Shown in pieces: positions 1 through 16,755 of a stretch of DNA of 16,755 nt. A program made the translations under genes and the position numbers. Source of the stretch: Candidatus Heimdallarchaeota archaeon. GTDB taxonomy: Archaea; Asgardarchaeota; Heimdallarchaeia; Heimdallarchaeales; Heimdallarchaeaceae. The stretch lies in the NCBI GenBank assembly GCA_021399395.1, contig JAAFKJ010000074.1:1-16755 (forward strand). Direction: 5' to 3'. Each line of letters starts with the position of its first letter. The first letter of the stretch is position 1. A model generated the notes under the pieces. It worked only from the letters and a program-made list of their open reading frames with translations. It made no database searches and was not told the DNA's origin.

Positions 1-173
1 ATCCCTCGCATACCTGTGATTGCTAAACTATCACCAGTACAATCTTTTACTATATGTTCTCTGATTTTAACATTCCATTCTTTCAGATTTTCTTTTGTAA
101 TTTCCTTGTTCTTGATAACTGTTACAATATCATATCTAAAATTCACCGCATCATCCTGAGGTACATTAACCAT
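1..173 (-). CDS. Partial CDS (5' part, runs off left edge); N-terminus resembles the FakA/DAK2-family middle domain
   Basis: Not in ORF track. Manual translation from ATG at 173: MVNVPQDDAVNFRYDIVTVIKNKEITKENLKEWNVKIREHIVKDCTGDSLAITGMRG, open to the edge. GGTGA lies 4 nt upstream (178-182). FRY...GDSL resembles the FakA/YloV middle domain; the product call is tentative. Confidence 0.6.
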   Translation of the reverse strand, partial: MVNVPQDDAVNFRYDIVTVIKNKEITKENLKEWNVKIREHIVKDCTGDSLAITGMRG

Positions 174-249
174 TTTATCACCTTGTTCGTTATTAGATAA
201 ACTAAAAAGGTGGTTTTTAACTTTTGCCACACTATATATTAAAAATATT

Positions 250-1077
250 TTAGTTCTTCTTTCTTCTTTTGTATATTACAAATGAAATTGTAGAGAGAAC
301 CACAATTGCAACCAACGCTGAAGGTGCGGGTAAAGTAGTAACAAATTTGATATGTACTTTAACATAAAAGGCGTCTATTCCTTCGATATAAGGATGCATA
401 GGATCTAATATGTTTGGTGAAAAATATGCTATAAAACTATCTACCACAATAAAGTAATCCAAATCATAGGTTGAAGTAGTATAATCATATATTGTAGTGG
501 TTATATTACCTAAAGTTGATACTGTTGTATTAGTAACTATGTTGTCATATGTTAAAGGACCTATATATCCAGAAACAACGCGTGTTTCTCCTTCCGTTAA
601 GTTGGAAGCACCAAAATAAACAGTAATAGATTCTAATTCAGAAGCTTTTATGTAATAACTTGCTGCATCCAATAGAATTTCGACTTCTGGGTGATCTAAT
701 TCAAAATATGTTACAGTTCCTGAAATATTTGCATAATAGAAATCATTATCTGGGACAAGAAGATTAGGGTCTGCCCAAGGTTGTATTCTTTTTCCAAGAC
801 CAATAGGGTTGGGTAGAATATAATGCCAAATTGCAGCCAATTCGAACAGCTGTTTACTATCAATTACATATACCGAACAATTGTCAATCTCAGAATTGAG
901 AACATCTATAGTCATATCAACGTAGGAACTACCTTTATCTAATGGAATTTGACGATATTCGAAAAAAGCAAAATCAGATTCAATAATCATTGATTCGTTT
1001 AGAGCGTATATGCCGTTTGTAGATAAAATGAGTAATATAATAGCTGTTATGATTCCTTTTTGATACAACCATTTCAT
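250..1077 (-). CDS. Secreted, C-terminally membrane-anchored surface glycoprotein
   Basis: N-terminal signal peptide-like segment (KGIITAIILLILSTNGIYA), several N-x-S/T sequons, a Thr-rich stretch, and a C-terminal PAPS + hydrophobic helix + KRRKK tail. Confidence 0.75.
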   Translation of the reverse strand: MKWLYQKGIITAIILLILSTNGIYALNESMIIESDFAFFEYRQIPLDKGSSYVDMTIDVLNSEIDNCSVYVIDSKQLFELAAIWHYILPNPIGLGKRIQPWADPNLLVPDNDFYYANISGTVTYFELDHPEVEILLDAASYYIKASELESITVYFGASNLTEGETRVVSGYIGPLTYDNIVTNTTVSTLGNITTTIYDYTTSTYDLDYFIVVDSFIAYFSPNILDPMHPYIEGIDAFYVKVHIKFVTTLPAPSALVAIVVLSTISFVIYKRRKKN

Positions 1078-1120
1078 ACTTGTTTCTTGTTTTTATCTCT
1101 TAAATAATTTGTGATAATCT

Positions 1121-1183
1121 GACAAGGTACAGTTTGGAGGTAAATATTTCGAAATGTTTAAGAATTTCCTCCAAAACCTAGTC
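1121..1183. promoter_or_regulatory. Extended inverted repeat / RNA hairpin in divergent intergenic region
   Basis: TTTGGAGG (1133-1140) pairs with CCTCCAAA (1168-1175). Inner arms TAAATATT/AATGTTTA flank a TCGA loop. Outer pairs are AGGT/ACCT and GAC/GTC. Confidence 0.5.
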
Positions 1184-1194
1184 TGCAAGTGGAA

Positions 1195-1578
1195 ATGATG
1201 AAGAAAATAATAATCATCGAGGATGAGAAGGACATTAGTAATCTGTATAAGTTACTTTTTGAAAGAGAGGGCATTGAAGTTGAAGAGATTATTACTAGCG
1301 GTAAAGTAGCACTTGAGAAGATTGATTTATTAATGGATAGACTGGAGGATATCATTTTCATTATTGACCACAGAATACCAGAAAAAACTGGTTTAGAAGT
1401 AGCCAAGAGGTTGATTGAAATTTCTCCTGCCCTGAAGAATCAGATTATTATTGCAACAGCTGATGACACTATTTCCCAAGATCAAGTTGAAGAATTAGGG
1501 ATTCCGTATTTCTTAAGAAAGCCCTTTAGTTTAGATAATTTACTAGAAACGCTTGACAAAATCCAAAAATCAACCTAA
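1195..1578 (+). CDS. Stand-alone response regulator receiver (CheY-like) protein
   Basis: IIIIEDE acidic pocket, phospho-acceptor Asp in IIDHRIP, Thr in IATAD, and FLRKPF. Start is likely ATG 1195 or 1198 rather than GTG 1189. Confidence 0.9.
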   Translation: MMKKIIIIEDEKDISNLYKLLFEREGIEVEEIITSGKVALEKIDLLMDRLEDIIFIIDHRIPEKTGLEVAKRLIEISPALKNQIIIATADDTISQDQVEELGIPYFLRKPFSLDNLLETLDKIQKST

Positions 1579-1597
1579 ATTCTTGTTAATGGTATTT

Positions 1598-1936
1598 TTA
1601 CACAAATGAAGCAGTAGTATTGTCTTGTTTCTTATTTGGTTCTGGAAGAGCTATTTCACCAAATCTTGCTTCAAATGCTTTCAGTTGTTCTTGGATGATT
1701 TTCGATAAAATTTTCAACTGGTGTGGTGAGAAATTGATCTCAGTTATGATCTCTTTAATTATCGACTTTGGCATTAACGCCTCTGGCCCAGTACTTGGGT
1801 CAGCTTTATATTCAGCCTTATCTTTGAAAACGATCATTTTGAAACCAGCTACAGAATGAACCATTTGAATACTTTCAGCATAGAAACTTGGAATGTCATC
1901 AGTTCTTTCAACTTTCATGGGAATATTTCTACTCAT
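1598..1936 (-). CDS. DUF3467-like small protein
   Basis: FYAE near the N-terminus and the C-terminal SPHQLKIL...LKAFEARFGEI match the DUF3467 pattern (SP.haK.l...l..yE..fGeI). ATG at 1936 preferred. Confidence 0.7.
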   Translation of the reverse strand: MSRNIPMKVERTDDIPSFYAESIQMVHSVAGFKMIVFKDKAEYKADPSTGPEALMPKSIIKEIITEINFSPHQLKILSKIIQEQLKAFEARFGEIALPEPNKKQDNTTASFV

Positions 1937-2022
1937 TGTTATCAAAAAAAGGTTAAATCAGAGAATAAAAATATATTGATTAACAGAAAGAGTTTAGCAA
2001 CAGATCTGATAGGTAGAATATA

Positions 2023-2589
2023 ATGTCTGAAATTTATACAGGAGTCAAGTTTAAAATCAAAAAATTGGGTAACTTACAGAAATCTGAAATGAGTGAAAGC
2101 CTAGCCAATAAAATGTCCAAGGTTTTATCATCTCTTCCAGAAGAGTGTTCTCCTGGTTCTTCAGGAAACGTGAGTGTTAAAACCGAAGAAGGAATACTGA
2201 TTTCCTCAAGTGGAACTCATCTACGTAATCTAGTTTATCCTAATGATTTTTGTAAGGTAGTATCATCTAGCGAAGAAAAACGGATAAGTTACTATGGTTC
2301 AGGATTGCCAAGTTCTGAAACAAGAATGCATCTACTCATTTTTAAAAAAAGACCAGATATGAGATTTTGTCTTCATGTCCATCTACCAAATATCGAAAAA
2401 CTCCAAATACTTAATAGATTTCCAGTAACAAGGCAATTTCTTTCCTATGGAACTATTGATCTTGCAAAAGAAGCTTCTAATCTCCTTCAGAGCAACAACA
2501 CAGCTATTTTACGTGATCATGGGATAGTAGTAGTAGGTAAAGAGTTTGATGTAATAGTAGAAGAAGTACGAAGAATAAGCAATTTGTAA
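2023..2589 (+). CDS. Class II aldolase/adducin family protein (FucA-like)
   Basis: SGNVS, ISSSG, PSSE (catalytic Glu), HVH and DHG Zn-ligand motifs. Substrate unknown. Confidence 0.88.
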   Translation: MSEIYTGVKFKIKKLGNLQKSEMSESLANKMSKVLSSLPEECSPGSSGNVSVKTEEGILISSSGTHLRNLVYPNDFCKVVSSSEEKRISYYGSGLPSSETRMHLLIFKKRPDMRFCLHVHLPNIEKLQILNRFPVTRQFLSYGTIDLAKEASNLLQSNNTAILRDHGIVVVGKEFDVIVEEVRRISNL

Positions 2590-2635
2590 AGAGTACTTCA
2601 CAAACATTTTTGAATAAATTTATTACATCTACGTT

Positions 2636-3688
2636 ATGCCTACATTTGCTACTGGAGTTCTCTTATCCCTAACTGCAGCTTTAGCTTGGGGGTCAAGTTT
2701 GGTTTCCTTTAAAGTAGGCGTGAAAAATGTTGATACTCTTGCAGCAACTTATATTAGAGGACTGATAGCGATTCCATTATTGCTCATATTAGGATTAACT
2801 ATTAATGGAACAGAAACATACACAAAATTATTCCTTTATCCAAATTATATCTGGTTAATTCTTGGTGGATTAAGTATTGCTTTAGGCGATTTCTTCTCAC
2901 TCTTCGCTCTACAAAAAATAGATGTATCACTTTCGCAACCAATTACAGCTATATACCCCATCTTCACAACTTTAACTCTGCTAATTGCAAAAATAGAAGA
3001 TATTAATTGGTTAATTATAGTAGGAACTCTCTTAATCACAGCTGGAGTAATGTTAATTTCTTTCTTCAGTCAAAGAAATGAAAATAAAAGATTAAAAAAT
3101 TTAAAGAATGAAGATAACAATATTGGAGACAAAACCAAAAAGAAACTAATTCCAATTGGTATTGGCTTTTCAATTACTGCTGCATTATTCTGGGGATTAG
3201 CTATTGTGTTTAATCGTTTAATTCTTGAAGATCAGAGTATTGATATCCTTCCACTCATGGGACTAAGAAACGGTCTGATGGTTGTTGTATCAGCTGCTAT
3301 TGTATTTATTCGACCATTGATTAACAAAGAAAAATATAAATCCAAAATCTTTGCTCCTAAGAAAGAGGCACTTATTCTTATGGGAGGAGGTGTAATCTCT
3401 TGGTGTATTGGAGGTGTATCATTCTTTACAGCTGTAAAGATTATCGGTGCAGGTTATAGTACGCCTATTTCATCTATTTCTCCATTCATTGTTATGTTAC
3501 TAGGAGGATTATTTCTGAAAGAGAAAATTAGTTATCCCCAAATGATAGGGGTTGCGATTATAGTTGCGGGATCGATTGTGCTTTCATTACCTGAATTACT
3601 ACACAATAATGGTTTAAAACTACTCGCAAGTACGAATGAAATAGTACCTTGGTTTGAAAACCATAGTTACTTAGGGAATTTCTTCTAA
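2636..3688 (+). CDS. DMT superfamily (EamA) transporter
   Basis: Two repeats of about 5 TM each, beginning AALAWG and AALFWG. Also YPIFT/SPFIV and LFLKEKI motifs, with a charged linker between repeats. Confidence 0.9.
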   Translation: MPTFATGVLLSLTAALAWGSSLVSFKVGVKNVDTLAATYIRGLIAIPLLLILGLTINGTETYTKLFLYPNYIWLILGGLSIALGDFFSLFALQKIDVSLSQPITAIYPIFTTLTLLIAKIEDINWLIIVGTLLITAGVMLISFFSQRNENKRLKNLKNEDNNIGDKTKKKLIPIGIGFSITAALFWGLAIVFNRLILEDQSIDILPLMGLRNGLMVVVSAAIVFIRPLINKEKYKSKIFAPKKEALILMGGGVISWCIGGVSFFTAVKIIGAGYSTPISSISPFIVMLLGGLFLKEKISYPQMIGVAIIVAGSIVLSLPELLHNNGLKLLASTNEIVPWFENHSYLGNFF

Positions 3689-3900
3689 TCTCTTTCTCTA
3701 ACAGTAATAGCTTTTGCAATCTGTAAGAGAGCGATAAGTGCTATCAAATATGCCCAGAATGCATACATTGACCACCATCCAGTAAGTACAAATCCAAAAG
3801 CAGCATTCATACCAAATATATCTCCAGCATCAAGGACAGTTAATCCTAAAAACAGAGCTATTATACCTTGAATTAAAGAAATTATTCTATAACCAGCCAT
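3685..3900 (-). CDS. Small 2-TM membrane protein, unknown function
   Basis: 71 aa with two hydrophobic segments. TATA-like TTTTTATAT lies 22-30 nt upstream of the ATG, and the ORF fills the intergenic gap. Confidence 0.7.
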   Translation of the reverse strand: MAGYRIISLIQGIIALFLGLTVLDAGDIFGMNAAFGFVLTGWWSMYAFWAYLIALIALLQIAKAITVRERD

Positions 3901-3960
3901 GAATCAGTATCCTTGAATCAGATATAAAAATTTTTGTTTAATTAAACCAGAACCAGTTCG

Positions 3961-4476
3961 TCATTTATCACTAGGAACGTTTAATTTATATTTTTTAGCT
4001 AGTTTTTCTGCAAGAGCTTCCTCTTCAAGTGCATGTTTCTCATCTTTAGTAAGATTTTCAGGCACCCATTTTGGTATCGATTTACTTATTTCTGTATAAT
4101 ATGCTCTAATCGCTCTCCGTAATGCTCCTACTGCAAGACTTCCGCAATGAGTTTTTACACTTGGAAGACCCCCAAGTGCTTCAGATACATCTGCCCAGGT
4201 TATTTTCCATGCATCTTCCAAAGATTTGTTTTCAATCATGATTGTTAATTGACTCGCAGCTGCAATATTGGATGCACATCCATAGCTTTCAAAACTTGAT
4301 TTGGTAATTATCCCAGTACCTTCATTTATTTTGAGATAGAATGCAATCATGTCACCACAAGCAGGACTTCCAGCTGAAGCGGCTATTGTTGCGTCTTCCA
4401 TTCGCCCTAGATTTTGTGGGTTTTGAAACAATTCTAGTACTCTTGGTGCGTAAGGTAAGGGTATTCTGCTTGACAT
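3961..4476 (-). CDS. iscU: IscU/NifU-N type Fe-S cluster scaffold
   Basis: NPQNLG, PACGD, YGCAS and LPSVKTHC: all three Cys, the Asp and the His are retained. Directly downstream of iscS; has a charged C-terminal extension. Confidence 0.95.
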   Translation of the reverse strand: MSSRIPLPYAPRVLELFQNPQNLGRMEDATIAASAGSPACGDMIAFYLKINEGTGIITKSSFESYGCASNIAAASQLTIMIENKSLEDAWKITWADVSEALGGLPSVKTHCGSLAVGALRRAIRAYYTEISKSIPKWVPENLTKDEKHALEEEALAEKLAKKYKLNVPSDK

Positions 4477-4487
4477 TTTCTTTCCTC

Positions 4488-5699
4488 TTATAATTCAATT
4501 CCACCGGTTATGGACCGGATACGCGATATGATTTTAGGCATTCTTTCAAGAACGTAATCAACTTGTTCTTCAGTGTTGAGTCTATTAAGTTTCATGAGTA
4601 AACTGCCATGGGCTTCTTCTGGCTTTCTACCTATAGCTGTAAGTATATGACTCGGCATTAGGACCCGTGAAGTGCAAGCAGAGCCTGAAGAAACGTAGAT
4701 TCCGTTCATACTACATTCAACTGTTAAAGCTTCACCTTCGCATCCCAAGTAACTAATATTGACATTATCGGGTGCTCTTCTTTCTCCTGAAGGACCATTC
4801 ATTTCAGTCCGTTCAATGCTTGTAAGAAGTCCATATAATAATTTATCCCTAAGTCTAGTAATGTTCTCTTTTACTTGATCAAATTTACTAAACTGTAATT
4901 CTACAGCTTTCGCAAATCCTGCTAACAGTGCAGGGTTTTCCACATCTGGTGAGAGAATTTCTACACTCAGTTGTCCCTCATAGAGAGCTTTCATTTTAAT
5001 ACCTTCTCTAACATATAATGCCGCTATTCCTTTGGGACCAAGAATTCTATTACTATTGAAAGTGGCTAAATCTACTTCTAGTTTATTATAATCTATAGGA
5101 ACACGACCAAATGCAGCTGTTGCATCAGTATGAAAGAATATTTCTTCACTTTTATCTTTTACAATTTCTAGAGCTGCTTTGACTGGTTGCATTGTTCCGA
5201 GTTCATGATTAGTAGTCTGTAAACTCACTAACAGGGTATCATCATCTAGTTTCTCTTGTAAAACATCTAGATTTACTGTACCATCATTAGAAACAGGAAT
5301 TATATCTACATGATACTGCTGATTAAAAAGTGATTTTGCTGTGTGTATAACACTCAAATGTTCGGCTTCTGATACAATTATTTTCTTCTTCTTTTTATTT
5401 AATGGAAGAAGACCTTTGATGGCTAGGTTATTAGATTCTGTAAAACTATGGGTTAATGCCAGTGTTTGAGGATCAACGCTCAAAGGCTTAGCAATTGCAG
5501 TTTTAGCTTTGACATAGAAATCATATGTTTCCCATCCTATTTTGTGTGTAATTGCTGGATTTCCAAATGTTTTCTCGAGATAAATGGGAATCATCACATC
5601 TAATACTTCTTTATCTACAACAGACCCATTTTCCCAATCTAAATAAACGTCCTTGATAGGTTTTCCATGTTGTTTTAGTAATCCTTCTACGCCTGACAT
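4488..5699 (-). CDS. iscS: IscS/NifS-like group I cysteine desulfurase homologue with a degenerate PLP site
   Basis: VYLD, TESNNLAIKG, EH, HTDA, GPKG and SSGSACTS motifs present, but SxHK reads SNR. Start reassigned to ATG 5699, 4 nt after the upstream stop. Confidence 0.9.
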   Translation of the reverse strand: MSGVEGLLKQHGKPIKDVYLDWENGSVVDKEVLDVMIPIYLEKTFGNPAITHKIGWETYDFYVKAKTAIAKPLSVDPQTLALTHSFTESNNLAIKGLLPLNKKKKKIIVSEAEHLSVIHTAKSLFNQQYHVDIIPVSNDGTVNLDVLQEKLDDDTLLVSLQTTNHELGTMQPVKAALEIVKDKSEEIFFHTDATAAFGRVPIDYNKLEVDLATFNSNRILGPKGIAALYVREGIKMKALYEGQLSVEILSPDVENPALLAGFAKAVELQFSKFDQVKENITRLRDKLLYGLLTSIERTEMNGPSGERRAPDNVNISYLGCEGEALTVECSMNGIYVSSGSACTSRVLMPSHILTAIGRKPEEAHGSLLMKLNRLNTEEQVDYVLERMPKIISRIRSITGGIEL

Positions 5700-5703
5700 A
5701 ATC

Positions 5704-5958
5704 TTAACCCAATAATTCTGTAAGGAAATTCTCAATTTGTTCGACTTCAGATAACATTAATTTTCCAGTCCTATAGAATGAAATCTTATATTTGCCGTAT
5801 TGATATTTTTCCACCATATTGCCAATTTTTTGTACCAGTTCACTTTTTGCTTGGATTTTCTTTTGTACTTCGTCTATAGTACCCCATTTGAGCATGATAA
5901 CATAACTGTTATCTTTTTTGCAGCTCTCAACTATTGAATCCACATAGTTCTGGTACAA
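5704..5958 (-). CDS. Small protein heading the iscS-iscU operon, possible TBP-like half domain
   Basis: TTG start with GGTG upstream (5967-5970) and a stop 4 nt before the iscS ATG. KISFYRTGKLML resembles the TBP / RNase HIII N-domain hairpin. Confidence 0.7.
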   Translation of the reverse strand: MYQNYVDSIVESCKKDNSYVIMLKWGTIDEVQKKIQAKSELVQKIGNMVEKYQYGKYKISFYRTGKLMLSEVEQIENFLTELLG

Positions 5959-6018
5959 ACAATTAACACCTAATTCAAGCTTATTGAAGTAAAAGGGTTT
6001 ATTTAATCTTTGTTTTAA

Positions 6019-6513
6019 TCAAAAATTTCTTTGATTTTCTTCAATATTTTTCTGACAGTCTTTACACAGTGAAGAAGGCTTTTTTTCTGCTTCCTTCAAG
6101 CTGGTAGAATATTGCATAACACAAGAATTCTGACAATGTTCTAATCCCAATATATGCCCACACTCATGAATACTTTCTTTAATCTTCATCTCAGAAGATT
6201 CCAATCTATGAAATGAGACTAGAGCTCCATAATATTGTGATGCTAATCCAAAAACAAAATTCATAGCTGGAACATATAGATCATTTTTTACTATCCAGAA
6301 AAAAAAGCGAAGATTTTCTTTATCTATTAACATATTTAGTAGTTTCTGACCATCAAACTGATCTCTCTTTTTGTCATAAGTTTTATAATCTAACTTGTAC
6401 TCTTTTAATTCTTGAATCTTAATATTGTATGTTGTTACTAGATGTTCAGCTATCTCCTCAACTTCACTAAGCTCTAAATTTGGGTCATAGAGAATGAGTA
6501 GAGGAGGAAACAT
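6019..6513 (-). CDS. amzA: Archaemetzincin (peptidase M54)
   Basis: HECGHILGLEHCQNSCVM...LCKDC combines the metzincin HExxHxxGxxH with the Cys4 Zn site. DLYVPAMNFVFGLA motif also present. Confidence 0.93.
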   Translation of the reverse strand: MFPPLLILYDPNLELSEVEEIAEHLVTTYNIKIQELKEYKLDYKTYDKKRDQFDGQKLLNMLIDKENLRFFFWIVKNDLYVPAMNFVFGLASQYYGALVSFHRLESSEMKIKESIHECGHILGLEHCQNSCVMQYSTSLKEAEKKPSSLCKDCQKNIEENQRNF

Positions 6514-6581
6514 AAGTTATTCTACATAGTGAGATGTTTAAATTTTTCGTAATCCGTTCAAGTCAGAGTACTGAAAACACT

Positions 6582-7052
6582 TTATCTTGTTTTTTTCTGA
6601 AGTTTTTTGTCTTTACGTTTCCCTATTAACAAATAGATGAGTGCGCCTAATAAAAGCCAGAATGAAATTGAAACTGCATAACCACAAGTGTCATTTATGT
6701 TAAATGCAATAATAATCATTCCCGCTTGAAAGATGTAGAAGAAAATAATATACACTACATGCTGCACTGGTTTTTCCCTAAATTGACTTTTCAGAATGAA
6801 GTCTAATATTAGTTGTACTATGAAGAAAACAATGACATAGGAAAGGAGTGCATAAACCCACCAATCATAACCTGTGATTATATAACCAATCAACACGGCA
6901 ATTATTGGAAATCCTAATGTCAGAAAGATAATTCCGAATATTCTAATAAATTTCATCGAGTTGTGTCTATCACTTACGTAAATAGCTGATACACATAGAT
7001 TTGCTAAAACAGCAGCAATTACAAACAGAATATCAAAAGCATTCACTGCCAT
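6582..7052 (-). CDS. Polytopic membrane protein (about 5 TM), unknown function
   Basis: 156 aa with five hydrophobic segments and a basic C-terminal tail. Confidence 0.75.
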   Translation of the reverse strand: MAVNAFDILFVIAAVLANLCVSAIYVSDRHNSMKFIRIFGIIFLTLGFPIIAVLIGYIITGYDWWVYALLSYVIVFFIVQLILDFILKSQFREKPVQHVVYIIFFYIFQAGMIIIAFNINDTCGYAVSISFWLLLGALIYLLIGKRKDKKLQKKTR

Positions 7053-7333
7053 AAGATGGAATAAGCAAGGACACTAATAAAAGATTCTAAGCCATTTACT
7101 CAGATAGTGTTTCCGTTTTAGGTGTTTATATCTTAGCTCTGAGGTATTCTAAATCAAATTCGAGAACTTCTTTTGAGGTGATTATCTCCTTCTTTCTGAT
7201 GTGCAGATTGAGCACCCACATAGAAAACCATTTGGAAAAATATAATCTTAAAACATTAAGGATTCTTACATTGATTTTATTCAAAACTTTAGTGAACGCA
7301 AATTTCTTATAGCAAAATATAACTCCTCATTCA

Positions 7334-8503
7334 ATGAGTTCAGAATCTTGGAATATTTTGATGGTAGTCTTAAGTACAGTAGCTCCAGATGTTAGGGTAG
7401 AGAAGGAAGCGAGATTTCTAGCTAGTGAAGGGCATAAAGTAACTGTAATCGGTACAAACCCTAGAGGGGATTTGTCAAATGATGAACAGAGAGATGGTTA
7501 TACCATCAAGAGAGTTCCTAGTAACAAGAAGTTATTTTTCAAATATTTTGAATTCTGGAAAAATGTTCGTAAAGTAGTTAAGAATCAGAAATTCGATGTT
7601 GTTCATCTACATGATCTGAATGTTTTACCACTTGCTTCAAAGCTGAAGAAAAATGCAAAAATCATTATCTATGATAGTCATGAGAATTTTCCTGAACAGA
7701 TGTCGGAAACATTTGGATTTCTAGGTCTATGGGGATATTCTTTAGTTGAAAGATTTTACCTTAAAAGAGTACATGGAGTTATAACAGCTGGGATCACTTA
7801 TACAGAGAATCTTAAAAGAAAATACAAAACTGAAAGTAGTTGGATAGCCAATTATCCTTCCAAGTTAGATATAGAAGCTGCCCACAAAAAAGAAATTCCC
7901 AAAGAATTCAAAGATAAGAAAAGATTCAGAGTTGTCCATTTTGGTGTAATGTACCACAATTTAGGGTATAACAAGACAGTTGAAGCTGTCAAAATTCTAA
8001 GTAAGCAACTGAAACCTAATGAAATAGAGTTTCTTGTTATGGGATCCGGCACTTCACTTGAGCCTATGAAGCAACTAATTGAAGAATACAAATTAGAGGA
8101 TTACTTTACCGTTACTGGTTGGATGAATTATCATGAAGCTCTCTCAATTATGCGTTCATGTGACATAGGCTTAATTTTATTTCAACCTGGAAAAAATAAC
8201 TTTCTAAGAATCCCTAATAGGTTGTATGAGTATTGCTCTGCAGGAGTCCCATTCATAGGATCAAATTTCGAAGGTTTAATACGTTCAATCTCAGGTCGTG
8301 AAGAACTTGGTATTCTTATAGATCCAACTTCCCCAGAAGAATTAGCTGAATCGATTCTGGGAGTTTACAAAGATGAAGAAAAGCTGAACAGGATGAAAAA
8401 ACTAGCTTCTGAAGCATATAAAGAGCAATTTAACTGGGAAAGTGAAATTCCGAAAATATTACAGAAGTATGAAGAATCTTTTAAGAGATTAAAGAAAAAC
8501 TAG
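7334..8503 (+). CDS. Glycosyltransferase family 4 (GT-B)
   Basis: DVRVEKEA...GHKVTVI, DVVHLHD, IIYDSHE and PNRLYEYCSAGVPFIGS (a variant of PNKLFEY.AAG.P). Confidence 0.92.
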   Translation: MSSESWNILMVVLSTVAPDVRVEKEARFLASEGHKVTVIGTNPRGDLSNDEQRDGYTIKRVPSNKKLFFKYFEFWKNVRKVVKNQKFDVVHLHDLNVLPLASKLKKNAKIIIYDSHENFPEQMSETFGFLGLWGYSLVERFYLKRVHGVITAGITYTENLKRKYKTESSWIANYPSKLDIEAAHKKEIPKEFKDKKRFRVVHFGVMYHNLGYNKTVEAVKILSKQLKPNEIEFLVMGSGTSLEPMKQLIEEYKLEDYFTVTGWMNYHEALSIMRSCDIGLILFQPGKNNFLRIPNRLYEYCSAGVPFIGSNFEGLIRSISGREELGILIDPTSPEELAESILGVYKDEEKLNRMKKLASEAYKEQFNWESEIPKILQKYEESFKRLKKN

Positions 8504-9351
8504 AACCTTCGAATTATGTTATAGATTTGCTCTTCAACCATGGCAGCATTTTCCCCAACCTCTGAAATATCATTTACTCCAGAAAAGAACTGGCTAAGCA
8601 CATTTTTAATTTTATCAATTCCATAAACTAACTCAGAGTATTCAGCAGGATAACCTAATGCAACAATACAATAATCGACCCCTCTAAATCTTGGATCTTT
8701 TTGATTCTTGTCTTTAACAACAAAGAGAAAACTTGTAGCATTATATTGCTTCATTTTAGGAATTTTAATTGGACCGGAAGTTGTTCCTGTTTCCAACATT
8801 TCTAATTCACCCATTCCGAATATTGTAAAGAGCAGTACACCCAAAGCTAAAGTCACAGTTTCTCTTACATTTTCGTACTCATGTGGGATTTTCTCAATGT
8901 AGATAGGTTCTGTCCCCGATTCACCAAAACGGTAAAATGAAACAAAAATCTTTTCTAAATCATATTTAGATTCGAGTTTTGTTACCTTATCTATTGCATT
9001 TGGAATTTGATTGAAGAATCTTCCTCTTTTTACGATATAGTCTGAAGCACCCATTTTCATGGCATTTACAGCTACTTCTTCAGAACCTTGACCAGTAATA
9101 ATTAGAACCGGAATTTCTGTAACTTTTCTTATTTCTTCCAAAATCTCCAATCCAGTAGTATTAACTAGAAGATAGTCTAGGAGGATAACATCTATATCAT
9201 AATTTTCATCAGAAATCAGTTTGAGAGTATCTTCTTTGGTTTTTGTGATGAATACTTCTGCATCGGGGTAAGCTTTCAATACATTTATCTTGATTAGGAA
9301 TGCAATATCAGCGTCATCTTCGCACAAAAGTATTCTTAGTTTATTCTGCAT
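8500..9351 (-). CDS. Response regulator: receiver domain fused to a putative uDENN/longin-like domain
   Basis: REC motifs LLCEDD, ILLDY, ITGQGSEEVAVNAMKMGASDYIVK. The C-terminal 150 aa contain FYRFGESG...GPIKIP...FVVKD...DPRFRG..YCIV. Confidence 0.85.
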   Translation of the reverse strand: MQNKLRILLCEDDADIAFLIKINVLKAYPDAEVFITKTKEDTLKLISDENYDIDVILLDYLLVNTTGLEILEEIRKVTEIPVLIITGQGSEEVAVNAMKMGASDYIVKRGRFFNQIPNAIDKVTKLESKYDLEKIFVSFYRFGESGTEPIYIEKIPHEYENVRETVTLALGVLLFTIFGMGELEMLETGTTSGPIKIPKMKQYNATSFLFVVKDKNQKDPRFRGVDYCIVALGYPAEYSELVYGIDKIKNVLSQFFSGVNDISEVGENAAMVEEQIYNIIRRF

Positions 9352-9410
9352 CTTAGATACTCCAGATTAATGTTAGTATTAACGCTATTTTATCTTTATC
9401 ATAATGTCAA

Positions 9411-10421
9411 CTACTCTAGTAGCCCATCGTCTTTTAAGGATTCGAGTATTTCAGATATCTCATCTTCAAGTTTATCGATAGTTTCGTCTTTTCCTTTCTT
9501 GGACTTTTTAGTCTTTCGTCTATCTTCAATTAAATCGCGTAAACTACTTCCATCCGGTAAATCAACTAAGGTTCCACCAACTTTGGAGATCTCATCTCTT
9601 ATTGTTTCTAATTGTGCTTCTGATTCATCAAAAACATCCTTATCAGGTAACATTGCAGCTAGTTCTGGTACTGAACTTTCTTCTTCTGCAGGTTGAAGTG
9701 ATCCAAGATCATTTAACCCTAATTCTTGAAGTAAGCTAGATTCATCCAAATCAAGCCCAGAAACAGATTCAGTGGTGAATTGATCGATTTTAGTTTGCGA
9801 TTTTGCTACTGGAGTAGCATCAAATTGTATTGTTGCAGTTTCTTTTTGTTTACAATGGTGATCCTCCGTTATAGGATGGTGAATCCCACAGTAGGGGCAG
9901 ATTGTTTCATGTAAGGTTTGAATATGTACTCCTAAAGCTCTCTGATCATGAGTAACAAAACCACAGTGGCTACATTTCAGTAAAGGAATGAATGTTTCTG
10001 AAGCAACAAATTCATCAAAATTAGCATAAAGATACCATAAAAGTGAAATTCGAACAGTCTTGGAAGTACTCCAACCTGTTTTCTTTTTGATACTAGTCAA
10101 ACTTTCTGCACTAACTTGATCTTTAAGTCTGAACGAAAGTTTAGTATCCTTTTTAGAACTTGATTCATCTTCATATCGTTTCATTAACAAAATTTCAAGC
10201 TTGATATAATCATTTAGTTCTTCAACGATGTTGATTCTGCTTCTCATTTTTCTAACTCGAATAGCTAAATCATCCAACGAGAGAGTTACTATTTGACTTG
10301 CTCCACCAAAACTCTTAGACTGTTCTAGAACAGCATTTTTAAAGTTCTGAGGAACATTTATCGTATATACATTAGATGCCCTTGTACCACCAGTTTTCGG
10401 AGAAATATGTCTCACCCACAT
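9411..10421 (-). CDS. Putative DNA-binding protein: tandem RHH-like domains, C2H2 zinc finger, second Cys/His cluster and acidic tail
   Basis: KLSFRL...TGWSTSKTVRISLLWYL (RHH), CSHC-x12-HIQTLH (C2H2), CPYC...HHC, and a D/E-rich C-terminal third. Confidence 0.75.
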   Translation of the reverse strand: MWVRHISPKTGGTRASNVYTINVPQNFKNAVLEQSKSFGGASQIVTLSLDDLAIRVRKMRSRINIVEELNDYIKLEILLMKRYEDESSSKKDTKLSFRLKDQVSAESLTSIKKKTGWSTSKTVRISLLWYLYANFDEFVASETFIPLLKCSHCGFVTHDQRALGVHIQTLHETICPYCGIHHPITEDHHCKQKETATIQFDATPVAKSQTKIDQFTTESVSGLDLDESSLLQELGLNDLGSLQPAEEESSVPELAAMLPDKDVFDESEAQLETIRDEISKVGGTLVDLPDGSSLRDLIEDRRKTKKSKKGKDETIDKLEDEISEILESLKDDGLLE

Positions 10422-10522
10422 CGTATTATTTGTGTATTATTGTTTTTTTAAATCTGTATAAAAACTTTTGCCATCGAAAAGACTTTTTCTTGTTTGTACA
10501 ATTACTGAACAATCAAAATGAA

Positions 10523-10529
10523 TATTAAA
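10523..10529 (+). promoter_or_regulatory. Candidate TATA box for the C/D sRNA
   Basis: TATTAAA 21-27 nt upstream of the predicted sRNA 5' end, preceded by a purine-rich BRE-like tract. Confidence 0.45.
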
Positions 10530-10549
10530 CACAATCTAGATGTTGATTT

Positions 10550-10619
10550 GAGAGTTTATGATGATCATGCACTACTTTGAACATTAGTAAGGCAATAAAA
10601 ACGGGGATCTGAGACTCTC
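10550..10619 (+). ncRNA. Box C/D 2'-O-methylation guide sRNA
   Basis: Box C ATGATGA (10558-10564), 12-nt guide, D' TTGA (10577-10580), degenerate C', second guide, box D CTGA (10609-10612). A 7-bp terminal stem GAGAGTT/GACTCTC with a 3-nt bulge gives canonical K-turn geometry. The D' guide is complementary to the conserved SSU rRNA GGUGCAUGG segment. Confidence 0.85.
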
Positions 10620-10625
10620 CCAATA

Positions 10626-11069
10626 TTATCCTTTAAGTAAGTTTACTTTTATTGGTATCCCTGTTTCAACGCTCTGAGTAATTATACAATAATCTTTGAA
10701 TATTTCTTCGCATCTCTGAAACTTACCATCCTTATCATCAATTACAGGTTCTAAATCCACCTCCATCTCCGAGATTCTCCAGAAACCTTTTTCATTTCTC
10801 TCTCGCTTGAATTTTACCGTGGTTTCTAATTCTAATAGATCAACTTGTTTCTTTGTTGAGCAAAAAATAAGAGAAGCTGAAAGACAGTTCCCTACTGCCG
10901 CAGCAAGTAACATTGATGCCGTAGGTCCTTTGCCTTCTCCACCAGGAAGAGAAGTTGGTTCATCTGTTAGGATATTTGGTATTATTTCAGACCCAAAATC
11001 CACTTCAAATTTGTAATTATCCAATCTTTTCATTTTTATTGTATACTCAGATTCATTATTTTCCGACAT
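10626..11069 (-). CDS. OsmC/Ohr family protein
   Basis: DEP...GGEGKGPTA..LL.AAVGNCL and YCIITQSV: both family cysteines present. Confidence 0.9.
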   Translation of the reverse strand: MSENNESEYTIKMKRLDNYKFEVDFGSEIIPNILTDEPTSLPGGEGKGPTASMLLAAAVGNCLSASLIFCSTKKQVDLLELETTVKFKRERNEKGFWRISEMEVDLEPVIDDKDGKFQRCEEIFKDYCIITQSVETGIPIKVNLLKG

Positions 11070-11096
11070 TTTCTCACAATCCAGTTAAAAAATCTA

Positions 11097-12023
11097 TTAA
11101 TCTCCAGAAATTAAGATATCATCAAGAACTTCCTCTAAATCTGGACGATCTGGAGGATCATCAGATCTTTCAAAATCACCTTCAGAAATAGCTTCTGTCA
11201 AATCTAGTTCAACTTTTCCTCTCCTTCTTGTTGGAGTTGGTACAACCATAGTTCCACTAAGATTTTCAATCTTATCGTTAATCTCCATCACAAGATTAAC
11301 TAACTTAGATATTTGATCGTTACTAAAACCTGAAACAGTTTGTAAATCGGTTCTTGCTTGATCTTCAAAACTTGGTGTTGAATCTTTAGCAGCAGCAGCT
11401 ATGGCTTTTGATTCAGGTCCAATACCATTTTCTACGATTGAAGCTGTTTTCTCTTGAGGTGCCATTGCTCGTGCAGCTTTAGCAGCAAGTGCTTCAGTTG
11501 GAAAGAGTTCAGTTAATTCAGCTAAAACTTGTTCTTGATTAGTTTCATTAAGTAAAATTAGTTTATCCTTGAGACCTTCCTTCTCATTTATCAAGTCCTC
11601 AAACTCATTCTCCAAAGCAGCGTATTTGTCTTTTACAAGCTTATTTTCTTGATTAAGAAGTTTGATTAGTTTGATAAGTTTAGGAAGACCACGGGCTAAT
11701 TCTGTTGTATTTTTTTGCATCTCCTTATATCTTGCAATGGAGACCATTTTTACACCCTTCTTGTTTTGTTCTTTGAACTCTACTTCCAGACCTTCAACTC
11801 GTTTCTTCAGGTCTCTATTTTGAACTAATAATCTTTCAACCAATAGTTTTACTTTTCTGAGTGCTTCCAACAATATCTTATTTCTTTCTTGAAGTTCCTT
11901 AACATCTGATTCAGTAAAACTTTTAGTGCTTAGAATTTCTTCAAAATCTTGCTCTTCCTCATCGTAGGATTGTTGGATTTTCTTGAGAAGTTTTTCTTCA
12001 GGATTGAGTCCAGTATAATTCAT
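11097..12023 (-). CDS. Coiled-coil protein with an internal duplication and acidic C-terminal motif
   Basis: Heptad Leu pattern over about aa 40-170, an Ala-rich linker, a short second coiled coil, and the C-terminus PPDRPDLEEVLDDILISGD. Confidence 0.8.
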   Translation of the reverse strand: MNYTGLNPEEKLLKKIQQSYDEEEQDFEEILSTKSFTESDVKELQERNKILLEALRKVKLLVERLLVQNRDLKKRVEGLEVEFKEQNKKGVKMVSIARYKEMQKNTTELARGLPKLIKLIKLLNQENKLVKDKYAALENEFEDLINEKEGLKDKLILLNETNQEQVLAELTELFPTEALAAKAARAMAPQEKTASIVENGIGPESKAIAAAAKDSTPSFEDQARTDLQTVSGFSNDQISKLVNLVMEINDKIENLSGTMVVPTPTRRRGKVELDLTEAISEGDFERSDDPPDRPDLEEVLDDILISGD

Positions 12024-12167
12024 GAGACAATCACTACGATGTTATTTGTATTTTGTAATAGCCCTTAAAAAAAATTTGCTTATTGTGCACACTTATCTTT
12101 CAAGATATAGGTTACCAAAAATACTCGATTGAACGAATAGTTAATGATTTATGTCGGGAGATTGTTT

Positions 12168-12199
12168 TTCATTTTTCGAGCATATCTGAGAAAAATGAA
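12168..12199. repeat. Perfect 10-bp inverted repeat in divergent promoter region
   Basis: TTCATTTTTC (12168-12177), 12-nt spacer, GAAAAATGAA (12190-12199). Confidence 0.55.
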
Positions 12200-12288
12200 C
12201 TATTGAATAGTGTTTGTTAAATTACTTATACAACTTACAATGAGCCACAAGTAGAAAATTTTTATTCTATGATAATAAAACACATCAT

Positions 12289-12537
12289 ATGAGCGTCTCA
12301 GCATATATTTTCTTTGAAGTTGAGCTTGGAAAAACTAGACAAGTAGTTGACGAACTTAGGAAAATTCCGAACATAGTGAGAGTAGCAATAGTTACTGGAG
12401 AATATGATGTAATTGTTCGTATCAATGTTGAAAATCTTGAAGAATTATTCCATATAACTACTGATAGAATTCATATGATAGAGGGTATAACTGATACCCA
12501 AACAGCAGTGATTGAAAAAGAAGAAATACAAGAGTGA
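12289..12537 (+). CDS. Stand-alone Lrp/AsnC ligand-binding (RAM) domain protein
   Basis: AYIFFEVELG...V..VTGEYDVIVRI...I..IEGITDTQT, with no HTH. Confidence 0.9.
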   Translation: MSVSAYIFFEVELGKTRQVVDELRKIPNIVRVAIVTGEYDVIVRINVENLEELFHITTDRIHMIEGITDTQTAVIEKEEIQE

Positions 12538-12541
12538 TGAT

Positions 12542-13831
12542 ATGCCACTTCCAAGAAATCGTCCTGTCAGTAAGATTAGAAATAAGAGTACTTTTTACTT
12601 GCTTGTATTATCTAGTGGGATCATTACAAGTTTTTACGTTGTACTGGACGATGTAGTAAATCTTGAACTAATCAAAGATCCTTTTATCTTTGGAGCTTTC
12701 GAGATGGTTGTTGGTTTTGTAGTTTCTCTTCTATTTGTTGCTTTTCTACATATCCCATTTCGAAAGAAAGAGGTAGGAAAAAGGAGGTTAAACTTGGGTT
12801 ATCTTTTTGATAGAAATTTTCAAAGATTAAAATTCCCTAGGGGAAAAGTTGGGATTTATACACTTCTTGCAGGTATTTTTGCATCAGGTTCAACAATTCT
12901 GTACTTTTATCTATTGAAAGAAAATGGCTCTGCAGTCATTATGCCATTCAGCCAATTTGTGCTAATCTACTTGCTCATTGGAGAAGCTATTGCAGATAAG
13001 GAGAAACCAGTAATTGTAGAAATTCAATCAATTGCAATGATTGCTATTGGTGTAATTATTGCGTCTTTGTCTACTGGAACTGGTACATTAGATCTAAATT
13101 CTTTATTAATTAACATAGCACTGATAATGGGGCCATTTTCCTTATTTTCAGCATGTTATATATTCTTTCAGAAGAAAGCTCTTACAACCAAAAATGACCA
13201 AGGAAGATTGTATGACACTATAAATCTAAGAATGTGGACAATGGTTATCATTATGATTAGTCAATGCATTGCAGCTATTCCATCACTCATAAGAGGAGGG
13301 TTTACAGAAGTTGCAACGAATTGGAAAACTGCTCTGACACCAGTGATATTTTCTATGTTATTTGTGTTTATAGCTATAGTTTTCTCCACTAGGGCATTAA
13401 CTATGGGGAAGATGTCTATAGTAAGGGCTTTGAGCAGCGTTAGTGTAATTGTAACCATTCCACTTACTCTTATCGTTGGGATTTGGATTCCCACTATTTC
13501 AGGTATTGGGGGAGAAAATCTTTCAACTACACTGATTCTGAAAATAGCTGGTTCGCTTCTAATTCTGGTAGGTGTTATTGCTTTAGCACTGTCAGAAACA
13601 AGAAGTATTCTGCTCGCTAAAGTGAAACAAGGGGAAGAAATCCGAATAGAAGAGTTGACAAAAATAAAAGGTGTTACTGATGTTTCTTTCATTACAGGAA
13701 CATATGATCTGCTTATTAATGTAAAAATCAGAAGCATTGGTAAGTTATATAGTATGACAGAGAATTCAATTGCTAAACTTGCTTGGATAACTGATGTTAC
13801 CACACATCATATTATGAAAGAATACGAATAA
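12542..13831 (+). CDS. DMT/EamA-like transporter with C-terminal Lrp/AsnC (RAM) domain
   Basis: About 10 TM in two repeats, with GKMSIVRALSS and LIGEAIADKEK motifs. The C-terminal 76 aa (from about 13601) contain IKGVTDVSFITGTYDLLINV. ATG 12542 lies 4 nt after the upstream stop. Confidence 0.85.
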   Translation: MPLPRNRPVSKIRNKSTFYLLVLSSGIITSFYVVLDDVVNLELIKDPFIFGAFEMVVGFVVSLLFVAFLHIPFRKKEVGKRRLNLGYLFDRNFQRLKFPRGKVGIYTLLAGIFASGSTILYFYLLKENGSAVIMPFSQFVLIYLLIGEAIADKEKPVIVEIQSIAMIAIGVIIASLSTGTGTLDLNSLLINIALIMGPFSLFSACYIFFQKKALTTKNDQGRLYDTINLRMWTMVIIMISQCIAAIPSLIRGGFTEVATNWKTALTPVIFSMLFVFIAIVFSTRALTMGKMSIVRALSSVSVIVTIPLTLIVGIWIPTISGIGGENLSTTLILKIAGSLLILVGVIALALSETRSILLAKVKQGEEIRIEELTKIKGVTDVSFITGTYDLLINVKIRSIGKLYSMTENSIAKLAWITDVTTHHIMKEYE

Positions 13832-13851
13832 AAAAGAAGTAAGATAAGAAA

Positions 13852-15267
13852 TCATTGAAATTTCTTATAAGGAGCTCTTTCTCCAGCTAGATATTCTTTA
13901 TGAACACTAACGTATTTTCTTATGAAAAAATATCCGATTATAAAGAACAATAATAATGGACTTAAAGCTATAGCAAATTGATTTGGAATACTAAGTCCAA
14001 TACTTGCTCCAATGGCCATGAAACCTAAGAACATCAATGGACTTACTATAGCACTGACTCTTCCTGCAATTTGTTTGAATCCTTGATACTGAGTTACTCT
14101 ATCAGGGGGTGCTACTTCAAGAACAAATTGCCGTCCAATTATCCACAATCCTCCAAATCCAACACCGATGAAAAATGCTGAAGGGATGAGTACTTGCCAA
14201 GGGAGTAGAGGTTCACCATTCACTTCTATACAAGCTAGAATTCCAATAACTACTGCAATGAACCATGCACAGGCATTAATAATGAAATTCTTCTTTGGTC
14301 CCCATTTATCTAGTAGAAATCCAACGATTATTGCACCGACCATAGATAAAACTCCACCAACTGCCATAACTATTAATGCCTGACCAGGAGATGCTCCTGC
14401 ACCATCTATAATCATGATATTCATATAAAGAATAGTAGTATTAGCAGCATCAGTAATAAAGAACCACCCTAGAATGAAGTAAAGAGCATTCTTGTTTTTT
14501 CCTTTGAAAATCTCACCAAAAGTCGTTTTATAATCCTTTGAAGCAAGACTTAGATTCTCTTTGAAGCTCTTCTGAGATTCTGAAGTTTTTTCTTTACTAA
14601 AGAAGAAAGGAATTGCAAATAAAGCGATTACACCTACTGTAATTGGAATCATCCAATACAAACTTGTATAATCAATTGGAGTTGCAATGTGATCTTCAAA
14701 TACATCTGTGGGTTTGCTAAATTGCCCCCATATTCCATACACTAATTGAGCTAAACCAAGCCCTGCAAAAGTACCTATGAAACTTAGAGCACCTGAAATA
14801 CCCGAGGTTCTTCCTCTTTCTTCTGTTTTTGAGATGAAAGGAATCATTGAATCATAGAACATTCTTCCTGCTTGATACCCAAAATTAGCAAAGAGAAAGC
14901 ATATACAAAGCCACCAGAAGTTCATCCATACCATGAATAATAATGTTGCACCACACATTACAGCTGCTGCAATAATCACGCCAGATTTCCTCTTACCTAT
15001 TGTATCACTCAGAGCTCCTATGAGAGGTCCAAAGATTGCAACTAGTAAATTTGAAACAGCCATAAATGTCGACATGAGAGCAAAAGCTTGCCAATAACTG
15101 GATACACCCATTTCAAAAGCCAAGAGTAACACCAATGGCTGGAAAACTATACTAAGTATCCCTTGACTGAACAGTGTATCAGCTGCATCATAACTAGACC
15201 ATAAGAACACATTCCTCAGGCTAGTTTTTTTAGCTTCTATAACTGTAATATCATTTGATTCACTCAT
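13852..15267 (-). CDS. MFS transporter, UMF1/Atg22-like family
   Basis: WSSYDAAD, GALSDTIGKRK (motif A), FYDSMIP..S..EERGRTSG, and GFLLDKWGPK; about 12 TM. Confidence 0.88.
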   Translation of the reverse strand: MSESNDITVIEAKKTSLRNVFLWSSYDAADTLFSQGILSIVFQPLVLLLAFEMGVSSYWQAFALMSTFMAVSNLLVAIFGPLIGALSDTIGKRKSGVIIAAAVMCGATLLFMVWMNFWWLCICFLFANFGYQAGRMFYDSMIPFISKTEERGRTSGISGALSFIGTFAGLGLAQLVYGIWGQFSKPTDVFEDHIATPIDYTSLYWMIPITVGVIALFAIPFFFSKEKTSESQKSFKENLSLASKDYKTTFGEIFKGKNKNALYFILGWFFITDAANTTILYMNIMIIDGAGASPGQALIVMAVGGVLSMVGAIIVGFLLDKWGPKKNFIINACAWFIAVVIGILACIEVNGEPLLPWQVLIPSAFFIGVGFGGLWIIGRQFVLEVAPPDRVTQYQGFKQIAGRVSAIVSPLMFLGFMAIGASIGLSIPNQFAIALSPLLLFFIIGYFFIRKYVSVHKEYLAGERAPYKKFQ

Positions 15268-15471
15268 AATAATCTAGTATTGAAAATTTTGACTCGTATT
15301 TAAATATTCATTCGAAATTCTTCAAAGAATCATCTATTTACCACATAAATTCACTAATCTAATTAAAAAAAAATAGTATGTATTAGGTAGATTACAGATA
15401 ATAATGTATTAAATCAAGTTCATCTGCCAGAAAAGTCTATAAACACTTCTTGTTTTCTTTATTTGGTTTTA

Positions 15472-16608
15472 ATGAAGATAATCGATATAGAAAGCAAGAA
15501 AGGTGAAAAAGTTTTTGGATACATAGACATGTTTGAGTATCCCCATGGAACAATAGAAAAACTTCCCATATGTATCGTTGAAGGTTTAGAAGAAGGACCT
15601 GTATTTCTTCTCACGGGGAACATTCATGGCGATGAATTGCATGGATTAGTTGCTCTTCAAGAAATCATTCAAGAAATCAATCCAACAAAAGTGAAAGGTA
15701 CAGTCATCATAATACCATCTCTTAATCCAGCAGGTTTACTTGTTTTAAAGAGGTCTCCTTTTTACACACAATCTGATCCCAACAGATTGTGGCCCAACCC
15801 TAAACCTAAGAAAGAACCAAAATTGAAGTATGACGATGTATATGACGAAAATTTAGATTCTGAAAAACACCCAGACATCCAAGAGATATTCTACACCAAA
15901 TTCGCACAAATACTTCCAGAAGTCGATTATTTTATAGATTTACATTGCCATGCGATACGTTCTCTTCCATTTTCTTACCTTGATCGAGTTTATTATGATG
16001 AGAAGAAGGAAGGAGAAAAAGAACAATCAGAAGAATTGTATGAGAAAAACAAAAATCTAGTTGAAGCATATGGACTGACACTTGTGCTTGAAGGTCCTCC
16101 AAAACACTATTTCGATGATAAATTGCATAGATCAACTATTGGAAGTTTTGTTAATAAATTTAGGAAACCAGGATTCACTGTTGAATTGGGAGCTTCAGGA
16201 TATGTCGATATTGATATAGTTAAAATTGCAAAAACAGGAATTTGGAACGTCCTTAAGCATACCGGAATGATTGAAGGTGAACTAGAGAAAATAGAATCAG
16301 TGGCTGTGCTTAACGATACTTTGTGGAGAGAAATTATTATTAGGTCTTCAACGTCCGGTTTTTACATACCTTTAGTTAAATGCGGTGAAATAGTAGAGAA
16401 AGGCGATCCAATATTTGAAATCCGAGATATATTTGGAAATATCAAGGAGACAATAATTGCTGTTGAAAGAGGAACTATCTTAGGCATGTGGGACGATGTT
16501 TGTTGCTATCCAAATAGTGAATTAGCAGTTTATTTAGTTGAAAATACTATAGATGTAGTTTTACCTTGGGAATATGAGAAAAAGGATGAGGAAGAGAAAA
16601 AGGAGTAA
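15472..16608 (+). CDS. M14-type succinylglutamate desuccinylase/aspartoacylase family hydrolase
   Basis: IHGDE, NPAG, DPNR, IDLH and TVELG motifs, plus a C-terminal barrel-sandwich hybrid region (SSTSGF...GEIVEKGD). ATG 15472 preferred over TTG 15463. Confidence 0.92.
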   Translation: MKIIDIESKKGEKVFGYIDMFEYPHGTIEKLPICIVEGLEEGPVFLLTGNIHGDELHGLVALQEIIQEINPTKVKGTVIIIPSLNPAGLLVLKRSPFYTQSDPNRLWPNPKPKKEPKLKYDDVYDENLDSEKHPDIQEIFYTKFAQILPEVDYFIDLHCHAIRSLPFSYLDRVYYDEKKEGEKEQSEELYEKNKNLVEAYGLTLVLEGPPKHYFDDKLHRSTIGSFVNKFRKPGFTVELGASGYVDIDIVKIAKTGIWNVLKHTGMIEGELEKIESVAVLNDTLWREIIIRSSTSGFYIPLVKCGEIVEKGDPIFEIRDIFGNIKETIIAVERGTILGMWDDVCCYPNSELAVYLVENTIDVVLPWEYEKKDEEEKKE

Positions 16609-16614
16609 ATTACT

Positions 16615-16755
16615 CTAATCTTCTTCAATTTCCATAGTAATAATTTGATAATCAGGTAGCTTATTTTTGAAATCTTCTAGAAAGGATAAACTTCCAATTC
16701 CTCTACCCACATGCATAGGAATGGTGATTTCTGCATTAATTGCCTTTGTAGCTTC
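16615..16755 (-). CDS. Partial CDS (3' end): MBL-fold metallo-hydrolase, UPF0173/UlaG-like
   Basis: Not in ORF track. Manual translation EATKAINAEITIPMHVGRGIGSLSFLEDFKNKLPDYQIITMEIEED*. IPMH is the typical terminal metal-ligand motif. Confidence 0.75.
   Translation of the reverse strand, partial: EATKAINAEITIPMHVGRGIGSLSFLEDFKNKLPDYQIITMEIEED

Follow-up and report, generated by a model that had tools for sequence, protein, structure and literature searches.

A predicted box C/D guide sRNA for a helix 34 guanosine of 16S rRNA in a Heimdallarchaeial genome

Box C/D guide RNAs are common to archaea and eukaryotes, and hardly any individual guide family has been followed from one domain to the other. 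An archaeal counterpart of only one LECA family (sR12/snR70), together with a few weak earlier cases, is described in passages of Hoeppner and Poole (2012; PMC3511168). A guanosine in helix 34 of the small subunit (SSU) rRNA is targeted by yeast snR40 (Gm1271) and human SNORD32A (Gm1328), according to passages of PMC4344503, PMC2794176, PMC8817022, PMC3511168 and bioRxiv 10.1101/2024.11.18.622494, and the equivalence of this site across eukaryotes is given in excerpts of PMC2794176, PMC8817022 and PMC3511168. The same G is served by plant snoR21 (Gm1272; RF00300, snoZ221_snoR21b), Drosophila Me18S-Gm1358 (RF00533) and Dictyostelium CD37 (Gm1266). The U32/snR40/snoR21 site is placed in LECA by a table row (AtsnoR21/U32/SnR40) of PMC3511168, and the excerpted text of that 2012 paper reports no archaeal counterpart of it. 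In snR40 the D' guide is used, with C27 facing the target and A26 preceding it (excerpt of PMC4344503). Each of snR40 and U32A has another functional guide, directed at LSU rRNA (passages of PMC4344503 and 10.1101/2024.11.18.622494).

Most archaeal sRNAs have well-conserved C' and D' boxes and two working guides, as described in part of PMC7994747. The methylation hotspots of archaeal 16S rRNA named in the same excerpt are helices 3, 18 and 27; helix 34 is not among them. A surface-level literature search, with supplements excluded and with 'C D box' wording that may miss 'C/D', found no paper on Asgard C/D sRNA genes and no sRNA catalogue for the host's Asgard lineage of 34% G+C. PMC4644070 makes no mention of helix 34, yeast or human, the excerpt of PMC7005279 deals with ac4C sites only, and that of PMC6009581 holds nothing bearing on the helix 34 G.

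The window analysed here is a stretch of 16,755 nt of genomic DNA from Candidatus Heimdallarchaeota archaeon. A box C/D-type element with a 7-bp terminal stem, its segments read directly from the sequence (Table 1), occupies positions 10550-10619 of the plus strand. The string recorded for this interval in an earlier note on the same DNA was confirmed segment by segment, and the box C/D sRNA identity proposed there agrees with both the anatomy and the conservation pattern. The element is very probably an independently transcribed Heimdallarchaeial box C/D guide sRNA gene of about 70 nt, predicted to direct methylation of a G in helix 34. This reading is based on anatomy, complementarity within the same genome, conservation, covariation of the stem and of guide with target, and the genes for three core proteins, from which transcription, RNP assembly and methylation are predicted.

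Table 1. Features of the sRNA locus and its surroundings, in window coordinates
Feature	Positions	Strand	Remarks
Putative archaeal promoter	10514-10527	+	BRE-like A-rich CAAAAT 10514-10519; TATA-like ATATTA 10522-10527
Terminal stem, 5' arm GAGAGTT	10550-10556	+	Pairs with 10613-10619; present in MFE fold
Spacer T	10557	+	
Box C ATGATGA	10558-10564	+	Matches RUGAUGA
D' guide TCATGCACTACT, 12 nt	10565-10576	+	Core 10566-10575 against 16S helix 34; N+5 = C10572
D'-like box TTGA	10577-10580	+	3/4 of CUGA
C'-like element AGGCAAT	10590-10596	+	12 nt upstream of box D; poor UGAUGA match
D guide AAAAACGGGGAT (orphan)	10597-10608	+	
Box D CTGA	10609-10612	+	
Terminal stem, 3' arm GACTCTC	10613-10619	+	
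Flanking 336-aa ORF	9411-10421	-	Divergent from sRNA; no Pfam family
Flanking OsmC-like protein gene	10626-11069	-	Convergent with sRNA; Pfam PF02566, E 4.8e-14

Box C lies near the 5' end of the element and box D near its 3' end, and the terminal stem juxtaposes the two as a K-turn, both as in archaeal box C/D sRNAs. The stem is followed by a 3-nt bulge, U-A-U, and then by G.A, A.G, U.U and G-C pairs between boxes C and D, as read from the sequence. The C' assignment of AGGCAAT derives from its position and from a canonical ortholog in genus g11. An internal D'-C' hairpin of the kind present in an sRNA on contig C73 could be drawn in some orthologs, inconsistently, and was dropped. The C73 sRNA, a second one, aims at the 530-loop U (U531).

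With the models RF01959 and RF02540 no rRNA came to light in the host genome, but searching it by motif and by BLAST found a 3' fragment of 16S at the start of contig C9 and scraps of 23S on contigs C21 and C6. Because the host rRNA is fragmentary, rRNAs of relatives served as full-length targets, namely the 16S of genome G009 and the 23S of genome G036, the latter being 98% identical to the host 23S pieces. The host's own partial 16S reads GGUAGUGCAUGG at positions 8-19 of contig C9, and the guide core CAUGCACUAC forms 10/10 Watson-Crick pairs with it, flanked at either end by a terminal G.U. The same pairing, again a 10/10 Watson-Crick core with two terminal G.U, is made with positions 988-999 of the G009 16S. 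The target in SSU helix 34 that the earlier note had proposed for the D' guide was thus borne out, with the 9-10 nt of complementarity to the host 16S that it had asked for at the least. The host 16S, represented by the first 20 bases of contig C9, and all seven of the seven same-genus 16S genes read have GGTAGTGCATGG, not GGTGGTGCATGG; the target therefore has A where G had been assumed, there is no internal wobble and the fit is better.

A guide comprises 10-12 nt upstream of a D or D' box that are complementary to rRNA or tRNA, with a Watson-Crick pair at N+5, and the D' guide has these features. Counting back from TTGA, the fifth nucleotide is C10572, which under the N+5 rule picks out the G at E. 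coli 1051, located 3 nt 5' of C1054 as previously predicted. The helix 34 site is the sole perfect match of the guide core in 16S and 23S. The chance of a perfect complement of a given 10-mer in about 5.9 kb of rRNA is p ~0.0056 (arithmetic on lengths), so that one sequence by itself has no more than moderate significance. A crude genome-wide scan returned 35 C/D-like candidates against 7 in a reversed-sequence control, and 2 against 0 when a perfect 10-nt rRNA match was required. The element is placed beyond chance by its conservation and covariation in relatives.

The second guide has probably no conserved target. The best rRNA match of the D guide, at about E. coli 1378-1389 in 16S, covers 9/10 nucleotides with an A/C mismatch at guide position 8, and arithmetic puts the probability of such a 9/10 match arising by chance in 5.9 kb at about 0.17. 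This guide found no match in 30 tRNAs and no convincing target in 16S and 23S, and is not conserved across subclades. On the minus strand, the complement of the D guide reads GTTTTTATT and lies downstream of osmC.

Of the 30 other genomes of the host family, 25 have a conserved copy of the RNA, and a member also occurs in two further families. A covariance model (R1) matched in 24/30 other family genomes and in 0/52 genomes from the remaining families of the class; one R1 match, G007:C93 (E 0.0016), was discarded because it lies in coding-like sequence and has no box D. A pattern anchored on box C added genus g10, giving 25/30, with 30 matches against 3 in the reversed control over 83 genomes. 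A copy was not seen in five of the 24 other genomes of the genus, these five being MAGs that are 76-90% complete. By BLAST, similarity in remoter members of the genus narrows to the sRNA alone. Outside the host family but in the same class, the RNA was found in 0/22 genomes of family f5, 0/12 of f7 and 1/12 of f3.

Among these sequences, the 10-nt guide core is invariant (13/13), and the loop and D guide vary. Over 23 distinct orthologs the core is unchanged in 22, and the sole change, T to C in L100, matches the 16S of its own genome. TGATG of box C is invariant in alignment A2, and the box C variants of orthologs (ATGAAGA, ATGACGA, ATGATGT and AGGATTG) all keep GA. Box D is likewise invariant in A2, with ATGA in two g12 genomes. 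The internal D' and C' boxes, which form a K-loop in archaeal box C/D sRNAs, vary among the orthologs. The D' box is degenerate in the host genus: it is UUGA in the window RNA, with UUAA and UCGC as further g1 variants, and reads CTGA in g11 and g7, ATGA in g10 and TAGA or TTGA in g12. The C' position, AGGCAAU in the window RNA, carries ATGCAAT or ATGCGAT in orthologs, and a canonical ATGATTG in g11. The g11 ortholog is canonical throughout, with box C, D' (CTGA), C' (ATGATTG), box D and 12-nt guides. Spacing is fixed across orthologs, with box C followed by 1 nt, the 10-nt core, 1 nt and the D' position.

Covariation was found both in the stem and between guide and target. Six stem types occur among the 23 distinct orthologs, and all of them pair. 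In an alignment fitted to the model structure, which includes one weak extra row (L083:704-768, E 0.021), 98.1% of cells are paired and 6/7 pairs show compensatory changes, a result reached by 0/500 shuffles; slid controls were 25-57% paired. The earlier note had named box conservation and covariation in relatives as checks, and both were found for the C core and box D and for the stem, respectively. A 16S GGTAGTG occurs together with a guide CACTAC in 12 genomes (G000, G001, G004, G005, G009, G014, G037, G038, G039, G040, G041 and G042), and in G046 a 16S GGTGGTG is matched by a guide CACCAC; this guide-target covariation represents one evolutionary switch.

Searches of 400 Asgard genomes detected the RNA only in class Heimdallarchaeia with the patterns used, which are strict, so that the result elsewhere is 'not found' rather than absent. 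The C-anchored pattern matched 56 genomes, with 32 matches outside the class against 17 in the control. Twenty of those 32 were examined and none has box D and a stem, several being coding-like. Within the class but outside family f1, four of six C-anchored matches (G023, G043, G047 and G048) are not sRNA-like. The D'-anchored pattern matched 32 genomes against 22 reversed-control matches; of its 12 matches outside the class, 10 (all but G378 and G379) were examined, and none of these 10 has a C box.

The earlier note had given the site as Gm1271 of snR40 and Gm1328 of SNORD32A, in agreement with published passages and with the consensus guides of RF00300 and RF00533. The consensus sequences of RF00533 and RF00300 carry CCAUGCACCACU-CUGA and UCAUGCACCACU-CUGA, and share guide core and register with the window RNA, in which A10571-C10572 matches A26-C27 of snR40. 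The window RNA is predicted to guide the G equivalent to yeast G1271 and human G1328, an equivalence that rests on the Rfam consensus guides and published tables. The description of the element as a snoRNA counterpart, with the same site and the same mechanism, is supported.

It is unlikely that this genuine C/D sRNA is also a true ortholog, by common descent and not by independent invention, of the LECA U32/snR40/snoR21 RNAs. Descent would fit the shared target nucleotide and register, the placing of the guide at D', which snR40 and the plant and fly consensus have too, the LECA age of the site (table in PMC3511168) and the detection of the RNA only in Heimdallarchaeia among the 400 Asgard genomes with the patterns used. 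Some phylogenies put Heimdallarchaeia closest to eukaryotes (passage of PMC10307638), although the placement of eukaryotes relative to this group is disputed (passage of PMC12222021). The degenerate C' and D' boxes also resemble the eukaryotic state (passage of PMC7994747, citing Yang et al. 2020). However, a universally conserved target forces one antisense sequence on any guide, so that a guide for the same site is no proof of ancestry, and nothing aligns beyond the guide and boxes. Occurrence within the class is patchy, as the counts for f5, f7 and f3 show, and even the best earlier case, sR12/snR70, was judged unable to exclude convergence (passage of PMC3511168).

Rfam at gathering thresholds gave 0 matches over the whole window. 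The comparison with the snR40 and SNORD32 models suggested in the earlier note failed to connect the RNAs: RF00133 (U32) and RF01201 (snR40; accessions as in part of PMC3511168) are absent at E<=10, which counts against common descent. Homology to the U32/snR40/snoR21 lineage (clan CL00054 and relatives) beyond guide and boxes was not detected. The best sub-threshold matches are RF00136 (24.2 bits against 50) and RF01286 (24.2 against 47), and 14 of the 15 sub-threshold matches are CD-box families on the plus strand, most spanning the whole element.

A wider proposal is also unlikely. It would make the window RNA family and the C73 sRNA surviving archaeal orthologs of LECA snoRNAs, with the two 'A-region' ribose methylations of the eukaryotic decoding centre (yeast Um578 and Gm1271) and their guides inherited from a Heimdallarchaeia-like ancestor. 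The weakness of the C' and D' boxes and the presence of one working guide would then mark a stage between the symmetric snoRNP of archaea and the asymmetric one of eukaryotes. The guide sRNA as such is a testable case of an rRNA methylation site shared between archaea and eukaryotes, in the lineage most discussed as sister to the latter. If the methylation is real, it bears on the share of the snoRNA repertoire that is older than eukaryogenesis.

The host genome encodes L7Ae, Nop5 and fibrillarin, the proteins of archaeal box C/D sRNPs. Fibrillarin and Nop5 genes adjoin on contig C150 and two L7Ae-family genes are present, with profile scores of 308.9 bits (PF01269), 229.4 bits (PF01798) and 91.5 and 62.6 bits (PF01248). 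In the proposed action, transcription would start from the upstream TATA-like box, and the 7-bp terminal stem would join boxes C and D into a K-turn bound by L7Ae. Nop5 and fibrillarin would then assemble on the L7Ae-bound RNA. The 12 nt that separate box C from the D'-like box would pair with GGUAGUGCAUGG of helix 34, placing fibrillarin on the G opposite C10572 (E. coli 1051), which lies 3 nt 5' of C1054 where the decoding centre faces the A site, and this G would receive a 2'-O-methyl group. In vitro, archaeal sRNPs need symmetric C/D and C'/D' assembly for efficient methylation. With a degenerate D' box and no recognisable C' box in the genus, methylation guided from D' may therefore be inefficient.

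A non-methylating role, as a folding or assembly chaperone for helix 34 or a placeholder on nascent 16S, would take the C'/D' boxes to be too degenerate for fibrillarin. It is improbable, even though the guide core stays invariant in g1 beside D' boxes of UUGA, UUAA or UCGC and an unrecognisable C', which means that pairing is selected whether methylation follows or not. Conserved archaeal guide-target duplexes are also thought not to methylate in some cases, as described in part of PMC6009581. Against such a role, all orthologs make a Watson-Crick C-G pair at N+5, the spacing from box C to the D' position is fixed, D' and C' are good boxes in g11, g10 and g7 with the register unchanged, and eukaryotes methylate the same site.

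Upstream of this guide gene, ATATTA sits 23-28 nt 5' of the first stem base. CAAAA..ATATTA is kept in g1 and g9 orthologs with varying adjoining bases, and in other genera A/T-rich boxes of another sequence stand equally far from the stem. Since the host genome has only 34% G+C, a TATA-like box is weak evidence alone, and 10514-10527 is a putative promoter. The synteny check suggested in the earlier note gave a mixed result: the sRNA lies upstream of a homolog of the 336-aa ORF in g1, g9 and g10 loci, and not in those of g12 or g7. The g7 locus has the element without either neighbour, and the g12 loci lack the 336-aa ORF and have the osmC homolog some 1.2 kb off. A minus-strand cis element (an osmC terminator or stability hairpin, or a leader of the 336-aa ORF) with an incidental C/D look would suit the location between two minus-strand genes, the minus-strand order of a hairpin arm and then GTTTTTATT just past the osmC stop, and the synteny in g1, g9 and g10, but is hardly credible given the g7 and g12 loci, the plus-strand Rfam matches, and the invariance of the box C core, box D and a 10-mer antisense to and covarying with 16S, a set of invariant positions that a terminator model does not predict.

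As a guide sRNA, the window RNA resembles archaeal sRNAs (the Pyrococcus sR families and those of Sulfolobus and Pyrobaculum) in size, boxes C and D, terminal stem, 12-nt guide and N+5 rule, and in the L7Ae, Nop5 and fibrillarin genes of its genome. Like sR12, the archaeal counterpart of snR70/SNORD43, it aims at a site also methylated in eukaryotes (passage of PMC3511168). Unlike most archaeal sRNAs, in the host genus it lacks conserved C' and D' boxes and two working guides, and it exemplifies a eukaryote-like asymmetry of the boxes in an archaeal sRNA. The sole archaeal Rfam family matched, sR11 (17.6 bits against 39), has boxes in common with it and not the guide. The conserved guide provides a seed model for sRNA annotation in Asgard MAGs, where Rfam gives nothing. 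With SNORD81 (RF00136) and snoR26 (RF01286) it shares boxes, terminal stem length and UUGAAC after the first guide, whereas guide sequences differ and scores are about half of gathering; this resemblance is generic to C/D RNAs.

The eukaryotic helix 34 guides are intronic or polycistronic, in contrast to the archaeal window RNA, which measures about 70 nt and has a promoter-like box to itself. It has U where they have C, matching the A in the host 16S, and its second guide is an orphan, unlike that of snR40 and U32A. The RNA scores far under the thresholds of RF00533 (23.7 against 50 bits) and RF00300 (18.8 against 44), and is dissimilar to the eukaryotic guides outside boxes and guide. What it shares with them is the box C/D architecture, the antisense core, the register, weak C'/D' boxes and the predicted target nucleotide and, with snR40 and the plant and fly consensus, a guide in the 5' (D') half.

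When the window was re-read segment by segment (10550-10619, + strand), the string described in the earlier note was recovered in full. It is a box C/D sRNA, an RNA of an already known kind. The K-turn geometry claimed for its terminal stem is also present in the sequence, in which 7 bp are followed by a 3-nt bulge before the tandem G.A of boxes C and D. The element sits between two minus-strand ORFs, and Rfam at gathering thresholds gave no match in the whole window.

Features of the sRNA (each segment from stem arm to stem arm from the sequence re-read), its surroundings and a second sRNA on contig C73
Feature	Sequence	Position	Strand
336-aa ORF, without Pfam family		9411-10421	-
Upstream motif	CAAAAT..ATATTA	10514-10527	
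5' stem arm	GAGAGTT	10550-10556	+
Spacer	T	10557	+
Box C	ATGATGA	10558-10564	+
D' guide	TCATGCACTACT	10565-10576	+
D'-like box	TTGA	10577-10580	+
16-nt interval between TTGA and D guide		10581-10596	+
D guide	AAAAACGGGGAT	10597-10608	+
Box D	CTGA	10609-10612	+
3' stem arm	GACTCTC	10613-10619	+
OsmC-like protein ORF		10626-11069	-
C73 sRNA, stem	GCGCGGAT/ATCTGCGC		+
C73 sRNA, 5' half	box C GTGATGT, D' guide core GGTTTTACCG, TGGA		+
C73 sRNA, 3' half	internal hairpin, C'-like TATGAAA, D guide ATAACGGCACCA, box D CTGA		+

The upstream motif is kept throughout the host genus (g1) and genus g9, and A/T-rich boxes lie at equal distance upstream of the sRNA in other genera; the motif would be consistent with an archaeal BRE/TATA promoter that starts transcription close to the beginning of the stem. 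The position upstream of the 336-aa ORF is retained in g1, g9 and g10. In the g12 loci this ORF is missing and the osmC homologue lies ~1.2 kb from the sRNA, and the g7 locus has neither neighbour. Since the sRNA persists without its neighbours, it behaves as its own gene and not as a leader or trailer.

The host MAG (G000), of which the window is contig C165, comprises 2.8 Mb in 201 contigs, with 34% G+C and 81.8% completeness. SSU and LSU model searches reported no rRNA in it, but this is not to be taken as absence, because a motif search and BLAST found fragments at contig ends (C9:1-534, C21:26435-26901 and C6:1-46). The start of C9 is the final ~530 nt of the host 16S gene, with 95.6% identity to the full 16S of G009, a genome of the same genus. 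Positions 8-19 of C9 read GGTAGTGCATGG, a 12-mer identical in 7/7 same-genus 16S genes read. Pairing between this 12-mer and the guide core CATGCACTAC comprises 10 Watson-Crick pairs flanked by one G.U at either end, and this helix 34 site is the core's sole perfect match across 16S and 23S. The complementarity proposed in the earlier note was thus borne out, and the fit is better than expected there, because the host has A where a G had been assumed. C10572, the fifth nucleotide upstream of TTGA, faces the G immediately before TGCATGG; in an alignment of the G009 16S to an annotated E. coli rrs, this G corresponds to position 1051 and the TGCATGG C to position 1054, in agreement with the earlier note. 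Fibrillarin and Nop5 genes are adjacent on host contig C150, and two L7Ae-family proteins are also encoded.

In the host 16S, the 5' strand of helix 45 is interrupted by an insertion of 34 nt directly ahead of GGGGAACCTGCGG (L122:475-508 = C9:475-508). G004, G014 and G005 have hairpin-forming insertions of 31-33 nt and differing sequence at this point, and the 16S of G009 and G001 is without one; the insertion may represent either a mini-intron or a small expansion segment. The 23S genes of the genus exceed the 2987-position archaeal LSU model by 600-1400 nt and vary strongly between species (L131 of G036, 4428 nt; L130 of G017, 4235 nt; L128 of G009, 3577 nt), which agrees with a report of supersized expansion segments in Asgard archaea (bioRxiv 10.1101/2019.12.25.888164).

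Guide and target were compared wherever both molecules could be read. Twelve genomes (G000, G001, G004, G005, G009 and G014 of g1; G037 and G038 of g9; G039 of g10; G040 of g11; G041 and G042 of g12) combine 16S GGTAGTG with guide CACTAC. In G046, from another family of the same order, the 16S has GGTGGTG and the sRNA guide CACCAC, within an sRNA with a distinct stem, box C ATGAAGA and D' CTGA. This covariation is a single switch, adjoining the predicted methylation position and in the direction required of a guide. In G070, of a third family, apparently the same antisense element occupies the D-guide position of a putative sRNA truncated by a contig end; a 16S was looked for in that genome and not found.

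The internal boxes of the host-genus sRNA are weak. The D' box is variously UUGA, UUAA or UCGC, and AGGCAAU, AUGCAAU or AUGCGAU stands where UGAUGA would be expected for C'. All four boxes are canonical in the g11 orthologue (C, 12 nt, CTGA, 9 nt, ATGATTG, 12 nt, CTGA), and those of g10 and g7 are near this layout. With boxes this weak the D' guide may fail to function in an archaeal RNP. The main functional rival is an sRNA that acts only as a chaperone, with no methylation. The D guide varies from subclade to subclade. In the window its best rRNA match, in 16S near E. coli 1378-1389, contains an A/C mismatch, and a search for a tRNA target found none; it is treated as an orphan. On the minus strand the same region reads GTTTTTATT right after osmC, and the complement of 10597-10612, ATCCCCGTTTTTATT, places a T-run ~15-30 nt past the osmC stop codon. 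This may be an osmC terminator inside the sRNA gene, a segment with double use, which may explain why the D-guide segment is A-rich.

The single-sequence evidence against chance complementarity is modest (probability ~0.0056 of a perfect complement for a 10-mer in 5.9 kb of rRNA; 35 C/D-like candidates vs 7 in reversed sequence in a crude host-genome scan, of which 2 vs 0 matched rRNA perfectly over 10 nt), and the relatives settle the question. BLAST finds the region within the genus, and in remoter members the similarity narrows to the sRNA alone. A covariance model (R1) built on 13 distinct copies (alignment A2) matched 24/30 other family genomes and 0/52 genomes in the other families of the class, Heimdallarchaeia; one further match was dropped as spurious. 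A C-box-anchored pattern run on 83 genomes (30 matches vs 3 in the reversed control) brought in g10, raising the family total to 25/30; the five in which no copy was found are all MAGs of g1, with completeness of 76-90%. Across 23 distinct sequences conservation covers the 10-nt guide core, box D (CTGA; ATGA in the two g12 genomes) and, within box C, the GA, while the loop and D guide drift. The terminal stem takes six forms, every one pairing (GAGAGTT/GACTCTC, GAGAGTC/GACTCTC, GGTAC/GTACC, GAGATAG/CTATTTC, ATGGGTT/AACCCAT and TCGGGGC/GCCCCGA). In alignment A3, which was fitted to the structure, 98.1% of stem cells are paired, 6/7 pairs show compensatory changes, a level that 0/500 shuffles match, and sliding the stem partner lowers pairing to 25-57%. 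A3 includes one weak row (L083:704-768 (+), genome G042; R1 18.6 bits, E 0.021), which lies ~750 nt from the g12 orthologue and may be another C/D sRNA or noise. Outside the class, two strict patterns, which would miss variant boxes, gave nothing convincing in 317 further Asgard genomes (10/12 and 20/32 matches inspected).

Just one other candidate in the host genome matches rRNA perfectly over 10 nt, a second box C/D sRNA lying outside the window (L166:1027-1103 = C73:7026-7102, +). It is kept in 23/24 other genus genomes and 1/2 g9 genomes; neither guide varies, and covariation is seen in both the stem and the internal hairpin. Its D' core forms 10/10 pairs with 16S, and under the N+5 rule the predicted target is U531 (E. 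coli numbering), within the helix 18 530 loop. We take yeast G577 to be E. coli G530; if this is right, the target corresponds to yeast Um578/human Um627. In PMC2794176 this site is listed as eukaryote-conserved, and Um578 is grouped with Gm1271 as the two 'A-region' methylations. The C73 sRNA would then reinforce the theme of eukaryote-shared decoding-centre sites. Two more C/D-like candidates with 8-bp terminal stems, L167 (C49:381-431, +) and L168 (C102:5430-5479, -), have D guides matching the G036 23S at 9.5/10 (position 3912) and 9/10 (958) respectively.

Among the papers listed by a literature search, judged mainly from titles and abstract starts, none describes C/D sRNA genes in Asgard archaea, although the slash in 'C/D' may escape such a search; Asgard archaea also go unmentioned in a 2021 review of how archaeal sRNAs are conserved. 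The interest of the window sRNA lies in a LECA-level decoding-centre site, an Asgard lineage and a eukaryote-like asymmetry. Yeast Gm1271 is a helix 34 nucleotide at the A-site face of the decoding centre, with human Gm1328 and Arabidopsis Gm1272 as equivalents (PMC2794176, Table 1) and Gm1266 in Dictyostelium (PMC8817022). The yeast methylation is directed by the D' guide of snR40, in which C27 faces the target and is preceded by A26 (PMC4344503), and human Gm1328 requires SNORD32A together with SNORD51 (bioRxiv 10.1101/2024.11.18.622494). Hoeppner and Poole assigned the AtsnoR21/U32/snR40 site to LECA and gave an archaeal counterpart for just one LECA family, sR12/snR70, with convergence possible there too (PMC3511168).

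In a permissive Rfam search, 14/15 matches to the element belonged to CD-box families and lay on the + strand, with scores no higher than roughly half the gathering score. The consensus of RF00533 (Drosophila Me18S-Gm1358), CCAUGCACCACU then CUGA, and that of RF00300 (plant Z221/R21b), UCAUGCACCACU then CUGA, share with the Heimdall sRNA the core, the one-nucleotide spacing to the box and a guide in the 5' half. At the position of the Heimdall guide's U both carry C, as would be expected of guides to an 18S with G in place of the host 16S A. RF00300 is tied to AtsnoR21 by name, and the site equivalence comes from these consensus guides and the published tables, with which the earlier note's link to yeast Gm1271 (snR40) and human Gm1328 (SNORD32A) agrees. 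The proposed snoRNA counterpart holds for the predicted site and guide but not for family membership: RF00133 (U32) and RF01201 (snR40), the models listed in PMC3511168, were absent at E<=10, so the sRNA is not assignable to these families, with which it has nothing in common beyond boxes and a target-dictated guide. In having one predicted guide and weak internal boxes, the g1 sRNA resembles the usual eukaryotic and not the usual archaeal state, as described in PMC7994747. As a predicted guide it would work like the U32/snR40 snoRNAs, and convergence is the default explanation.
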